From Candidatus Peribacteraceae bacterium (GTDB lineage Bacteria; Patescibacteriota; Gracilibacteria; Peribacterales; Peribacteraceae), in contig JAGORY010000001.1 of NCBI GenBank assembly GCA_018062585.1, positions 1-63,164 of the forward strand: a stretch of 63,164 nucleotides of DNA, in the 5' to 3' direction. A model generated the notes under the pieces. The model was not told the DNA's origin, did not search any database, and saw nothing but the letters and a program-made list of their open reading frames with translations. The translations under genes and the position numbers were made by a program. Below, in pieces: positions 1 through 63,164 of this stretch (positions within the stretch are counted from its first letter, which is position 1; the number at the start of each line of letters is the position of its first letter).

Positions 1-60
1 CACGAAAGCGCTTCCGATAAAGCCCATGATCATGCCGGTTGTGATGAGTCTGCGAAGCAT
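1..60 (-). CDS. 5' end of an unidentified gene (MLRRLITTGMIMGFIGSAFV...), runs off the window
   Basis: ATG at 60-58 (minus strand) opens a frame that continues to the window edge. The N-terminus is hydrophobic. Only 20 codons are visible. Confidence 0.25.
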   Translation of the reverse strand, partial: MLRRLITTGMIMGFIGSAFV

Positions 61-197
61 TATTACGAGATTATTGGTCACAGAAATTATCTAAGTATTA
101 TACCACAAAAATGCTGGTATATAAAGATGTTCTCGGCAGCCGTTACTGCTTACTACTCAAACTATCAGTCGTGCCTTTCGTCTGTCGCACCTCGTAC

Positions 198-350
198 CGC
201 CCCCACCCCGGCGCTGAGGCGCCACCCCTCCCCCGGGCTCCTAAAAAGGAGCAGCCGGGTGAGGGGGAGACTTTTGTTTATAGTGTTTGCAGAGCTTCCC
301 TCACCCGGCTGTTCCGCAGAACCCGGGGGAGGGACCGAGGGTGGGGGCCG
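198..350 (+). repeat. ~150-nt long-hairpin repeat, copy A (G/C-tract nested palindrome)
   Basis: Three perfect nested helices: 199-208/339-348 (10 bp), 226-237/322-333 (12 bp) and 254-265/298-309 (12 bp). It aligns with the reverse complement of 22606-22758. Confidence 0.8.
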
Positions 351-367
351 TAAAATCGAAGCCTTCA

Positions 368-1387
368 TCAATTCCCCAAATACTTCGCTCGGTTCCGGTT
401 ATGCTCGTCGTTGGTGACGGCGTAGCGAATGGCCCCAGTGTTGTCGTGAAGGTAGTACCAGTACTGGGACTCCGTGGGCTTCAGCGCTGCGATGACCGAA
501 TTCTCACTGGGATTCGCGATCGGAGATGGCGGAAGACCCTGTGTACGACGCGTGTTGTACGCCGACTGGATCTCTACATCGGCCTTGGTAAGGACCTCGC
601 GCATCTTATTGAGACGATAGCGGGTCGTGGCGTCGACGCCGAGAACTACGGCGTTCTCGAGCCGCTTCCACAGAATGCCGGCGACCTGTGCACGCTCTTC
701 ATCATGACGAGACTCCTCCTCCACGAGTGATGCCATGGTCACGACTTCATGCAGCGTGTAGCCGCTTTTGCTGATGTCTTCTGCGTACTCCGTGACGATG
801 CGCTTGCGGAATGTTCCGAGCATGCGCTCGAGAGCGAACTTCGGAACGTAGTCGGTCGGAGAGACGGAGTACGTTTCGGGGAAGAGATAGCCTTCCAGCT
901 TTGATCCGATCTTGAACTCTTCACCACCCTGCGCACCTGTAGGAGGAAGAAAATCGAAGGAACTGAAATCGCATGTGAAAGCGCACGCGATGATGTCACC
1001 GGGTTCACCTAAGCCCTTCGCCGCAAAGAGCGCATCGATGTCGGCAACCGTATACCCTTCCGGAACCGTGATCAGGAATTCTTGGGTTTTGCCGGAGTGC
1101 AGAATCGCGATGATCTCAGAGGACGAAGCCGATGGACTCACAGCGAAAGATCCAGCCTGAAGTTTGCCTGCGACTCCCGTGAGACGGGCGTACCACTTGA
1201 ATACCAACGGCGAGCGGATAAGCCCCCGCTCTTTCAGATTGGCGGCAATGATGCCGATGGACTGACCTGACTGGACGGTAAACGATGCCTCTTTCGTATC
1301 AGTGGAATCAACCGGCGAAAGCGCATGCCGAAACCACAGTCCGCACATAATCACGCCGATGACGAGAATCAGAAGAAAGCGGCGCAT
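368..1387 (-). CDS. mltG: endolytic murein transglycosylase MltG (YceG family)
   Basis: 339 aa with an N-terminal TM segment. YceG-like signature runs: GSFAVSP, LEGYLFPETY, ASLVEEE, NTRRTQGLPPSPIANP. ATG start at 1387. Confidence 0.85.
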   Translation of the reverse strand: MRRFLLILVIGVIMCGLWFRHALSPVDSTDTKEASFTVQSGQSIGIIAANLKERGLIRSPLVFKWYARLTGVAGKLQAGSFAVSPSASSSEIIAILHSGKTQEFLITVPEGYTVADIDALFAAKGLGEPGDIIACAFTCDFSSFDFLPPTGAQGGEEFKIGSKLEGYLFPETYSVSPTDYVPKFALERMLGTFRKRIVTEYAEDISKSGYTLHEVVTMASLVEEESRHDEERAQVAGILWKRLENAVVLGVDATTRYRLNKMREVLTKADVEIQSAYNTRRTQGLPPSPIANPSENSVIAALKPTESQYWYYLHDNTGAIRYAVTNDEHNRNRAKYLGN

Positions 1388-1396
1388 AGGATTGGA

Positions 1397-1687
1397 TTAG
1401 CCTTTCACTCCGAGCCCCAGTTCACCCATCACTCCCTGCATGCGTTCAGCGGAGACGATCTGGGCTTTCTTCATGGCTCGGTTCAGTGCGTCCTTCAAAA
1501 GCTCTCCGATCCGCTCGCGCTGGACCTCGGGAGCGACGGTGACGGAAATGATCTCCATCGCGGCGGACACAACGACGTGGACGCCCGAAGCCTCAGCCTC
1601 GACGTGGATGTTCTTGAGCTCTTTCTGGACCTTGCTGGCCTGCCGCTGGAACTTGAACGAGTTTCGGAGTTCGGAGAAGGAAGTCAT
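1397..1687 (-). CDS. ybaB: YbaB/EbfC family nucleoid-associated protein
   Basis: 96 aa. The layout is typical of the family (QKELKNIHVEAEASGVHVVVSAAMEIISVTVAPEV...LLKDALNRAMKKAQ) and it ends in GLG. Confidence 0.85.
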   Translation of the reverse strand: MTSFSELRNSFKFQRQASKVQKELKNIHVEAEASGVHVVVSAAMEIISVTVAPEVQRERIGELLKDALNRAMKKAQIVSAERMQGVMGELGLGVKG

Positions 1688-1694
1688 GAAAGGA

Positions 1695-1729
1695 GTGTAA
1701 AATGAAAAGTGAAAAATGAAAAGTTAAAG
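1695..1729 (+). repeat. heptamer tandem array (GTGTAAA ATGAAAA GTGAAAA ATGAAAA GTTAAAG), A-rich variant
   Basis: Five consecutive 7-nt units of RTGAAAA type between the ybaB start and the mutY-like stop. A similar array is at 20604-20638. Confidence 0.6.
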
Positions 1730-1750
1730 AACACTTCTCGATACGCCCTA

Positions 1751-2704
1751 TCACCCAAGTCTCCACTTCCCCCGCTTCTCCTCTATCAAGCCATCTCTCT
1801 TCAGACCCTCGATCAACGCTTGCAGCCACTTTTTGTGATCGTCCATAGTCCAATCGGCCACGGCCTGCGCTCCGATCTCTGAAAGTGTTATCGGCTTCTT
1901 GGCATCCCGCAGCACCTCGACGATTTTGCCGCGGAAGATTCTGTTCGGGACGAAACGGCCGGCCATCATGCGTCCCGGTTCTTTTTTCTTCACAGCTTTT
2001 CTTGAGATTTTTTTGCCGTACGATTTGCACACCGATTGCATGGGCTTCGTCATGAGCTCCCACTTCGGAGTATTCTTGGTGCAGATGATCGAACCAAAAT
2101 CCATGAGTGCCGCATAAAGTTCAGCAGATGACCCCCTCTTCATCGACAAAGCCTGTATCATCACTTTTTCCGAAAGCGGCAGAAGTTCCTTATCAGATTT
2201 TTTCCACGTCCCATCCGGATTCTCTGGCCCTGCGAAGAACCGGTGAAGAATGCGCCGGATGTTCACGTCTAAGCATGCAGTCGGAATACCGAACGCGAAG
2301 TTACGGATCGCACCGGCGGTGTAGTGCCCGACTCCCGGAAGTTCCTGCAGTGAGCCCATATCAGTTGGAAACTTCCCTCCCCTGTCCACTATTGCTCGCG
2401 CCGCATCCCTGAGCCTGAGCGCCCGGTTGTTGTACCCAAGCCCTCGCCATGCGATCAATATTTCACTGTTTGAAGCCTTTGAAAGGTCTTGCAGATGAGG
2501 AAATTGTTGAATAAAATTTTTGTACAAAATAATGACTCTAGAGACCTGCGTCTGCTGCAGCATGACTTCGGAAACCAGAATCAGATATGCCTTGTGATCG
2601 GGATCTTTTTCCTTGATGCCACGCCACGGAAGCGTCCGCTTGTTCTGCTCGAACCAATGCCAGAGTTCGGTACAGAAAATGCCGATACGCTCGGAGTGGG
2701 TCAT
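1751..2704 (-). CDS. MutY-like HhH-GPD DNA glycosylase with a non-canonical C-terminus
   Basis: Motifs: LPWR...SEVMLQQTQV, WRGLGYNNRA, HhH LPGVGHYTAGAI, LDVNIRRIL. The ORF-track start at 2719 is TTG; the first ATG is at 2704. Only 2 Cys occupy the position of the usual Cys4 cluster loop, and there is no NUDIX-like tail. Confidence 0.75.
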   Translation of the reverse strand: MTHSERIGIFCTELWHWFEQNKRTLPWRGIKEKDPDHKAYLILVSEVMLQQTQVSRVIILYKNFIQQFPHLQDLSKASNSEILIAWRGLGYNNRALRLRDAARAIVDRGGKFPTDMGSLQELPGVGHYTAGAIRNFAFGIPTACLDVNIRRILHRFFAGPENPDGTWKKSDKELLPLSEKVMIQALSMKRGSSAELYAALMDFGSIICTKNTPKWELMTKPMQSVCKSYGKKISRKAVKKKEPGRMMAGRFVPNRIFRGKIVEVLRDAKKPITLSEIGAQAVADWTMDDHKKWLQALIEGLKRDGLIEEKRGKWRLG

Positions 2705-2719
2705 ACTGGGATCATACAA

Positions 2720-2789
2720 GCGGGTAGAAGGTAGCGGATAGTGAATAGCAAAAAATCTAGCCGCAACTCGCTACCCGCTACCCGCTAGC
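2720..2789. repeat. heptamer-periodic palindromic element (GTAG element), copy 1
   Basis: Left arm is gcgggtagaaggtagcggatag (2720-2741). Right arm is gctacccgctacccgctagc (2770-2789). The CTA at 2785-2787 serves as the TAG stop of the upstream minus-strand ATPase gene. Confidence 0.8.
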
Positions 2790-5397
2790 TAGCCTTCGTA
2801 ATCCCGATCCTGTCCTCGATCTCTTGGTCGACGAATGCTTTCTTGCGGCCGTACTTCATGCGGCTGTATTCCTTGATGAGTGAACCAAGCTTCTCGTTTC
2901 GTTCGGACTCGTCGTAGATCGTCGCGAGCGAGAACGGACGCGAGGTCGTGTTGTTGATGTTCAGTTTCACGTAGCAGTTGAAGTTCGGGATACCGATGAC
3001 GTCTTGCTCGGAGAGCACGGGCGCGAATTCCTTGGCCATGTACTCAGCATCCTCGGCGCCGATCTTGAAGCTCATGATGGTACCCACGTTACCGAACACG
3101 GCGTCGCGCATCTTGGTGCTGGCCTGTCCGTAGCCTTCGGTCTTACCCACGAGCTGGCCGATGTACTGGTGAGCCATGATGAGGCCGAGTTCGTACTTAC
3201 GGGCCTCGGAGAGGATTGTCGCAAACGCATCGGTGATGAAGTTCTGGAATTCGTCCACGTAAAGGTAGAAACGCTTGCGGTCGCGCTGTGGGACGTCGGC
3301 GCGGCTCATAGCCGCCATGTTCACTTTGTTCACGAAGATTAATCCAAGCAGCTGAGCATTAACGTCACCTATTTTTCCTTTACTCAGGTTGACCAAAAGC
3401 ACTTTGCCGGAGTCCATGACTTCGCGGACATTGAAGGCCGACTTGGGCTGTCCGATGATATTGCGCATCGTCGTGTTCGTGACGAACGGACCGAACTTCG
3501 CCGAGAAGTAGGGAATCATTTCTTCTTTTTCGCGCTGTCCGGTCTTGGCCATTTCGTTCTCCCAGAAACTGCGGACGACGGCATTCCTGCACTTCGCCAC
3601 TTTGTACCGCTGGAATTCTTCGTCGACGAAAAGACGCGGCACGTCGAGGAGGGTCGCGCCTTCTTCCTCGTCATCCATGAGAGTCAGACAGCCGTTACGG
3701 AAGTAGTGCTGGATGCGCGGACCGAAGATCTCGTTTCCGAACATCTTGATGAAAATTTCCATCGCATCGAGCGAGGCCCGATCTTTCTCCTCGGGCGTTG
3801 TAGCTTCCAGAAGGTTTAAGCCCATCGGGCGTTCACCGTCCGAAGGATCAAAAACGATGACGTCCTTGGCACGTTCTTTCGGCGTGTGAGCAAGCGCATC
3901 TTCGATCAAGTCTCCGTGCGGATCGATGACACAGAGACCCTCGCCATTCGCGATGTCCTGCCGAGATTGCCAGTTGAGGAGCGCGGATTTACCCGAACCG
4001 GATTTACCGATGATGTACTGGTGACGGGTGCGGTCCTTGTCGAGGAAACGGATGCTAGTCTCGACAGCACGGTGACGGTTGATGCCGAGGATGATGCCTT
4101 CTTGCGGCGCGTTCGGCGGAGGCGGAAGAATCTTGTAGAGGATCCACTGAAGATTCGGAATCGTGTTGTAGCGGCTGTCGGGGAAATGGAAAATCGAGGC
4201 CAACTCTTTCTCGACGAGCAAGTTCCGCTTATGAGCGAAGCCGTTCACGCGGCGCTTCCAGAGCGGATAGATCAGGTACTGGTTCCACGCCATCGGCAGG
4301 AAGTCGATGATCATCCGGCGGTTCTTCAGGAAGTTGCCGTACTGATCTTTGAACACGTTGAACGACACCTGGAGATTATTGGTGATGTCATTGGCGCGCT
4401 CCCACGTCTTGGCCGCAGCCATGATACGGATCGTCGTGTGAAATCCACTCATGCCGGCTTTCTCACCCATGCGTTTATAGAGCTCTTCCTCGGGCGCGAT
4501 CATGCGGACGAATGAGTCGCCAGATTTTGCGCCGGGAGCGAGGGTTGCCGAATCCGATGAGCCGACCATACCGAGCAGGGTGCCGACGAGCTTGAGGCCG
4601 GGAATCTTATCGAATACTGTTTCTTTCTTTCCCTTGAAACTCTGCGAAGCGATGGCTTTCGTCTTTTTGGACCAATAATTCCCAAACACTGGCGTAACAA
4701 TGACCTGCACCGAGGCCTTCTCTTCGGGATGCAGTTTCGAGAGCGCGTTCGTGAGATCGTTCAAGGGATCATCCTGCATGTGATCGAAGAATCGCAGCGG
4801 GTACATGTACGGCTTCTTCGTAATCATGTTGTAGATCGAGAGTTTGTAGCCCTCGGGCCAGATCTCGGGTGTCGGGGTGAGCGAAACGTCCGCATTCGGG
4901 TAGTACGACGTGATCTGCTTCTCGATAATGGACGTAAGTTTGCCGGGGCAGAGAACGTAGAACGTGATGAGGCCGTCTTCTACAAAGAGCTCAAAACTGA
5001 TGGTGATGTAACGGAAAATCCAGAAGTGGATAACCTGCCAGAACGTGAGATCCTTCACTTCATTGACCGCGCGGAAGAGCTGTTCCATGATCGCGATTTT
5101 TTCCTTGAAGTCTTTCTCTGTGCGCTTCTCCTGATCCATCTTGCTGTCGCTCCTCGGTAGAATGACTTTCATCGAGACGAGCTTCTTACCCGCGCGATAC
5201 GCGTACCAATAACGCATTGTGAATACGGCGTAGTAGATGATCGTCAGCACAAGCAGAATCACGAACGAGTTCTCGACAGGTGCCCCGATGAACCAACGAC
5301 CGCAGATGCCCCAAATGTTCAGATTGAACAGGAAACCCGCAATGGAAATCACTGCGAGCAGAATTGGCCAGAAGAGGAGGCGGAGGAGTGTGAACAT
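2785..5397 (-). CDS. membrane-anchored TraD/TrwB(VirD4)-like, HerA/FtsK-superfamily P-loop ATPase (paralog 1)
   Basis: 870 aa with N-terminal TM helices. Walker A is GKSGSGKS followed by IDPHGDL; Walker B-like is FYLYVDEFQ; ARKYELGLIMAHQ follows. The C-terminal ~450 aa are collinear with 25226..27724. Confidence 0.8.
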   Translation of the reverse strand: MFTLLRLLFWPILLAVISIAGFLFNLNIWGICGRWFIGAPVENSFVILLVLTIIYYAVFTMRYWYAYRAGKKLVSMKVILPRSDSKMDQEKRTEKDFKEKIAIMEQLFRAVNEVKDLTFWQVIHFWIFRYITISFELFVEDGLITFYVLCPGKLTSIIEKQITSYYPNADVSLTPTPEIWPEGYKLSIYNMITKKPYMYPLRFFDHMQDDPLNDLTNALSKLHPEEKASVQVIVTPVFGNYWSKKTKAIASQSFKGKKETVFDKIPGLKLVGTLLGMVGSSDSATLAPGAKSGDSFVRMIAPEEELYKRMGEKAGMSGFHTTIRIMAAAKTWERANDITNNLQVSFNVFKDQYGNFLKNRRMIIDFLPMAWNQYLIYPLWKRRVNGFAHKRNLLVEKELASIFHFPDSRYNTIPNLQWILYKILPPPPNAPQEGIILGINRHRAVETSIRFLDKDRTRHQYIIGKSGSGKSALLNWQSRQDIANGEGLCVIDPHGDLIEDALAHTPKERAKDVIVFDPSDGERPMGLNLLEATTPEEKDRASLDAMEIFIKMFGNEIFGPRIQHYFRNGCLTLMDDEEEGATLLDVPRLFVDEEFQRYKVAKCRNAVVRSFWENEMAKTGQREKEEMIPYFSAKFGPFVTNTTMRNIIGQPKSAFNVREVMDSGKVLLVNLSKGKIGDVNAQLLGLIFVNKVNMAAMSRADVPQRDRKRFYLYVDEFQNFITDAFATILSEARKYELGLIMAHQYIGQLVGKTEGYGQASTKMRDAVFGNVGTIMSFKIGAEDAEYMAKEFAPVLSEQDVIGIPNFNCYVKLNINNTTSRPFSLATIYDESERNEKLGSLIKEYSRMKYGRKKAFVDQEIEDRIGITKAS

Positions 5398-5487
5398 TTT
5401 TCTTCTGTCGTACTGTACAGACAGAATCTTTGTATTATATCAGAAAAACGGCTTGAAATACAGCCTTTTAGGGGCTTCATCACCTCA

Positions 5488-5522
5488 TCCGCAGCAGGGA
5501 CGCGGCGTCCCAGTCTACGGGA
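5488..5522 (-). repeat. REP-like hairpin repeat, copy 3 (inverted orientation)
   Basis: The reverse complement reads ccgtagactgggacgccgcgtccctgctgcgg, nearly identical to 14351-14387 and 15201-15237. Confidence 0.8.
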
Positions 5523-5528
5523 ATAGGG

Positions 5529-6602
5529 CTATGCTCCCGAGCAGTCCAGAACCTCCATGCGCATCTCCCGGACCCGCCCTGTTTTGGTACCCATCATGAA
5601 CCGGTAGAGACCCGTGACACTGGGCTCCAGCTCGAAGGTTTCACCCTCCGTGATCCACGTTTCTACCCCCGTGTGCGTGCCGTCCGGATACACGATATTT
5701 CGCACGACGAAGGCGCTCTGTGAACTGAGCCGCAGCTTTCCTCCGAGCGGAAAACTATGCGGAATGCCAGGATTCAGAATGACGTCTTTCACGATTCGTC
5801 GCTGGAAGCGGTCGTCATTGCAGCGTTGGACTTTATTGGAATCCCCGAGTCGCTCGAAAGTCGCGTTGATCTTGCCCTCACTTCGTTCAGCAATGGTGAT
5901 GAAGGAACCGAGACTCAAGTCCATGTCCCGTCCCTGCACGTACGGCCCGCGGTCGTTGATCCGCACGGTGACGCTCTTGCCGTTCTCGACGTTCGTCACT
6001 TTCACGAGCGTATTTCCGGGGAACGTGCGGTGTGCCGCAGTCATCGCCCACATGTCAAAGCCCTCGCCAAAGGCCGTACCTTTTCCGTGAAACTTTTCAG
6101 AATATAGACTCACTTCGTGCACTTCGGCCTGAAGCTTGTCATCCACCTGACGCATGAGAGCGAGAAGCTGTTCGTGCGTCATCGATGCTCCTTCGGCGTC
6201 ATAGGAAATATCGTAGTGCGCGGCGAGTGCAGGCACCTGTTCGGGCTCAGGTAGTTTCGAGAGGACGCGGTCGCCATGTTCATCGATCGGTTCGACGCTC
6301 CTAGTGCGGAAAATCCACCGGAGCGCGTCGGACGGCGTCATCGGAGAATCCGGATAAAAGTTTTCCTGACTATCATCAAGGAGTCCTCTCGCTTTGGCGT
6401 ACGTAATCTCGGGGTATCCGGCATCCGACTTCGGCACGTCAGCATACGGCGGCTCATTCGTTTTCTCGGCGGGGCGGCTGGTGCTGCGCCAGATCAAGAC
6501 AAATCCGTCTCGACGCGTCACGGCATCAGCCGCCAAAACAGGAGCCGGAAAGATGCTCACGAGAAAGGCTGCGGCGATGAGTGCGGGGGTCAGACGTTTC
6601 AC
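5529..6602 (-). CDS. RlpA-like double-psi beta-barrel (DPBB) protein with signal peptide and SLH-like N-terminal modules
   Basis: DPBB motif: FHGKGTAFGEGFDMWAMTAAHRTFPGNTLVKVTNVENGKSVTVRINDRGPYVQGRDMDLS. Signal peptide is MKRLTPALIAAAFLVSIFPAPVLA, with a GTG start. Confidence 0.75.
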   Translation of the reverse strand: MKRLTPALIAAAFLVSIFPAPVLAADAVTRRDGFVLIWRSTSRPAEKTNEPPYADVPKSDAGYPEITYAKARGLLDDSQENFYPDSPMTPSDALRWIFRTRSVEPIDEHGDRVLSKLPEPEQVPALAAHYDISYDAEGASMTHEQLLALMRQVDDKLQAEVHEVSLYSEKFHGKGTAFGEGFDMWAMTAAHRTFPGNTLVKVTNVENGKSVTVRINDRGPYVQGRDMDLSLGSFITIAERSEGKINATFERLGDSNKVQRCNDDRFQRRIVKDVILNPGIPHSFPLGGKLRLSSQSAFVVRNIVYPDGTHTGVETWITEGETFELEPSVTGLYRFMMGTKTGRVREMRMEVLDCSGA

Positions 6603-6663
6603 GAGATGGAGTATACATTGGCAAATAACCGATTCGACTTGCGAGGCTCGGAAACGTATTGGC

Positions 6664-8031
6664 TTACCGCCCCGCCCGCACTTCCTGCCACTTTAGAGCG
6701 ACCAGATCCTGCGAGATGACGATGCGAGTGGCGGGTCCAAAGACTCCAGCACCCTTGGCACTCGCCGAGGTCACGATGGCTTTATCGAGCTGATACTGCG
6801 TGAGAGCCGCAGTCGTACGTCCGGCAAATGTTCCGGTTGCGCCGGCGTCGTCCAAATATCCGGCATCGATGAGGAATGACTGCAGAAGTTTCACCTCTTT
6901 ACCCTTGTCGCCTTTGGAGAGAAATTTCTTGGGCATCTCTTCGGACTTCACTTTGTCAGCGAGGTCCATTTTGTGCGCGAGTGACTTCGTCTTCGATTCG
7001 ACGATTTTCACTTTCCACTCTTTGAGAATGGCTGCGCGAGTAGCAGGACCGATGCGTCCGGCAAATTGGTCGGTAGCCGCAGGTACGATGCCGCGTGCGA
7101 TCTGGAAAGCAGTGACCGATTCCTTGAGGTGCTGATCAAACACGCCATCCGTGCGTCCGCGGTAGTACCCGAGGTACCTGAGAAGTTTTTGGGCCTGTCG
7201 TACGTCTGCACCCGTGGCACCTTTATCCAAGCCGAGGGTGAGCTCCGGAAGATTTTTCTCGGTGATACCTGAAGCCGCAGTGAGAGCGGCTGCAGTCTCC
7301 AGTGTCACCGATGTTCCGTCACCGGAAATACCGTACTCCGACTGAAAACGCTTGAGCGCATCCTGCGTCACCGGACCGAACTGACCAGTTGGGGTTTCCG
7401 CGAAGTATCCTAGATCTTTGAGGTTCGCCTGCAGGATCCGCACCGAATATTCGCGGTCGCCAAATTCTGCCATCCGAACGAGGTCCGCGGGATCACTCTT
7501 CGGGAGTGATGCCAAAATCTTAGAATCGGCATCGAAGTGTTCGAGCACCAGTTTCTCAGACGGGACGTTTTCCGAGCCAAGCGGATACACCGTGCCTTTC
7601 ACGTTACGGACACCCCATGCGAGAGCCCGAGCTAAGCCCGGTTCTCCGTAGCCCATCCAGATATCAATGCGATGAATATCATTCCCCCATTCGATGATCC
7701 GTCCGCCGCGGTCGTGGATCGTTCCGACGCCGACACCAGGAAGATCAATGACCGTGCCGAAAGCGTACGTATCGGGACCCGCGATCATCCCTGGGTACAC
7801 CGGCGTGCCATCAGCACCCGCGATTCCTTTGCCGTTGAATGCGATCTCCTCCTCGTAGTTTCCACGGAAATAGCAACACTGATTCGGCAGTGGCGAGTAG
7901 TACGCGGTCACAACGAACTGCTGCATGCGCGGTTTTTCGACCGCATACACGGGTGATATCACGGAGCTCATTATGGAAGTCATGACGATAGCCGCCGGAT
8001 AGAGCCGCACTTTGAGGAGTTCGATGTACAT
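6664..8031 (-). CDS. 3D-domain (MltA-like) cell-wall hydrolase with three PG_binding_1 repeats
   Basis: 3D-domain run VVTAYYSP...GTVIDLPGVGVGTIHDRGGRI..IDIW. Three peptidoglycan-binding repeats: VRILQANLKDLGY, VRQAQKLLRYLGYY, VKLLQSFLIDAGY. ATG at 8031 is preferred over the GTG at 8082 because an extended -10 lies at 8063-8071. Confidence 0.75.
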   Translation of the reverse strand: MYIELLKVRLYPAAIVMTSIMSSVISPVYAVEKPRMQQFVVTAYYSPLPNQCCYFRGNYEEEIAFNGKGIAGADGTPVYPGMIAGPDTYAFGTVIDLPGVGVGTIHDRGGRIIEWGNDIHRIDIWMGYGEPGLARALAWGVRNVKGTVYPLGSENVPSEKLVLEHFDADSKILASLPKSDPADLVRMAEFGDREYSVRILQANLKDLGYFAETPTGQFGPVTQDALKRFQSEYGISGDGTSVTLETAAALTAASGITEKNLPELTLGLDKGATGADVRQAQKLLRYLGYYRGRTDGVFDQHLKESVTAFQIARGIVPAATDQFAGRIGPATRAAILKEWKVKIVESKTKSLAHKMDLADKVKSEEMPKKFLSKGDKGKEVKLLQSFLIDAGYLDDAGATGTFAGRTTAALTQYQLDKAIVTSASAKGAGVFGPATRIVISQDLVALKWQEVRAGR

Positions 8032-8062
8032 TTTTGTTTGTGTGTAGAATTGAAATCTGATC

Positions 8063-8071
8063 AGTATACCA
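8063..8071 (-). promoter_or_regulatory. extended -10 (TGGTATACT) for the 8031<-2785 operon
   Basis: The reverse complement of agtatacca is TGGTATACT. It lies ~32 nt upstream of the ATG at 8031. Confidence 0.35.
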
Positions 8072-8147
8072 TAAAAGCTCACCTCGTTTAAGGCTTAGGG
8101 ACAACAAAAGATGATGGTTGTCTTGTATAGGAAAGTGTACAAATAAG

Positions 8148-8176
8148 TTGACTTAAACTTATTTTAGTGTTATAAA
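8148..8176 (+). promoter_or_regulatory. sigma70-like promoter TTGACT-17-TATAAA, apparently leaderless for the 8185 gene
   Basis: -35 at 8148-8153, a 17-nt spacer, -10 at 8171-8176. ATG is 8 nt after the -10 and no SD is present. Confidence 0.5.
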
Positions 8177-8184
8177 TATTATAC

Positions 8185-10911
8185 ATGCGGTCTCAAAATG
8201 ATTATCGGCGTGGGGCTGGATCATCTGATGAGGAAGAAGAACAACAGTCTTCGTCAGAAATTGAGGTTGCGGATCAGGTGGGGCATTCTTTGATCCAGAA
8301 ATTTGCTGGTGCACTTGGTGTAAGAACAACCGATGGGACTCTGATAGATCAAGATCGTCGACGAGAAGTTGAACATCACAGGGAACCGGGCACCTATACG
8401 AGCTATATTGATGAGCTACGAAAAATCGAAGCACACACTGCTGTACCAGAGGTCGAGTTGTCTACGAAACGGGGTCTTATGATCGGAAAAGCGCATGGCG
8501 TTTTGATCGATCCTCAGAGCGACAAACTAGAAATGGTTCGAAAGCAAATGGGGCTCGATGAGCAACGAGAGGAATTATTATCTTTTTTGGAGAGCATGCT
8601 TGATCCTAAAGATGGATTTCTTTCTTTCAAGAGAGATACAGCATTACTGGGTACAGCCGTATCGTCCATGGGTGATGTGAAGCAAAAATTCCCAGAATTG
8701 ACAGTAGCCGAACTCAGTTGCTTGCCCTTGCTTACGCAAACGCCGAAGCATTATTTGCTCTATGGAGCCGAGGAAGATACTCGCAAAAGACTCAAGACTT
8801 TTTTTGAGGCAGGACGAATGGAAAATGACGATATCAATCCGTTTAAAGATCGCTATCTGGACGATCCGCGGAAACGAATTCCCCAAGTACTTGCACTCGG
8901 AGTCCATGGAATTTCCTATACGAGAGACACTCATCATTTTGTAGGCAAACACGATTTAGATTCTATGTCTGCCCCCGCAGGGTTATCGAACTTTTATTAT
9001 GACGTTGAGACGGTTCCCTACGAAAGACTCGCTCAAGAATCCATCGCACAGCTCATACCTCTCACGATTTCCAGCGGGAGGCTCTACGAACGTGTGTTTC
9101 TAGAAAGTACGGAATCATTATCCGTTGGAATGGGGAAAGTTTCAGCGTACGTTGGGAAGAAATTGGGGATATGGGATGAAAGCAGAAGCGTGGAAGACAA
9201 CGTATCTGACATACGAGGAGAACAGAGAAAAGTATTCAATGCAGAGCGTCGACGCACTCTACAACTCATTATGCGTCACCAGCTCTACGATCCTGTACGT
9301 ACAGTGTCTGTACAAGGCAAAGAAACTGTAAAGCTTATTGGCATCCTCGATGACATACCAGAGTGCCTCCTCAATGAATCAGGTTTTCAAGGATTCATTG
9401 TCCCTAGCGGTACGACCCTACAATTTTACGATCATGAAGGAACCCTCCTGAGCAGTACGAATTACAGTAGGCATTATTCCCGTCTCGCACTTCAGGGCAT
9501 GTACGAAGAATCCACTGACGACAAAAAAGAAAATCGCACGATGTTGGAACTGGCGCAGAGACTTATGAAGAAAGTGAATGAGCATGTATTACAGATGTTT
9601 CAATCTGATCCAAGCGCCGAATTGAGCACCATTGAAGAAATGATGGTGGACAGCTGGCTGCAGTTTTCCGTGATACTTGCGGCACTGCCAGAGCTTGACA
9701 TTAAGGATACATCTACAATGTCCGACGATCACCATCGTGTCGGACGTTATCATTTTGCTCAAACGACGATGAAGGTCGGCGCAAAAGAGTCTGCGCAATA
9801 TTACCAAACCTTGAAACTTTTAGGAAAGGAGTTGCTCACAGGTATACAGTTGCTGCAGAAACAACAGGCTTATAGCAATTCCCTTCGGAATATGACGAGG
9901 GGGCAGGTCACTGTCGGTGAGTATGAGATTGCAAAAAAGAAAGTTTCAATTTATGAGATTGAAGAGATTCAGTTTACAAATCTTACAGAAATATCTCAAG
10001 CAGAGCGAAGTATGACAATCCTGCATGAAGGTGGCGAGTCGGTCTGGGCACAACTGGACGCGGAAATACAAAATCGATGGCAAGCGATCAGTTGGCAGGA
10101 ACATAAACCAAAAGCGAAGAATAGACGGAGTAAACAACGTCATTTTCTTACATCGTATAGCCAACATGATGCCAAGGAAGATTTCTGTGAACATTTTGCT
10201 TGTTACATTCTGCATGGGCCGGAATTCCGTCACCAAGCAAAAGGAGAAGATTCTCGATCGATCCTCGCAAAAAAATATAGGTTTATCAGTGAAGTTATTT
10301 CGCTCTATACAGGACAAGAAAAAAGATATGGGAACGTCATTCCATGGTCCATCGAAGAGATCAATGGAGCAGTTCATCAGCAAGTACAGAGAATGTCTAT
10401 CGAGGAGGCACTTCGTAGTGAGCAGGAGGACCTGGAAATCAGCCAACTTGATAGCCAGGATGAACTAGACGAGATGGTGCAGAGCTTCGAGGACGTTGAT
10501 TTGGATAATGAAAATGAGGTGCGAGAAGAAGAAAATGAAGACACCTCACACGAAGAAGACGAAGCAACATCAGGGCAAAGAATCCCCGATGCTATCTCAG
10601 GGCCTCCGGCCAAAGACAATGAAGAATTGGCCGACCGTAAAAAAATTGGGCAGATGTTACATCGTGTAGAGCAATTGCTCATTGAAGCTCTTGGTGAGCG
10701 CAGATTGAGGCGAGATGAGCAGAGAGAATTTGATGTTCTGGTAGAAGACATCCATGGAATTATGTCAGATGCCAAAGGTACATTTGATGAGAAGGCTCAA
10801 GCAGACATTAAGGATGAACTCAAAAATCATCCAATTTTCTGCAAAAAAGTACAGAGAGTTCTTCACGCTTTAGAAGAAAACAATCCGTGGAATACGGAGA
10901 GCAGCGCATGA
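8185..10911 (+). CDS. 908-aa hypothetical protein, acidic N- and C-terminal regions, degenerate zincin-like motif
   Basis: A long uninterrupted ORF in a visibly AT-richer segment, with no signal peptide. ILHEGGESVW...AKEDFCEHFACYILHG resembles the HExxH...E(D)FAExF layout of some gluzincins, but the second His is Glu. Confidence 0.7.
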   Translation: MRSQNDYRRGAGSSDEEEEQQSSSEIEVADQVGHSLIQKFAGALGVRTTDGTLIDQDRRREVEHHREPGTYTSYIDELRKIEAHTAVPEVELSTKRGLMIGKAHGVLIDPQSDKLEMVRKQMGLDEQREELLSFLESMLDPKDGFLSFKRDTALLGTAVSSMGDVKQKFPELTVAELSCLPLLTQTPKHYLLYGAEEDTRKRLKTFFEAGRMENDDINPFKDRYLDDPRKRIPQVLALGVHGISYTRDTHHFVGKHDLDSMSAPAGLSNFYYDVETVPYERLAQESIAQLIPLTISSGRLYERVFLESTESLSVGMGKVSAYVGKKLGIWDESRSVEDNVSDIRGEQRKVFNAERRRTLQLIMRHQLYDPVRTVSVQGKETVKLIGILDDIPECLLNESGFQGFIVPSGTTLQFYDHEGTLLSSTNYSRHYSRLALQGMYEESTDDKKENRTMLELAQRLMKKVNEHVLQMFQSDPSAELSTIEEMMVDSWLQFSVILAALPELDIKDTSTMSDDHHRVGRYHFAQTTMKVGAKESAQYYQTLKLLGKELLTGIQLLQKQQAYSNSLRNMTRGQVTVGEYEIAKKKVSIYEIEEIQFTNLTEISQAERSMTILHEGGESVWAQLDAEIQNRWQAISWQEHKPKAKNRRSKQRHFLTSYSQHDAKEDFCEHFACYILHGPEFRHQAKGEDSRSILAKKYRFISEVISLYTGQEKRYGNVIPWSIEEINGAVHQQVQRMSIEEALRSEQEDLEISQLDSQDELDEMVQSFEDVDLDNENEVREEENEDTSHEEDEATSGQRIPDAISGPPAKDNEELADRKKIGQMLHRVEQLLIEALGERRLRRDEQREFDVLVEDIHGIMSDAKGTFDEKAQADIKDELKNHPIFCKKVQRVLHALEENNPWNTESSA

Positions 10912-10985
10912 AAAAGGAATGAGAACATCCACAATCCACCTCACCCGTTGCATCTCGAGCTTCCCGACGCTACCCTGTCGCAGAC

Positions 10986-13900
10986 ATGACGAAGGACATG
11001 ACCAGCGGCACTCCCGTGCCCCATCAGGGCGGGGAGGCCAGTTTCCCAAATTTGGACTGGCTCAAGGACGTGAAAACAATCCTCCTCCTTGGCTCAGGCG
11101 CGCTGAAAATCGGCGAAGCTGGTGAGTTTGATTACTCCGGTTCACAGGCCATCAAGGCATTCAAGGAAGAAGGCAAGCGCGTCGTGCTCATCAATCCGAA
11201 CATCGCGACCAACCAAACGAGCTGGGGACTTGCCGACCGGGTGTACTTCCTGCCGGTGAAGCCGGAGTTCGTGGAGAAAGTCATTGAGGCCGAAAAGCCT
11301 GAAGCGATCGCCTTGAGTTTCGGCGGACAAACGGCCTTGAACTGCGGCGTTGCGCTCGAAGATTCGGGTGTGCTGAAAAAATACGGTGTCCGCGTACTCG
11401 GCACCTCGGTCGACGCCATCAAGAAAACGGAGGACAGAGCACTCTTCAATGCCGAGCTCAATAGTATCGGTGTCTCAGTCCCCCGCTCCGTCGCCTGCGA
11501 ATCGCTCGAAACAGCCAAACAAGCGGTCACGACGATCGGCCTGCCGGTCATGATCCGCGCCGCATTTGCGCTCGGAGGCAAAGGCAGCGGCCGCGCGTCG
11601 ACGATGGAAAAAGCTGAAGAAATCCTGAAGGTCGCGTTTGTCGAATCACACCAAGTACTCGTAGAAGAGGACCTCACGGGCTGGAAAGAAATCGAGTACG
11701 AGGTGGTGCGCGACGCGTTCGATAACTGCATCACGGTCTGCAATATGGAGAATATTGATCCACTCGGCATCCACACCGGCGAATCCATCGTCGTCGCTCC
11801 GAGTCAGACGCTCGATAATGAGGATTATCAGATGCTTCGGACCATCGCGCTCAAAGTCATCCGGCACCTTGGGATCATCGGCGAATGCAATATCCAGTAC
11901 GCACTGCACCCGAAGAGTCGCACGTACCGCGTCATCGAAGTTAACGCTCGTCTCAGCCGCAGCTCGGCACTTGCCTCGAAGGCGACAGGTTACCCACTCG
12001 CGTTCGTCGCCGCCAAGCTCGCACTCGGCTACGCGCTACCGGAGATTAAGAATTCGATCACGCAAGTAACATGCGCCGACTTCGAACCGTCGCTGGACTA
12101 CGTCGCCGTGAAAGTGCCGCGGTGGGATCTTGCAAAATTTAACTTCGTCAGCACCGAAATCTCGACTGAAATGAAGTCAGTCGGCGAAGTCATGGCGCTC
12201 GGCCGCACGATGGAAGAAGCGCTTCAGAAAGCCATGCGCATGCTCAATAACGGATCACAAGGACTCTTTCCGGTGCCGTTTAAGTTCGTGAAGAAGAATC
12301 TCAAGAATGACATCAAGACTCCGTGTCCGCGTCGCATCTACGCCGTCGCCGAAGGACTGTGCGGTGACTTCAGCGTTGAGGAGATCAATATCATGACCGG
12401 CATCGACAAATGGTTTCTGGAGCGCATCAAGCGTTGCGCCGATCTGAAGCACGAACTTTTTCAAACTAAATCGACGGCACTGACGCCGGAGCTCCTGAGA
12501 CATTGCAAAGAGCGCGGATTTTCTGACAAAGGCATCGCGATGATCCGCGACGAAAAGCAGGAAGAAGTGACGAGCGCGAGACTGACGTTCGGTATCACGC
12601 CATTCGTGAAACAGATCGATACACTCGCCGGCGAATTCCCAGCAAAGACGAACTATATGTTCTTTACGTACAACGGGGCGGAGGCGGATGTGGTTTTTGA
12701 TATACATGATGAAGAAGGTAGCGGGGAGAAGGTAGCGGATAGAGACATTGTAACTACCCGCGACCCGCTACCCGCTACCCGCCAGCGCGTCATCGTCATC
12801 GGCGGCGGCCCGTACTCCATCGGTTCCTCGGTGGAATTCGACTGGTGCTGTGTGCAGGCGGTCAGGGAACTCATGAAACAGGGATACGAGGTCACGATGA
12901 TCAACAGTAATCCGGAAACTGTGTCCACGGACTACGACGAATGTGACCAGCTATTCTTCGACGAACTCACACTCGAACGTATGATGGACGTCATCAGACT
13001 TTTAAAACCGGTCGGTGTCGTCGTCTCGATGGGCGGACAGATCCCGAACTCGCTGGCGCTCAAGCTCGCCAAGGAAGGAGTTCCGATTCTCGGTACCGAT
13101 CCCGCCAACATCGATAAAGCCGAGGACCGCCACAAATTCGGCAAGCTGATGGACGAACTAAAAGTTGACCAGCCGGAGTGGAGAGAATTTGCCGATCTCG
13201 CATCTGCCAAGAATTTCGCCAAGACTGCGGGTTATCCAGTCATCGTGCGCCCCAGCTACGTGCTCTCGGGTGCGGCGATGACAGTGGTGATGAACGAGGA
13301 CGACCTCAAAGAATTCATCGAGGAAGCAACAAGCCTCAGTAAAGAAGCGCCGGTCGTCATCTCCAAATTTGAAACGAATGCCAAAGAAATCGACTTCGAT
13401 GGGGTCGCCCAAAACGGCAAGCTTCTTCTATACGCCATCAGCGAACACGTCGAGAACGCGGGTGTGCACTCGGGTGATGCGACGATCGTCCTGCCGCCGC
13501 AGCGCGTGAACATCGAGACGTTCCGGAAGATCAAAGCCATCGCCAAGAAAATTGCGCAAGGCCTACAGATCTCGGGGCCATTCAACATTCAGTTCCTCGC
13601 CAAAAATAACCGTCTCAAAGTGATCGAATGCAATCTCCGTGCCAGCCGCAGCTTCCCGTTTGCGAGCAAGGTAACGGGCGTGAACTTCGCCGAACTCGCA
13701 ACCCAAGCGCTTCTCAAGCGCGCTCCCGAGAACGTGCGGTACCAGACGATGGACTTGGATCACGTCGGTGTAAAAGCGGCGCAGTTCAGCTTCTCACGTC
13801 TCAAAGGTGCGGACCCGAGGCTCGGCGTCGAGATGGCATCCACCGGAGAAGTAGCTTGTTTCGGCCATAGTATGGAACAGGCACTCATGCTGTCCCTCAA

Positions 13901-14342
13901 AGCCATCGGTTTCGTGACGCCACGCAAGAACGTGCTCCTCACAATCGGAAAATTGGAAGACAAGATCGATCTCCTACCCGCGATCGAAGCGCTCAAGAAT
14001 CTTGGCTTCGCGTTCTTCGCAACCGGACGTACGCATGAATTTCTGGCATCGAGAAATATTCCGAGTGCGCTGCTGCATAAAATCTCGGAGCCACGGAGTC
14101 CAAACATCAAAGAGTATCTCGAGAGCAAACGCATCGACCTCGTCATCAATATTCCGCAACACAGTTCGTCCGCCGAAAAGACCGACGGTTACTTCATCCG
14201 CCGAATCGCAACCGACAGAGGCATCCCACTCATCACGAACGTACAGCTTGCAAAGCGCATCGTGGAAGCGCTGGAACTGGAGAAAGAATGCGACGACTCC
14301 CCGCTCATTCCGTGGCCGGATCTCTTGGTGCACAAATCCTGA
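10986..14342 (+). CDS. carB: carbamoyl-phosphate synthase large subunit
   Basis: 1118 aa with two ATP-grasp halves (GSGALKIGEAGEFDYSGSQA and GGGPYSIGSSVEFDWCCVQA) and an MGS-like C-terminus. Confidence 0.95.
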   Translation: MTKDMTSGTPVPHQGGEASFPNLDWLKDVKTILLLGSGALKIGEAGEFDYSGSQAIKAFKEEGKRVVLINPNIATNQTSWGLADRVYFLPVKPEFVEKVIEAEKPEAIALSFGGQTALNCGVALEDSGVLKKYGVRVLGTSVDAIKKTEDRALFNAELNSIGVSVPRSVACESLETAKQAVTTIGLPVMIRAAFALGGKGSGRASTMEKAEEILKVAFVESHQVLVEEDLTGWKEIEYEVVRDAFDNCITVCNMENIDPLGIHTGESIVVAPSQTLDNEDYQMLRTIALKVIRHLGIIGECNIQYALHPKSRTYRVIEVNARLSRSSALASKATGYPLAFVAAKLALGYALPEIKNSITQVTCADFEPSLDYVAVKVPRWDLAKFNFVSTEISTEMKSVGEVMALGRTMEEALQKAMRMLNNGSQGLFPVPFKFVKKNLKNDIKTPCPRRIYAVAEGLCGDFSVEEINIMTGIDKWFLERIKRCADLKHELFQTKSTALTPELLRHCKERGFSDKGIAMIRDEKQEEVTSARLTFGITPFVKQIDTLAGEFPAKTNYMFFTYNGAEADVVFDIHDEEGSGEKVADRDIVTTRDPLPATRQRVIVIGGGPYSIGSSVEFDWCCVQAVRELMKQGYEVTMINSNPETVSTDYDECDQLFFDELTLERMMDVIRLLKPVGVVVSMGGQIPNSLALKLAKEGVPILGTDPANIDKAEDRHKFGKLMDELKVDQPEWREFADLASAKNFAKTAGYPVIVRPSYVLSGAAMTVVMNEDDLKEFIEEATSLSKEAPVVISKFETNAKEIDFDGVAQNGKLLLYAISEHVENAGVHSGDATIVLPPQRVNIETFRKIKAIAKKIAQGLQISGPFNIQFLAKNNRLKVIECNLRASRSFPFASKVTGVNFAELATQALLKRAPENVRYQTMDLDHVGVKAAQFSFSRLKGADPRLGVEMASTGEVACFGHSMEQALMLSLKAIGFVTPRKNVLLTIGKLEDKIDLLPAIEALKNLGFAFFATGRTHEFLASRNIPSALLHKISEPRSPNIKEYLESKRIDLVINIPQHSSSAEKTDGYFIRRIATDRGIPLITNVQLAKRIVEALELEKECDDSPLIPWPDLLVHKS
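12717..12782 (+). repeat. heptamer-periodic palindromic element inserted in frame within carB (copy 2)
   Basis: Sequence: ggtagcggggagaaggtagcggatag ... ctacccgcgacccgctacccgctacccgc. It spans 66 nt (22 codons) and is translated as GSGEKVADRDIVTTRDPLPATR. Confidence 0.8.
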
Positions 14343-14350
14343 CTATACCC

Positions 14351-14387
14351 TCACCGTAGACTGGGACGCCGCGTCCCAGCTGCGGGA
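14351..14387 (+). repeat. REP-like hairpin repeat, copy 1 (tcaccGTAGactgggacgccgcgtcccagctgcggga)
   Basis: The 37 nt are identical to 15201-15237. A GTAG precedes the CTGGGACGC/GCGTCCCAG palindrome. Confidence 0.85.
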
Positions 14388-14484
14388 AGAAGTGAAAGCC
14401 GAAGTCGAGAGTAAGGCGAGGAGCGGAAACAGACCGAAACGAACTTGCGAAGGCCCGCTATATCCCTTACCATGCCTCAGCTTT

Positions 14485-14700
14485 ATGGCTGTCCACGCAA
14501 TCAAAAGAGGCGATGAATCCAATGAGAGGCTCCAGAGCCGCTTTAAAAAGCAGTTTCAGGAGTCCCGAGTTCTGAAGGTGCGTCGTGATCGCAAGACACA
14601 CAAGCGCCGCGTCACCCGCCGTCTCCAGCGCATCCGTGCCCTCAAGCGCGAAGGTTTCCGCGCAGCCAACGTGAAGAACCAGTTCTACTCCAACATGTAA
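14485..14700 (+). CDS. rpsU: 30S ribosomal protein S21
   Basis: 71 aa: MAVHAIKRGDESNERLQSRFKKQFQESRVLKVRRDRKTHKRRVTRRLQR..., a basic S21-like pattern. It is the C-terminal part of ORF 14002..14700, whose upstream part overlaps carB. Confidence 0.7.
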   Translation: MAVHAIKRGDESNERLQSRFKKQFQESRVLKVRRDRKTHKRRVTRRLQRIRALKREGFRAANVKNQFYSNM

Positions 14701-14709
14701 GACAGAGTG

Positions 14710-14727
14710 AGACCGAGGGTCTTTTTT
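14710..14727 (+). terminator. intrinsic terminator after rpsU
   Basis: Stem AGACC-gag-GGTCT followed by TTTTT. Confidence 0.5.
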
Positions 14728-14752
14728 GTCGTGTTCCTGTTACGATCTTCCT

Positions 14753-15184
14753 ATGATCCAGCGCGAAAGAGCCCGAAGCGGCGGCGTCATGTTCGTCACC
14801 ATGAACACATGGCACAGGAGACAGGTGTTCATTCATCCGAATTTCGCGACGAAGGCGATCGACTATGTGTATGCGCTCCAGAAGAAGCACGGTTTTCTGA
14901 TCCACGGTTTCGTCGTGATGCCCGATCACATCCATCTGCTTCTCACGATCAAAGCACCCTATACGATCGACGCTTTCACGCATGATTATCGCACAGGCTT
15001 AAGCTTCGAACTCGGCACCGGCGCGTTCTTCGAGGAGTACGTCGATCTCCGGATGCCGGAGAAACCGACGATGAAACTTGAGTACATGCACGACAAACCG
15101 TTCAAAGCGGCGCTCTGCGATAATCCCAAGAACTATCCGTGGTCGTCCGCTACAGGAAAGTGGAAGGTGACACCGATCGAATAA
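14753..15184 (+). CDS. REP-associated tyrosine transposase (RAYT; IS200/IS605 Y1 HUH family)
   Basis: HUH motif in VVMPDHIHLLL. The Tyr motif and tail LEYMHDKPFKAALCDNPKNYPWSS resemble the RAYT Y(I/V)HxNP...YPWSS signature. The ORF-track start at 14726 is TTG; the first ATG is at 14753. Confidence 0.8.
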   Translation: MIQRERARSGGVMFVTMNTWHRRQVFIHPNFATKAIDYVYALQKKHGFLIHGFVVMPDHIHLLLTIKAPYTIDAFTHDYRTGLSFELGTGAFFEEYVDLRMPEKPTMKLEYMHDKPFKAALCDNPKNYPWSSATGKWKVTPIE

Positions 15185-15200
15185 AAAGCTGCGAACACCA

Positions 15201-15237
15201 TCACCGTAGACTGGGACGCCGCGTCCCAGCTGCGGGA
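15201..15237 (+). repeat. REP-like hairpin repeat, copy 2
   Basis: Identical 37-mer to 14351-14387, located 17 nt after the RAYT stop. Confidence 0.85.
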
Positions 15238-15238
15238 G

Positions 15239-15820
15239 TTATGAATATACTGAGAATCCCGCCTTTTTGAGCAACTCTCCCAGAATGTACACCGGAAGTC
15301 CGACGATGCCGGGGTAATCCCCTTCGATATGGGAGATCATGAGCTGACCCGGTCCGTCGATTTGGAACGCACCCGAACGTCCGCGCCACAGGTCGGTACT
15401 GATCCACCAGTCGAGGTCTTTCGGTGACAGTTTCTTAAATCTCACCGACGACGTCGACATTCCTTCGTGAACACCGCCTTTGGCATCCACGATGCAGAGC
15501 GCGGAGTGAACCTGAGATATCGCGCCGCTTTGTGCTTCCAACATGCGCCTTGCGTCATCTGAGTCCTTCGGCTTCTCGAGGAGTTCACCCGCGTACGACA
15601 CCACAAGCGTATCGCAGCCGATGACGATGGCACCGTTATTCTTGGAAGCGATGTCCTCAGCCTTCAGTCGTGCAAGAATCATCGCGCGTTCAACCGGACT
15701 CTTTTCAGGATGACCGTCTTCATCGACAGAGCTTGGGATGACTTCGAACGTGACGCCCAAATCTTCAAGCAGAGTTTTTCGCTGTGGACTGGCCGAGGCG
15801 AGGATGAGACGGGGATGCAT
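15239..15820 (-). CDS. maf: Maf family nucleoside triphosphate pyrophosphatase
   Basis: 193 aa with motifs LILASASPQRKTLLEDLG, IGCDTLV and GAFQIDG. Confidence 0.85.
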   Translation of the reverse strand: MHPRLILASASPQRKTLLEDLGVTFEVIPSSVDEDGHPEKSPVERAMILARLKAEDIASKNNGAIVIGCDTLVVSYAGELLEKPKDSDDARRMLEAQSGAISQVHSALCIVDAKGGVHEGMSTSSVRFKKLSPKDLDWWISTDLWRGRSGAFQIDGPGQLMISHIEGDYPGIVGLPVYILGELLKKAGFSVYS

Positions 15821-15824
15821 GAAA

Positions 15825-15887
15825 GCGGGTAGAAGATAGAAGGTAGCGGGTAGAAGATCTATATACTATCCGCTACCCGCTACTCGC
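15825..15887. repeat. heptamer-periodic palindromic element, copy 3
   Basis: Sequence: gcgggtag aagatag aaggtag cgggtag ... ctatccg ctacccg ctactcg. It fills the spacer between the S41 protease stop (15892) and the maf start (15820). Confidence 0.8.
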
Positions 15888-15891
15888 TTGA

Positions 15892-17517
15892 TTACCGGAG
15901 AATGTCGAGCGCCCTGCGGAGCTGCTCATCACGATCCGCAGACTCGATGACGATGTCCGGCACGACGCCGACTTTATCGATGTGACGACCGAGCGGTGTC
16001 AGCCATTCCGCTATCGTGAGTTTTAAGGCCTCGCCGGAACGGAATCCGATGACTTCCTGCACTGTGCCTTTGCCGAACGTCGTAGCACCGACGATAGTGG
16101 CGCGCTTCAGGTCTTGGAGAGCTCCAGCTACGATCTCCGAGGCACTCGCTGAACCCTTATTTACGAGGACGACGACCTTCGTGGACGGGCTGATGGTAGG
16201 TTCATCCTGCGTCTTCTCGAGCGATGTCTCGGAGCGACTCACCACCTGTGCGACGACACTGCCGCGCGGAATGAAGTTACTCATGACGACGTCCGCTGCA
16301 TTGAGAAGTCCTCCTCCATTGTTACGGAGATCAAGGACGATGCCCTGCGGATTCTTCTCTGCGATTTTCTGGAACTCGCCACGGATCGTACGCTCGGTCT
16401 TCTCGCCGAATTGCACGAGCTGGACGACGGCGATGTTGCCGTGCCACGTGATCGTGATCTCGGGGATCGTCACGACATCGCGAACGACGGTGACGGTCAT
16501 CTCGGTTCCATTGCGACGAAGCTTGAGGAGGACGGACGTTCCGCGCTCGCCACGGATGTACGACACCGCTTTTTCGATGCCAAGTCCTTGGAGCACAACG
16601 CCGCCTGCTTCGAGGATTTCATCACCGGCCTGAATGCCGGCTCTCTCCGCAGGTGAACCCGGAAGCGGTGTGACGACCGTGACGATGCCTGCTTTGTCTT
16701 CCACATGTGCACCGATGCCAGTGACTTCACCTTTGATCTGCGACTGGAAATCAGTAGCACCCGCCGGACGGAAGAACGTGCTGTAGGGATCATTGAGTGA
16801 ATTCACGAGACCTTCGATGGCCTTGTACGACGATTCATTGTTGTCGAGCTTGTCGGCGTGGATGTAATCGCGCTTGATGAGGTGCCACACAGCATCCATC
16901 AGCTCCTGATTCGGGAGCGTGCCTCCACCCGATACCGTCACGGGGATCGTTATAGTCGTCTTCACTGGCATCTGTCCCGCGACGGCCTGCAGGACGGACA
17001 AAGCCTCGATACCCGTGAGCTGCTGAGAAAGACCGAAGTGGGACGCACTCTGTGGCACCATCCATTTCAGTGTCAGCGCGTTTCTCGCAGCCTGCTCTTC
17101 GCTCTCTGTCTTCAGATCTCTGAACGCTGAGATATCACCCTGTTCCTGTTTGTCAGTCAGTGCCGTCAGTACCTCCAAAGCCTCGCCGCGAGTGATCGGA
17201 CGATTGAGCGGATACTGCTTGGCGGTCCCGAAGACTGCGAGCGCGCCCTGTGTCTGTGCGGCACACAGCGTCTGCTTCATGCCCCGCGGTACACGGATAT
17301 ACGGCAGGCGGCACGTTCCGTTCTCCTTCTGGAGATCAAGCGCTGCAAATGACCACGAGAGAAAGTTCGCGCGCGTCACCGTTTTTGCAGACGTATCCAC
17401 GAGACCAACGACCGGCCTCGCAAAGGCGAAGGACGGTGCGAGGAGAAAAAGAACAGCAGATGCGGAAATGAGTCGGCGACGAAAAACCATACGCATTGGG
17501 GGTGAATGTTGCGTCAT
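15892..17517 (-). CDS. S41 family C-terminal processing peptidase with SLH-like N-terminal modules and PDZ domain
   Basis: Motifs: LDLRNNGGGLL, VLVNKGSASASEIVAGALQD, TFGKGTVQ. The ORF-track start at 17532 is GTG; ATG candidates are at 17517, 17496 and 17490. Confidence 0.85.
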   Translation of the reverse strand: MTQHSPPMRMVFRRRLISASAVLFLLAPSFAFARPVVGLVDTSAKTVTRANFLSWSFAALDLQKENGTCRLPYIRVPRGMKQTLCAAQTQGALAVFGTAKQYPLNRPITRGEALEVLTALTDKQEQGDISAFRDLKTESEEQAARNALTLKWMVPQSASHFGLSQQLTGIEALSVLQAVAGQMPVKTTITIPVTVSGGGTLPNQELMDAVWHLIKRDYIHADKLDNNESSYKAIEGLVNSLNDPYSTFFRPAGATDFQSQIKGEVTGIGAHVEDKAGIVTVVTPLPGSPAERAGIQAGDEILEAGGVVLQGLGIEKAVSYIRGERGTSVLLKLRRNGTEMTVTVVRDVVTIPEITITWHGNIAVVQLVQFGEKTERTIRGEFQKIAEKNPQGIVLDLRNNGGGLLNAADVVMSNFIPRGSVVAQVVSRSETSLEKTQDEPTISPSTKVVVLVNKGSASASEIVAGALQDLKRATIVGATTFGKGTVQEVIGFRSGEALKLTIAEWLTPLGRHIDKVGVVPDIVIESADRDEQLRRALDILR

Positions 17518-17528
17518 GGTACCCCTGT

Positions 17529-19103
17529 TCACTCCATCGAAACAAACGACTGCGTCTCGACCTTGGGGCCGAAATCTTTCATATCCTCCTCCCGTTCAAA
17601 CAGCGTCGAAAGTAACCAGAAACCGCCGACCACGTACAGAAGCGCCGGAACGAGGATAATGCCGATACTACTGAGGAAATGGTCTGGGCTCATGCCGAGA
17701 AGCGCGCCCACGGTACCCGGTCGACCGGGCAGCACTTCGGGCAGCGAAACGATGAAGTCGAAAAGTCCGTGAAGCACGATCGAATAGAAGAGCCCTTTCG
17801 TCATCTGCACGCGGGCATACAGTGTTTCGGTCCTGAGATTCAGCATACGATGAAGCCCCATGACGATGGGATGCGTGCGTCCAGATTCGAATTGCTTGCG
17901 AAGAATCGGGGAAGCGAAGAACGCAAGGCCGAAGTAATAACCGAGAACACCGGTTGCCAGAATGTGCAGCATCATCGTGAGCACGCCGCGTCCGACGACT
18001 GCCCCAATGAGCGGGCCCCATTGCGGCGACGGTGACTCGATAAGATAATCCGTGACGAAGCCGACGAAGTACGTGGGGTTGGCAAGATTTTCGGCAAACG
18101 CAAATCCGATTGCCACGATGATCGCGAGCTGCATCGTGTCATCAATGGAGCGGAAAATCTGGCGGCTGCTCTGTTTCAAGACCCAGAATTTACTGATTTC
18201 CTCGATGACTCCGACGATGAGATAGGTGACCAGTGTCACGAGAACGATGGACGTGGAACCTGTCGCGCCTTTGAAAATGCTTTCCGAGACGAATTGCTGA
18301 GACGACCCCCCGAAGTTGATCGGCACGACGCGGAACAGGAAAAAATTAAGCTCGATGCCGTGCACCATGAGCTCGTGATAAAACAAAATCGGTACGGTAC
18401 TCAGCATGCCCGCGAAGAATGCGAGAAGTACCACTGAGATGCGCTCTTTATGATAGCCAAGAAAGAGTCTGCACCACACGAGGACCGGAACCAGCGCGAT
18501 GACCGCGGCAATGCCGGTAGCGAGAAGTTCGGTCTGCGTTTTGTAGCGGAGAATGGCATAACACACCCAGAACAAGAACGTACCGAGCACCGTCGCCTTA
18601 ATGGACGTGCTCCACGGACCGAAGAGGAATCTCCAGCCGATGACGACGCTGACGAAACCGAGTGCCATGAGGAATGGATCTTCACCGACACCGGTCTCGA
18701 AGAATGCCCGCTTGAACACGATGAGAATCCAGGTCACGAGTGTGCCGAGGACGAACGCGTAGAAATACTTGTAGCGGTCCTTGCCGCCGTGCCAGCGCCT
18801 CTGATCAAAGATGCCGAATGCCAAAATGGCGAGGAAGACAAAGAGTGTGCGGTAGACAGCCGTAGATCCGGTGAGCGATTTCAGGGACGTATTCTTGCCG
18901 TACTTAAGCGACAGGAAAAACAAGAGTCCTGCAATGACGACGGATATGGCGATGGCCCCGAGCTTCGGGAGATACGGATGACGTTTCTCGATGCTGGCGA
19001 GAGACTGCTCTTCAGCCGTTTTCACATTCATCACACCGGTCCACACCCGAATGAGGATGAATGCCGCGCCAATCGCGCCGATGACCGCAAGAATTTGGAA
19101 CAT
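17529..19103 (-). CDS. polytopic membrane protein with PrsW-family intramembrane protease core
   Basis: PrsW-type motifs are present: EEISKF, GFAFAEN, LHGLFDF. It has many TM helices and a long N-terminal extension. Confidence 0.65.
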   Translation of the reverse strand: MFQILAVIGAIGAAFILIRVWTGVMNVKTAEEQSLASIEKRHPYLPKLGAIAISVVIAGLLFFLSLKYGKNTSLKSLTGSTAVYRTLFVFLAILAFGIFDQRRWHGGKDRYKYFYAFVLGTLVTWILIVFKRAFFETGVGEDPFLMALGFVSVVIGWRFLFGPWSTSIKATVLGTFLFWVCYAILRYKTQTELLATGIAAVIALVPVLVWCRLFLGYHKERISVVLLAFFAGMLSTVPILFYHELMVHGIELNFFLFRVVPINFGGSSQQFVSESIFKGATGSTSIVLVTLVTYLIVGVIEEISKFWVLKQSSRQIFRSIDDTMQLAIIVAIGFAFAENLANPTYFVGFVTDYLIESPSPQWGPLIGAVVGRGVLTMMLHILATGVLGYYFGLAFFASPILRKQFESGRTHPIVMGLHRMLNLRTETLYARVQMTKGLFYSIVLHGLFDFIVSLPEVLPGRPGTVGALLGMSPDHFLSSIGIILVPALLYVVGGFWLLSTLFEREEDMKDFGPKVETQSFVSME

Positions 19104-19197
19104 GTTTGTTTTTCAGTTAATCCATTGATTATAGCATGTTCAGGCCTTAAAGGGAACATACCAAACGGCGAGGCTACCCCGAATCAGCGTTCGAGGC

Positions 19198-19203
19198 TAG
19201 AAT
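19198..19203 (+). promoter_or_regulatory. -10 hexamer TAGAAT 6 nt upstream of the glyQS ATG (leaderless-type arrangement)
   Basis: The sequence reads TAGAAT cctttc ATG. No SD and no clear -35 are seen. Confidence 0.35.
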
Positions 19204-19209
19204 CCTTTC

Positions 19210-20607
19210 ATGCCAGCCCCCTCACTCGATGCATTAGTCTCTCTCTGCAAGCGCCGCGGATTCATCTTCCCGGGCTCGGAAATTTACGGAGGACTCGCGA
19301 ACACGTGGGACTACGGACCGCTTGGACTTGAGATCAAGAACCGCATTCAACGTGAATGGTGGAGACGTTTCGTCCACACCCGCAAAGATATGGTCGGCAT
19401 CGAGACCGGCATTCTTATGAACCCCAAAGTTTGGGAAGCAAGCGGTCACGTCTCGAACTTCGGTGATCCTCTCGTTGATTGCAAAAAGTGCAACCAGCGT
19501 TTCCGCGGTGACAAACTTCTCGAAGAAAAAATCGGCGTGGAAGGTGCGGCCGTGTTGACGCTTGATCAGGTACAACCAATGCTCGTCGCCGAGAAAATAA
19601 AATGTCCATCGTGCGGAAGCGTCGACTGGGCAGTTGCTAAGAAATTCAACCTCATGTTCAAGACCCAGCAGGGCGTCATCGAGGGCGAAGGTGCCGACAT
19701 TTACCTGCGTCCCGAGACCGCACAAGGCATGTTCGTGAACTTCAAGAATATCGCGAATACTAGCCGCAAAAGGCTTCCCTTTGGAGTCGCCCAAGTAGGC
19801 ACGGTGTTCCGCAATGAAATCACGCCAGGCAACTTCACGTTCCGCACCCGCGAGTTCCAGCAGATGGAGATCGAATACTTCGTGGAACCCGGTACCGAAG
19901 GACCGATCTTCGAGACATGGAAAGATGCGATGTGGCAGTGGTGCCTCGATATCGGGCTCTCTCCCGAACGTCTCCGCGTCCGCGAACACACGAAGGAAGA
20001 ACTCTCGCATTACTCGTCCCGCACGCTCGACATCGAATACAAGTATCCGTGGGGATGGGGCGAACTCTACGGCCTCGCGAACCGCGCAGACTTTGATCTC
20101 TCGCAGCATGCCAAGTTCAGCGGACAGGACATGACGTACACGGATCCCGATGATCCGACGAAGAAGTTCGTGCCCTACGTCATCGAGCCCACGTTCGGCC
20201 TCACGCGCACGGTGCTTTCAATTCTTTTGGAAGCATACGAAGACGAAAAACTGGAAGGAGACGACAGTCGCACGGTGCTCCATCTAAAACCGTTCATCGC
20301 TCCTTTCGATCTCGCGATTCTGCCGCTCTCGAAGAAAGAACATCTAAGCAAGTACGCCGACGAGCTCCACGCAAAACTGGTCGCCGAAACCGGACTCGTT
20401 ATCGACTACGATGTCACGGGCAGTATCGGCAAACGTTATCGACGTCAGGATGAAATCGGCACGCCTTCGTGTGTAACCGTAGACTTCGGCACGATCGGCG
20501 AAGACGCGGCGCAGGGTGAAAAAGACACAGTGACAATCCGCGACCGCGACACCCAGAAGCAGGACCGCCTCACGATCTCGGCACTCATCGACGTGCTGAA
20601 GAAATGA
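19210..20607 (+). CDS. glyQS: glycine--tRNA ligase (dimeric class II type)
   Basis: 465 aa. The N-terminus LVSLCKRRGFIFPGSEIYGGLANTWDYGPLG is followed by class II motifs. Confidence 0.95.
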   Translation: MPAPSLDALVSLCKRRGFIFPGSEIYGGLANTWDYGPLGLEIKNRIQREWWRRFVHTRKDMVGIETGILMNPKVWEASGHVSNFGDPLVDCKKCNQRFRGDKLLEEKIGVEGAAVLTLDQVQPMLVAEKIKCPSCGSVDWAVAKKFNLMFKTQQGVIEGEGADIYLRPETAQGMFVNFKNIANTSRKRLPFGVAQVGTVFRNEITPGNFTFRTREFQQMEIEYFVEPGTEGPIFETWKDAMWQWCLDIGLSPERLRVREHTKEELSHYSSRTLDIEYKYPWGWGELYGLANRADFDLSQHAKFSGQDMTYTDPDDPTKKFVPYVIEPTFGLTRTVLSILLEAYEDEKLEGDDSRTVLHLKPFIAPFDLAILPLSKKEHLSKYADELHAKLVAETGLVIDYDVTGSIGKRYRRQDEIGTPSCVTVDFGTIGEDAAQGEKDTVTIRDRDTQKQDRLTISALIDVLKK

Positions 20608-20638
20608 AAAATGAAGAGTGAAGAGTGAAAAATGACAG
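20604..20638 (+). repeat. heptamer tandem array (ATGAAAA ATGAAGA GTGAAGA GTGAAAA ATGACAG)
   Basis: Five 7-nt units. The first TGA (20605-20607) is the glyQS stop codon. Confidence 0.6.
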
Positions 20639-20682
20639 AATTTGGGCTATTTGCTTCTTCTGGAAGGTTAAAGTGCAATTTA

Positions 20683-20711
20683 TTGACATTTGGTCAAATA
20701 TATTGTATTTT
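20683..20711 (+). promoter_or_regulatory. candidate promoter TTGACA-17-TATTTT
   Basis: -35 at 20683-20688 and -10 at 20706-20711, in the AT-rich spacer upstream of the 20834 gene. Confidence 0.35.
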
Positions 20712-20833
20712 CTCTAAGTCAGAGCCGCTTGGCATGAATTGGCTGTTCAGGCACGTTCATTCATAGCATCGGCTACTTTACAATTTTTTGTTTCGTTTCA
20801 CCCTTTTTGGAGGCCGGACATTCCGGTAATGAC

Positions 20834-22474
20834 ATGTTTAAGAGAAAATTGGCTCGTCAGATTCGGATCGCGAAGAAGGCAACTCGGAGACTTCTGTTCG
20901 AACGGTTGTGCGAAAGGATGGTTCTCAACGGAGATCCACTTTATGCAACCAATGTTCAAAGTCTCGACGTGAATGGCGACGGATTCGTCGCTGCGTCAGA
21001 TGTCCTAAATATCTTCAACGAGCTAACCCGAAACGGAAGTGGTGTTTTTAACCCATTCCGTCCGGGCGAGATCGTTGGATATTTCGACGTCAACGGCGAT
21101 GGGTTTACGACGCCCGTCGACGCACTGATCGTCATAAACTACCTGAACATCTACGGTCCAGGACCGGCGCCGACACCTGCGGTGAACAATTTGTCGCCGG
21201 TCGGTTTCCCGATGAACGTCAGCGTTCAGGAAGGAACCACGATTTTCTTCGTGGCTCCGTTCTTTGACCCGGAAGGTGGAAGTCTTGACGTTGTGGTTGG
21301 ATCGGACCAGCCGGACGGAAACTTGATTCGTCAAGCTGACGGATACACGTTTTCGTATGAAGCTGGGCCGTTCCCGCAGGCCGACAGATTTTCGTTGATT
21401 GCGGTGGATGACCACGGTCAAGCAACCGAGGTTCCCATCACCATTAACGTGATCTTGGGCCCCGGCCCGCATGCGCCTTTCGTGCGAACGGATGACATCG
21501 ATGTCGTCCGTAACACTCCGCGTGAATTCGAAGTCCTCGGGAACGACTTCGATGCCGACGGCGACAGCTTTTCGATCTTGGCTCATGAAGAGCCTCAGAA
21601 CGGAATTCTCGAAGATCTGGACAATGGGAACTTCCGATACACGCCCAACGTCAACTTCGAGGGCGCCGATGCTTTCCAATATACGATCCGGGACTCGACC
21701 GGACTGGAAGGCAGCGGTTTTGTCCGGCTGTTCGTGCGTCTGAATAACGTACCGACAGCGCTCAATCCGACTCTCAGCACCAGGGAAGACATGCCGTCTC
21801 CGACATTCGGAGTGGCGCAGCTAGGATCGGACCCGGATCAGGATGATCTGACTGTCACGTTCGGGACTCCTGGCAACGGCTTCATTGAAGCCGTCCCCGG
21901 AGGACATCGGTACATCCCGAACACCAATTTCAACGGAACGGATTCCGTAAGCTATAGAGTTTCTGATGGAGTCGAGGAGGCGCAAGGGCTCATCACGTTC
22001 ATCGTGGAAGAGCCACGCTTCACCGGTCCGATGGTGAATCGTGGAGACTTGGTCTTCGCTGTCGTCGAGTTCAACGGCGGTGTGCTTTATAACCACACTG
22101 CGCAGCATTACCAGGACATCGGGCCCAGTCATCCGGACTACGCATTCATTGAAGAAGCGTACACCGAAGGATGGATCCAAGGAGGCTATGCAGCCGGCTC
22201 GAGATTCTACGTCGAACGCAGCGTCACCTACGGTGAACTGGCATATCTCTTGGACCAGGCCTTCGGCCTTCCGGGCGAGGATTTCGTTTCCTCAGCGTTG
22301 GCGGTGTGCGCAATCACGCCCGACCAAGCAAATCGCCTGGCCGATAACCCGACGCGACATGAAGTATTCCGCGCCTTCGCAGCGGTTGATCACGGCGGAA
22401 GCTGTGATCTGACCGAAAGCGAGCTCGAATCGCTCGCTCGAGATGTTGCAACTTTCTTAGGAACAACCTACTAA
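20834..22474 (+). CDS. secreted repeat protein: dockerin/EF-hand-like DVNGDG repeats, cadherin/VCBS-like Ig repeats, SLH-like C-terminus
   Basis: Motifs: RRLLFERLCERMVLNGD, DVNGDGFVAASDVLNIFNEL, DVNGDGFTTPVDALIVINYLN, VLGNDFDADGDSFSI. The ORF-track start at 20807 is TTG; the first ATG is at 20834. Confidence 0.65.
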   Translation: MFKRKLARQIRIAKKATRRLLFERLCERMVLNGDPLYATNVQSLDVNGDGFVAASDVLNIFNELTRNGSGVFNPFRPGEIVGYFDVNGDGFTTPVDALIVINYLNIYGPGPAPTPAVNNLSPVGFPMNVSVQEGTTIFFVAPFFDPEGGSLDVVVGSDQPDGNLIRQADGYTFSYEAGPFPQADRFSLIAVDDHGQATEVPITINVILGPGPHAPFVRTDDIDVVRNTPREFEVLGNDFDADGDSFSILAHEEPQNGILEDLDNGNFRYTPNVNFEGADAFQYTIRDSTGLEGSGFVRLFVRLNNVPTALNPTLSTREDMPSPTFGVAQLGSDPDQDDLTVTFGTPGNGFIEAVPGGHRYIPNTNFNGTDSVSYRVSDGVEEAQGLITFIVEEPRFTGPMVNRGDLVFAVVEFNGGVLYNHTAQHYQDIGPSHPDYAFIEEAYTEGWIQGGYAAGSRFYVERSVTYGELAYLLDQAFGLPGEDFVSSALAVCAITPDQANRLADNPTRHEVFRAFAAVDHGGSCDLTESELESLARDVATFLGTTY

Positions 22475-22532
22475 CTTTTTTTAGCCCGGGACGTTCCCGG
22501 GCGGTAGCCGATTCGGATGAACACCTTTAGAA

Positions 22533-22556
22533 CCGCCGGGCAATCCGGCGGTTTTT
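22533..22556 (+). terminator. intrinsic terminator
   Basis: Stem CCGCCGG-gcaat-CCGGCGG followed by TTTTT. Confidence 0.7.
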
Positions 22557-22605
22557 ACTGTGCGTACGTAACTGCTCACTGATCTTGTGTATTCCTACTC
22601 CTCAT

Positions 22606-22758
22606 CCGGCCCCCACCCCCGACCCCTCCCCCCGGCTCTGAGGAGCAGCGGGGTGAGGGGAGCTTCGTTCTTCCTGTTTCGTAAAAAATGTTCCCCTCCC
22701 CCGGCTTGTCCCTCAGGACCCGGGGGAGGGTGGCTCCGCAGAGCCGGGTGGGGGCCGG
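22606..22758 (-). repeat. ~150-nt long-hairpin repeat, copy B (inverted relative to copy A)
   Basis: The outer helix 22606-22618/22746-22758 is 13 bp and perfect; the inner helices are imperfect. The reverse complement aligns with 198-350. Confidence 0.75.
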
Positions 22759-22880
22759 AGAAGGCATAGCATAAATAAGTGTGAGAGTAAGAACGCAGGG
22801 TCGGTGCGCAGTTACGTTTCTAAGGCTTGCCGGACGGCTTCCAGACGTGTATAAAGTCTGGGCTTTAGACAATCCTCCCC

Positions 22881-22944
22881 GACCGATCGCGCGGTCCTGA
22901 TCGCGCCGAAGCGCGATCACCCTGAGTAACATCGAAGGGTGATC
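22881..22944. other. cluster of GC-rich, mutually exclusive hairpins in unannotated DNA upstream of rpsB (possible structured RNA or leader)
   Basis: GACCG-atcgcg-CGGTC at 22881-22896. GATCGCGC-cgaa-GCGCGATC at 22899-22918. GATCACCC-n14-GGGTGATC at 22915-22944. An extra GATCGCGC lies at 22885-22892. Confidence 0.3.
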
Positions 22945-23060
22945 ACCGCCAAAGCCGAGATCCTCCGCAATGTGCGAAATGACGTCAGGGAGTAGACCCC
23001 AAGGATGTATCCATTTATCCCCCAATTAGCGCTTTCATCGGCGCACTTCCCCACATACGT

Positions 23061-23768
23061 ATGGCGATTCCGTCAACGAAAGACTTGATCTCCGCAGCGG
23101 TCCACTTCGGACACCGCAAAGAAAAGTGGAACCCGAAAATGAAGCACGACCTCTTCGGCGTCCGCCGCGGCGTGCACATCTTCGACATCGAGAAGACTGA
23201 GTCCGCGCTCAAGAAAACGTGCGAGGAACTCCGCTCGATGCAGAAGTCCGGCAAAACGATCCTCTTCGTCTCCACGAAGCTTCAGGCCCTCAACTCCATC
23301 GAGGAGACGAGTCGCGCGCTCGGTCAGCCGGTCGTCACAAAGAAGTGGGTCCCAGGGCTGCTCACAAACTGGTCCACGATCAAGAACCGTATCCGTTACT
23401 ACCTCGATCTTCAGCAGTCATTCCGCACTGGCGACGTCGAGAAGTACACGAAGAAAGAGCAGGTCGTTCTCAGGAAAGAACTCGCCAAGCTCGATGCCGG
23501 TTTCTCGGGTGTTGCAACAATGAAAGGTCTCCCTGACGCCGTGTTCGTCATCGATGCCGTCCGCGACAGAGTGGCCGTTCTCGAGGCTCGCAAGCTCGGC
23601 ATCCCCGTCTTCGGCATCTGCGACAGCAACGCGGATCCGGACGACTTCAAAGTCTACATTCCGGCCAATGACGACGCTATAAAATCTATCGAAATGATCC
23701 TGAGCTGCATCAAGACCGAACTCGAAGGCGCCAAGCCAGCCAAGACTGAGGAGTCTACGAAGGCGTAG
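23061..23768 (+). CDS. rpsB: 30S ribosomal protein S2
   Basis: 235 aa with AVHFGHRKEKWNPKM, FVSTK and DSNADPD. Confidence 0.95.
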   Translation: MAIPSTKDLISAAVHFGHRKEKWNPKMKHDLFGVRRGVHIFDIEKTESALKKTCEELRSMQKSGKTILFVSTKLQALNSIEETSRALGQPVVTKKWVPGLLTNWSTIKNRIRYYLDLQQSFRTGDVEKYTKKEQVVLRKELAKLDAGFSGVATMKGLPDAVFVIDAVRDRVAVLEARKLGIPVFGICDSNADPDDFKVYIPANDDAIKSIEMILSCIKTELEGAKPAKTEESTKA

Positions 23769-23794
23769 TCCGTATTCACTTTCCCCTTTCAACC

Positions 23795-24568
23795 ATGTCC
23801 ATCACTGCAGACCAAGTAGCCAAACTCCGCGCGCGCACTGGCAGCGGTATCCTCGACGCCAAGAACGCACTTGAGGAAGCCAAAGGAGACGAAGAACTAG
23901 CAATCGAAGTTCTTCGCAAGAGGGGCAAAGCCCAAGCCGTCAAGAAAGGCGACCGCGAACAGACTGAAGGCGCCATCTTCATTGCTACGAGCGGCACGAA
24001 GGCCGCACTCGTACAGGTCCGCTGCGAGACCGACTTCGTCGGCCGCTCCGAGGTCTTCGTGAAGATCGGCCAAGACCTCGCGGACAAACTTCTGAAAGAA
24101 GGCAAATCCGCCTTCGATGCCTTCGCTGCCGAGAAAGTCCCCGCCGCCGTCCTAGAACTCGGTGAGAATATCTCGCTCGGCGACGTGAAAGAAGTTTCGG
24201 CTCCGGTGCTCGGAACGTACGTGCATAGCAACCGCAAGATCGGCGTCATCGTCGGTCTGGATGCAGGTTCCCCAGAGCACGCCTCGGACGTCGCGATGCA
24301 TGGTGCTGCCATGAACCCGACCTACGTTCGTCCGTCCGACGTCTCGCAGGAAGTGGTCCTCAAAGAGAAAGAGATCTGGAAAGAACAGATGAAGAACGAT
24401 AAGAAGCCGCCAGAAATCCTCGAGAAGATCATGCTCGGTAAGGAAAAGAAGTTCCGCGAAGAGAACGCTCTTCTGACCCAGCCGTTCGTGAAAGACCAAA
24501 ACGTCACGGTCGAGAAGATGCTGGGCGCCTCGCAGATCACGGAGTACGTGCGCGTTTCATTCAACTAG
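23795..24568 (+). CDS. tsf: translation elongation factor Ts
   Basis: 257 aa. The UBA-like N-terminus is ITADQVAKLRARTGSGILDAKNALEEAKGD, followed by CETDFV. Confidence 0.95.
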   Translation: MSITADQVAKLRARTGSGILDAKNALEEAKGDEELAIEVLRKRGKAQAVKKGDREQTEGAIFIATSGTKAALVQVRCETDFVGRSEVFVKIGQDLADKLLKEGKSAFDAFAAEKVPAAVLELGENISLGDVKEVSAPVLGTYVHSNRKIGVIVGLDAGSPEHASDVAMHGAAMNPTYVRPSDVSQEVVLKEKEIWKEQMKNDKKPPEILEKIMLGKEKKFREENALLTQPFVKDQNVTVEKMLGASQITEYVRVSFN

Positions 24569-24583
24569 CCACTCCCATCTCAC

Positions 24584-24612
24584 AGAAAAACGTCCGAAAG
24601 GGCGTTTTTCTG
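24584..24612 (+). terminator. intrinsic terminator after tsf
   Basis: Sequence agaaaaACGTCCgaaaGGGCGTttttct. Confidence 0.6.
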
Positions 24613-24653
24613 AGGGCCCAGTCGCTGCTTATGAGCGATGACGCAAAAAAACG

Positions 24654-24682
24654 TTGAGAATAAGAACAAAACAGAGTATAAT
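24654..24682 (+). promoter_or_regulatory. sigma70-like promoter TTGAGA-17-TATAAT
   Basis: -35 at 24654-24659 and -10 at 24677-24682. The ATG at 24692 is 9 nt downstream and no SD is present. Confidence 0.5.
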
Positions 24683-24691
24683 GTGCTTTAA

Positions 24692-25069
24692 ATGGCACAG
24701 TACAAATTACTTGTCGCAGAAGATGACACGGTCCTCAGGGACCTGTATCTCCGGAAATTCGACCGCAACGTTTACGACGTGCGGACCGCAGTCAATGGCC
24801 AAGAAGTACTCGATCTCATCGCCAAAGAAAAACCAGACTTGCTGCTGCTCGATATCAACATGCCGGTGCTCGATGGTCTTGGGGTACTTGAGCGTCTACC
24901 GAAGGCCGAACGTACGTATCCGGTCATCATCCTTACGAACTTCGACGACCAAGCCAACCGTGAGCGCGGCAAGGCGTACCAAGTCGACGATTACTACGTG
25001 AAGAAGGACATGACGATCAAGTCCCTCGTCGACATGGTCGAGCGACTCATCAAGAAGCCAAGCGCGTAA
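24692..25069 (+). CDS. stand-alone response-regulator receiver domain (CheY-like)
   Basis: 125 aa with LLVAEDD, PDLLLLDINMP and ILTN. There is no output domain. Confidence 0.85.
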   Translation: MAQYKLLVAEDDTVLRDLYLRKFDRNVYDVRTAVNGQEVLDLIAKEKPDLLLLDINMPVLDGLGVLERLPKAERTYPVIILTNFDDQANRERGKAYQVDDYYVKKDMTIKSLVDMVERLIKKPSA

Positions 25070-25225
25070 GCCTTTTCTACGGCCTTGAGGCCTCTTTTTC
25101 GTGTATGCCGCTGCCCTGTGAAAAAGAGGGGTTTTCTGCTATAATAATATGATTTTCTCTAACCCACACTGAACACACGTTTTCGCATCGCTGAATAAGG
25201 ATGTCGCGTCACAAAAACAGTTAGA

Positions 25226-27724
25226 ATGAAATCGGACATGCAGAACACTCTCATTGCCATCGGCATTCTGCTCTTGCTCGCCGGTATCGGCTGGTCCGTG
25301 CTCTGGGTCATGCGGTTCCTCGCCGACGTGAAGCGCGAGCGTGAGATGGTTTTCCTACAGGTTCTGATGCCCAAGAAAGAGAGTAAAGAGGACAAGGAAA
25401 TCGAATCCGAACAATTCGCGACCGGAAAAACATTCAAGGACGTTCTCGGAATCATGGATCATTTGTTCCAGACGCTCTCAAGCCTGAAGATCTCCGGCTT
25501 CAAGCGGTACTGGAAAGGATCGCATTTCTTTTCACTCGAATACGCGGCACTCGCCGGAGAAATCCTCACGTTTGTCGTCGCCCCCCGCCGCCTCATCCCG
25601 CTCATCGAAAAGCACCTCACGTCGTTCTATCCCGACGCCGTCATCGACATTGTGGAGGACTACAACATCTTCACGAAGCAATCGATGACTGCCGGCGCAT
25701 ACATGGTGCCCAGTAAGCCCTTCGTTTTGCCGTTTAAGAGTTACAACCAAATGAAGAGCGACCCATACAACGCACTCACGAATGCATTCAGCAAACTCAA
25801 AAGCGACGAAGGCGCCGCCATCCAGTTCGTTGTGCGTCCGGCAGGAGGTGGCTGGCAAAAGTCACTCCAGAAAGAAGCACAGAAGCTCATCAACCCCAAG
25901 AAGAACGGCGGCAAGTTTGCACTCTGGAATCCGCTATCGTGGATCGTGATGCTCATCGATATGTTCTCGGATGACAAGGACGTCCCGAAGGAAGGAGCAT
26001 CCGGCGAGCGCGTCTCGCAGCAGGTGGAAGAACTCAGCAAAGCAATCGATGAAAAGGCCAACTCGCCGGGTTTCTACACCACCATCCGTGTCCTGAGTTC
26101 CGCGCAAGATGAAGAGCGCGCTCAGTTAAACCTGGAAAGTATCGTCAGTAGCTTCAGCCAGTTCAATGACGTGCGCGGCAACAGTTTCCGCAAAACGAAA
26201 TTCCACTCCACGCCACGGCTTGTGTACGATTTCGTGCGTCGAACGCCGAGGAAGACCATCGCTCAGGCCTTGAGTTTCAAGACGATGCTGCTCGGTACCT
26301 CGGAACTCGCGACACTGTTTCACTTTCCGAGCATCAAGTACAACAAAGTGCAGAACATCAAGTGGCAAAACTTCAAAGTCGCTGCTGCGCCGAAGAATAT
26401 TTCGGATGAAGGCCTGTTCCTCGGTTACAACACATTCCGTGGCGAGCGCCGAAAGATCTTCATGAAGAACGACGACCGCTTCCGTCACTTCTACGTCATC
26501 GGACAGACCGGTACCGGTAAATCCTCCGTCATCCAGCTTATGGCGCGGCAGGACTTCCACAATAACAAAGGCATCTGTGTCGTGGATCCGCACGGTTCGC
26601 TCGTCGAGGACTTATTCCCCTACATTCCTCGCTCCCGCGCTGACGACATCATCTACTTCAACCCCTCGGACACCGAGCGTCCGATGGGACTCAACATGCT
26701 CGAAGGCCGCAACGAAGAGGAGCGCGACTTGATCGCCCTCGACGCGATGAACATGATGACGAAGATGTTCGGCGAAGAAATCTTCGGACCGCGCATCCAG
26801 GACTATTTCCGCAATGGCTGCTTAACGCTCATGGCCGACGAAGAAGAGGGAGGGGCCATTACGGACTTGGTGCGCCTGTTCACGGACGATGAGTGGCAGA
26901 AATATAAAGTGCAGAAAGTGAAGAATCCCATCGTGAAGTCCTTCTGGGACAAGCAGATGGCATCGACCGGTCAGCGCGAAAAGCAGGAAATGATCCCCTA
27001 CTTCGCGGCGAAGTTCGGTCAGTTCACGACGAACACCCTTATCCGCAACATCGTGGGACAGGTGAAAAGTTCGTTCGACTTCTCGGACGTCATGGACAAC
27101 AAGAAGATTCTGCTCATGAACCTGTCAAAAGGTTTGATCGGCGACATCAACTCGAAACTGCTCGGTATGATCATCGTGAATAAGATCCAAGTCGCCGCCA
27201 TGCGCCGCCAGCGCGAAGCCGCAGCCGCTCGTGAAGACTTCTTCCTCTACATCGATGAATTCCAGAACTACGTCACCGACTCCATCGAATCCATTCTCTC
27301 GGAAGCGCGCAAGTACCGCCTCGGGCTCATCATCGCCCACCAGTATCTGGATCAGCTCGAGAAAGACAGCAAGCTCTCGGGCAACGTAAAGCTCAAGGGC
27401 GCCGTCTTCGGCAACGTCGGAACGATGATGTTCTATAAGATCGGTCCGCAGGACGCCGAGTTCTGCGCTAAGGAAATGCGCCCAGTGTTCTCGGAATCAG
27501 ACCTCGTGAACTTGGATGCATTCAAAGGCTGCATGAAACTGTCCGTCGACAGTCAGCCCAGTCAGCCGTTCTCCATCGAAATCCCGAAGCCGTGGCAGGA
27601 TACCTCGTACGTCAAAGATGCGAAGGCGGTGGAAGCGTTCAAGCAGCTCTCGCGACTGAAGTACGGACGCGATAAGGATTTCATCGGTCGGGAGATCGTC
27701 CGCAGAATCGGCAACGGCATGTGA
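25226..27724 (+). CDS. membrane-anchored TraD/TrwB(VirD4)-like, HerA/FtsK-superfamily P-loop ATPase (paralog 2)
   Basis: 832 aa. Walker A is GQTGTGKS, followed by VDPHGSL, FFLYIDEFQ and ARKYRLGLIIAHQ. Long runs are shared with paralog 1: ERPMGLN, FGPRIQ.YFRNGCLTLM, TGQREK.EMIPYF. An alternative start is ATG 25238. Confidence 0.8.
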   Translation: MKSDMQNTLIAIGILLLLAGIGWSVLWVMRFLADVKREREMVFLQVLMPKKESKEDKEIESEQFATGKTFKDVLGIMDHLFQTLSSLKISGFKRYWKGSHFFSLEYAALAGEILTFVVAPRRLIPLIEKHLTSFYPDAVIDIVEDYNIFTKQSMTAGAYMVPSKPFVLPFKSYNQMKSDPYNALTNAFSKLKSDEGAAIQFVVRPAGGGWQKSLQKEAQKLINPKKNGGKFALWNPLSWIVMLIDMFSDDKDVPKEGASGERVSQQVEELSKAIDEKANSPGFYTTIRVLSSAQDEERAQLNLESIVSSFSQFNDVRGNSFRKTKFHSTPRLVYDFVRRTPRKTIAQALSFKTMLLGTSELATLFHFPSIKYNKVQNIKWQNFKVAAAPKNISDEGLFLGYNTFRGERRKIFMKNDDRFRHFYVIGQTGTGKSSVIQLMARQDFHNNKGICVVDPHGSLVEDLFPYIPRSRADDIIYFNPSDTERPMGLNMLEGRNEEERDLIALDAMNMMTKMFGEEIFGPRIQDYFRNGCLTLMADEEEGGAITDLVRLFTDDEWQKYKVQKVKNPIVKSFWDKQMASTGQREKQEMIPYFAAKFGQFTTNTLIRNIVGQVKSSFDFSDVMDNKKILLMNLSKGLIGDINSKLLGMIIVNKIQVAAMRRQREAAAAREDFFLYIDEFQNYVTDSIESILSEARKYRLGLIIAHQYLDQLEKDSKLSGNVKLKGAVFGNVGTMMFYKIGPQDAEFCAKEMRPVFSESDLVNLDAFKGCMKLSVDSQPSQPFSIEIPKPWQDTSYVKDAKAVEAFKQLSRLKYGRDKDFIGREIVRRIGNGM

Positions 27725-27767
27725 GCACAGAAGCGTAGGCTCGTAAGCAGACTCGACTTTCTGCTCT

Positions 27768-28955
27768 TTACCGGAGCGCGATCGTCTCCACAGGAACCGC
27801 ATACACGAGCAATCTCTGCGCGATACTGTCTGGCGGCCAGCAGGTGTAGAGGATGAGTTGCTCGCCTTTGTCGTCCGGTTCGAAAGCCGTTTTGTCACTG
27901 GCGTCGATCGTCCTTTTTTGCGACACCCTGTACACGTGCAGCTTCCCTTCATACGTAACATAGATCATCGCACCTTCCTGCACTTCGTTGATGGTCCGGA
28001 AAATCTTGGTGAATTGCGATAAGTCCCACGGGTAGCCGCTCGAGTGTCCGTAAATCATGACTTTGCTACCTTTTCCGGGATAGGCGAAGAGATGACCAAC
28101 ACCGGTCTGGAGCACCTCGAGTACTCCATTCTGGGTGAACGGGTCAGAGGGGTGAGTGATCGTGAGATCGACGATCCCGATGGAAGGAATGCTGATGGCG
28201 AACGGTTTCTGGGACGCGAACTGCGCGGAAGCCGTCGCCTGCACTGCGCCTGATACCGGAGCGGGAGGAGCGCCTCCGTTCACACTGAGTTGGACCGCAT
28301 TCGTCGTCTGTGCCGCAGGTCCTCCAAAAGAAGCGACGTTCTGCAGATGAACTTCGCGCATGCGGTACACGAGGTCGAATAACTGGCCCCGCGTCATGTA
28401 GTTACCGACTTCGAGACGGCTACCCGGCATCACGGCATTGCGTGAAAGCGCGACGCTGACGTTTCCGGCGTACCACTGATTTGGCTGGTTCGGGAGATCG
28501 GCTGAACTCAGGAACGGAGCGGACGCTGTCGGTTCACCGTAGGCACGGGTGACCATCGCCACTGCTTCGGCGACTTTCACGCCGCCTTGCGGGAAGAACG
28601 TTCCGTCGGGATATCCTTTGATCAAACCAAAACGAAAACCTGTTTCGACGTAGGGAGCGTACCACTCGGACTGCACGACATCCGGAAACAGTGAGATGGG
28701 AGGAAGCGCGGCCCTCGTCTTCTCAACTTCGAGAGCGTATTTGTTCTGAGCAAGCAGGATGATCTTCAGGGCTTCGGCACGATTCACGCGGTCATTGAGG
28801 CGTACGTTGCCGCCTCCGTCGATGACGCCGGCGCTGCTTAAGGACACGACAGCGTTGGTGTAGGCACTCTGATCAACATACTGAGCGAACGCAGCAGACA
28901 TGCCATTCACGAGGAATGTCAGGGTCAATGCTGCGGTCAAGACTTGACGTTTCAT
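27768..28955 (-). CDS. sortase-family transpeptidase fused to signal peptide and two SLH-like modules
   Basis: SLH-like FPDVVQSEWYAPYVETGFRFGLIKGYPDGTF. Sortase-like IYGHSSGYP...LILYTCWP...R. The ORF-track start at 29021 is GTG; the signal-peptide start MKRQVLTAALTLTFLVNGMSAAFA is at 28955. Confidence 0.75.
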   Translation of the reverse strand: MKRQVLTAALTLTFLVNGMSAAFAQYVDQSAYTNAVVSLSSAGVIDGGGNVRLNDRVNRAEALKIILLAQNKYALEVEKTRAALPPISLFPDVVQSEWYAPYVETGFRFGLIKGYPDGTFFPQGGVKVAEAVAMVTRAYGEPTASAPFLSSADLPNQPNQWYAGNVSVALSRNAVMPGSRLEVGNYMTRGQLFDLVYRMREVHLQNVASFGGPAAQTTNAVQLSVNGGAPPAPVSGAVQATASAQFASQKPFAISIPSIGIVDLTITHPSDPFTQNGVLEVLQTGVGHLFAYPGKGSKVMIYGHSSGYPWDLSQFTKIFRTINEVQEGAMIYVTYEGKLHVYRVSQKRTIDASDKTAFEPDDKGEQLILYTCWPPDSIAQRLLVYAVPVETIALR

Positions 28956-29125
28956 AGGATGAGTTATTTTAATCATTTTACAGATTTTGTCAATAGCAGC
29001 CATGCGATGAAAAACAGCCACAAAACAGAAGACGTACAGAGTTCGAATGCATTACAAAAGAGTCATTTTGTAACGTTTGACGGCATGGTTCGTCATACCT
29101 GTCGGACTCCACTCCCCCCAACCCT

Positions 29126-30112
29126 ATGCAGAAAATGCGGACTCGTCTTTGTCGGCTCCAAGACAAGAGACTTCTGGAGTACGCCGAGTTTGGCGATCCG
29201 AACGGAATGCCCGTCATGTTCTTCCACGGATTCATGGGCTCATGCCAGCAGGCTGTGCTTGCACATGCGAATGCACTTGAAGAGGGAGTGAGAATCATCG
29301 CCCCCAACCGTCCCGGCATCGGTAGGTCATCGCCGGCAACATTCAAAACCATGACCGAATATGCTTCGGACATCCGACAACTTGCGGATAAACTCGGCAT
29401 TAGACGTTTCGCCGTCATCGGCACGTCGGCAGGCGGATGTTTCGCGCTCGCGTGCGGGCAAAGCCTTCCTAGGCGCGTACGACTCGTCGGCGTCGTCGGA
29501 GGAATCGGCCCACTGAATGTCATGCATAACCTTCAGCAGATGACGCTCTTTCGGAGAACATTCCTCCGAGGCTGCCACGGTTATCCAAGCGTCGCTCGCT
29601 ACGGCATCGCCGCGTTCTTTCTCTTTTGCAAACATTGGCCGCGCTTGTCGTACAGCTGGCTCATCAAGACCTCATCTGTTATCGATGTCCAGATGATGTC
29701 CCGTAAGGACCTCACGCAAGCGCTGTGGTGGGACCATCAAAACGTCTTCCTGCAGAAAAACGGCATCGAGGGAATGCTTCTCGAAACGCGGCTCTACTTC
29801 CACTGGGGATTCGACCTCAAGAATTTCCCCAAAAAAACACGTGTGATCTTCTGGCACGGAAAAGAAGATCCGATCCTGCCGTGGTCCGTGATCCGCGAGA
29901 TGGCGGAACCGATCGCGCGATCTGAAGGAATTCTCTATTCCGGCGGCCACCTCACGTTCCTGATGAACCGTACGGACGTTGTTCTGAAACGCATGAAACA
30001 CGAATGGCGCAAAACAGAACCGACGTTCACCGCCCCTCGTTCGTTCGGTACCACGGGACTGCAGATGCGCGACTTTATTTCCGGCGCCGTACCGAGCGCC
30101 CGTTCGGCATAA
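29126..30112 (+). CDS. alpha/beta-fold hydrolase
   Basis: VMFFHGFMGS and the nucleophile elbow VIGTSAGG. Confidence 0.75.
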   Translation: MQKMRTRLCRLQDKRLLEYAEFGDPNGMPVMFFHGFMGSCQQAVLAHANALEEGVRIIAPNRPGIGRSSPATFKTMTEYASDIRQLADKLGIRRFAVIGTSAGGCFALACGQSLPRRVRLVGVVGGIGPLNVMHNLQQMTLFRRTFLRGCHGYPSVARYGIAAFFLFCKHWPRLSYSWLIKTSSVIDVQMMSRKDLTQALWWDHQNVFLQKNGIEGMLLETRLYFHWGFDLKNFPKKTRVIFWHGKEDPILPWSVIREMAEPIARSEGILYSGGHLTFLMNRTDVVLKRMKHEWRKTEPTFTAPRSFGTTGLQMRDFISGAVPSARSA

Positions 30113-30118
30113 ATTCCC

Positions 30119-30961
30119 ATGACCATCGACTCCCCTCTCCTCGGCATTCCCACAAGCATCCGGCGTCTGCAGCGTTTCGGCGTCGGAAATTTTACGAACG
30201 CGCAGATCGAGAAAAAATGTGCGTTCATCCACGGCATCATGGAGAAGCGAATGAACCCAGAGCGACCACTGTTTTCGGTCGCTATCCCAGCACACAAAGA
30301 AACCGGATACCTGCTCGCCACCCTCCGCTCGCTCGCCGAGCAGACGAATCAGAATACTGAGTTCATCGTTGTCTGCAACGGCGAGCAACGCGGCAGTCCG
30401 ACGGAACGGATGGCGAAAGCGGCTGGATTCAAAGTCATTAGTCTCCGCAAAGGCGGCATTGCTCGCGCACGTCAGTCCGGACTCATGGCCGCTCGGGGTA
30501 CGATCGTCGTTACGACCGACGCCGATACGGTCCATCTTCCGACGTGGATGGATGCCATAGCCGCTGACTGGAAAACCGAGACCGAGACGCCGCGTGTCGC
30601 CGGGTTCGGACCCGTGCATGCCCTCTCGCCATCGCTTGTGTATCAGGTAAGTAGCAGCGTACAAAACATGATGCGCAGCATGCAGGGACGACACTTCTTC
30701 TTCTCGGCGGCGGAAGCCAACTCGTGGTATCTGCGCTCCGCGGCACTGAGTCTCGGTGGATACGAAACCGAATCCAACTACTTCGAAGGATCCATCCTCC
30801 TCAAAAAACTCGCAGACCTCGGCGACCTCCGATGCGCAACCGATAAGCGCGCGGGCGTGTACGCATCGGACAGACGAACGATTTCAGAGCGGATGAAAGC
30901 GGGTACCCAGTACATGTTCGGCATCAGCTCGGATCGGATGCGCTACGCGGTCGTCCGCTGA
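30119..30961 (+). CDS. family 2 glycosyltransferase
   Basis: FSVAIPAHKETGYLLATLRSLAEQT...FIVVCNG and TTDADT (DxD-like). Confidence 0.75.
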   Translation: MTIDSPLLGIPTSIRRLQRFGVGNFTNAQIEKKCAFIHGIMEKRMNPERPLFSVAIPAHKETGYLLATLRSLAEQTNQNTEFIVVCNGEQRGSPTERMAKAAGFKVISLRKGGIARARQSGLMAARGTIVVTTDADTVHLPTWMDAIAADWKTETETPRVAGFGPVHALSPSLVYQVSSSVQNMMRSMQGRHFFFSAAEANSWYLRSAALSLGGYETESNYFEGSILLKKLADLGDLRCATDKRAGVYASDRRTISERMKAGTQYMFGISSDRMRYAVVR

Positions 30962-32199
30962 TCAGCAGCGCTGGAGCCGGCTACGTATCCGGTCGTCCAG
31001 CAGATCTGGAGACTAAAGCCTCCGGACGGACGATCAAAATCCAGAATGTCACCAGCGAGGAAGAGGTTTCTGAATTTCTTGGAACGCATCGTCTTGAACT
31101 CGACTTCTTTGAGGTCCACTCCGCCGCCAGTCACGACGGCTTTGTCTTCACCCAGCAGACCCGACACTGACATCGGGAAATCTTTCAGTAGTGCCCCGAA
31201 TGCAAGCCGATCCTCCCGCGTAAGCTGATGGAGCGGAACCGCAAAATCGATGCCTGCAAGCGAAAGAATGACATGACCCAGCCGCGGCTGCACGAGTTCG
31301 CCGATGTTGTTTTTGATCATCTTGTTTTTGCCTTTCTCAAAGACTTCGATGATGTGTTTATCGAGAGCCCCCGGATCGAACGTCGGAAAAAGGTCGAGCG
31401 AGAGTGTGACGGGACCGGTCTTCAAGAGTGTGCCGATGTTCTTGCTCATATTGAGGACCATCGGGCCACTGAGGCCGATGTGGGTGAAGAGCATTTTTCC
31501 GGTTTTCGATTCATGCTTCGTCGTTCCCTGAAAAACGGTGAGCTTCGCATTCTTGAGGCTGATGCCAGCAACATCTTTGATCCACGGGTTTCGGATCGTG
31601 ATGGGAACGAGTGCCGCCTCCTGCTCGATGACGGTGTGACCAAGCTTTTTCATCCACACAAATCCATCGCCGGTAGAACCGGTTTCAGGATGCGATTTAC
31701 CACCGGTTGCTAGAATGTAATTCTTGGCTACCAGAGATCCTGCATCATGAATAACTTTTGTGATCAATCCGTCGTCTGCTTCGATTCCCTTCACCGTGAC
31801 ACCAGTTAGTACCTGTACTTTGCCTTGGGCCATGGAAGCGGCCAGAACGTTTCGGACATCGGCAGCGTTATCGGTCACCGGAAACGCGCGCTGTTCGGGC
31901 TCGATCTTCAGCTTCAATCCCTTCGATTCAAAGAAATCCCACGTTGCTTGTGCGTCAAACTGCGAGAACGTGGAGTAGAGCGACTTCCCTTTTTTGCCGT
32001 ACCTATCGACGAGCGTATGGGTATCAAACTCGGCATTGAGAATATTGCAGCGACCGCCACCCGAGATCAGGAGCTTCTTTCCGAGTCCCGGATTTTTCTC
32101 GAGCAGAATGACCGTAGCCCCCAGTTCGGCCGCCCGAGCCGCAGCCATCATTCCCGCCGGTCCCCCGCCGATGACCGCGATATCATAATTCTTATCCAT
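30943..32199 (-). CDS. NAD(P)/FAD-dependent oxidoreductase, HI0933/BaiN-like flavoprotein
   Basis: MDKNYDIAVIGGGPAGMMAAARAAELG...GGGRCNILN. The 240-aa upstream extension of ORF 30943..32919 is discarded because it overlaps the plus-strand methyltransferase. Confidence 0.8.
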   Translation of the reverse strand: MDKNYDIAVIGGGPAGMMAAARAAELGATVILLEKNPGLGKKLLISGGGRCNILNAEFDTHTLVDRYGKKGKSLYSTFSQFDAQATWDFFESKGLKLKIEPEQRAFPVTDNAADVRNVLAASMAQGKVQVLTGVTVKGIEADDGLITKVIHDAGSLVAKNYILATGGKSHPETGSTGDGFVWMKKLGHTVIEQEAALVPITIRNPWIKDVAGISLKNAKLTVFQGTTKHESKTGKMLFTHIGLSGPMVLNMSKNIGTLLKTGPVTLSLDLFPTFDPGALDKHIIEVFEKGKNKMIKNNIGELVQPRLGHVILSLAGIDFAVPLHQLTREDRLAFGALLKDFPMSVSGLLGEDKAVVTGGGVDLKEVEFKTMRSKKFRNLFLAGDILDFDRPSGGFSLQICWTTGYVAGSSAADQRTTA

Positions 32200-32212
32200 A
32201 TGGTCAGAATAC

Positions 32213-33094
32213 ATGAGCAATGAAAGGTACACTGCACGCATGAACGAATACTCGCTCCTCGATTTCAGCCACGGTGAACGCCTAGAACAATGGGGACCGT
32301 ACCGCCTGAGGCGCCCTGATCCGACGACGGCGGGCTCGGTACAGGAAAAGCCAGAGCTGTGGGAAGATGCCGACGCCGCGTACATCGGCGAAAAGGGCAA
32401 AGGCGAATGGGTCAGGAAAAAACCGGTCCCGGAGCACTGGCCGGTGACGTTCGGCGATATCAAACTCCTTGCGCGCCTCGCTCCGTACAAGCACACCGGA
32501 ATATTTCCCGAGCAACAGCAGAACTGGGACTGGGCCAGAGCCGAAGCGAAAAAACTCGCCCGCCCGCTCACGATCCTCAACCTCTTTGCGTATACCGGTG
32601 GTGCCTCCGTAGCACTCGCGAAAGACGGCCACTTCGTGACGCATGTTGATTCATCGCGACCTTCCATCGGCTGGGCGAAAGAGAACGCGCTGCTCAATGC
32701 CATCGGCACAGACCGCATCCGCTGGATGCTCGAGGACGCGCCGACGTTTGTAGCTAAAGAAGTGAAGCGCGGCAAAAAGTATGACGCCGTGATCCTAGAT
32801 CCTCCTGCGTACGGCCATGGAGTATCCGGCAAAACGTGGCGGGTCGAGCGCGATCTTGCGCCGCTTCTGGAAAATTGCGCGCTACTGCTCTCCGAGTCAC
32901 CCTCGTTCATCGTGCTCAACGGCTACGGCCACTCGGATACTCCGGAAAGCTTTCATCGGCTCCTCACGGCGATCATCCATGCGAAAACAACGCAGAAAAA
33001 CTTTCTGCTCTCGGCGCGCGAACTCACGCTCAAGACCGACGACGGACGAACACTTGAAACCGGCATTGTTGCGCGGTGTGGGTTCTCGCGCTAA
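32213..33094 (+). CDS. class I SAM-dependent (RlmI/K-like) methyltransferase
   Basis: ILNLFAYTGGASVALA, THVDSS and VILDPPAYG. Confidence 0.75.
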   Translation: MSNERYTARMNEYSLLDFSHGERLEQWGPYRLRRPDPTTAGSVQEKPELWEDADAAYIGEKGKGEWVRKKPVPEHWPVTFGDIKLLARLAPYKHTGIFPEQQQNWDWARAEAKKLARPLTILNLFAYTGGASVALAKDGHFVTHVDSSRPSIGWAKENALLNAIGTDRIRWMLEDAPTFVAKEVKRGKKYDAVILDPPAYGHGVSGKTWRVERDLAPLLENCALLLSESPSFIVLNGYGHSDTPESFHRLLTAIIHAKTTQKNFLLSARELTLKTDDGRTLETGIVARCGFSR

Positions 33095-33129
33095 AAAGCG
33101 GCTTTCCTCCCTCCGCCCTCACCTCCCGT

Positions 33130-33162
33130 CCTCCTCTCCTGCCGATGGGGCCGGAGAGGAGG
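33130..33162. terminator. GC-rich hairpin between convergent genes (CCTCCTCTCC-n13-GGAGAGGAGG)
   Basis: A perfect 10-bp stem. The G/C-tract composition is related to repeats A and B. There is no clear U-run. Confidence 0.4.
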
Positions 33163-33233
33163 GGGCCCGTGTTCTCGTACAACAGCAAAAGACCGGTGCA
33201 TAGCCCGGTCCTCGCTTCGGCGATGAAAGATAA

Positions 33234-36200
33234 TTAGCTTTGTACTTCCTCCTCTTTCTTCGGCAATGCACCGATGAGAAGGTCCGGATCATAACCGAGA
33301 TCTTGGTCACTCTTTTCGGCCTTGTAGCCGTTTGGCAAACGAAGTTGCTTCGTCTTGGGATTCCACGTGAACAGCATATCCAAATCCGGATGGCGCCAGC
33401 CGTACTCCGAACGATGGTAGTGGTCGCACGAGTAGTGACGTCCACGGCTGTCAACCTCGGGGTTCTTGGCGAGATCGGCAAATGTCATCGGAGCTTCGCG
33501 GATACACATATTCCAGAACGGGTTCGTGGAAATTGGAACGCCGTCTTTATCGACCGGGAACGACGGTAGAACTGCGACTTTCAAGGGCTCTACGCGCGGA
33601 CGCAGCGAGATGTTGATTTCCTCGCAGAGCGTCGACGACTTCATCTGCTCGCTGATGTACGCGGCGTCACGTCCGATGTAACCGCTCATTTCCGCGGCAA
33701 CCAATTCGATCATACCGGGCAGAACCGGAGTCGGCAGAGCGCGTTGCATGCTGCAGATGTACTGCTTCTCGACGCTTGTGAGCGGTACCTCCGCGCCTCC
33801 GAAGGCTGCCGGTGGGATGTCTCCTGTGAGGCCGTTCTGCTTTGCGATGAAGATTACTTTGCCGAAGAGAACGTTCGTATTGTGTCCACGGTGTCCGCCG
33901 TTCGACTGTACGGGATCAGGTGAGCGGTTGGTGTTGCCGTTCTCGGAAGGCGTTTCCTCGGGACCAGGCTCTCCGCCACTACCACCTCCGTCGCCTCCGG
34001 TGGATCCCTCGGGTGCATTGACGCTCACAGTTCTCGCGACTTCAAGTGCGGCGTTGCCGGCCGCATCTGAGACATTGAATCGGACCAAGTACGTTCCTGC
34101 GACGCCAGTATTGACCGGGTTGGTCACGACAATATTCTGGGTGATGTCACCATCACTATCGTCGAGAGCGGTTGCGCCTGCATCGACGTAGATGTCACCG
34201 ACGTTCAGAATAACGGTGAGATTTCCGAGGAGTGTGATGACAGGCGGAGTGGTGTCCGGAACCGGTTCGGATTCGACCACCTCGACCGTTCTCGTCACTT
34301 CCGTCGCGGCATTACCTGCGGCGTCTGAAACGTTGTAGCGGACCGTGTAGGTGCCGATGACATTCGCATCGACCGGATTCGTGACGACGATGTTTGCCGT
34401 AATGTCGCCGTCGACATTGTCCGAAGCCGTTGCCCCAGCGTCGGTGTACGGCGTAGTGACGAAGACCGTGACAGGCGTGCTGCCAAGAAGTGTGATAACT
34501 GGGGGCACGATATCCATATCAGCAGCGAGGACGTTCACCGTGCGTGTGACTTCGATGGCTGCGTTACCGGCGGCGTCAGAGACGTTGTAATGAACGATGT
34601 ACGTACCGATCGTTGCGGTATCCACAGGATTCGTGACCACGATATTTTCCGTGATATCGCCATCAACACCATCAGACGCAGTTGCACCGGCATCAACGTA
34701 CACCGATCCCACCGTGATGTTCACAGGGTCGGTACCAATGAGCACAATGACCGGAGCAACCGTATCGGGAGAAGCCTCGGACTGGCCGTAGGCTGTGCTA
34801 TTCACGACGGTTTCGGGGTACTCGATCCAGCCGAACTTCACGGATGTGCTGCCGGAATCTTTGTCCATCCAAGAGATGTGGCTGGATGCAGGAGAGAACT
34901 CTGACTGATCAATGGAGCTGAAGTTCGTGAATGAGACTTGTAGGAGTGATGACTGCGTATTACTGATCTGCGAATTGACGACGTCGGCCTCGAGGACGAA
35001 CGTGGCATCCGAGCCTGGATCAATCTCGGTGTTGACACTGGTGCCTGCGGTAACGCATGTCACGACGAGTAATCCGGTCTGTCCGAGTAGTGACTCTTGT
35101 GTCGCTGCGGCAGTACAAGGAGCCTTCACCGTAGGATTGTCTTTGTTGTACAGACGAAACGTCGAACTGCCAGCTGACGTATTGTCTCCGCTACCAAGCT
35201 GTACGTTCGTAGCCTGAACGTTGAAGATGACGCCGGACAGTGCAAATTTGTTTGAGCCGTTTTTGAAGTTCATTGCCGCCGATGTCGTGAAAGCAAACTG
35301 TCCGATAGCGCGCGCGACACCCGTCGGAATCGCGGTGCCGTGGGGATCGGGAGACGCATTCGTCATCGAGGAAATTTGGCTCAAGACGACGTGGTTTCGG
35401 AGAGAGTTGATGCGGACGTTGGCTGCAGAAAGCGACTGGGTTCCGATCATGATCTCGCCCTCGGCCGTTCCGTCCATATCACTGAATACGAATTGGTTGG
35501 AGGAGGTCACGCCGCGAGCGTGGAGCGAACCGCTGGAAGCGGACGGAGTCGGATCGATGGTGAAGCCGAATTCATGGCCGGAGACAGCGCCGTCCGTATC
35601 CGTGCGCATGCGCGGATGAACGATGAGATCCTTCGTGGTTCCCGCAGAGACGATGAACTGGCCGCCGAACATGCGCGCGCACATCGAGTTTGGTGGAACA
35701 ATATCCGATCCGCAGCCACCGATGGTCGCATGGGCAAACGGTGTCGCAGAACCCACGTCGTACAGTTCCAAACGGTCCACACTCCATCCAAAGTTCGCAG
35801 CATTTGCGCCGGACGCAGTGAGAACGAGCCACGTCACATCAGCATCCTCACCCTCGGCCCTGAATTCAAGGCGCATGGCGCTGTCCTCAAGAGTGCCGCC
35901 AAGCAGCTGCCTTGAGCGGACCGGCGTCGTATCGCGTACGACACTGAGAGATCCGGCTGACGCCGTCGTCACCATTTGCAACGCTTTCTCTGCATTGATA
36001 CGCTTGCCCGTAACGGTCTTCGTCGCAAGCGACGGCAAAGGGTCTCCGGACGCTAGAATGACAGACTTCACTTCGCTCGCAGTAAGCGCGGGCTTGTATC
36101 CCATGATGAGACCAGCGAGTCCCGCGGTGAGAGGCGAGGAGAATGACGTGCCGTCGACAAAGGAATAGCCTTCGCCGCCGAGCGCATCCTTCGTGATCAC

Positions 36201-37913
36201 AAGATTGTCGACGGTGCAGCCGTCACCCGTGCTACCGGTATTGGCATCGCCGTTCGTAATCCAACGGAAACGGAGCCTCGCGGTTGCGGTGAGATACTGA
36301 GCGGGAATATCGACCACGCGCGTCGCCACGGGCGAGAAACCGGCGGGATTCCCGTCGGGGTCGAGGTCGAATTCGTCCCAGCGATAGATCTCGGTGAACG
36401 TCGTACCATCGGCGCTCGCTTCAAGTTTCATGTAATCCGTGTAGGCAGCAACATCGTACTGCGTGTCGCAACGCGTATCGAAGGTCACGTGCGCTGCGCC
36501 GGTCGTACTGAAATCGAACGGACCGACGGTAGCGGTGCCGCTGCCGCTCTGGGCATACGGCAGGTGAGTGGCGTCGCCGTAGAACACCTTTCCTGCGCCG
36601 GACGTCATAGCGCGCGTGCCAGCGAATCCGGTGACGACGAATCCAGCGGGCATTGCGGGTGGAGTGACGCTTTCGAAGTTTTCATCGACCACGGCGATCG
36701 ACGAACTGCCGACGGTCGTCGCGTACAAATTTTCGCCCGGGGCGCCGACGTCGACACTCGTGAGACCGACGTTGGAGAACCACGAGAGTTCGTCATTCTG
36801 GTCGGTGGATGCGACCGAAATAATGTTTGAGAGCGTGTACGATGCCGGATAGGACGGGGAGGAATCATTGTTCAGTGAAGAGTTTCCGGCTGCGGCGACG
36901 AAAAGTCCGCCGGCCGCGCGAAATCGGTCGATGGCATCGCTCTCGGAAAGCGAGAAGAAAGAACCACCGTAACTTGCGTTGATGACTTTGGCATTATTCT
37001 GGATTGCGAAATCGATGGCTTTCACTTCCGAAGCGGTATCGAGACCGAAGCGGAGAGCCATGATCTTCACATTCGGAGCAATGCCGATAACGCCATTGCC
37101 GTTATTCTTCGTCGCTCCAATAACGCCGGCGACAGCAGTGCCATGCCAGTAAGGAAAGTTCGCTTCGTAGACCGGCAGAGGATTCTTGTCATTGTCCGCA
37201 AAGTCGTAACCGTGAATACAGCCGCCAAGTGCAGCACCCGTCTCATCCACACATGACGAACCGTCCCACATGGCGCCGCTCAAGTCTGAGTGCGTGTAGA
37301 GGACACCCGTGTCGATGACAGCGACGATGATCGGAGGAGACGCCTGCTGACCTTCTGACATTGCCCAAGCCTGTGGAGCGTTGATATCGGCTCCGCTCTG
37401 ACTCGAGCTTCCGTTGATAAGTTGGCCAACGTTGTCGAGCGCCCAGAGGCGGTCTTTGTACGTATCGTTCGCATCGATGAATGCAATGTCGCGGATGTAG
37501 TTCGGTTCCGCGTATTCGACATTCGGATCGGCCTTCAGTCTCGCCACCGCCTTCTCCACTGTTTCAGACGTGGCGACTGAGAGCACGCCCATGTTCTGGC
37601 CGGGCACAGCATCTTCGAATGTCATCTTCCTTGCCTTGGCAAAACTGCGAACGGCCTTATTGTCGCCACCCGTGACCGTCACGCCGTTTTTGAATTTCAC
37701 GAGGACTTGTCCGGGCACATATGTCTGACGCTTCACATTTTTCTGCCCTTTGGCAGTGGACGGCGTGGCACCCGTTCCAAGAATGCGGCTGAGGCGTTGC
37801 TCAGCGGCAAACGTTACCGGAGCACCAACCGGCAACAGGGTTGCCTGGAGAAAGGTTACGAGCATCACAGAACTTGTCACACGCCGTACGCGCTTCCAAG
37901 GCAGCACAACCAT
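33234..37913 (-). CDS. giant secreted subtilisin-like (S8) serine protease with three Ig-like (DUF5011-type) repeats and an unknown C-terminal domain
   Basis: Catalytic triad contexts VIDTGV, HGTAVAG and GTSFSSPLTAG. It also has a signal peptide, an I9-like propeptide, 3x ~85-aa repeats (PPVITLLG...DAGATA.D..DGDIT.NIVVTNPV...GTY.V.YNVSDAAGNAA.EV.RTV.V) and a Gly-rich linker. Confidence 0.85.
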   Translation of the reverse strand: MVVLPWKRVRRVTSSVMLVTFLQATLLPVGAPVTFAAEQRLSRILGTGATPSTAKGQKNVKRQTYVPGQVLVKFKNGVTVTGGDNKAVRSFAKARKMTFEDAVPGQNMGVLSVATSETVEKAVARLKADPNVEYAEPNYIRDIAFIDANDTYKDRLWALDNVGQLINGSSSQSGADINAPQAWAMSEGQQASPPIIVAVIDTGVLYTHSDLSGAMWDGSSCVDETGAALGGCIHGYDFADNDKNPLPVYEANFPYWHGTAVAGVIGATKNNGNGVIGIAPNVKIMALRFGLDTASEVKAIDFAIQNNAKVINASYGGSFFSLSESDAIDRFRAAGGLFVAAAGNSSLNNDSSPSYPASYTLSNIISVASTDQNDELSWFSNVGLTSVDVGAPGENLYATTVGSSSIAVVDENFESVTPPAMPAGFVVTGFAGTRAMTSGAGKVFYGDATHLPYAQSGSGTATVGPFDFSTTGAAHVTFDTRCDTQYDVAAYTDYMKLEASADGTTFTEIYRWDEFDLDPDGNPAGFSPVATRVVDIPAQYLTATARLRFRWITNGDANTGSTGDGCTVDNLVITKDALGGEGYSFVDGTSFSSPLTAGLAGLIMGYKPALTASEVKSVILASGDPLPSLATKTVTGKRINAEKALQMVTTASAGSLSVVRDTTPVRSRQLLGGTLEDSAMRLEFRAEGEDADVTWLVLTASGANAANFGWSVDRLELYDVGSATPFAHATIGGCGSDIVPPNSMCARMFGGQFIVSAGTTKDLIVHPRMRTDTDGAVSGHEFGFTIDPTPSASSGSLHARGVTSSNQFVFSDMDGTAEGEIMIGTQSLSAANVRINSLRNHVVLSQISSMTNASPDPHGTAIPTGVARAIGQFAFTTSAAMNFKNGSNKFALSGVIFNVQATNVQLGSGDNTSAGSSTFRLYNKDNPTVKAPCTAAATQESLLGQTGLLVVTCVTAGTSVNTEIDPGSDATFVLEADVVNSQISNTQSSLLQVSFTNFSSIDQSEFSPASSHISWMDKDSGSTSVKFGWIEYPETVVNSTAYGQSEASPDTVAPVIVLIGTDPVNITVGSVYVDAGATASDGVDGDITENIVVTNPVDTATIGTYIVHYNVSDAAGNAAIEVTRTVNVLAADMDIVPPVITLLGSTPVTVFVTTPYTDAGATASDNVDGDITANIVVTNPVDANVIGTYTVRYNVSDAAGNAATEVTRTVEVVESEPVPDTTPPVITLLGNLTVILNVGDIYVDAGATALDDSDGDITQNIVVTNPVNTGVAGTYLVRFNVSDAAGNAALEVARTVSVNAPEGSTGGDGGGSGGEPGPEETPSENGNTNRSPDPVQSNGGHRGHNTNVLFGKVIFIAKQNGLTGDIPPAAFGGAEVPLTSVEKQYICSMQRALPTPVLPGMIELVAAEMSGYIGRDAAYISEQMKSSTLCEEINISLRPRVEPLKVAVLPSFPVDKDGVPISTNPFWNMCIREAPMTFADLAKNPEVDSRGRHYSCDHYHRSEYGWRHPDLDMLFTWNPKTKQLRLPNGYKAEKSDQDLGYDPDLLIGALPKKEEEVQS
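34016..34768 (-). repeat. three tandem ~250-nt coding repeats (Ig-like modules of the S8 protease)
   Basis: Repeated protein modules are visible in the translation, with corresponding DNA similarity. Confidence 0.7.
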
Positions 37914-37944
37914 ACAAAGACGGGGGAGTTAGATAAAAGGGGGA

Positions 37945-37973
37945 TATTAAAACATTAATGACTTATAATGTCA
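37945..37973 (-). promoter_or_regulatory. candidate promoter TTGACA-17-TTTAAT for the S8 protease gene
   Basis: Reverse complement of 37968-37973 is TTGACA; reverse complement of 37945-37950 is TTTAAT. The leader is ~31 nt. Confidence 0.4.
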
Positions 37974-38030
37974 ATAACCCTTTCCTTGACGATTCTGGAC
38001 CTGCTGAAAGCATTATCCAAGCACTTTCTG

Positions 38031-38324
38031 CTATTTCTTGCGTTTGGACATATCCGTAACTTTCACGATGCGACCGGCACTGTCGAAGGTGATCCACTCC
38101 CCTGTCTGAGCTCCTTTTTTGAAGGAGCCTGAGCGCATCTTCGTGCCGTTTTTTCGAAACCATTCCCACGAACCTTCCATGACGCCGTTCACCATCGAAC
38201 CCTTTGCCCAGATGCTGCCGTCCTTGTGATACTTGATGTATTTCGCCATGCGCACATCGTAATTCTTCCTACGGAAAGCGACAATCACAGGACGATTTTC
38301 TGCTATCATGCGCGATATGAACAT
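38031..38324 (-). CDS. MORN-variant repeat protein (YwqK-like)
   Basis: YHKDGSIWAKGSMVNGVMEGSWEWFRKNGTKMRSGSFKKGAQTGEWITFD. The ORF-track start at 38336 is GTG; ATG options are at 38324 and 38309. Confidence 0.6.
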   Translation of the reverse strand: MFISRMIAENRPVIVAFRRKNYDVRMAKYIKYHKDGSIWAKGSMVNGVMEGSWEWFRKNGTKMRSGSFKKGAQTGEWITFDSAGRIVKVTDMSKRKK

Positions 38325-38536
38325 GTTCAAACCCACAAAGGCGACGAGCGTGAAAGAATATTTGGAAGCACTGCCATCCGAGCGACGCGAACGATCTTGG
38401 CAGAGTGAATGTCGGAAAAAACTGCATCCGTTTCAAGAAGCTTGAGGACCTGAATCTCATCGTCCTTAAAAAAGTTCTAAAACTGGCGGCCAAGAATCCA
38501 GGGCTCAGCGGAGTCGGAAAAGACAAGAAGAAGTAA
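38323..38536 (+). pseudogene. remnant of a DUF1801/YdhG-like gene (internal deletion plus frameshift)
   Basis: N-terminal piece MFKPTKATSVKEYLEALPSERRE, then a frame change, then C-terminal piece VGKNCIRFKKLEDLNLIVLKKVLKLAAKN. The middle of the domain is missing. Confidence 0.45.
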
Positions 38537-38595
38537 AGCTATCTACGACAGAATGTCTCTCCTCGGCCGTCTGTACAATGTTACAATCTTCGCCT

Positions 38596-39501
38596 ATGCA
38601 AAAAATCGTCCCACATCTCTGGTTCAACACGCAAGCGGTGGAAGCAGCAAAGTTTTACACCGAAGTCTTTGGCAAAGGCTCGAAGATCACGTACACGTCC
38701 GTCATTAAAGATACTCCGTCTGGAGATTGCGATATCGTGTCATTTGATCTTCAAGGATATTCGTTCCTCGGAATCAGCGCCGGACCGCACTTCAAGCTCA
38801 ACCCGTCGGTATCGTTCATGGTGAATTTTGATCCATCGACGGATTCGAACGCACGCAAGAACTTAGACGCGCTCTGGGAAAAACTGTCGGACGGCGGCAC
38901 ACCACTCATGCCGCTCGACACGTATCCGTTCAGCGAACGCTACGGCTGGATTCAGGACAAATTCGGCGTTTCTTGGCAACTGATCCTGACGAAGCCCGAA
39001 GGCGAGCCCAGGCCGTTCATTATTCCGTCGATCATGTTCACCGGCGATAACACGGGTAATGCGGAAGAAGCCATCGATTTCTGGGTTTCTGTATTCAAAG
39101 ATTCCAAGCGCGGCTTGACCGCTCCCTACCCCGAAGGCGCGGCGCCGGAAAAGGCCGCCAAAATCATGTTCGCCGAATTCATGCTGGAAGGGCAATGGTT
39201 TACGGCGATGGACAGCGGCCATATGCATAAGTTCGGCTTCAGCGAAGCAATTTCTCTGCTCGTGCAGTGCAAAGATCAGAACGACATCGACTATTACTGG
39301 AACGCTCTCTCCGCAGTTCCCGAGGCAGAGCAATGCGGATGGCTGAAAGACAAATTCGGCCTGTCGTGGCAGGTGTCGGCTGCTACTATGAACGAGATGT
39401 TGCAGAGTGATGAACAAACGATCGCCCGTGTCATGGATGCATTCATGCCGATGAAGAAGGTCGACCTCGCAAAACTAAAGAAGGCGTATAAGGGGAAATA
39501 A
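38596..39501 (+). CDS. tandem VOC/glyoxalase-fold protein (PhnB / 3-demethylubiquinone-9 3-methyltransferase-like domains x2)
   Basis: MQKIVPHLWFNTQAVEAAKFY...YGWIQDKFGVSWQL, repeated as CGWLKDKFGLSWQV. Confidence 0.75.
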   Translation: MQKIVPHLWFNTQAVEAAKFYTEVFGKGSKITYTSVIKDTPSGDCDIVSFDLQGYSFLGISAGPHFKLNPSVSFMVNFDPSTDSNARKNLDALWEKLSDGGTPLMPLDTYPFSERYGWIQDKFGVSWQLILTKPEGEPRPFIIPSIMFTGDNTGNAEEAIDFWVSVFKDSKRGLTAPYPEGAAPEKAAKIMFAEFMLEGQWFTAMDSGHMHKFGFSEAISLLVQCKDQNDIDYYWNALSAVPEAEQCGWLKDKFGLSWQVSAATMNEMLQSDEQTIARVMDAFMPMKKVDLAKLKKAYKGK

Positions 39502-39635
39502 GACTGCGAAACCACTTCATTTCAGTCATTCCATAATCCTTTCCGCTTCACGATGTTCTTGTAGTCCCACTAAAGGTCTTGGACACCCAGAATTTCTGCG
39601 TCATGCCCTCTGTCATTTAGCGCTAAGGTATAACC

Positions 39636-40157
39636 ATGAAAGCCGCGCCTCCAAAACCACGCATTGTCCACGTGAAGGATACGATGCAGACCGCGACATA
39701 TGCGCTGACTGAACCGATGGGCAAGAACTTCGACCAGCGCTTTACGCCCGACCTGACGCCGAAAGAGATGCTGACACTCGGTGTCTTCGGAGGAAAGTAC
39801 ATGACCGACTGTCGTAAAGAGTTTCCGAGTGACTGGTTCACTGACGCCAAGCTTTGCCACGAAAAACATGACCCCTCGCTCAACTGCTTCGGCGTAAATG
39901 CAAGCCAGCCGCTCTCGGTCTGGCGGAAAAAAGGTTGGATCCACCCCGCAGATCCGCGCGGATGGTTTCAGTGGTACTGCCGCTACTTTATGGGCCGCCG
40001 CATGCCGAAAGAAGACGATAGGCAGATCCGCCGCTGGCTCGCCATCCGTCGCCACGTCTCGCAGATCCTCAAAAACTGCGAGCGAGGAAATCTGCAATGC
40101 AGGAAGAAGCAGAGGCAGGCAGTCTTGCACTGGGCCTATGACGCGCGGAAGTTGTAG
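39636..40157 (+). CDS. conserved-looking hypothetical protein
   Basis: 173 aa with W/R-rich runs GWIHPADPRGWFQWYCRYFMGRR. The family is not recognised. It is preferred over the overlapping minus-strand ORF. Confidence 0.5.
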   Translation: MKAAPPKPRIVHVKDTMQTATYALTEPMGKNFDQRFTPDLTPKEMLTLGVFGGKYMTDCRKEFPSDWFTDAKLCHEKHDPSLNCFGVNASQPLSVWRKKGWIHPADPRGWFQWYCRYFMGRRMPKEDDRQIRRWLAIRRHVSQILKNCERGNLQCRKKQRQAVLHWAYDARKL

Positions 40158-40254
40158 TCGCAATGTGGGCGCTTCATATCCGCAAAATCTTCTCCATTTC
40201 GCAGATCTGTTTTGAATTGGCTTTTGATAAAAAATATGCAAAAGTCCTTTCCCT

Positions 40255-40599
40255 ATGGTCGAATCTTACCGTAATCCAAGCAGCATCGCTCAATTGAATC
40301 TGATGCAATTCCAAGAACGATTACATGCGCTCGAAGCAAATCCAAAAAAGGCCGACCCTGAAGAGTTGCTCATCTATCGAACTGTTAAGTCTCTGATGCA
40401 ACGTAGTGGATACCTGTATGAACAATTACAAGTGCTCGATGGGGAGAGTTTGACAATTCTTTCGCATGCAGAATTCCATTTGAGCGGGGTTATAGGTGTT
40501 ATGCAGAATGACATTACTCAGGGTGCACGCGATCTATTTACAAAAAAGAATGCAGATACAATTCAGGCTATTCGTCAGGGTGCACATGAGGCTCAATAA
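40255..40599 (+). CDS. hypothetical protein (AT-rich patch)
   Basis: A 114-aa ORF with no motif recognised. Confidence 0.4.
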   Translation: MVESYRNPSSIAQLNLMQFQERLHALEANPKKADPEELLIYRTVKSLMQRSGYLYEQLQVLDGESLTILSHAEFHLSGVIGVMQNDITQGARDLFTKKNADTIQAIRQGAHEAQ

Positions 40600-40688
40600 A
40601 GATTCAAATGAAACATTCAATGTCACTCATGTAGAGAATGCATCGATGCATCAATAATTAGGTCTGGCCTTGCTGCGGCTAGATAATG

Positions 40689-41489
40689 CTATATCTCCCG
40701 AATATTCTCAGACAAGGAAATGACGCGTTCAAGCTGTGCAATCGTGCTGCGCATCAACATGATGTAGATGGAATGTTGCTGTTGTTTTGCAGCACGTAGG
40801 ACATCTGCAGCTTGTGCGATACTATTCCCGTTGATTTCTCCATCACTGCCGCCTTGGGGCAAATGTGTAAGCGGTACTGCATTTCTCTCATGCCAGTAGC
40901 GTCTGCTGCGATCAGTTGTTATCCATGTAATACCGACATAGACCTGTTCAGGTTGCAGGGCATCCTTCGTATGTAGCGCGATATCTTCCAGGAGAGAAGG
41001 GTGGAAAATCGGCTGTGTGAAGACGCTCTGGGCTGTTGTACCTAAAAATGGTTTCTTTTGCTGCCAGCGCCCCCACTGTGGCTGATAGATGTCTGCTGCA
41101 ACGCCAAGGGGTAGAGGGGGGTGGTCGCTGCATGCGGCAAGGACATCATGTGCATGCGTGCAACGTCCTTGCTCCTGCAGCGTTGGATCACCTGTGACGA
41201 GCAGTGCGATTGCAACATTATATCGTGCAATCAATTGCAAACGGTCCAAGGTTTCTTCTGCGGAATGCTCACGCGTACGCAGATGCAGAACAAGTTTCTT
41301 CTCTTCGGAGATTGCACCGTTCGATTTCAGCTTGAGTAGATCTTCCGGCCGAAGAAACGACTGATTGCCCGTAACAATCTCTGGAATGTTGTACCCGTCA
41401 AACGGTATGCCCGACGCCTCCAGCTCCGCCATGGACTGGCGGAGGGAAGCGTCGCATCGTGGCACGAGTTCGATGAATGTTTCAGGCAT
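40689..41489 (-). CDS. metF: methylenetetrahydrofolate reductase-like protein
   Basis: FIELVPR...HLRTREHSAEE...IALLVTGDP follows the layout of the MTHFR family. ATG 41489 lies 2 nt after the metE stop (41482-41484); the ORF-track start at 41528 is TTG. Confidence 0.6.
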   Translation of the reverse strand: MPETFIELVPRCDASLRQSMAELEASGIPFDGYNIPEIVTGNQSFLRPEDLLKLKSNGAISEEKKLVLHLRTREHSAEETLDRLQLIARYNVAIALLVTGDPTLQEQGRCTHAHDVLAACSDHPPLPLGVAADIYQPQWGRWQQKKPFLGTTAQSVFTQPIFHPSLLEDIALHTKDALQPEQVYVGITWITTDRSRRYWHERNAVPLTHLPQGGSDGEINGNSIAQAADVLRAAKQQQHSIYIMLMRSTIAQLERVISLSENIREI

Positions 41490-43812
41490 CGGTCGAGGCG
41501 GAAGAGCGGACAATGTGAGCTGCCGCAACGAGGTGCTTCAGCGATTCCCACACCTGTTCCGGCGTGCGAGTTTTCAGACCGCAGTCCGGATTGATCCACA
41601 GACGTTCATCCGGCACGTGCTTCCGTGCGACGGCTATCAGTTCCGTCAGTTCCTCGATGGACGGTACTCGGGGAGAATGGATATCCCATACGCCGGGCCC
41701 GATGTCACAGGGAGACTCCTGCCCATCCAATGCGTTCAGAAACGCAAGGCGCGATCGAGCCGCTTCGATGGAAATGACATCAATGTCCAGATCACGCAGG
41801 ACCGGCAGGATGTCCCGCACATCGCCATAACATGTATGTGTGTGGATTTGTGTCTCGGGTTTTGTCTGATTCACGGTCAGCCGAAATGCGTCCGCCGTCC
41901 ACCGGAGATAATCGTCGCGGCCGTCGGTGCGCAGCGGCAAACCCTCGCGCAAAGCGGGTTCGTCGATCTGAATGACGCGGATCCCGGCTGCTTCCAGTTC
42001 CTGCACCTCCTTACGGATCGCGAGTGCGATCTGTCTGCAAGTCTCTTTTTCCGGCACATCATCGCGTACGAAACTCCAATTCAGGATGGTGACCGGACCG
42101 GTGAGCATACCCTTCACAGGCTTGTCCGTAATGGATTGCGCATAAGCCGACCACTCCACCGTGATCGGCTTGGGGCGGGACACATCACCGTAGATGATCG
42201 GCGGTCGCACATACCGTGAACCGAAACTCTGCACCCATCCGTGTTCGCTGCACGCTACGCCGTCCAGCTGCTCCGCGAAGTACTGCACCATGTCATTGCG
42301 CTCCGCTTCGCCATGGACAAGGACATCCAGCCCCGTTTCCTCCTGCTTCCGCACAACGCCAGCTATTTCTTCCTTCAAGAATCCTTCGTACTCCGCGTCG
42401 CTGATCTGTCCCTTGCGGTGTTTGGCACGCGCGGCGCGAATAGTTCCGGTCTGCGGGAATGATCCGATGCTCGTCGTGGGGAAAAGCGGCAGATCCAGTG
42501 CTTGAGACTGCGCCCTCTGCCGCTCAGCGAGGGGCTGGCGATACGAAACGCCCTCTTGTTCGATTGCCGCCGTTTCCTGTCGTACGACTGCATCGTGAAC
42601 AAGAGGATGATTCCGCCGTGTCCGCAGTTCTTCCGATCGGCGGGTGGCAGATACAATGGCATCCGCATCATCGTCAAGCGCATCTCTGAGCGTGATCACT
42701 TCCTGCAGCTTCTCACGGGCAAACGCGAGCCACGAACGCACGTCCGGCGACAACGATTTTTCGCGCTCCACCGAATGCGGAACATGCAGCAGAGAACTGG
42801 AAGGCGAAATGATGACTCTATCTTCACCGAGCGTTCGTTTGGCATGGCGCAACAGTTCCAGCGACTGTTGCAGATCGTTTTTCCAAATATTTCTGCCGTC
42901 GACCGCGCCTATTGAGAGAGACTTGTCCGACGGTGCCTTTGCGACGGCGGCGGCGGTTTCGGCACAAGCTTCAACCGCATCGAGATGAACGGCATCGACG
43001 GGCAACGCGAGAGCCAAATCCTGATTGTCACGAAGTTCTCCGAAGTACGTGCCGAGGAGCAATTTCAGGTCGCCAGCGTCGTGTCGCAGGAATTCGTAGG
43101 CATCTGCAAACGCCTGCCGCTCTCGCGGCTGAAGATCCAGCGCCAGTGTCGGTTCATCCAATTGGACCCATTCTGCTCCCTGGGTGCGCAGTTTTTGCAG
43201 CACTTCTCCGTACACGGGCAACAATCGCTGCAAGAGCTCCAGCCGGTCGAATTTTTCCCCCTCGCAGTCGCCGAGCAGCAGATAGGAAACGGGGCCAAGC
43301 AACACTGGCTTCGTCCGAATATCGTTTTCCAACGCTTCCGCGAATTCACCGAAAGGCTTTTCGGAAGACAGACGGAACTTCTGATCTTTCCTAAACTCGG
43401 GTACGAGGTAGTGATAATTCGTGTCAAACCATTTACGCAGGCTTTGAGCGATCACCCCCGTCACCGCGCCATGCGTGCCGCAGCAAATATGTTCGGGGGA
43501 GTTCTGGCCTCGTGCGAGCGCGAAATAGGTATCAAGTGACACCTGGTCTCCGTTTTCACCGAAGCGCTCGGGTATCGCTCCCACGAGACAGCTGGTATCC
43601 AGCACATGGTCGTAGAGACTGAAATCGTTACTGGGGATCAGATCGATTCCTGCGTCCTTTTGCAGCCGCCAGTTTTTTTGCCGTATGGCGCGTGCGACTG
43701 TTTCCAGTTCTTCCGGCGAGCGCTTGCCGGACCAGTACCCTTCTAGGGCGAATTTGAGTTCACGGTCTTCCCCGATGCGGGGGTAGCCGAGGTTCGATGT
43801 AAGCGCGGGCAT
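41482..43812 (-). CDS. metE: cobalamin-independent methionine synthase (5-methyltetrahydropteroyltriglutamate--homocysteine methyltransferase)
   Basis: 776 aa. The N-terminus is LGYPRIGEDRELKFALEGYW and the protein has a duplicated (beta-alpha)8 architecture. The C-terminal Zn site context is HTHTCYG...PDCGLK. Confidence 0.95.
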   Translation of the reverse strand: MPALTSNLGYPRIGEDRELKFALEGYWSGKRSPEELETVARAIRQKNWRLQKDAGIDLIPSNDFSLYDHVLDTSCLVGAIPERFGENGDQVSLDTYFALARGQNSPEHICCGTHGAVTGVIAQSLRKWFDTNYHYLVPEFRKDQKFRLSSEKPFGEFAEALENDIRTKPVLLGPVSYLLLGDCEGEKFDRLELLQRLLPVYGEVLQKLRTQGAEWVQLDEPTLALDLQPRERQAFADAYEFLRHDAGDLKLLLGTYFGELRDNQDLALALPVDAVHLDAVEACAETAAAVAKAPSDKSLSIGAVDGRNIWKNDLQQSLELLRHAKRTLGEDRVIISPSSSLLHVPHSVEREKSLSPDVRSWLAFAREKLQEVITLRDALDDDADAIVSATRRSEELRTRRNHPLVHDAVVRQETAAIEQEGVSYRQPLAERQRAQSQALDLPLFPTTSIGSFPQTGTIRAARAKHRKGQISDAEYEGFLKEEIAGVVRKQEETGLDVLVHGEAERNDMVQYFAEQLDGVACSEHGWVQSFGSRYVRPPIIYGDVSRPKPITVEWSAYAQSITDKPVKGMLTGPVTILNWSFVRDDVPEKETCRQIALAIRKEVQELEAAGIRVIQIDEPALREGLPLRTDGRDDYLRWTADAFRLTVNQTKPETQIHTHTCYGDVRDILPVLRDLDIDVISIEAARSRLAFLNALDGQESPCDIGPGVWDIHSPRVPSIEELTELIAVARKHVPDERLWINPDCGLKTRTPEQVWESLKHLVAAAHIVRSSASTDA

Positions 43813-43905
43813 AGGAGTGAGGGAAAATGAAAAAACGTCCTGACCCTATTCATGAAGTACAGGTGTGTAAAATTTTTGATATTTTTTGTACGAAAAATTT
43901 AATAT

Positions 43906-43921
43906 TGTATGAATTCATACA
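43906..43921. promoter_or_regulatory. perfect 16-bp palindrome TGTATGAATTCATACA (candidate operator) in the metE / 43939 divergent spacer
   Basis: It is exactly self-complementary. It overlaps the -35/spacer of the TAGAAT promoter of the 43939 gene. Confidence 0.4.
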
Positions 43922-43926
43922 AAATG

Positions 43927-43932
43927 TAGAAT
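43927..43932 (+). promoter_or_regulatory. -10 hexamer TAGAAT 6 nt upstream of ATG 43939 (leaderless-type)
   Basis: TAGAAT cagatt ATG, with TTGTAT at 43905-43910 as a possible -35. Confidence 0.35.
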
Positions 43933-43938
43933 CAGATT

Positions 43939-44589
43939 ATGATCACAATCTCGCAAGCAGTTGAACAGGCCATCGCCAATTCGCCTTTATACGGTGAGGC
44001 GATGCTTCAAGAGATTGCGAATCACAGTGCGATTGCCCGAAAAATAAAACCAGCAGTCGAGGAAATGCTTTTGGAGTCGGTTACTGAAGGTGCGATCACC
44101 ATCGCACTGAAGCGTTATGCTGAAAGGCTGCGCAAAAATCATACGACAATCACGCGAAATTACTCCGTTCGTCATATGGGAATTCGCAGTGATTTGACCG
44201 CCTTGATATATCAGAACTCGCCGGTTTTACACGCTATTCACCAAAAAATTCTTCCACTGAGTATCAGCGACGATGCTTTTATTCACTTTGCCCAAGGATC
44301 ACGTGAATCATCATTTATTGTTAGTCAGGCATGTTTAGCCACTCTGAAAAAATTAGCTTCAAAAGAAAGAATGGTGGCTGAATACTCGAATTTAACTGCT
44401 ATCAGCGTAAGAATGCCTCCAGAAGTCATGCACGTCACAGGTGTATTTGCTCCGTTAGTTCAGGCATTGGCGTGGCAGAAGATAAGCGTTTATCAAATCG
44501 TTTCATATTTCACGGAAATCACATTCTTAGTATCCGATAAGGACGCTGATCAAGCATTTAACATCATCAAGTCCGTTTCGAAGTTCTAG
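43939..44589 (+). CDS. hypothetical protein with C-terminal ACT-like domain
   Basis: LTAISVRMPPEVMHVTGVFAPLVQALAWQKISVYQIVSYFTEITFLVSDKDADQAFNIIKS resembles aspartokinase-type ACT modules. The N-terminal part is unassigned. Confidence 0.55.
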   Translation: MITISQAVEQAIANSPLYGEAMLQEIANHSAIARKIKPAVEEMLLESVTEGAITIALKRYAERLRKNHTTITRNYSVRHMGIRSDLTALIYQNSPVLHAIHQKILPLSISDDAFIHFAQGSRESSFIVSQACLATLKKLASKERMVAEYSNLTAISVRMPPEVMHVTGVFAPLVQALAWQKISVYQIVSYFTEITFLVSDKDADQAFNIIKSVSKF

Positions 44590-44813
44590 AAAATAATTGG
44601 CTCCCCAACGCGGCTCCTTCTAGCACTGACGACAGTGCATCGAGCACCAAGCATGCTTCCCGAGGCCTTCCCTCTAGGCTATCTAAAAACACATTTCCTC
44701 ATTTCAAGCAATTTCTTACGTTTTGAGTACTTAACTAAACATATTCTCTTTGTAACATAAAATGAACCTGTTAAGATATGTACGAAATACTATTTCTTTT
44801 TCCACTCTTTTCT

Positions 44814-45359
44814 ATGAAATACCCTCATTCATTTCCTTTCGTCACTGGAATCCTCCTCGTACTTTCTGCAACTTCGATTACCTCACTCCAGGCAAGCGAC
44901 ATGCTTTCCTCTGAAGGAGAAACTATGTCATCAGAATCATCACTGTCATCGTCAGACTCATCGTCATCAGAATCATCACTGTCGTCGTCAGATTGTAGTG
45001 GCGATCAAAAATGTAAACCTGAAACTCAACCACTGGGCGATAAAATGAAATGTCCGGAAGGATTCACTCCGTACATTTTCACAGAGAGCGTTGGTCCAAG
45101 TTCCGAAAAAAGGTGCGGTAGATGTGTTGGTGGCGAGTCCTGCAAAAAAGAAGGTAAAGAGTGTATGTTTGAAGCGGTCAAGAAAGAGCTAGCGGGTGTT
45201 AAATATGTTGAGGCAGTGTGTTCTTGTGAGACCCCAGAGTCTTCTTCTAGCTCTATCAGCTCTGATAGTTCAGATAGTTCCCCTAGCTCTACCAGCTCTG
45301 ATAGTTCAGATAGTTCCCCTAGCTCTACCAGCTCTGATAGTTCTATGAGTTTTAATTAG
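44814..45359 (+). CDS. secreted Ser-rich, Cys-containing low-complexity protein
   Basis: The signal-like N-terminus is MKYPHSFPFVTGILLVLSATSITSLQA. Serine-codon tandem repeats lie at 44928-44992 and 45258-45345. TAAGAT at 44772-44777 favours this start over 44778. Confidence 0.5.
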   Translation: MKYPHSFPFVTGILLVLSATSITSLQASDMLSSEGETMSSESSLSSSDSSSSESSLSSSDCSGDQKCKPETQPLGDKMKCPEGFTPYIFTESVGPSSEKRCGRCVGGESCKKEGKECMFEAVKKELAGVKYVEAVCSCETPESSSSSISSDSSDSSPSSTSSDSSDSSPSSTSSDSSMSFN

Positions 45360-45520
45360 TACTGAAGAAATTGGTTTGCAATTACCCAGCGAGCACATAA
45401 TTATATTTGCACGTTGGGTTTTAATAAACATATATTATTAGACACGTCACTTTACCAAACTCACCTTTTCCGACGGGAACATTGTTGCTTATCGAGCAAA
45501 CTCTATCATTAATTGTTTAA

Positions 45521-45570
45521 TGGCTCCCCGACTTGGATTCGAACCAAGAACCCTCTCGTTAACAGCGAGA
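45521..45570 (-). repeat. 50-nt exact duplicate of the 3' part of tRNA-Asn (att-like direct repeat)
   Basis: Identical to 46530-46579, covering the anticodon arm through CCA. The flanks diverge immediately on both sides. Confidence 0.9.
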
Positions 45571-45876
45571 AGACTACGTAGGAGAGAAGAGAGGATAATA
45601 TTTCGCACCCCTCTTCTCGCAACTCTTCTGTGTTTCTTTTGCAAATTCAACCATTTCCGTCAGCGCATGAAATTTGCTCGCAACCGATGCATGTTTCATC
45701 AATCGAAGATGTTCTTTTTCAAAGCCCGATGTACGGTTCTTATGTGCCTTCATGAGCCTTCCAATTCTAGAAGTGCTACGACATCTTGCACGTCGTGCAG
45801 AGAATTCCGCTTCCCGAGGTGAAATGAAACCAACGGACTTGACATGTACACGTGCCCATATGTGTATACTTCCTCT

Positions 45877-46365
45877 ATGGAATCCTATAAAGATGTCTTT
45901 CAGAAGCTGGATGAAGCAAAGATTGACTATATCATCGTCGGAGGAGTTGCGATGAATTTGCTTGGTTGTCCTCGTTTCACGAATGATATTGATATTCTTT
46001 TGGCACTGGACGAGAAGAATGTGCAGGCAATGAAGCATGTCATGCAAGAATTGGGGTACGAGCAAAGAATCCCTCTGGCAATAGAAGAGTTGGGTGATGA
46101 GAAAAAGGCAAAGAAGTTTGTAGAGGAAAAGAACTTGCTCGCATACACATACTACAACGCTCTGGAACCGCTCTACTCTCTTGATATCATCGTTGATGCA
46201 TCTCTGCGCTTTTCCGAATATAAGAAGAATGTCGTCCACAAAAAAGTGTGGGGCCTGTCTTTACCGGTCGTCTCCATTGATGACTTGATCGGCCTCAAGC
46301 AGGAAACTCAGAGAGAAAAAGATGCTTTGGACGTTGCCATGCTGCTAGAATACAAAGGCCTATGA
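45877..46365 (+). CDS. minimal nucleotidyltransferase-fold protein
   Basis: The NTase signature is IIVGGVAMNLLGCPRFTNDIDILL (GG...D.D). The ORF begins at 45844; the likely start is MESYKD at 45877. Confidence 0.6.
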   Translation: MESYKDVFQKLDEAKIDYIIVGGVAMNLLGCPRFTNDIDILLALDEKNVQAMKHVMQELGYEQRIPLAIEELGDEKKAKKFVEEKNLLAYTYYNALEPLYSLDIIVDASLRFSEYKKNVVHKKVWGLSLPVVSIDDLIGLKQETQREKDALDVAMLLEYKGL

Positions 46366-46514
46366 AGGATTATCGTTCATCTGTCGATCGTGATCATTTG
46401 CGTCATATGAAGCATCATTCCACTGCGGAGCAGAGAATGAATTGGTGGTTGGATGCTTTGGCATTCGTGAAAGAGAGTCGGAAGAATTGGAAAAAACAGG
46501 AAAAACCGGAGTGA
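46362..46514 (+). CDS. 50-aa small protein translationally coupled (ATGA overlap) to the nucleotidyltransferase gene
   Basis: ATG 46362 overlaps TGA 46363-46365. Sequence: MKDYRSSVDRDHLRHMKHHSTAEQRMNWWLDALAFVKESRKNWKKQEKPE. It falls below the ORF-track length cutoff. Confidence 0.35.
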   Translation: MKDYRSSVDRDHLRHMKHHSTAEQRMNWWLDALAFVKESRKNWKKQEKPE

Positions 46515-46529
46515 GTGAATGGAAGAGTT

Positions 46530-46604
46530 TGGCTCCCCGACTTGGATTCGAACCAAGAACCCTCTCGTTAACAGCGAGATGCTCTACCGTTGAGCTATCG
46601 GGGA
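46530..46604 (-). tRNA. tRNA-Asn (anticodon GTT), CCA encoded
   Basis: A manual cloverleaf folds: TCCCCGA/TCGGGGA acceptor, GCTC/GAGC D stem, TCTCG-CTGTTAA-CGAGA anticodon arm, CTTGG-TTCGAAT-CCAAG T arm. Length is 75 nt. Confidence 0.9.
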
Positions 46605-46693
46605 ACAGAACGTGGTGAAGGAATGAACGAGCGGTAAATAACGCCCGCGAAGTATACGAACAATCCTCTGCTTACGGAAGGGGTGGTTTCGGG

Positions 46694-46699
46694 TATGCT
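46694..46699 (+). promoter_or_regulatory. -10-like TATGCT 7 nt upstream of the proS ATG 46707
   Basis: TATGCT ctgcgcc ATG, with no SD. Confidence 0.3.
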
Positions 46700-46706
46700 C
46701 TGCGCC

Positions 46707-48236
46707 ATGGCCAAACAATCCCTCACTCCGCGCGCGAATAACTTCCCTCAATGGTACCAAGACGCCATTGGGCGCGCTCCTGACCTGTATGACGAATCCC
46801 CTGTCACGGGCTGTATCACCTTCGGACCGCTTTCTACCAAATTGTGGAGCAATATCCGCAACTTCATGGATAAGCGCCTTAAAGCTCACGGAGTCGAGAA
46901 CCTCATGCTCCCGATGCTCATCCCTCAGAAGTTTTTCGAGCGCGAGAAAGAGCATGTGGAAGGCTTCGCACCGGAATGCGCGGTTGTCACCGAAGCCGGC
47001 GGTGCCAAACTCCCTGAACCGTACGCTATTCGACCCACCTCCGAAACGCTCTTCGTAGACTGGTATACACGTTCCGGCCGTGTCCAGAGCCACCGTGATC
47101 TTCCGCTGCTCGTGAACCAGTGGTGCTCAGTGATGCGCTGGGAAAAGCGCCCTCGCGCTTTCCTCCGCACGAGCGAATTTCATTGGCAAGAAGGCCACTG
47201 TCTTTTCCCCACCGAGCAATCGAACCGCGAGTTTGCGCTCACGATGCTCGACCTGTACGCAACCGTTGCGGAAGAACTCCTCGCCATTCCTGTCATCAGA
47301 GGTGAAAAGCCCGTCCATGAGCGGTTCCCCGGCGGCCTTGCTACCTACTCTATCGAGGGCCTCATGCAAGATGGCAAAGCACTGCAGATGGGAACGAGTC
47401 ACGTCCTCTCGCAGAATTTCCTTATGGGTTCGGATGGTAAACCGATGGTAAGTTTCCTTGATGAAAATGAGAAACAGACAGTCCCCCACTACCAGTCTTG
47501 GGGCGCATCGACACGTCTACTTGGCGCCATCTTCATGACCCACGGCGATGACGACGGTATCGTCCTGCCTCCGAGAGTTGCACCCGTACAGGTCGCGGTC
47601 CTGCCAGTTCCCGGAAAGGATGCGGCAGAAAACGAGAATGTCCTGAAGGCAGCACGCGATCTTGCAACGACGATCAGCGGCAGCAAAGATTTGTACGCTG
47701 TGCACGGACGCAAGAACGGTTTTGAAGAGACATCAGGAGAACTGACAGTTCGTATCGATTGCCGCGACACTCGCCTCGGCGACAAGACATTCCACCAGAT
47801 CCACATGGGCACGCCGATTCGCATCGAGATCGGCGCTCGCGATCTTGCCGAACAATCCTGCATGATCAAAAGCCGTATCCGCTCACGCGATGATGCCGTG
47901 AAAGCGCCACTCTCGAAAGCACCCGAGATCGTGAAGAAAATGCTCGAAGAAGATCAAGCGACACTCTTCAAGCGCGCACTCGAGATGCGGACGAAGAAGA
48001 CAGTGGAAGCCACAACCTACGACGAGGTGAAAGCCGCTCTGGAAGCCGGAAACTGGGCCTTGATCCCGTGGGACGGTACGAACGAAACTGTCGCTAAACT
48101 GAAGCAGGAAACGTCCGGTGGCACGTACCGCTGTTTCGCATTTGATGCAAAGGAAGACGCCAATGGGCTCATCGATCCCGTGTCTGGCAAGCCGAGCGCA
48201 TTCGCCAAAAAGATCTACGTTGCGAAAGCGTACTAA
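46707..48236 (+). CDS. proS: proline--tRNA ligase (archaeal/eukaryote-like type)
   Basis: MAKQSLTPRANNFPQWYQDAI... plus class II motifs. The ORF-track start at 46683 is GTG. Confidence 0.95.
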   Translation: MAKQSLTPRANNFPQWYQDAIGRAPDLYDESPVTGCITFGPLSTKLWSNIRNFMDKRLKAHGVENLMLPMLIPQKFFEREKEHVEGFAPECAVVTEAGGAKLPEPYAIRPTSETLFVDWYTRSGRVQSHRDLPLLVNQWCSVMRWEKRPRAFLRTSEFHWQEGHCLFPTEQSNREFALTMLDLYATVAEELLAIPVIRGEKPVHERFPGGLATYSIEGLMQDGKALQMGTSHVLSQNFLMGSDGKPMVSFLDENEKQTVPHYQSWGASTRLLGAIFMTHGDDDGIVLPPRVAPVQVAVLPVPGKDAAENENVLKAARDLATTISGSKDLYAVHGRKNGFEETSGELTVRIDCRDTRLGDKTFHQIHMGTPIRIEIGARDLAEQSCMIKSRIRSRDDAVKAPLSKAPEIVKKMLEEDQATLFKRALEMRTKKTVEATTYDEVKAALEAGNWALIPWDGTNETVAKLKQETSGGTYRCFAFDAKEDANGLIDPVSGKPSAFAKKIYVAKAY

Positions 48237-48237
48237 C

Positions 48238-49269
48238 GTGGACTTTGAAGCGCTGCTTCAGGCGTACGATTACGAGTTCCCACCGGAGCTTCTTGCAAAA
48301 GAACCGGTGAGCCCACGCGATAGCGCGCGCCTTCTAGTCTATGACCGAAAGAAAGATTCAGTCGTCTTCGATACGTTTTCAAGCATCACGGACTACCTGC
48401 CCAAAAATGCGTTGCTCGTCATGAACCGGACCAAAGTGATCCCCGCAAAAATGACGCTCACGAAAAGGACCGGTGGCAAAGTCTCGGCGCTTGTGATCAG
48501 TCGCGACGAAAAAAATATCACGACGCTGGCATCTGGGAGTTTTAGTGCCGGTGATATTCTTGAGTGGCAGAGCGGTCACTCGTTTCAGGTCATCAGTCGT
48601 ATCGATCAGGAAGCGGTGCTGCAACCGTGCTTCGATATTGTTGAACTCGATGCACTGCTCGATACCTTTGGAGAGACTCCGCTACCGCCGTACATGAAAG
48701 ACTCGCCACTCACTGAAGAAAAACGCCGGACGGAGTACCAGACAGTTTTTGCCTTAGAAAAGGGTTCGGTCGCGGCACCAACAGCTGGTCTGCACTTCAC
48801 CGAAGGATTGATCACAAAAATTATACAGTCCGGTAGATCAATTTCATACCTGTCGCTGCATGTAGGGCTCGGTACGTTTGCACCTCTCACGAAATTACAG
48901 GTCGAAAAAGGCGCTTTGCACCACGAATCGTACTCAATCGACGCTGAGACGGCTGATTTACTCAATACCGCCAAAGCCGAAGGTCGACCGATCATCGCTG
49001 TCGGCACCACAAGCGTACGCACGCTGGAATCCGCCGCTATGAATGGAAGACTCTCGAAACTTCAGGGATCGACCGATCTTTTCATCACCGAAAACTCACA
49101 GCTCCATTTCGTCGATCATCTGATCACTAACTTCCACGTCCCACGCTCTAGCCTCCTTATGCTTGTCTCGGCGTTCACCGGCAGAGAGAAGCTGCTCTCG
49201 ATCTACGATCAGGCTATCAAGGAGCAGATGAGACTGTTTTCATTCGGGGACGGCATGTTGATCCTCTGA
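48238..49269 (+). CDS. queA: S-adenosylmethionine:tRNA ribosyltransferase-isomerase
   Basis: YDYEFPPELLAKEPVSPRDSARLLV, TAGLHFT and GTTSVRTLES. The GTG start lies 1 nt after the proS stop. The upstream part of ORF 48118.. overlaps proS. Confidence 0.9.
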   Translation: MDFEALLQAYDYEFPPELLAKEPVSPRDSARLLVYDRKKDSVVFDTFSSITDYLPKNALLVMNRTKVIPAKMTLTKRTGGKVSALVISRDEKNITTLASGSFSAGDILEWQSGHSFQVISRIDQEAVLQPCFDIVELDALLDTFGETPLPPYMKDSPLTEEKRRTEYQTVFALEKGSVAAPTAGLHFTEGLITKIIQSGRSISYLSLHVGLGTFAPLTKLQVEKGALHHESYSIDAETADLLNTAKAEGRPIIAVGTTSVRTLESAAMNGRLSKLQGSTDLFITENSQLHFVDHLITNFHVPRSSLLMLVSAFTGREKLLSIYDQAIKEQMRLFSFGDGMLIL

Positions 49270-49292
49270 TTGTCTGCTAGGATGCCTCGGCA

Positions 49293-50387
49293 ATGTCTCT
49301 CAAAATCGGAATCGTAGGGTTGCCCAACGTCGGTAAATCGACGCTGTTCAATGCACTTACCCGCAGCCATGGCGCTCAAGCCGCCAACTATCCGTTCTGC
49401 ACTATCGAGCCCAACGTCGGCATCGTGGAAGTTCCCGATGAACGGCTCACGAAACTTGCCGAATTGATCACTCCTGAAAAAACCGTGCCAGCTATCGTTG
49501 AATTCGTTGATATCGCCGGACTCGTGAAAGGAGCGTCCAAAGGCGAGGGCCTCGGCAACGCGTTCTTGAGCCATATCCGTGAAGTAGACGCCATCTGTCA
49601 CGTCGTGCGCATCTTCGGAGGCGGGGACGTTATCCACGTCGAAGGATCGGTAGACCCCAAGCGCGACCGCGAGATCATCGAAGCCGAGCTCATTATTTCG
49701 GACCTCGACAAGATCACGAAGAAAATGGACAAGATGCAGGGCGGCGCAAGGTCCGGCAATAAAGAACAGACGAAAGAACTCGACGTGCTCACGAAGATCA
49801 AAGCGGCGCTCGATACCGGACGCTTTGCTTCGACCGTGCAGCTCGATAAAGAAGAGATGCCGTATCTCAGGGCATCGGAACTTCTCACCTCAAAGAAGAT
49901 GATCTTTGCCCTCAACACCGACGAACAGTCGATGGCCTCTATGCCGCTAGCAGAAGCCAAGAGCAAGGCTGGCCTCTCGGATCAGGACACCGCAATCATC
50001 GTGTCAGCAAAACTGGAAGAAGAGCTCATCGCGCTCTCGCCGGAGGAAGGTGCGGCGATGATGAAAGAACTCGGCATCCAGAGTTCGGGCTTGGACCGCT
50101 TGATCCGCGCCGCCTACGAAGCGCTCAATCTGCAAACGTACTTCACTGCCGGCGTGAAAGAAGTGCGCGCATGGACCGTTCGTATCGGAGCAACTGCACC
50201 GGAAGCAGCTGGGGTCATCCACACTGATTTCGAAAAAGGTTTCATCCGCGCCGAGACGATTTCATACGCTGATTTTGTGACGGCAGGATCGGAACTGAAA
50301 GCCAAAGAAGCCGGAAAAATGCGAACCGAAGGAAAAGAGTACGTCGTGAGTGATGGAGACGTCATGCATTTCCGGTTCAATGTGTAA
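49293..50387 (+). CDS. ychF: ribosome-binding ATPase YchF
   Basis: [28 protein letters not shown] and a TGS-like C-terminus [11 protein letters not shown]. Confidence 0.95.
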
Positions 50388-50471
50388 TCAGACAAGAAAA
50401 AGTTGATTTGCGCTTCTTGCGGACATCGCGGGCGGGAATATACTTCATCTCCTCCCTCCCCCCTTGGACAT

Positions 50472-51356
50472 ATGAAAGCTGCCGTCACTCTGCTTACAGG
50501 TGCCTATCTCCTGAGCTCTGTTGCTCCGGCCTTCGCAGCAGTTGTTCCGCTCGAAACAGAAGCCTACAGCGTCGCTTTGGAATACGCCCAAGAACAGGGC
50601 GTCCTGGAGCCACTTCCCGACGGGCTGATGCACAGCGACATGCCGATTTCTCGGCGTGATCTTGTGACAAGCATTGTTCGTGACGTGTACAAAAATGATA
50701 TCCGTCCGGACTGCTTCGATCGCATTTCGTCGAATCTGCCGGCACGCTTCACGAACCTGTTCACGGATGTCTCACTCTCCAACTCCTCGGCCAAAGAAAT
50801 CTGTGTCGGTATGTTCGTCGGCCTCGTCGAGGGTCAGCCCGATGGCTCGTTTGGCGCTCAGGCAACGGCAAACCTCGTGGATGTCGCCAAAGTCGTCACG
50901 AAGGCCTACGGCATCGCCCCTCTACCGAACCTCAGGCCACAGTCCCGCGTCCCGTGGCATGAGCCGTACTGGTTCGCTCTCGCCAAAAGGAACGCCATCC
51001 CAGAAACCGTAAAGAGCAGAGACTCAACACTCACCCGTGGAGAATTCGCGGAGATCATCTATCGCCTGCGTGATGAGCGTCCGACGCAAGGCTTCCGCTA
51101 CCAGCCCACGATGGCAAAGACCATCGCGCAGGCTGACAGCAAAACAGAGGTCACCGATTCGTTCAGCTACCCGACCGTCACCGTGAGGGATTCGGTTGTC
51201 GTCTCCACCGATGTCCGAAATTTAAGTAGCGGCCTTCTCCTTCAAATGCGCACTGAAGAGCGACGTCTAACACGACTTGAAGCTCTGTATTCATCGGAAA
51301 CCACTGTGAGGAAATCTGCGATTCAGCCGCTCCCAGACTCGTTAAATCTGTACTGA
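50472..51356 (+). CDS. secreted SLH-module protein
   Basis: Signal peptide MKAAVTLLTGAYLLSSVAPAFA. SLH-like FTDVSLSNSSAKEICVGMFVGLVEGQPDGSF and LTRGEFAEIIYRL. Confidence 0.6.
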   Translation: MKAAVTLLTGAYLLSSVAPAFAAVVPLETEAYSVALEYAQEQGVLEPLPDGLMHSDMPISRRDLVTSIVRDVYKNDIRPDCFDRISSNLPARFTNLFTDVSLSNSSAKEICVGMFVGLVEGQPDGSFGAQATANLVDVAKVVTKAYGIAPLPNLRPQSRVPWHEPYWFALAKRNAIPETVKSRDSTLTRGEFAEIIYRLRDERPTQGFRYQPTMAKTIAQADSKTEVTDSFSYPTVTVRDSVVVSTDVRNLSSGLLLQMRTEERRLTRLEALYSSETTVRKSAIQPLPDSLNLY

Positions 51357-51402
51357 TGCGTCAGTACTTGCGTGCGAGGTAGCGGAGTGACACGATAGCG
51401 AC

Positions 51403-51789
51403 ATGTCCCACAACTCCCCCACCTCAGACCCCTTTGACGCGGCAGAAATCGACGAATGGACGCCTCACCGTAGCCGAAATCCGGACAAGGCCCTCAAGCT
51501 CGAACAATCGATCGTACGTCAGCTTGGTGGTGGAGCGGAAATCGCGGATGTACGCACCAAGATCCTGAAGCGCTTTAGACAAAGCAATGTGTTCGACGCA
51601 AACGGTACCTACACGGACCTTCAATTGCGACTTGGCGTTCAGCCGAAGCGCGAGAAAATCCCTGCAAGCTCCACCGAAGACAACGGCGAGGAGCAGATAA
51701 AGCGTTCCGATGATCTGATGGATAGCATCGATAAAACCTACGGTACGTTCACGACAGATCAACTGCGCCCGTCTGTGCAAGTCGCATGA
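51403..51789 (+). CDS. hypothetical protein
   Basis: A 128-aa ORF with an ATGA overlap onto the next gene. Confidence 0.45.
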   Translation: MSHNSPTSDPFDAAEIDEWTPHRSRNPDKALKLEQSIVRQLGGGAEIADVRTKILKRFRQSNVFDANGTYTDLQLRLGVQPKREKIPASSTEDNGEEQIKRSDDLMDSIDKTYGTFTTDQLRPSVQVA

Positions 51790-52085
51790 GCTTTGTTCCC
51801 CGCGAAGAACCTTTCGTTTGTGAACACTGCAGTCTTGCGGTAGCGCCTTTGGGCAAAGGAACCTACCGCGACCACTGTCCGGCGTGCCTGTACTCCAAAC
51901 ATGTCGATAGAGACGGGCCAGGTGACAGACTTTCGGCATGCAAAGGTCTCCTGAAACCTATCGCCATCGACCAAGACGGCAAGAAAGGAATGGTGATCGT
52001 CTACGAATGCGAGAAGTGTAGGAAAAGCTCAAGAAATAGGGCTGCGCCGGATGACAAGATCATAGAATTCATGCGCTCTCTCTAA
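51786..52085 (+). CDS. RNHCP domain protein (Zn-ribbon-like)
   Basis: FVCEHCSLAV...YRDHCPACLYSKHVD...YECEKC. Confidence 0.6.
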   Translation: MSFVPREEPFVCEHCSLAVAPLGKGTYRDHCPACLYSKHVDRDGPGDRLSACKGLLKPIAIDQDGKKGMVIVYECEKCRKSSRNRAAPDDKIIEFMRSL

Positions 52086-52266
52086 GAGTTAAGAATTCTT
52101 ATAGTACCTTTTTGTATATATTTGTTGTTCAGTGTATTCGTTGTACAATAGGGCTTGATTTGATCTAGTGAAAATCTTTGTAAGATTCCACAGAGACTAT
52201 TACAGTCCACAGTCTCATGCGTTTCCTGTTTTTACTGTCTCTCATCGGCTGTCTCTTTATCTCACT

Positions 52267-52731
52267 CTAGTCTCCTTGTCTTGGGAGCAGGAATGACGAA
52301 AGAATTTGCTGCTGCAATGCGGACTTTAGCGCTAGGGTTTCAGAAACATTTCCAGAGGGTGCGCTTTCAGTGGGCTTTTGAGTGGGCTTGATTGCGAGCT
52401 TCGGCTGACCTTTCGCCTTTTCGATGACAGTCACCGTAAATAGCCCCTTGGAAATTGCCTCGCTCGACATCTTTCCCTCGAAAGCTGCATCCATCCCCTG
52501 CTCGGCAACGAATGCGCGTACCGCTTCCTTGGCTTTTTCTTGGGCCTTAGGCTCGGACTCCAGCGTGAGCCGTGCTTCTGCGAATTCAGCATTCTTCTCC
52601 ATCTCGCGCTCTAGGTCCTCAGGGCCCTTCACTTTCTCCCGAAGCCGCTCGTATTCTTCGGGACTGCGCATGCGCTTTCGGATCTTCTCCTGTTCCCGCG
52701 AAGGCAGTCGGTCCATGAACGAATCTGACAT
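52267..52731 (-). CDS. hypothetical Glu/Lys-rich protein downstream of nrdJ
   Basis: A 154-aa ORF, co-directional with nrdJ and separated from it by a 47-nt gap. No motif recognised. Confidence 0.5.
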   Translation of the reverse strand: MSDSFMDRLPSREQEKIRKRMRSPEEYERLREKVKGPEDLEREMEKNAEFAEARLTLESEPKAQEKAKEAVRAFVAEQGMDAAFEGKMSSEAISKGLFTVTVIEKAKGQPKLAIKPTQKPTESAPSGNVSETLALKSALQQQILSSFLLPRQGD

Positions 52732-52778
52732 AGCTGCATCCTACGTTCCAAGATCATGGTTTGCTAGCGCGGTCTTGC

Positions 52779-55700
52779 TCAACCGCATCCTGAAGTCGCT
52801 CCACAATCCATGCACAATTCACACGAACCGTTGCGCTTCATCTTGGTGCTGCCGCAGCCTCCGCAGATCGAGCCGGTGTAGCCTTGGAGCTTGGCCTGTT
52901 CGGCTGAAAGCGCGGCCGTATCCGTATCAGCAACAACTGCCTGTGGGGAATGAATGCTGCTCTGCAGACCCTCATCGACCACAGGAAGGCTCATGGCGAA
53001 GGCGTCTTTGCTCTTTGTGCCTTCACTGTAGGCACGGTCCACGAGGTCACTATTGTGGAAGTTCTTGGCTTTGTCCTTGGTGAGGAATTTGAGGGCGAGC
53101 CAGCGGCCGAGGTAGTCCATGAGGGACTTCACCATCGGGATCTCGCGGTTCGTCGTCATGCCCATCGGCTCGAAGCGGGTATGCACGAGCTTCTCGCAGA
53201 GAACTTCGAGCGGAACACCGTACTGCAAGTTCATGGAGAGCGAGAGCGCCAGGGTGTCCATGACGCCGGAGAGTGTGGAACCCTCTTTGCTCATCTTGAT
53301 AAAGATCTCACCCGGCTTGCCATCTTCGTACATACCGACATGGAGGTATGCCTCGTGACCGGCAACGGAGAGCTTGTGGGTAATGCTGAGACGCTCGTCG
53401 GGGAGCTTTCTGCGGCGCGGGACTTCCTTGATGACGATCTTCTCGACGACTTGCGCATCAGCTTTCTCCTCCTTCGCATCAGACTTATTGCTGAGGGCTT
53501 GGCTCATCTTCGAGCCATCACGGTAGAGCGCGTTGGCCTTCACGCCGAGCTTCCACGAGAGGTGGTATGCAGCCTTGAAGTCTCCCACCGTGGCCTCGTT
53601 CGGGAGGTTCACGGTCTTGCTGATAGCTCCGGAGAGGAACGGCTGAGCGGCTGCCATCATGCGGATGTGGCCTTCGGCCGTGATGAAACGGCGTCCGATC
53701 TTGCCACACTTATTCGCGCAGTCGAAGACGGGCAGATGTTCGGGCCTGAGGTGCGGAGCGCCTTCGATCGTCATGTTGCCGCAAATCGCGGTGTTAGCGG
53801 CATCGATCTGGGCATCGGTAAATGCGAGAGCCTTGAGGACATCGAAATTGAAGTCGTCCGTCTGTGCCTTCGTAAAACCCAGGCGCTCCATGGCTTCGTC
53901 ACCGAGCACCCACTTGTTGAACGCGAAACGGATATCGAAGACCTGCGGCAGGTTCGTCTCGACCTTGGCAATATCGGCATCGGTAAAGCCTTTCTGCTTG
54001 AGCGATGCGCGGTTGATATGCGGCGCGCCTTCGAGAGAGAGCGTTCCAATGACGTACTTCATCATGTCGGCCATCTGGTCATCCGTGTAACCGAGCGCCT
54101 TGAGGGCCGGACGAATCGACTGGTTCGCGATCTTCATGTATCCACCGCCAGCGAGCTTCTTGAACTTCACGAGTGCGAAGTCAGGCTCAATGCCGGTCGT
54201 GTCGCAGTCCATGAGAAGTCCGATCGTCCCCGTTGGAGCGATGACGGTGGTCTGAGCGTTGCGGTAGCCGTGCTTCTCACCAAGCTCGATGGCACGGTCC
54301 CACGCATCTTTGGCGGCCTGCAGGAGGTCAGCCGGGCAAATGTCTGGGTCGATGGGGACCGGCTTCACCGCAAGTTCCTCGTACTCGGAATCCGATGCGT
54401 GATACGCGGCGCGGCGATGATTTCGCATGACACGGAGCATCGACTCACGGTTCTTCTCGTACCCTGGGAATGTTCCGAGCGCTTCTGCCATTTCGGCCGA
54501 GGTGGCATACGAATCTCCGGTGAGAATGGCGGTGATGGCACCCGAATACGCGCGTCCGAGTTCGGAGTCGTACGGAATACCCATCTGCATGAGCATGGCA
54601 CCGAGATTGGCGTAGCCGAGGCCAAGCGTACGGAAGCGATAGCTGAGTTCGGCGATCTCTTTACTGGGGAACTGAGCCATGAGCACCGAGATCTCGAGGA
54701 CGATGGTCCAGAGCCGAACAGCATGGCGGAAGCTTTGGATATCGAAGCTCTTCATTCCCTTGTCATCCTCGGTCGTGAAGTGAAGGAGATTACAAGACGC
54801 GAGGTTGCAAGCAGTGTTGTCGAGGAACATGTACTCGCTGCACGGGTTAGACGCATTGATACGACCGTCGGACGGACAGGTGTGCCAGTCGTTGATCGTC
54901 GTGTCGTACTGCACACCGGGATCTGCGCAGCTCCATGCGGCGTAAGCGACTTGGTCCCAAAGTGCCCTCGCCTTCATCGTCTTCTTTGGCTTCGGGGCGC
55001 GGTTCTCGGCTGCTGCCTTCTTGAGCTCCGTCCTCCAGTAGAGGTTCCAGTCGCTGTCCGATTCGAGTGCCTCGAAAAACTCGTGCGGGATGCGGACGGA
55101 GTTATTGGAATTCTGACCCGACACTGTGCCGTAGGCCTCGCCGTTGAAGTCCGTGTCGTAACCGGCCTTGGCGAGTGCTGCTACTTTCTTCTCTTCGTTC
55201 ACTTTCCAGTTGATGAACTCTTCGATGTCCGGATGGTCCAAGTTAAGACAGACCATTTTGGCGGCGCGGCGTGTGGTGCCTCCGGACTTGATGGCTCCGG
55301 CAGCGCGGTCGCCGATCTTGAGGAAGCTCATGAGTCCCGAGCTCTTACCCCCCTGCGAAAGCGGCTCACCGTCACCGCGGAGGTTACTGAAGTTCGTGCC
55401 CGTTCCGGAACCGTACTTGAAAAGGCGCGCTTCACGGATCCAGAGATCCATGATGCCGCCCTCGTTCACCATGTCATCAGCGACACTCTGGATGAAGCAG
55501 GCGTGCGGCTGGGGGTGGGTGTAGGCGTCCTCACTCTTCTTCACTTCACCGGTCGTCGGATCGCAGTAGTAGTGACCCTGAGACGGACCCGTGATGTCGT
55601 AGGCGTAGTTGATGCCCGTATTGAACCACTGCGGCGAGTTCGGGGCCGCCATCTGATGAACCAGCATGTACGTGAGTTCGTCCTCGAAGGTCTGGGCGTC

Positions 55701-56168
55701 CTGCTTGGTTGCGAAGTACCCATAGTCCTCTCCCCACTGCCTCCAGCAACCGGCCAATCGACGAACAACTTGTTTCACAGACCTTTCAGGACCAGTAACA
55801 ATTGAGCCATCAACATTTTTCATAACGGTACCTTTTTCGTCATACTGAGGTACGCCTGCTTTACGAAAATACTTCGATACAACAATATCCGTAGCAACCT
55901 GACTCCAAGCAGCAGGAACTTCAGCGTCTTTCATCTCGAAGACGACCGAACCGTTGGTATTGACGATGCGGCTGGTGCGGAAGGCGTACTTTACTTGGTC
56001 TAAAGGATCGGAGCCGGGATTCGTGAACAACCGGGAAATCATCAAACCTTTTCCGGTTTTTTGAGTCACGTGCTGTATGGCCTTCTTTTTAGCATTTTTT
56101 AGAGCGTCATTTTCAGTCGACAAAGGAATATCCTGAGCACTTTTTGTCGTGGCAGCATGTGGATTCAT
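52779..56168 (-). CDS. nrdJ: adenosylcobalamin-dependent (class II) ribonucleotide reductase
   Basis: WSQVATDIVVSKYFRKAG, NPCSEYMFLDNTACNLAS and a C-terminal Cys cluster CGGCGS...CELCMDCG. The start is ambiguous: ATG at 56222, 56168 or 56042. Confidence 0.9.
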   Translation of the reverse strand: MNPHAATTKSAQDIPLSTENDALKNAKKKAIQHVTQKTGKGLMISRLFTNPGSDPLDQVKYAFRTSRIVNTNGSVVFEMKDAEVPAAWSQVATDIVVSKYFRKAGVPQYDEKGTVMKNVDGSIVTGPERSVKQVVRRLAGCWRQWGEDYGYFATKQDAQTFEDELTYMLVHQMAAPNSPQWFNTGINYAYDITGPSQGHYYCDPTTGEVKKSEDAYTHPQPHACFIQSVADDMVNEGGIMDLWIREARLFKYGSGTGTNFSNLRGDGEPLSQGGKSSGLMSFLKIGDRAAGAIKSGGTTRRAAKMVCLNLDHPDIEEFINWKVNEEKKVAALAKAGYDTDFNGEAYGTVSGQNSNNSVRIPHEFFEALESDSDWNLYWRTELKKAAAENRAPKPKKTMKARALWDQVAYAAWSCADPGVQYDTTINDWHTCPSDGRINASNPCSEYMFLDNTACNLASCNLLHFTTEDDKGMKSFDIQSFRHAVRLWTIVLEISVLMAQFPSKEIAELSYRFRTLGLGYANLGAMLMQMGIPYDSELGRAYSGAITAILTGDSYATSAEMAEALGTFPGYEKNRESMLRVMRNHRRAAYHASDSEYEELAVKPVPIDPDICPADLLQAAKDAWDRAIELGEKHGYRNAQTTVIAPTGTIGLLMDCDTTGIEPDFALVKFKKLAGGGYMKIANQSIRPALKALGYTDDQMADMMKYVIGTLSLEGAPHINRASLKQKGFTDADIAKVETNLPQVFDIRFAFNKWVLGDEAMERLGFTKAQTDDFNFDVLKALAFTDAQIDAANTAICGNMTIEGAPHLRPEHLPVFDCANKCGKIGRRFITAEGHIRMMAAAQPFLSGAISKTVNLPNEATVGDFKAAYHLSWKLGVKANALYRDGSKMSQALSNKSDAKEEKADAQVVEKIVIKEVPRRRKLPDERLSITHKLSVAGHEAYLHVGMYEDGKPGEIFIKMSKEGSTLSGVMDTLALSLSMNLQYGVPLEVLCEKLVHTRFEPMGMTTNREIPMVKSLMDYLGRWLALKFLTKDKAKNFHNSDLVDRAYSEGTKSKDAFAMSLPVVDEGLQSSIHSPQAVVADTDTAALSAEQAKLQGYTGSICGGCGSTKMKRNGSCELCMDCGATSGCG

Positions 56169-56181
56169 ACAAAAGGGGGGA

Positions 56182-56197
56182 ACACAAGATGTAGTGT
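56182..56197. promoter_or_regulatory. NrdR-box-like palindrome ACACAAGATGTAGTGT
   Basis: It matches 14 of 16 positions of the remembered NrdR consensus acaCwAtATaTwGtgt. Only a single box is found, 14 nt upstream of ATG 56168. Confidence 0.2.
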
Positions 56198-56444
56198 GGT
56201 TTCTGGTAACCAGCCACAACATCTCCGAATTTTACTCGTCCGCGGCAATTGTTCAAATTCTCATAGGCTCGAAATTCACCAGAGGACCAGATGCCGTTTT
56301 TTGTCTCAGAGAAGACCAAAAAGCAGACTCTGGTTTTTGCACACAATAGTGCGGCAACACCATGACCAAAATGCGCTAGATCAATTTCTTTTTCGAGTCA
56401 CCCAGTCGGCTGAAATTCTGACCAAAATCTCGGTCCGTGATACA

Positions 56445-57179
56445 ATGTCCGAGATGGAAATAATAGACGAAACAAAGGCACCGAAAGTGACCGTCGTCGT
56501 CGCCGGAACAAATAGCCCGAGCAATGCCGAACTTCTCGCGGACACATTCATCGAAGGACTGAAGGAGAGTGGCATCAAGGTATCGAAAGTGATTCTCCGA
56601 GACCTCCACATCAAGCATTTCACGCTAGATCGCTACCAGCCGCACTGCAGCGACAAAGACGATGATTTCTGCAGACTGGAGCCACTCCTTGCTGATGCCG
56701 ACGGCGTCGTGTTTGCGACTCCGATCTGGAATTTCTCGGTACCCGCTCACTTGAAAAATCTGATCGACCGGATGGGTGCATTCGCCCTCGATACGGCCGG
56801 ACGATCAAGGGGGCAACTGAAAGCAAAACCGTTCTTCATGATCTACACCGGCGGCGCACCGATGATCGCGTGGAAGGCGCTCCTCTACCTCACGACACTC
56901 CACGTCACCGAAGCGATCAAGTACTACGACGGCACGGTCGTCGGTCGCCACTTCGAACCGAAGTGTGTTCCAGGCCGAGGCAAATTTGGACTCGTCGTCG
57001 ATCAGCGTCCGGCAACACTCGCTGCCATGAAAAAGAAGGGTCTGAAATTCGGCGCGGTCGCGTTACATTACAAAGAGAACGGCACACTGCCGGTGCGCGT
57101 ACGCCTCGCGCATCAGTTCTTCAGCTTCCTGTACCGCGTCGGAAACCGGATCATGTACCCGATAAGTACACTTCAATAA
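56445..57179 (+). CDS. NADPH-dependent FMN reductase / flavodoxin-like fold protein
   Basis: VTVVVAGTNSPSNAELL...DGVVFATPIWNFSVPAHLKNLIDR. The upstream 96 codons of ORF 56157.. are discarded. Confidence 0.75.
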   Translation: MSEMEIIDETKAPKVTVVVAGTNSPSNAELLADTFIEGLKESGIKVSKVILRDLHIKHFTLDRYQPHCSDKDDDFCRLEPLLADADGVVFATPIWNFSVPAHLKNLIDRMGAFALDTAGRSRGQLKAKPFFMIYTGGAPMIAWKALLYLTTLHVTEAIKYYDGTVVGRHFEPKCVPGRGKFGLVVDQRPATLAAMKKKGLKFGAVALHYKENGTLPVRVRLAHQFFSFLYRVGNRIMYPISTLQ

Positions 57180-58210
57180 GTGGGCTTGAGAGGCGTTCGT
57201 TTCTCCGATCCTTTCGCCGGAACGCCGACGAGGACGGCTTCTTCATCGATGCACTTTTCTTCGCGGAACGCTTTCCACATCTGCTGACCGCCCTCGAAGA
57301 GAATACTCGTAAGGCCGTGGAAATCACCATCAGGAGTCGTTAGAGCTTTCCAAAGCGCCGGAAAATCAATGCCGCTCTGCGTATGTTTCACTTCCATGAT
57401 TCTGACGCCGCGTTTCTGAAGCTGCGGAATGATCCGGCGAACGTTGTCCGGTAGTCCGGGTTTGATGACGACTATCGTGCGCGAGGCGTATTCGTCACTC
57501 ACGAGATTCGCTTCCTCGGGCAGTCGGAGCCGTGAGTCGATGACGATCCGTAGTGGTTGCACCGCAGTCGGTACATGGCGGATAGTAAGGCGTGGGTTAT
57601 CCATGAGCACGGTACCGATACCGACGAGAACGGCGTCATGCGTACCGCGAAGAAATTCGTGCGTCCATCTGTCCTGTTCATGACTCGTGATTTTCAGGAA
57701 TGATCCGTCGGGACCTGCGAACAAACCCTCCGGTGTCCTCGCCCGCTGCATCGTCACCCATGGTCTGCCTTTCGTCATGAGTGACACAAATCCCCGATTC
57801 AGGCGCAGGCAGTCGGCCAGCATGACTGGGCACATCTCGATGTTCACACCGTGAGTACGTAATAGCTCGATCCCCTTTCTTGAGACTTCGGGATTCGGGT
57901 CCTGCATGCCGATCACCACATTTTTTACGCCTCGTTCGATGAGCATCTGTGCGCATGGTGGTGTCTTTTTATTTACATGACAGCACGGTTCCAGATTAAC
58001 GTAGATCGTGTCAGTTGATCTAATTTTTTGTACATATTTTTCCAGTAAATGACGCTCGGCGTGCGCTTTACCGAATTCAGAATGAAATCCTTCGGCGATG
58101 ATTTTTTCGTCACGAACAAGTACTGCTCCGACCATTGGATTCGTACCGGTTTTTCCCCTCCCCTTTTCGGCGAGCTCGAGACAACGGCGTATGAAGATAT
58201 CGTGATTCAT
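57173..58210 (-). CDS. ribD: bifunctional riboflavin biosynthesis protein RibD (deaminase/reductase)
   Basis: NPMVGAVLV, HAERHLL and LEPCCH, plus a reductase-half C-terminus. Confidence 0.9.
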   Translation of the reverse strand: MNHDIFIRRCLELAEKGRGKTGTNPMVGAVLVRDEKIIAEGFHSEFGKAHAERHLLEKYVQKIRSTDTIYVNLEPCCHVNKKTPPCAQMLIERGVKNVVIGMQDPNPEVSRKGIELLRTHGVNIEMCPVMLADCLRLNRGFVSLMTKGRPWVTMQRARTPEGLFAGPDGSFLKITSHEQDRWTHEFLRGTHDAVLVGIGTVLMDNPRLTIRHVPTAVQPLRIVIDSRLRLPEEANLVSDEYASRTIVVIKPGLPDNVRRIIPQLQKRGVRIMEVKHTQSGIDFPALWKALTTPDGDFHGLTSILFEGGQQMWKAFREEKCIDEEAVLVGVPAKGSEKRTPLKPTY

Positions 58211-58270
58211 CCGGATGATCTTCACAGAAAAAAGCCCTCCCGTCATCCTGACGAGAGGGCAAAGTTCTTT

Positions 58271-59569
58271 CTACGGCAGCCAGCCGACGAGTCCCACGAC
58301 TGCAATTGCTTTACCTCCAGAGCGGCGCACCTCAGCCAGCATCGAACCGATGTTGAGACGCGGCACGCAGATTTGGACTGCCACCCACTCATTGTTCCGA
58401 AGTTGAGAAACCGTCGGTGAGACGGCAGCGGGCAGAACGAGGCCTTCAAGATCCTGTTGAAGGATATCGAAAGTGATGAGCACATGGCTCTCCGCCCCTA
58501 CCGCAGCCTCGAGAGCGGCACTCAACTGGGTGAGCAGTAATTCTCTGGCAGGGGACAACGAACTGACGGCAACGATCTCTGGGTAGGAAAGGAGAAGATT
58601 GTCCGCTCCTTCCACGATCCGAAGCCCGTTGAGTGTCAGACTCTCTCCACTTTCGGTGACGACGAGAACCGCGTCACAGAGACCGTCCTTGATCGCCGTT
58701 TCTTCCGAGCCCTCGATGCGGACGATGTCCAATGCGGGAAAGCCCGAAATCGACGAGAGAAGCATCGCAGCAAGACCGGGCAGTTCGCATCCGACTCGAA
58801 TGCGTTTCATCGTACGGACGTCTTCCAGTGCCGCGAGTACCCACCGAGTGGGCTTGTCGCTGGCGCGTGAGAACGGCAACTCGGCAATGGTCCGAAGCCC
58901 CTGGATGCCGCTCGCCATCACCAGATCCTTTCCCGTGATCCCGACATCGAAGTATTCACCGAGAAGAGAAGGAATCATGCGACGATCGCGTTCGAAGAAA
59001 TCGATATTCCCAACAGTCCCGCAGTATCCCTTTCTATCGCGATCCTTCATGCGATAACCAACCGTCCCGAGATACGTTTTCATCTTGGCACTCAGAGACC
59101 CAGTGGGAACCAAGACCCGCAAACGTTCCGATCCTTGGGTCTGTGCCTTGGGAATCGAAACGAGGACGGGGGCTTCCGAAAGTGTTACCACGGGCAGAGA
59201 CTCATTCTCACCCGCTTTCGGCGCATCCATGAGCTGACGGGCTTCGATACAGCTTCGGTAGAAACAGCTCTTGGCCCCAGTATGGCAGGCGCCGCTTCCG
59301 GTCTGACGAACGAGGTAGATGACCGCATCCCCGTCACAATCGACAAGGACATCGACCACCTCCTGAACGTTCCCGCTCTCCTCGCCCTTAATCCACAGCT
59401 TCTTGCGACTCGTGGACCAGTACGTCGCCTTCAGTGTGCGGAGCGTTACGAGAAAAGCTTCCTCGTTGGCGTACGCCACCATAAGAACCTGACGACTCTC
59501 GGAGTCCTGTGTCACCACCGTGACGAGCCCACCGCGCTTTCCGAAGTCCGGCATGTAACAGAGTTTCAT
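58271..59569 (-). CDS. fusion protein: phosphoribosyl-AMP cyclohydrolase (HisI) N-terminal, long-form ATP phosphoribosyltransferase (HisG) C-terminal
   Basis: HisI part: [21 protein letters not shown]...[18 protein letters not shown]...[11 protein letters not shown]...[13 protein letters not shown]. HisG part: [10 protein letters not shown]...DVGITGKDL...[32 protein letters not shown] plus a HisG_C-like tail. The ORF-track start at 59632 is TTG. Confidence 0.8.
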
Positions 59570-59699
59570 TGCATCACCTTTGCAGTCTGTGGCAGTCAAT
59601 CGATTGATTGGCTTGCCGATGTGAAAGAACAATTTTACGTCTGACGAATATTAAACAACCCCCTCACATGAGGAGGAAGCGATGCCGGTCTGCAGTTCC

Positions 59700-60113
59700 C
59701 TACCCCTGGTTCTTCGCCTTCTCCAGATACTTCTGCAATACCGATACCGGTTTCTCCCCACGCGGGGAACTCTCGGCATGCTGATGCACGCCGGAAACCA
59801 TCCGATGATGCCGGGGAGCATTGAGTACTTTGCGGTAACCGCCCTGTCCGTTCTCGAGGAATTTACCAACGCGCGTCACAGTCGTGGTACTCGCACCGGT
59901 GTTCTTGGCGATCTCGCGGTACGTAATCCCCTGCGCTAATTGCTTCGCGACTTCAAATCGTTCACTCCATGCCTGCAGCTCCGAGAGCGTTCCGATATCA
60001 CGCAAAAAATTCGCCATCTCTTCCTCAGTCTTGATCTGCGTCATTGCCGTGCACAGAGCCCTGAACCAAGGCTCTTTATTCCAGCTGTCGTCGGTGAAGC
60101 GTCGTTTTCCCAT
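59700..60113 (-). CDS. TrpR-like YerC/YecD family protein
   Basis: EEMANFLRDIGTLSELQAWSERFEVAKQLAQGITYREIAKNTGASTTTVTRV. The start is taken at ATG 60113. Confidence 0.7.
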   Translation of the reverse strand: MGKRRFTDDSWNKEPWFRALCTAMTQIKTEEEMANFLRDIGTLSELQAWSERFEVAKQLAQGITYREIAKNTGASTTTVTRVGKFLENGQGGYRKVLNAPRHHRMVSGVHQHAESSPRGEKPVSVLQKYLEKAKNQG

Positions 60114-60356
60114 GGTTTCAGGTGATAGGTTAGAGGTGATAGGTGATAGACAATTGATGATGAAAGCGTGCCTGCTTGCCGGCCTTGAGTCCAAAGGTGT
60201 GCTTGCACGACGTAGCTCGGCCCTCGGTGCAAAAAAATTCACTCTTACTCCGAAGGATCGTTAGCATAGACGCTGAGCGAAGTCGTGTCAACTCGATAAT
60301 ACAAGATATGCAAGAAAAAAGCCCCACTCGGGGCTCCCTTCTTTCTTGAGGGCAAT

Positions 60357-62453
<2,097 letters not shown>

Positions 62454-62583
62454 ACAGATAGGAGAAAAAAGTGGAAGCGTGATCGAACGGAGAGCTTCAC
62501 GATCAATCTAGCCGAGGCAGTATAGGGAAAATACAGACCGTACAAAAGGGCATCCTATATTGCACAACACTGGCAAAAGGCAT

Positions 62584-62607
62584 AAAAAAACCGCCCGTAG
62601 AGCGGTT
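62584..62607 (-). terminator. intrinsic terminator/attenuator between rpsG and fusA
   Basis: The minus strand reads aaaCCGCTCtacGGGCGGttttttt. Confidence 0.55.
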
Positions 62608-62619
62608 TCGATTGCAGTA

Positions 62620-63075
62620 TTACATCTTCGCAAAGTGCGCATAGGCCTTATTCGCCTGTGCCATCTTGTAGACGTCCTCTTTCTTCTTCACTGCGGAGCC
62701 CTGTTCGGCGAACGCATCAAGGAGTTCCAAGGCTAGTTTCTCAGCCATTGGGATACCCTTACGATCACGAGCGGCATTCAGGATCCAGCGGATCGAGAGT
62801 GACAACTGACGCTTGGGGGTCACTTCGATAGGCACCTGATACACGGCTCCGGCGATACGCTTGGGGCGAACCTCCACGAGCGGCGTCGTGTTGAGGAGAG
62901 CCTTCGCGAAAATGTCGAGTGGCGGATCCTTCGTGCGAGTTTTGATGATATCGAGAGCATCGCTCAGGATTTTTCGTGCGGTCGACTTCTTTCCCTGCTT
63001 CATGAGACAGTTGATGAACTTCTCCATGAGCGGATCAGAGCCTTTCGGAATGTACGGTTTCGGGAGGGTGGACAT
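62620..63075 (-). CDS. rpsG: 30S ribosomal protein S7
   Basis: 151 aa with a typical S7 sequence (KFINCLMKQGKKSTA...VEVRPKRIAGAVYQVP). Confidence 0.95.
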   Translation of the reverse strand: MSTLPKPYIPKGSDPLMEKFINCLMKQGKKSTARKILSDALDIIKTRTKDPPLDIFAKALLNTTPLVEVRPKRIAGAVYQVPIEVTPKRQLSLSIRWILNAARDRKGIPMAEKLALELLDAFAEQGSAVKKKEDVYKMAQANKAYAHFAKM

Positions 63076-63080
63076 GATGT

Positions 63081-63109
63081 GCGGGTAGCGATTAGCGGAT
63101 AGTAGGTAG
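63081..63109 (+). repeat. heptamer GTAG array, half element (gcgggtag cgattag cggatag taggtag)
   Basis: Four xxxxTAG units fill the rpsL-rpsG spacer. No right arm is present. Confidence 0.6.
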
Positions 63110-63111
63110 AT

Positions 63112-63164
63112 TTATTTCTTGGGCTTCTTGGCTCCGTAGAGCGATCGGCCTTGCTTACGGTCGC
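63112..63164 (-). CDS. rpsL: 30S ribosomal protein S12, 3' end only
   Basis: The minus strand translates as ...DRKQGRSLYGAKKPKK*. It continues beyond the window. Confidence 0.8.
   Translation of the reverse strand, partial: DRKQGRSLYGAKKPKK

Follow-up and report, generated by a model that had tools for sequence, protein, structure and literature searches.

Palindromic arrays of seven-nucleotide words at gene junctions of a Candidatus Peribacteraceae genome and their association with PF05635 genes

Introduction

What are the hairpin repeats, with arms that are runs of 7-nt words of the form xxxxTAG and CTAxxxx, which occupy many intergenic gaps in the genome of a Candidatus Peribacteraceae bacterium of the CPR? 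The question arises from a stretch of 63,164 nucleotides of this genome (the window), in which a first-pass annotation had noticed several such elements in very short spacers. Among the long simple repeats of bacterial genomes, heptamers are the most common. The Peribacteria genome paper is silent on heptamer-word repeats (PMC4736985).

The assembly comprises 1.04 Mb and is 88% complete, for a genome of 1.2 Mb. The focal genome is called G000, its congeners are G001-G005, and further relatives carry labels beginning with G or L. Genes were called genome-wide by a crude ORF and codon-score caller with the longest-ORF start, and distances to starts are reliable only for genes with a conserved N-terminus (rpsL, rpsG, rpsM, maf, adk and gnd).

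Results

Copies in the window

The elements and the candidate considered in the window are as follows.

2718..2791, no strand assigned: full palindromic copy, consisting of AAG, an F arm, a 22-nt loop and an R arm
2721-2748: F arm of this copy, CGGGTAG AAGGTAG CGGATAG TGAATAG
2771-2791: R arm of this copy, CTACCCG CTACCCG CTAGCTA
15823..15889, no strand assigned: full palindromic copy, consisting of AAG, F arm 15826-15853, a 5-nt loop, R arm 15859-15886 and CTT
12717..12782, plus strand: copy inserted in frame, about 22 codons long, within the linker that joins the two halves of CarB (10986-14342)
63082..63109, minus strand: solitary arm in the spacer from the rpsL stop to the rpsG start
1699..1724, minus strand: solitary TGA-word arm (AAAATGA/AAAGTGA) in stop-free sense
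20602..20635, plus strand: solitary stop-bearing TGA-word arm, first TGA at 20605-20607
60120..60150, minus strand: third-family arm (GTGATAG/GTTAGAG), ending 6 nt before the ATG at 60114-60112
51377..51400, no strand assigned: rejected "degenerate relative" with two or three loose xxxxTAG words

Both arms were located in each of the two full copies that had been reported at 2720-2789 and 15825-15887. The first folds at -35.1 kcal/mol (z = -7.1) and fills the junction between a minus-strand ATPase gene and a minus-strand HhH-GPD gene, whose longest-ORF start is the TTG at 2717-2719, with the nearest ATGs at 2712-2714 and 2702-2704. The CTA at 2785-2787, proposed as the stop of the ATPase gene, does end the minus-strand 870-aa ORF 2785-5397. 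The second copy folds at -31.5 kcal/mol (z = -7.1) and fills a minus-strand junction from the S41 protease stop, which was correctly placed at 15892 (codon TTA, 15892-15894), to the maf start at 15818-15820. The intragenic copy reported at 12717-12782 lies in frame within carB, and the unit whose TAG would be in frame reads GAG.

The single arm described at 63081-63109 is present at 63082-63109; in mRNA sense it reads CTACCTA CTATCCG CTAATCG CTACCCG, followed by 6 nt and the ATG at 63075-63073. The A-rich TGA arrays given as 1695-1729 and 20604-20638 correspond to the arms at 1699-1724, 11 nt ahead of minus-strand ORF 1397-1687 (start at 1687), and at 20602-20635, whose first TGA ends ORF 19210-20607, as had been suggested for a gene named glyQS. 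The third-family arm reads CTATCAC CTATCAC CTCTAAC CTATCAC in mRNA sense, and arms of its word family also flank the PF05635 gene that the genome itself has on contig C45. The candidate at 51377-51400 was dropped from the family, being too degenerate and picked up by no array detector. An Rfam search of the window returned one tRNA only and no known RNA family at the elements.

Architecture of the arrays

The window has 4 occurrences of the pattern (TAGN4)x4, and 100 dinucleotide shuffles have none. Across the 1.04-Mb genome there are about 145 period-7 arms, and 130 period-7 arrays were counted compared with 0 in a shuffle, so that the heptamer family is real and genome-wide. Arrays with periods of 8-12 are almost absent, and the most frequent 10- to 14-mers of the genome are the words of the heptamer arrays. 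Among invariant triplets TAG/CTA leads by far, with 82 arrays where the runner-up has 26, and three word families are present in G000, namely N4TAG, N4TGA and NNNATAG. The sister family with TGA in place of TAG, which had been suspected from the window, was found to have the architecture of the TAG family, yet its words lack GTAG.

In all 39 arm pairs the stop-bearing arm comes first and the CTA arm second, and the reverse order does not occur. A TAG/CTA unit search yielded 32 palindromes (31 of the TAG-word family, one not), with a median predicted folding energy of -35 kcal/mol and z = -5.9; the expectation that the arms form hairpins is thus borne out by predicted folds beyond chance. In a permutation of arms, own arms paired no better than foreign ones (p = 0.77-0.998). 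Pairing therefore reflects the word consensus common to the copies rather than copy-specific complementarity, and since the arms of one copy show no co-variation, selection on the stem is unsupported, which counts against the cassette reading proposed below. The longest stretch common to any two TAG-family copies is 25 nt and consists of words, and no 10-mer is shared between the loops of any two of them. For this family the copies thus give no sign of simple copy-paste from a master element, which also counts against the cassette reading, and recent copy-and-paste was rejected. As a side observation, CGGGTAG runs match the G-quadruplex pattern G3N4G3 on paper, but most arms are broken by AAGGTAG or CGGATAG.

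Several of these features also suit another explanation, in which the arrays are plain heptamer simple-sequence repeats (STRR/LSSR) made in place by slippage and recombination, with their orientation filtered by selection, and PF05635 genes are later invaders homing into the hairpin loops. Every copy differs in word number and order, the loops are unrelated, arrays expand to 15-25 units and the arms do not co-vary. Furthermore, heptamers are the commonest long SSR class in prokaryotes and polymerase slippage has been proposed for them, according to what two later papers relay of Mrazek 2007 (via PMC4679880, PMC4692102). Against this, slippage alone does not seed one genome-specific word at about 100 scattered sites, within genes and in 2-6-nt junctions, and the order of arms in the pairs is 39 to 0. 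We regard this explanation as unlikely, and further evidence on both its sides comes from the PF05635 loci.

Placement at stop and start codons

Arrays strongly favour gene ends, the point for which a genome-wide scan had been suggested: 73% of array bases fall within the non-coding 14% of the genome. The sense of the arms depends on the neighbouring codon, with 26 stop-bearing and 7 stop-free arms after stops, compared with 23 stop-free and 2 stop-bearing arms before starts. At 12 gene ends the stop codon is itself the outermost TAG of an arm, and the supply of actual stop codons by arrays, first seen at the ATPase gene, is upheld. Among solitary arms in tandem spacers, 14 of the 17 in stop-free sense sit 1-12 nt before a start, against 0 of the 11 in stop-bearing sense; the starts preceded at 1-12 nt by CTA-sense arms include those of rpsL, rpsG, rpsM and maf. 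Seven of these 11 stop-bearing arms have no partner arm and hence no stem, which counts against the cassette reading, while the other four belong to the third word family and have degenerate partners missed by the detector. The rpsL-rpsG arm also lacks a partner and forms no stem.

GGAGG was found in less than 1% of upstream regions, where G is depleted, and the organism has no Shine-Dalgarno signal. One could consider the arrays to be selected cis-signals: the stop-free arm would act as a Shine-Dalgarno-independent leader (e.g. an S1 site), and the stop-bearing arm as a stop buffer in three frames; alternatively, cistrons would be stabilised or coupled through the hairpin. The stop-free arms before the verified starts of the four genes just named agree with this, as do the presence of an S1-like protein and the like behaviour of the TAACTGA heptamer repeats of Beggiatoaceae (PMC4679880). 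In the rpsL-rpsG spacer, moreover, an arm of constant sense is found in G000 and about 9 of 29 relatives, in different word families (the arrays of the relatives are of CTA or TCAC type); in G009, G015 and G017 it is part of a full palindrome. On the other hand, arrays occupy 6-11% of spacers only (11% of tandem spacers), so they are not a general signal, and in congeners the corresponding junctions have spacers of 2-12 nt and no array. In addition, some relatives have stop-less words, the purine-rich arm faces the start in G015 and G009, and no such use can be given to the copies within coding regions. We consider this account of the arrays improbable. Stop-bearing arms abut stops. The all-frame stop buffer of the first-pass annotation is weakened as a general principle by relatives whose word cores contain no stops. 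A universal stop-codon core is ruled out by relatives with the cores GAG, CAA, CGA, GAA or CCC.

Intrinsic transcription terminators at gene ends are a further interpretation of the hairpins, and we believe it to be very improbable. Stable hairpins do directly follow stop codons, T-runs follow some copies, and the 88%-complete genome yielded no Rho. Both full copies in the window, though, have no T-tail and were not called by a terminator scan, on which ground the candidate was rejected; most copies lie inside apparent operons, ribosomal-protein ones among them, where the following gene begins after 1-15 nt.

carB and other genes contain copies that keep the reading frame open, the in-frame TAG being altered. 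Recoding or suppression of TAG was considered for such copies and rejected, as stop usage is normal (TAA 293, TGA 177, TAG 169) and no CUA-anticodon tRNA was found. HutP-type proteins bind (N4UAG)3; a partner of this type was also rejected, as the genome has no PF09021 match.

Turnover at orthologous sites

Comparison of syntenic spacers, another check that had been proposed, reveals insertion polymorphism among the congeners. The same junctions may be empty, held by another word family or grown to about 25 units. The S41-maf junction contains a TAG-word element in G000, G002 and G003, a 257-nt ACTTGAG-word element in G001, and just 6 nt in G005. The carB linker is empty in G004, G005, L006 and L007 and holds other word families in G001, G003, L004, L005 and L036, with three different families across G000, G001 and G003. 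No target-site duplication was recognised at tal-gnd, S41-maf or secY-adk when compared with the empty sites, a point against the cassette reading.

Association with PF05635 genes

The sole PF05635 gene of G000 (C45:293-646) lies between heptamer arms at 241-271 and 689-723. PF05635 is the 23S-rRNA intervening-sequence (IVS) protein (S23p/IVP), and the C45 protein matches PDB 2GSC, XCC0516; to our knowledge PF05635 is not a known transposase. The C45 cassette is inserted in the tal-gnd junction, which measures 2-5 nt in G004 and G005, and the word order of its arm recurs in about 13 gene-less third-family copies. This fixed, asymmetric word order points to copying and speaks against simple-sequence repeats made in place.

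In the relatives, both heptamer arms accompany 12 of 30 PF05635 loci and one arm accompanies 8 more, and the array density is 2.9 per kb beside the PF05635 gene and drops to 0.34 per kb in the remainder of those loci. The PF05635 gene of G003 is framed by TGGTTAG CAGGTAG AAGGTAG TGGGTAG ... CTACCCG CTATCCG, which are arms of the same TAG word family as the copies in the window, and the orthologous site is empty in G000. The G000 assembly, 88% complete, contains no PF05635 gene flanked by arms of CGGGTAG type, which counts against the cassette reading. Terminal inverted repeats common with a gene-bearing parent, a feature of MITEs, were thus found in two forms, the third-family arms shared with C45 and the TAG arms shared with G003. 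At the secY-adk junction, G000 has a gene-less palindrome, and G001, G002, G003 and G005 have PF05635 cassettes. At this one junction the PF05635 gene is seen in either orientation and between differing arm types, as invasion of pre-existing repeats would have it.

The loops of the window copies (5-22 nt) hold no ORF, and PF05635 in a loop is confined to the C45 copy and the cassettes of relatives; the window copies were therefore filed as gene-less relatives and not as IVS. Every copy that was examined sits between or within protein-coding genes, not in 23S rRNA helix 9, 25 or 45.

PF05635 is present in 13 of 13 relatives with at least 10 (TAGN4)x4 arrays, and the 8 relatives without PF05635 have at most 3 such arrays each; this genome-level association is equalled by that of Y1 transposases, and related genomes are not independent samples. 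The latter association brings us to the suggestion that the elements are REPs or BIMEs moved through the GTAG in each word by the RAYT of the window, a Y1 HUH transposase. Y1_Tnp matches occur in 13 of the 13 array-rich relatives, every TAG-family word contains GTAG, and the RAYT gene (14726-15184) is about 640 nt from the copy at 15825. The palindrome that brackets this gene, at 14351-14387 and 15201-15237, is not a heptamer arm: it is the gene's own classical GTAG-REP (CGTAGA-CTGGGACGCCGCGTCCCAG-CTGCGGGA), which forms a separate family of about 11 copies. The inverted repeat of a second Y1 gene is different again. Furthermore, the TGA-word and non-stop-word families share the architecture without GTAG, the copies have no conserved unique stem-loop, the defining feature of REPs, and G020 has arrays and PF05635 without a Y1 match. 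RAYT mobilisation of the heptamer elements is thus rejected on the flanking evidence, and we give it hardly any credence. G000 does hold a true REP/RAYT system, which is distinct from the heptamer elements.

Discussion

We consider it rather probable that the elements are gene-less members of a group of palindromic PF05635 insertion cassettes with heptamer arms. The family with its architecture, the orientation rule, the physical link to PF05635 and the polymorphic insertion at orthologous sites are direct observations. The orientation rule at start codons, the missing Shine-Dalgarno signal, the turnover at orthologous sites and the PF05635 link are points beyond the first-pass annotation. The same 2-6-nt junctions are seen empty, with a gene-less hairpin or with a hairpin carrying the IVS-protein gene, which is unusually clean evidence, and copies are even carried in frame within essential enzymes such as CarB.

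In the mechanism that we infer, from the mode of DNA movement to RNA pairing in vivo and RNase III processing, a cassette would comprise two arms, each a run of 7-nt words (N4TAG, N4TGA or NNNATAG in G000) and inverted relative to the other, and would land in stop-to-start gene junctions and tolerant protein linkers. After landing, its arms would change fast, with words gained, lost and substituted. The 5' arm, offering stops in all three frames on either strand, would close the upstream frame at once, and the 3' arm, G-poor and with neither stop nor start codons, would leave the next start 1-15 nt away, in an organism without Shine-Dalgarno sites. If the arms pair in the RNA, the stop and the start would be brought next to each other at the base of the stem, and the cassettes may be tolerated because the paired stem keeps them together. 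RNase III, whose gene is present in the genome at C73:2544-3188, probably cuts the stem, by analogy with the rRNA intervening sequences.

A broader proposal can be put forward tentatively. Heptamer-armed PF05635 cassettes might be a widespread undescribed mobile element, neutralised in RNA by frame closure, pairing and RNase III excision from rRNA or operon mRNA, with a four-helix-bundle protein that recognises the 7-nt words and helps them spread. If this is true, the excess intergenic heptamers of Xanthomonas, cyanobacteria, Beggiatoaceae and CPR would gain a common origin and a protein partner. It has become testable whether the PF05635 protein is the partner of the heptamer repeats, whether RNase III excises inserts from mRNAs as from rRNA, and how translation of the downstream gene can begin only a few bases past a stem of -35 kcal/mol. 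For the annotation of CPR genomes, start and stop calls at junctions and extra protein segments depend on recognising the elements.

Comparison with known systems

Rickettsia palindromic elements (RPE) are 100-150-bp copies with a conserved sequence, which lie in frame in protein genes as an extra peptide. The heptamer elements are likewise palindromic repeats inserted in frame and kept as added peptide segments, but they are arrays of words without a conserved core. REP/BIME sequences with their RAYT are GTAG-tagged palindromes (PMC3733652). They are similar as short extragenic palindromes at gene ends with one GTAG per word in the TAG family, whereas the heptamer elements have no conserved 20-40-nt imperfect palindrome or unique stem-loop and do not flank the RAYT.

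TAACTGA direct repeats are found in marine Beggiatoaceae, cyanobacteria and Bacteroidetes (MacGregor 2015, PMC4679880). Like the arms described here, they end one to a few nucleotides before starts without a ribosome-binding site, ribosomal-protein operons included, and their copies within ORFs are in stop-free sense only. Their word is different, however, and they face the start in stop-bearing sense and almost never form inverted pairs, while our genome has 39 hairpin-forming pairs and turns the stop-free sense towards the start.

A further known type comprises the GGGAATC repeats of Xanthomonas and the GGGGAYT repeats of Nostoc, which are inverted pairs of heptameric SSRs (Rehm et al. 2015, PMC4692102); the cyanobacterial STRR and heptanucleotide LSSR (Mrazek 2007) are grouped with it. 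Each Xanthomonas genome has 70-75 convergent inverted pairs, and the G-rich strand follows ORFs in coding sense and precedes them in non-coding sense; the paper gives the arrays a G-quadruplex reading (PMC4692102). Common to these and to our elements are dispersed tandem 7-nt arrays, mostly intergenic and near ORF ends, with a strand rule, convergent inverted pairs (39 here), and length and sequence that vary among close relatives. The differences here are several word families per genome with stop codons as word cores, the filling of whole stop-to-start junctions, in-frame copies in essential genes and the PF05635 link.

This link leads to the ORF-bearing 23S rRNA IVS of Coxiella burnetii and Leptospira, which encode S23p/PF05635 (PMC4990558). 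Our elements differ from them in lying between or inside protein genes and in that most copies have no ORF, and excision by RNase III, which is proven for IVS, is inferred here by analogy. The likeness extends to the sporadic distribution, which looks horizontal, and to terminal inverted repeats that make a long stem around the PF05635 ORF. In Coxiella the terminal inverted-repeat stem is cut by RNase III, and heptamer repeats of variable copy number adjoin the ORF (PMC4990558), as the arms do in the cassettes described here.

Heptamer palindromes in the window and in the genome

Direct reading of the window returned the heptamer sequences as they were given in the first-pass annotation. The arms of the two full copies are as follows.

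Arms of the full copies in the window
Copy 1, stop-bearing arm: 2721-2748, plus-strand reading, CGGGTAG AAGGTAG CGGATAG TGAATAG
Copy 1, CTA arm: 2771-2791, 22 nt beyond the first arm, CTACCCG CTACCCG CTAGCTA
Copy 2, two arms: 15826-15853 and 15859-15886, loop of 5 nt

AAG...CTT-type ends flank both copies and also pair in the computed fold. The pattern (TAGN4)x4 occurs 4 times in the window against 0 in 100 dinucleotide shuffles.

In the source genome (G000), the heptamer words are the most frequent 10- to 14-mers. There are 130 period-7 arrays compared with 0 in a shuffle, and periods 8-12 are nearly empty. Of the invariant triplets, TAG/CTA dominates (82 arrays; 26 for the next triplet), and at least three word families are built on one common architecture.

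Word families
Family 1: CGGGTAG/AAGGTAG/CGGATAG
Family 2: AAAGTGA/AAAATGA
Family 3: GTTATAG/GGGATAG/GTGATAG

After merging, 145 arms were counted, and in all 39 arm pairs the stop-bearing arm lies 5' of the CTA/TCA arm (opposite order, 0). The arrays represent 0.5% of the genome, with 73% of their bases within its non-coding 14%. An array is present in 11% of tandem spacers, in 7.5% of divergent ones and in 6% of convergent ones.

The elements are predicted to form stable stems: 32 palindromes from a TAG/CTA unit search, all but one of the TAG family, have a median computed fold of -35 kcal/mol (z = -5.9). Arms within one copy are no more complementary than arms from different copies, so the hairpin is real, yet it is a product of the shared word consensus. 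Among the TAG-family copies of G000, the longest stretch common to any two is at most 25 nt and no 10-mer is common to their loops. No covariation supporting selection on the stem was found; this and the solitary arms are at least as compatible with arrays that decay or slip as with a selected structure. Loop lengths modulo 7 gather at 5, 6, 0 and 1 in 27 of the 32 palindromes, so the two arms keep approximate phase and the loops could be words that have decayed.

Placement relative to stops, starts and linkers

The insertion sites of the elements are stop/start junctions and protein linkers. As the first-pass annotation had proposed, they prefer gene ends: with gene and start calls from our own crude caller, nearly all palindromes lie within -7 to +12 nt of a gene end on at least one side, and at 12 gene ends the outermost TAG of an arm is itself the stop codon. 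Two stops claimed to lie in arrays of the window were confirmed, namely the CTA at 2785-2787 for a minus-strand 870-aa TraD/TrwB-like ATPase ORF and the TGA that comes first in the A-rich array 20602-20635 for the ORF 19210-20607. The S41 protease stop is the TTA at 15892-15894.

Solitary arms in tandem spacers are placed according to their sense. Those in the stop-bearing sense adjoin the upstream stop in 6 of 11 cases, with none of the 11 within 35 nt of the following start, while 14 of 17 in the stop-free sense end 1-12 nt ahead of that start. The start-proximity rule is also true at conserved N-termini.

Distance from arm to start
rpsL (MPTINQL): 3 nt
rpsG: 6 nt
rpsM: 3 nt, from the last full TCACTTC word
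maf: 5 nt
adk: 9 nt

Genes contain 18 solitary arms in the stop-free sense, which are read as protein (YPLPATR, for example); in the 4 found in the stop-bearing sense, the would-be in-frame TAG word reads AAG or GAG. The carB copy (12717-12782) sits in the linker joining the two synthetase halves. This linker is empty in the congeners G004 and G005, whereas G003 has a palindrome of GTTGGCA words there and G001 an ACATGAG/CTCAAGT one; farther relatives have TTACCGC-word, TCAAAGC-word or other arrays in the same place.

On either strand, an element presents stops in all frames on its entry side and none on its exit side. The suggestion that the elements are all-frame stop buffers is only partly sustained. 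A stop triplet is carried on one strand by 124 of the 130 G000 arrays, which fall into just four or five families, and 13 of 31 related genomes have 10 or more copies of (TAGN4)x4 with many different N4, the reversed control pattern being rare. On the other hand, 27 of 69 arrays sampled in relatives have no stop on either strand, and equally periodic arrays there have invariant cores GAG, CAA, CGA, GAA or CCC. The element class is not defined by a stop-bearing 5' arm, although such a design is frequent and probably advantageous.

Turnover at orthologous junctions

The S41-maf spacer is 6 nt in G005. In G000, G002 and G003 it holds a TAG-word palindrome with differing word numbers, and in G001 (L123) an ACTTGAG-word element within a 257-nt spacer. 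One arm of the G001 element has grown to about 25 units (CTCACGT/CTCATGT/CTCTTGT); arrays are clearly able to lengthen by unit duplication.

At rpsL-rpsG, the arm is of the CTA type in G000, G003, G008 and G016 and of the TCAC/TCAA type in G001, G002, G005 and G018; full palindromes are present in G009, G015 and G017, and the spacer is 12 nt in G013. Every single arm here has its stop-free sense toward the start. In G000, this junction ends the window contig C77 (63082-63164), and the same rpsL end, arm and rpsG start recur where contig C81 ends (from about 16848); therefore, the two contigs abut in the genome. The str operon goes on into C81, where a palindrome (16287-16362) and an arm (16402-16422) lie ahead of rpsL.

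The secY-adk junction has a CGGGTAG palindrome without a gene in G000, a PF05635 (S23p/IVP) cassette with (TGAGTAG)3 arms in G001 and G003, RAYT-type REPs in G006 and no element in G004. In G002 (L203) and G005 (L204), the cassette is reversed relative to G001 and G003 and its arms, GTTAGGTAG GTTGGGTAG GTCAGGTAG ... CCTACCCAA CCTACCGTA, have a period of 9-10 nt; therefore, the arm word length is not always 7. Target duplication was not seen when tal-gnd, S41-maf and secY-adk were compared with empty sites.

PF05635 cassettes

The palindromes are of the same class as the PF05635 cassettes. The sole PF05635 gene of G000 (contig C45:293-646; 127 bits; PDB 2GSC match, E = 1e-23) is framed by heptamer arms.

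Arms of the C45 cassette
Left arm: 241-271, GGTTATAG GTTAGAG GGGATAG GTTATAG
Right arm: 689-723, CTACCCC CTATAAC CTATCAC CTATCCC CTATAAC

About 13 gene-less palindromes have the asymmetric word order of this cassette, CTATAAC CTATCAC CTCTAAC CTATAAC. The cassette occupies the junction of tal and gnd, a spacer of 2 nt in G004 and of 5 nt in G005. The tal stop is a TGA within the cassette arm, and the gnd ATG is lost. No ATG, GTG or TTG stands ahead of the GxGxxG motif (IGVIGLGVMG) of gnd (L165, 200-275); its in-frame sequence is TAA CCT ATA ACC TCC ATC GGT, and the G004/G005 counterpart is ATG CAA ACC TCT. Either the ATA of the last arm word is the start, or the gene is damaged.

The link was tested in G000 and in relatives and holds. 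Among 30 PF05635 loci, 12 have both heptamer arms and 8 have one, and array density beside PF05635 is about nine times that elsewhere in the same loci. The arms around a PF05635 gene in G003, TGGTTAG CAGGTAG AAGGTAG TGGGTAG ... CTACCCG CTATCCG, are of the word family of the window copies, and the orthologous G000 site is empty. PF05635 is not known to be a transposase. In this clade it resembles a multi-copy mobile gene in its behaviour, with up to 24 copies per genome of roughly 1.1 Mb. The counts were 24 in G015, 11 in G027, 10 in G010 and 9 in G022 (genome sizes 0.7-1.5 Mb); of the 14 well-known genomes used as controls, Bacteroides thetaiotaomicron alone had PF05635.

RAYT and true REPs

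A RAYT, a Y1 transposase partnered with REP palindromes, had been put forward as a candidate mobiliser. A true REP/RAYT system is present in G000: the window Y1 gene (14726-15184; Y1_Tnp, 30.7 bits) has a classical GTAG-REP, CCGTAGA-CTGGGACGCCGCGTCCCAG-CTGCGGGA, on each side (14351-15237), the two copies being in direct orientation. This REP numbers about 11 copies genome-wide, including one at window 5495-5513. An rpsU-like ORF shares the interval between the two flanking copies, and a heptamer palindrome on contig C5 (713-857) holds one GTAG-REP copy in its loop. A second Y1-transposase-like gene (contig C11:1517-2149) is bounded by an inverted repeat of its own, CTTCCAGCCAATGGGTGGGCG / CGCCCACCCATTGGCTGGAAG (C11:1424-2195). 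Y1 hits were obtained in 13 of 13 array-rich relatives, as were PF05635 hits, these related genomes being non-independent samples. Heptamer arms flank neither of the two Y1 genes of G000 and the RAYT is bracketed by a different REP, which argues against RAYT mobilisation of the heptamer elements.

Translation context and proposed mechanism

From CarB relatives, the window was assigned to Candidatus Peribacteraceae (Peregrinibacteria, CPR). The G000 assembly comprises 91 contigs totalling 1.04 Mb (completeness 88%, GC 54%), with the standard genetic code and without a suppressor tRNA. No Shine-Dalgarno signal was found upstream of its genes, GGAGG being present in less than 1% of upstream regions, and the 16S rRNA 3' end is ...GGAACATCTCCTTA, not GGATCACCTCCTTA (16S on contig C58:3828-5305; about 2960-2978 of L003). 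Upstream of genes, G is depleted to 0.10-0.14 at positions -13 to -7, and there is an excess of T at -12 and of A at -11. This excess suggests that -10 boxes lie near the starts and hence that the mRNAs are leaderless or have short leaders. An S1-like protein and RNase III are encoded; Rho was not found in the 88% complete assembly.

We infer that the stem in the transcript would return the upstream stop and the downstream start to its foot, so that a closely coupled junction (2-6 nt when empty) would still work. By analogy with the intervening sequences (IVS) of rRNA, RNase III may cut the stem, and such a cut would leave a short G-poor leader, suited to an organism without Shine-Dalgarno sites.

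Comparison with known systems

In our literature search, no link of intergenic heptamer palindromes to PF05635 cassettes was found, the protein itself being seldom mentioned there, and the Peribacteria genome paper does not mention heptamer repeats. Related arrays are known elsewhere. Xanthomonas has dispersed heptamer arrays with convergent inverted pairs and rapid length change, located near ORF ends and obeying a strand rule (Rehm et al. 2015, PMC4692102), and start-proximal TAACTGA arrays without ribosome-binding sites have been described (MacGregor 2015, PMC4679880). For the cassettes, rRNA insertions of CPR bacteria contain PF05635 ORFs (bioRxiv 10.1101/2024.02.27.582315), and in the Coxiella IVS, RNase III cuts the terminal inverted-repeat stem and variable heptamer repeats adjoin the S23p ORF (PMC4990558).

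Follow-up and report, generated by a model that had tools for sequence, protein, structure and literature searches.

The carB gene of a Candidatus Peribacteraceae genome raises the question of how a hairpin repeat of intergenic spacers could come to lie, in frame, within the coding sequence of an enzyme under selection. We addressed this question in a 63,164-nt stretch of contig JAGORY010000001.1 (the window) and by comparison with orthologous and cross-phylum loci. The reading that we favor, at a probability of roughly 85%, is that a spacer hairpin repeat entered carB as one 69-nt piece and is read as a 23-residue loop of the selected enzyme. Table 1 gives the coordinates of the main features.

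Inspection of the carB segment reveals a palindrome in which four GNNGGTA heptamers are separated by a 12-nt loop from four CTACCCG heptamers. The tandem units have a period of 7 and occur at 3.3-4.4 copies per arm (TRF), and the same register can be read directly. A preliminary description of this locus had recognized a copy of a spacer palindrome at 12717-12782, 66 nt translated as GSGEKVADRDIVTTRDPLPATR. The palindromic copy stands, while its length requires correction: codon alignment with the closest ortholog (L001) leaves a surplus of exactly 23 codons in the window carB, which sets the element at 69 nt, where the three additional bases finish one more GAAGGTA unit on the left side. As RNA, the segment forms a hairpin of -36 kcal/mol on the plus strand (z -5.2), and the minus strand folds with a z of -6.4.

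Table 1. Positions of the heptamer elements, carB and the RAYT locus within the window
Feature	Position	Strand	Description
Intergenic copy 1, full palindrome	2720..2789	+	occupies the spacer between two minus-strand ORFs
Canonical GTAG REP, third copy	5488..5521	-	inverted orientation
carB, carbamoyl-phosphate synthase large subunit	10986..14342	+	1118 aa, one intact open frame
In-frame heptamer-array palindrome in carB	12714..12782	+	69 nt = 23 codons, peptide EGSGEKVADRDIVTTRDPLPATR
Left arm of carB element	12714-12741		gaaggta gcgggga gaaggta gcggata
GAG codon 581 of carB	12726..12728	+	only left-arm site where the family TAG would fall in frame
Loop of carB element	12742-12753		12 nt
Right arm of carB element	12754-12782		ctacccg cgacccg ctacccg ctacccg c
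Canonical GTAG REP (GTAG, 2 nt, 8-9 bp hairpin)	14351..14387	+	upstream of 71-aa gene/RAYT pair
RAYT-like Y1 transposase gene	14753..15184	+	Pfam PF01797, E 3e-7; gene call from L117
Canonical GTAG REP, second copy	15201..15237	+	just 3' of RAYT gene
Intergenic copy 3, full palindrome	15825..15888	+	between maf (15239..15820, -) and S41 peptidase gene (15892..17532, -)
Half copy (copy 4), GTAG arm only	63081..63108	+	5 nt upstream of the ATG of a minus-strand ORF (62620..63075); E 4e-4

The heptamer family has four copies in the window, three of them in spacers (two full copies and one half copy). Copies 1, 3 and 4 each lie 0-5 nt from a minus-strand start codon; copy 3 begins 4 nt from the maf ATG, and the corresponding maf/S41 peptidase spacer of L004 holds the same family. 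In copy 1, the TAG stop of the upstream gene (complement of 2785-2787) falls within the last heptamer. Hairpins of the window copies are strong, at -36 to -44 kcal/mol, and the inverted repeats I1, I3 and I6 fold on both strands at z -3.5 to -6.4. The sequence GGTAGCGG is seen 13 times against 1.1 expected, a count that 0 of 100 shuffles reached. Eight Peribacteria copies, of which the window itself supplied three, were combined into a profile that gave E values from 3e-16 to 9e-19 for the full copies (3e-16 for the carB copy, with the window's own copies included in the profile) and 4e-4 for the half copy. Run over the whole window with nhmmer --max, it detected no further degenerate copies in other genes, and we take the search as one that mainly shows the absence of additional window copies. 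Judged by its sequence, the carB segment is a member of the spacer repeat family, with a similarity far beyond chance.

The consensus GTAG arm carries a TAG in each reading frame, so that any inserted unit had to lose one stop. The preliminary description had located this loss precisely, and its particulars are confirmed: the 22-mer at 12721-12742 differs from 2720-2741 in copy 1 by a single base, the G instead of T at 12726 that opens codon 581, and the TAGs at 12719, 12733 and 12740 lie out of frame (frames 2, 1 and 2). The same pattern recurs elsewhere. In MAG CAYQJY (Peribacteria), the GGTAGCG family occurs in frame within the Dus and LigA genes, where the in-frame TAG position reads CAG and GAG, respectively; the in-frame stop is thereby altered in 3/3 intragenic copies of this family. 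Likewise, in the carB inserts of L006, L007, L121, L122 and L123 the in-frame triplets at the matching register differ from the out-of-frame stops by one base. That is to say, stop removal generalizes to two other genes with the same family and to several other carB inserts.

The host gene is intact and functional. CarB matches PDB 5dot and 1bxr over its entire length (E = 0 and 4e-246) and comprises two ATP-grasp synthetase halves, an oligomerisation domain and an MGS-like allosteric domain (precomputed Pfam domains). A dN/dS of 0.03-0.05 indicates strong purifying selection, and identical carB DNA is present in three further assembly records (GCA_017994595.1 and two Logan assemblies). The insert falls in the linker that leads from the oligomerisation domain into the second synthetase half. 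There, flanked by residues 548 and 557 of the E. coli protein, E. coli CarB has 8 residues (549-556) and the window CarB has 33 (564-596). At the same site (residues 963-965), human CPS1 has 2 residues versus 28 in the window CarB. These lengths agree with the preliminary description, which gave the E. coli linker as some two dozen residues shorter, and both alignments place the insert, as proposed, at the junction before the second ATP-grasp half. Mapped on a structure model (pTM 0.81), the site is a low-confidence, unstructured stretch: pLDDT stays below 50 for residues 575-597, and the model gives no secondary structure to 562-600. We read the insert, accordingly, as a disordered loop at the domain junction. 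The element is most likely translated, as a floppy 23-residue loop.

Comparison of CarB proteins indicates that the insert is lineage-specific, the outcome that the preliminary description required. The closest orthologs, P0002 (91% identity) and P0005 (88%), do not have the segment and align with a gap of 23 codons; minus 69 nt, the window linker has the length of that in P0002. Linker length is hypervariable across the CarB family, reaching at least 28 aa in 62 of 120 Peribacteraceae proteins and measuring 18-22 aa in 51. Among ten carB inserts read as DNA, nine contain heptamer arrays, built from at least seven different repeat units. Eight retain a hairpin (z -2.3 to -4.6), which is gone from those of L008 and L004. 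Insert sequences and lengths are unrelated between lineages; one insert type of greater age, xEHPAHGxQxPIL, shows conservation at the protein level in many orthologs. Site-specific targeting was rejected, as the inserts of different lineages have their boundaries several residues apart and no motif in common in their flanks. Occupation of the linker in about half of lineages may be more than passive tolerance predicts.

The same heptamer palindrome is found in spacers of several phyla. Of the sides of these cross-phylum copies, 38/120 have a stop codon within 25 nt (6% in the control) and 33/120 have an ATG within that distance (8% in the control). We do not claim the sharing of GGTAGCG by several phyla as proof of horizontal transfer; by our own estimate of ~2,300 possible units, chance alone could account for a few dozen genomes with the same unit, provided that heptamer families are widespread. 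A wider reading, that heptamer palindromes form an active, uncharacterised mobile or self-propagating hairpin class across phyla, are a major source of loops in the compact genomes of Peribacteria and occupy the CarB linker under selection, perhaps as an mRNA hairpin that would pace translation from one homologous half to the next, strikes us as improbable.

About 400 nt downstream of carB lies a RAYT gene that is syntenic and 78-82% identical in L001, L002 and L005. As a mobiliser of the heptamer element it looked attractive, being a Y1 transposase gene near carB when every heptamer unit holds a GTAG. It is flanked, however, by a distinct family of canonical REPs, of which the copy at 14351-14387 satisfies the rules given in PMC6006769, and for this reason we do not credit it with moving the element. 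In the Opitutaceae locus L033 a RAYT gene is likewise flanked by canonical REPs, and a RAYT homolog lies within 8 kb of only 1/108 cross-phylum heptamer loci (tblastn).

Readings of the element as a terminator, a promoter or a known RNA family were also set aside. No copy is overlapped by a consensus terminator or promoter site, and none has a T-tail. Strand preference gave no clue to RNA function, where both strands fold well and neither does so consistently better. With Rfam, the one window match at or above the gathering score was a tRNA; five cross-phylum loci matched only sub-threshold miRNA hairpin models, which we discount because any long hairpin gives such chance hits.

For the origin of the insert, we propose the following sequence of events. 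A tandem-heptamer hairpin (GCGGGTA and variants, followed by the reverse complement CTACCCG) would normally fill short intergenic spacers, and one copy, 69 nt long, would have been inserted whole into carB, at the linker that connects the oligomerisation domain with the second ATP-grasp half. The ribosome would then read through this piece, and the enzyme, in other respects normal and under selection, would gain a loop of 23 residues that is probably unstructured; read-through is expected because the length is a multiple of three and the sole in-frame TAG has become GAG. Insertion was probably one event without target-site duplication, as judged by comparing genomes with saturated synonymous sites (dS about 1.5). 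Selection would leave only stop-free, in-frame, loop-located copies, and through this survival filter the same CarB linker and other interdomain loops, such as those of Dus and LigA, would come to gather such elements. The insert itself would be neutral or nearly so, decaying over time.

The alternative that survives best is that the palindrome was not transposed but originated at the carB site itself, through gene conversion or template switching with a spacer copy as donor, or through local expansion of heptamers by replication slippage and fold-back synthesis. No target-site duplication is visible at the carB site relative to the empty site in L001, and no parent element, parent IS or transposase attributable to the heptamer element was found in the window. 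The former agrees with an in-place origin, as do the different unit numbers of orthologous spacer copies in the window and L004, the half elements at 63081-63108 and 60120-60149, and the many unrelated heptamer units in each genome. Heptamers are, moreover, the commonest long simple repeats in bacteria, with polymerase slippage as a suggested cause (Mrazek 2007, as summarised in PMC4679880). Growth in 7-nt steps within an essential ORF would, however, need frameshifted intermediates, whereas the insert was complete on arrival at 69 nt, or 23 codons. Its left arm equals copy 1 at 21/22 bases, as would be expected if a template had been copied rather than if the array had grown locally, and ectopic conversion requires flanking homology, of which none is visible at carB. 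We consider formation in place unlikely.

A second alternative, to which we attach still less weight, is that the insert is kept because it is useful, either as a stable mRNA hairpin that would slow the ribosome between the homologous CarB halves and help each to fold on its own, or as a loop peptide with a role. In its favor are the strong hairpins of the window copies, the presence of an insert in this one linker in about half of lineages (of the inserts read as DNA, eight or more can still form a hairpin), and the protein conservation of the xEHPAHGxQxPIL type in many orthologs. Against it stand the low model confidence and lack of predicted secondary structure of the loop, the unrelated sequences and lengths of inserts among lineages, the loss of the hairpin in L008 and L004, and the occurrence of the same family in loops of Dus and LigA, which do not share the two-half domain symmetry of CarB. 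The closest relatives, finally, do without any insert. Usefulness of the insert is in our view distinctly improbable.

That the segment is artefactual or untranslated, through mis-assembly, pseudogenization, or removal or bypass at the RNA or ribosome level, would have in its favor that the source is a metagenome-assembled genome. The preliminary description had named a split or frameshifted carB as the case that would count against it, and the opposite is found in the intact ORF, the purifying selection and the same DNA in three more records. Constraints on length (a multiple of three) and on stops (only the in-frame stop altered, in all three family copies) would not apply to a spliced or bypassed segment and so argue against an untranslated one, leaving this explanation with very little probability. 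An ancestral linker sequence or a chance resemblance to spacer repeats, for which the hypervariable linker length would speak, is already contradicted, on sequence grounds, by the absence of the segment from the 91% and 88% orthologs, by the match to copy 1 with its full palindromic heptamer build and profile score, and by the same palindrome in other genes and other phyla, and we give it the least credence of all.

Insertion of a spacer repeat as a single piece, the reading that we prefer, bears on what is known of repeats in genes. A literature search for the element sequence returned human primer matches only, and one for Peregrinibacteria or CPR repeats returned nothing relevant. Palindromic repeats that lie in frame within genes have precedents in the RPEs and the intragenic GTAG REPs. 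What appears to be new is that about half of 120 Peribacteraceae CarB proteins have an insert in this linker, with heptamer arrays in nine of the ten inserts read as DNA, that the GGTAGCG family lies in frame in Dus and LigA with the in-frame TAG changed again, and that the heptamer palindrome is found in spacers of several phyla. In-frame palindromic repeats would thereby be extended to a different type, tandem-heptamer hairpins with a stop in every frame. The CarB linker can be regarded as a natural replicated experiment, with many independent, unrelated inserts at one site in varied stages of decay, which illustrates how spacer DNA may become a protein loop and which single changes that needs. 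Such inserts make CPR proteins longer, may lead alignments and gene calls astray, and can serve as strain markers. The family could also help explain the clustering of heptamers beside start and stop codons that is seen in many phyla.

The carB insertion had been likened to the RPEs of Rickettsia, palindromic selfish repeats that lie in frame in housekeeping genes of a reduced genome and whose extra peptide is compatible with the host protein fold (Ogata et al. 2000, as reviewed in PMC10969869). This likeness holds for the in-frame insertion into housekeeping genes at fold-compatible sites (the CarB linker and the loops of Dus and LigA); it is functional only and probably does not extend to membership in the RPE family. 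An RPE measures some 100-150 bp and has a conserved ORF specific to its family (PMC10969869), in contrast to the 69 nt of the carB element and the TAG in every frame of the consensus GTAG arm; RPEs are not heptamer arrays and belong to another phylum, such that homology is deemed unlikely on build and phylum. MITEs, which have terminal inverted repeats and a target-site duplication and derive from a parent IS, differ as well: no duplication is visible at the carB site, the window yielded no parent IS, and the heptamer element consists of inverted repeat as a whole.

Closer in build are the GGGAATC heptamer arrays of Xanthomonas, often convergent inverted pairs (PMC4692102), the TAACTGA arrays of Beggiatoaceae, Cyanobacteria and Bacteroidetes (PMC4679880), and the STRR heptamers of Calothrix, which belong to the same class of 7-nt simple-repeat arrays. 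With these the window element shares 7-nt tandem units in spacers, often a few nt from start codons, gene-end arrays that supply a stop in each of the three frames, inverted (convergent) pairs able to form hairpins, and a patchy cross-phylum spread with no known vector or function. Reported in-ORF arrays lie at protein ends or in hypothetical proteins, whereas here complete inverted pairs lie in the middle of conserved enzymes with the in-frame stop removed.

The short palindromes known as GTAG/CGTC REPs are mainly extragenic and often abut ORFs, and a flanking gene may take its stop codon from their TAG (Di Nocera, De Gregorio & Rocco 2013, PMC3733652), as happens here in copy 1. The heptamer element is REP-like in being multi-copy, mainly extragenic and near ORF ends. 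Its build differs: REPs of that study combine a GTAG with one short perfect hairpin, while the arms of the carB element are tandem 7-nt units, each with a GTAG. The general REP rule places GTAG or GTGG 0-2 nt 5' of a hairpin with a paired basal stem of 7-20 bp and a loop of 2-5 nt (PMC6006769), in contrast to the several GTAGs within a long interrupted stem and the loop of 12-28 nt found here, and heptamer palindromes do not flank the RAYT gene of the window as in a REPtron. Neither the CarB case nor the GTAGCGG sequence is in the table of PMC3733652, and a single hot site common to many lineages, as seen in the CarB linker, is not reported there for REPs. Some of these REPs are, however, wholly intragenic and encode 20-30 residues, in hosts including DNA ligase and tRNA-modifying enzymes, and the authors suggest flexible linkers as their sites. 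As prior art, the intragenic REPs of PMC3733652 and the heptamer-array repeats of PMC4692102 and PMC4679880 come nearest to the element in carB.

Codon alignment of the window carB with its closest ortholog (L001, a locus of another genome; 91% identity) reveals exactly 23 extra codons in the window gene, which sets the extent of the element, as read from the alignment, at 12714-12782 (69 nt). Linker lengths are equal once these 69 nt are taken out, and no target-site duplication is visible at the carB insert in the same alignment. The segment, ggtagcggggagaaggtagcggatagagacattgtaactacccgcgacccgctacccgctacccgc, is translated as GSGEKVADRDIVTTRDPLPATR. A MAFFT alignment of 120 Peribacteraceae CarB proteins shows a short linker without this segment in orthologs P0002 (91%) and P0005 (88%), so that the insert is lineage-specific. 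The preliminary description had proposed an in-frame insertion akin to the Rickettsia palindromic elements (RPEs), and that reading is supported and the underlying observation confirmed. What we infer are translation of the loop, the mechanism of insertion and whatever function the spacer copies may have.

The host is an uncultivated Candidatus Peribacteraceae bacterium (Peregrinibacteria, Candidate Phyla Radiation). Its ORF 10986..14342 (1118 aa) is identical to the deposited protein "carbamoyl-phosphate synthase large subunit" and is matched over its full length by human CPS1 and E. coli CarB. For carB, dN/dS is 0.03-0.05 with synonymous sites close to saturation, and the gene is under strong purifying selection. 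An assembly artefact or a pseudogene is excluded because carB DNA including the insert is identical in MAG GCA_017994595.1 and in two Logan assemblies from separate runs.

Inspection of the element reveals arms of 7-nt units in tandem, with GCGGGTA, GAAGGTA and GCGGATA on the left and CGCTACC on the right. Within the window, GGTAGCGG occurs 13 times versus 1.1 expected, and a profile made from eight Peribacteria copies, including three of this window, detects three full copies plus a half copy there and no further ones. Whichever strand is taken, each of the full copies folds into a hairpin (-27 to -44 kcal/mol; z -3.5 to -6.4). The spacer copies occupy gaps separating co-directional minus-strand genes, and in copy 1 (2720-2789) the TAG stop of the upstream gene falls in the last heptamer unit. 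No copy resembles an intrinsic terminator or a sigma-70 promoter, and Rfam gives no family match for the copies.

Wherever three or more GTAG-bearing heptamers follow one another, TAG falls in every frame, and an in-frame copy must therefore lose one. The claim that exactly this stop had been altered in carB holds in each particular. The 22-mers at 12721-12742 and 2720-2741 differ solely at 12726, which is G in carB versus T in the spacer copy; by direct reading this is the first base of codon 581, so that the in-frame TAG position reads GAG, while the TAGs at 12719, 12733 and 12740 lie in frames 2, 1 and 2. A scan for GGTAGCGG-N15-40-CGCTACCCGCTAC, which covered one genome per species, yielded four loci in Peribacteria, of which two lie within ORFs of another Peribacteria MAG, CAYQJY. 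Its tRNA-dihydrouridine synthase carries ~25 extra residues versus 1vhn at the junction of the barrel and C-terminal domain, and its NAD-dependent DNA ligase carries 20 versus 1v9p directly past the KxDG...YE motif. Both insert peptides (AGSGQQVAG...TTRYPLPAS and AGSDEQVA...KLPATRYQLA) are similar to that of CarB. The in-frame TAG position reads CAG in the synthase and GAG in the ligase, with 2-3 out-of-frame TAGs kept. Among other carB inserts with a stop-bearing unit, the in-register in-frame triplets are the one-base variants AAG, CAG, TGG, GAA and AAA. Removal of stops only in frame is the pattern that translated segments would be expected to show.

Mapped onto E. coli CarB, the insert lands between residues 548 and 557; on human CPS1 it lands at 963-965. 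We take this to be where the oligomerisation domain meets the carbamoyl-phosphate synthetic half in the E. coli structure (Thoden et al. 1997). An AlphaFold2 model built with 51 orthologs (pTM 0.81) gives pLDDT <50 for residues 575-597 and leaves residues 562-600, flanked by strands 556-561 and 601-605, without assigned secondary structure. We read the insert as a predicted disordered loop.

This linker appears to be a recurrent insertion zone. Between two conserved motifs it spans 18-22 aa in 51 of 120 orthologs and 28-63 aa in 62. Heptamer arrays are present in 9/10 insert-bearing carB genes read as DNA, and 8 of these 9 form two-armed hairpins (z -2.3 to -4.6) whose units vary: GCGGGTA (window), CAGTTGG, GGACTTA, GTGGCTA, AAGTGAT, AGCTNTG, AAGCGAT and, in locus L120, a GCGGGAA/GCGACAA array that pairs with CTTACCG. 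The insert of L008 retains a single decayed arm, with the unit of the spacer palindrome in its own locus. The L004 insert type (xEHPAHGxQxPIL) is common to many orthologs and shows no repeat or hairpin. Insert boundaries shift by several residues from lineage to lineage. One precise target site does not fit these shifting boundaries, differing units and decayed inserts, which together fit a permissive linker that was entered many times independently, the inserts then decaying. In-frame heptamer arrays are also found in the annotated CarB N-terminal tail at three loci.

Locations of repeat elements and the RAYT-like gene
Feature	Location	Remarks
GGTAGCG palindrome in frame in tRNA-dihydrouridine synthase gene	L049:2458-2515	MAG CAYQJY
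GGTAGCG palindrome in frame in ligA	L060:7046-7102	MAG CAYQJY
Heptamer array/palindrome in annotated carB N-terminal tail	L002:3337-3393; L120:1614-1646; L123:2374-2443	start codons as annotated
RAYT-like Y1 transposase gene	14753-15184	PF01797; just downstream of carB
Canonical REP copies	14351-14387; 15201-15237; ~5488-5521	last one inverted (-)

In three relatives (L001, L002, L005) the RAYT-like gene is present in synteny at 78-82% identity; it is absent in L004, L007 and L008. In the window it is flanked by a second repeat family unrelated to the heptamer element (GTAG, 2 nt, 8-9 bp hairpin), which meets the published rules for REPs (GTAG-tagged palindromic repeats). An Opitutaceae RAYT likewise has canonical REPs on its flanks. 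Because the RAYT genes are flanked by these different repeats, the heptamer element is not assigned to RAYT as its mobiliser. The canonical copies bracket a conserved 71-aa gene together with the RAYT-like gene, which gives this CPR genome a REPtron-like arrangement.

Across phyla, the scan pattern matched 108 stretches versus ~7 by chance (our own uniform-composition estimate). Many are heptamer palindromes, 60 with five or more units, and these palindromes are spread over Acidobacteria (one MAG, >10 contigs), many Opitutaceae, Tepidisphaeraceae, Gemmatimonadaceae, Chloroflexi and others. For these 60 elements (120 sides), 33 sides have, no more than 25 nt away, an ATG that opens an ORF of at least 100 codons (8.3% in controls, p 6e-10), and 38 have the stop of such an ORF equally close (6.3%, p 3e-17); at most 2/60 lie inside an ORF. 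The shared GGTAGCG unit is not read as proof of horizontal transfer. Actinomycete matches seem to represent another, locus-specific sequence: a GGTAGCGG...CGCTACCCGCTAC palindrome surrounded by CGCTACCTC repeats forms a locus conserved in many species (L009, L017, L018 and ~20 other Streptomyces, Actinomadura and Actinoallomurus loci), unlike the heptamer hairpins and resembling an iteron or origin-like site.

Other repeats were also observed, among them heptamer arrays built of different units. AGGTGAT x4 (60120-60149) starts 6 nt from the 'cat' of a minus-strand ATG (60111-60113), and GTGAAAA-type arrays occupy two window spacers (1694-1728 and 20597-20635) and occur in L002 and L004. Glycyl-tRNA synthetase has 531-538 aa in L005 (12966-14582) and L007 (18874-20469) versus 466 aa in others (compared: L002, L004), with an ACTAACC array directly upstream of the L005 start; the long form may result from another repeat-derived extension or from a wrongly called start. 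The two copies of a perfect 50-nt direct repeat (45521-45570 and 46530-46579, spacing 1009 nt) enclose a 221-aa ORF (45574..46239, minus strand); the second makes up the 3' part of tRNA-Asn (46530-46604, minus strand), and the arrangement resembles an attachment-site scar left by a small integrated element. Tandem 36-nt repeats (45235-45343, 3 copies; 44927-44992, 2 copies) in or beside ORF 44778..45359 suggest a repetitive Ser/Asp-rich product.

RPEs in Rickettsia are known in-frame palindromic repeats (PMC10969869). Intragenic GTAG/CGTC REPs are known from Opitutus terrae, Rickettsia conorii and others; these encode 20-30 residues within DNA-repair and tRNA enzymes, and flexible linkers have been suggested (PMC3733652). 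Heptamer arrays of no known function have also been described: close to start codons, carrying stops in all frames, and arranged as inverted pairs (PMC4692102, PMC4679880). The literature searched reports such elements neither in Peregrinibacteria/CPR nor in CarB, and it describes no shared hot site. The element is a variant of this known kind, in-frame palindromic repeats, to which it adds a recurrent CarB hot zone, repeated in-frame stop removal and a link to a cross-phylum heptamer-hairpin family.
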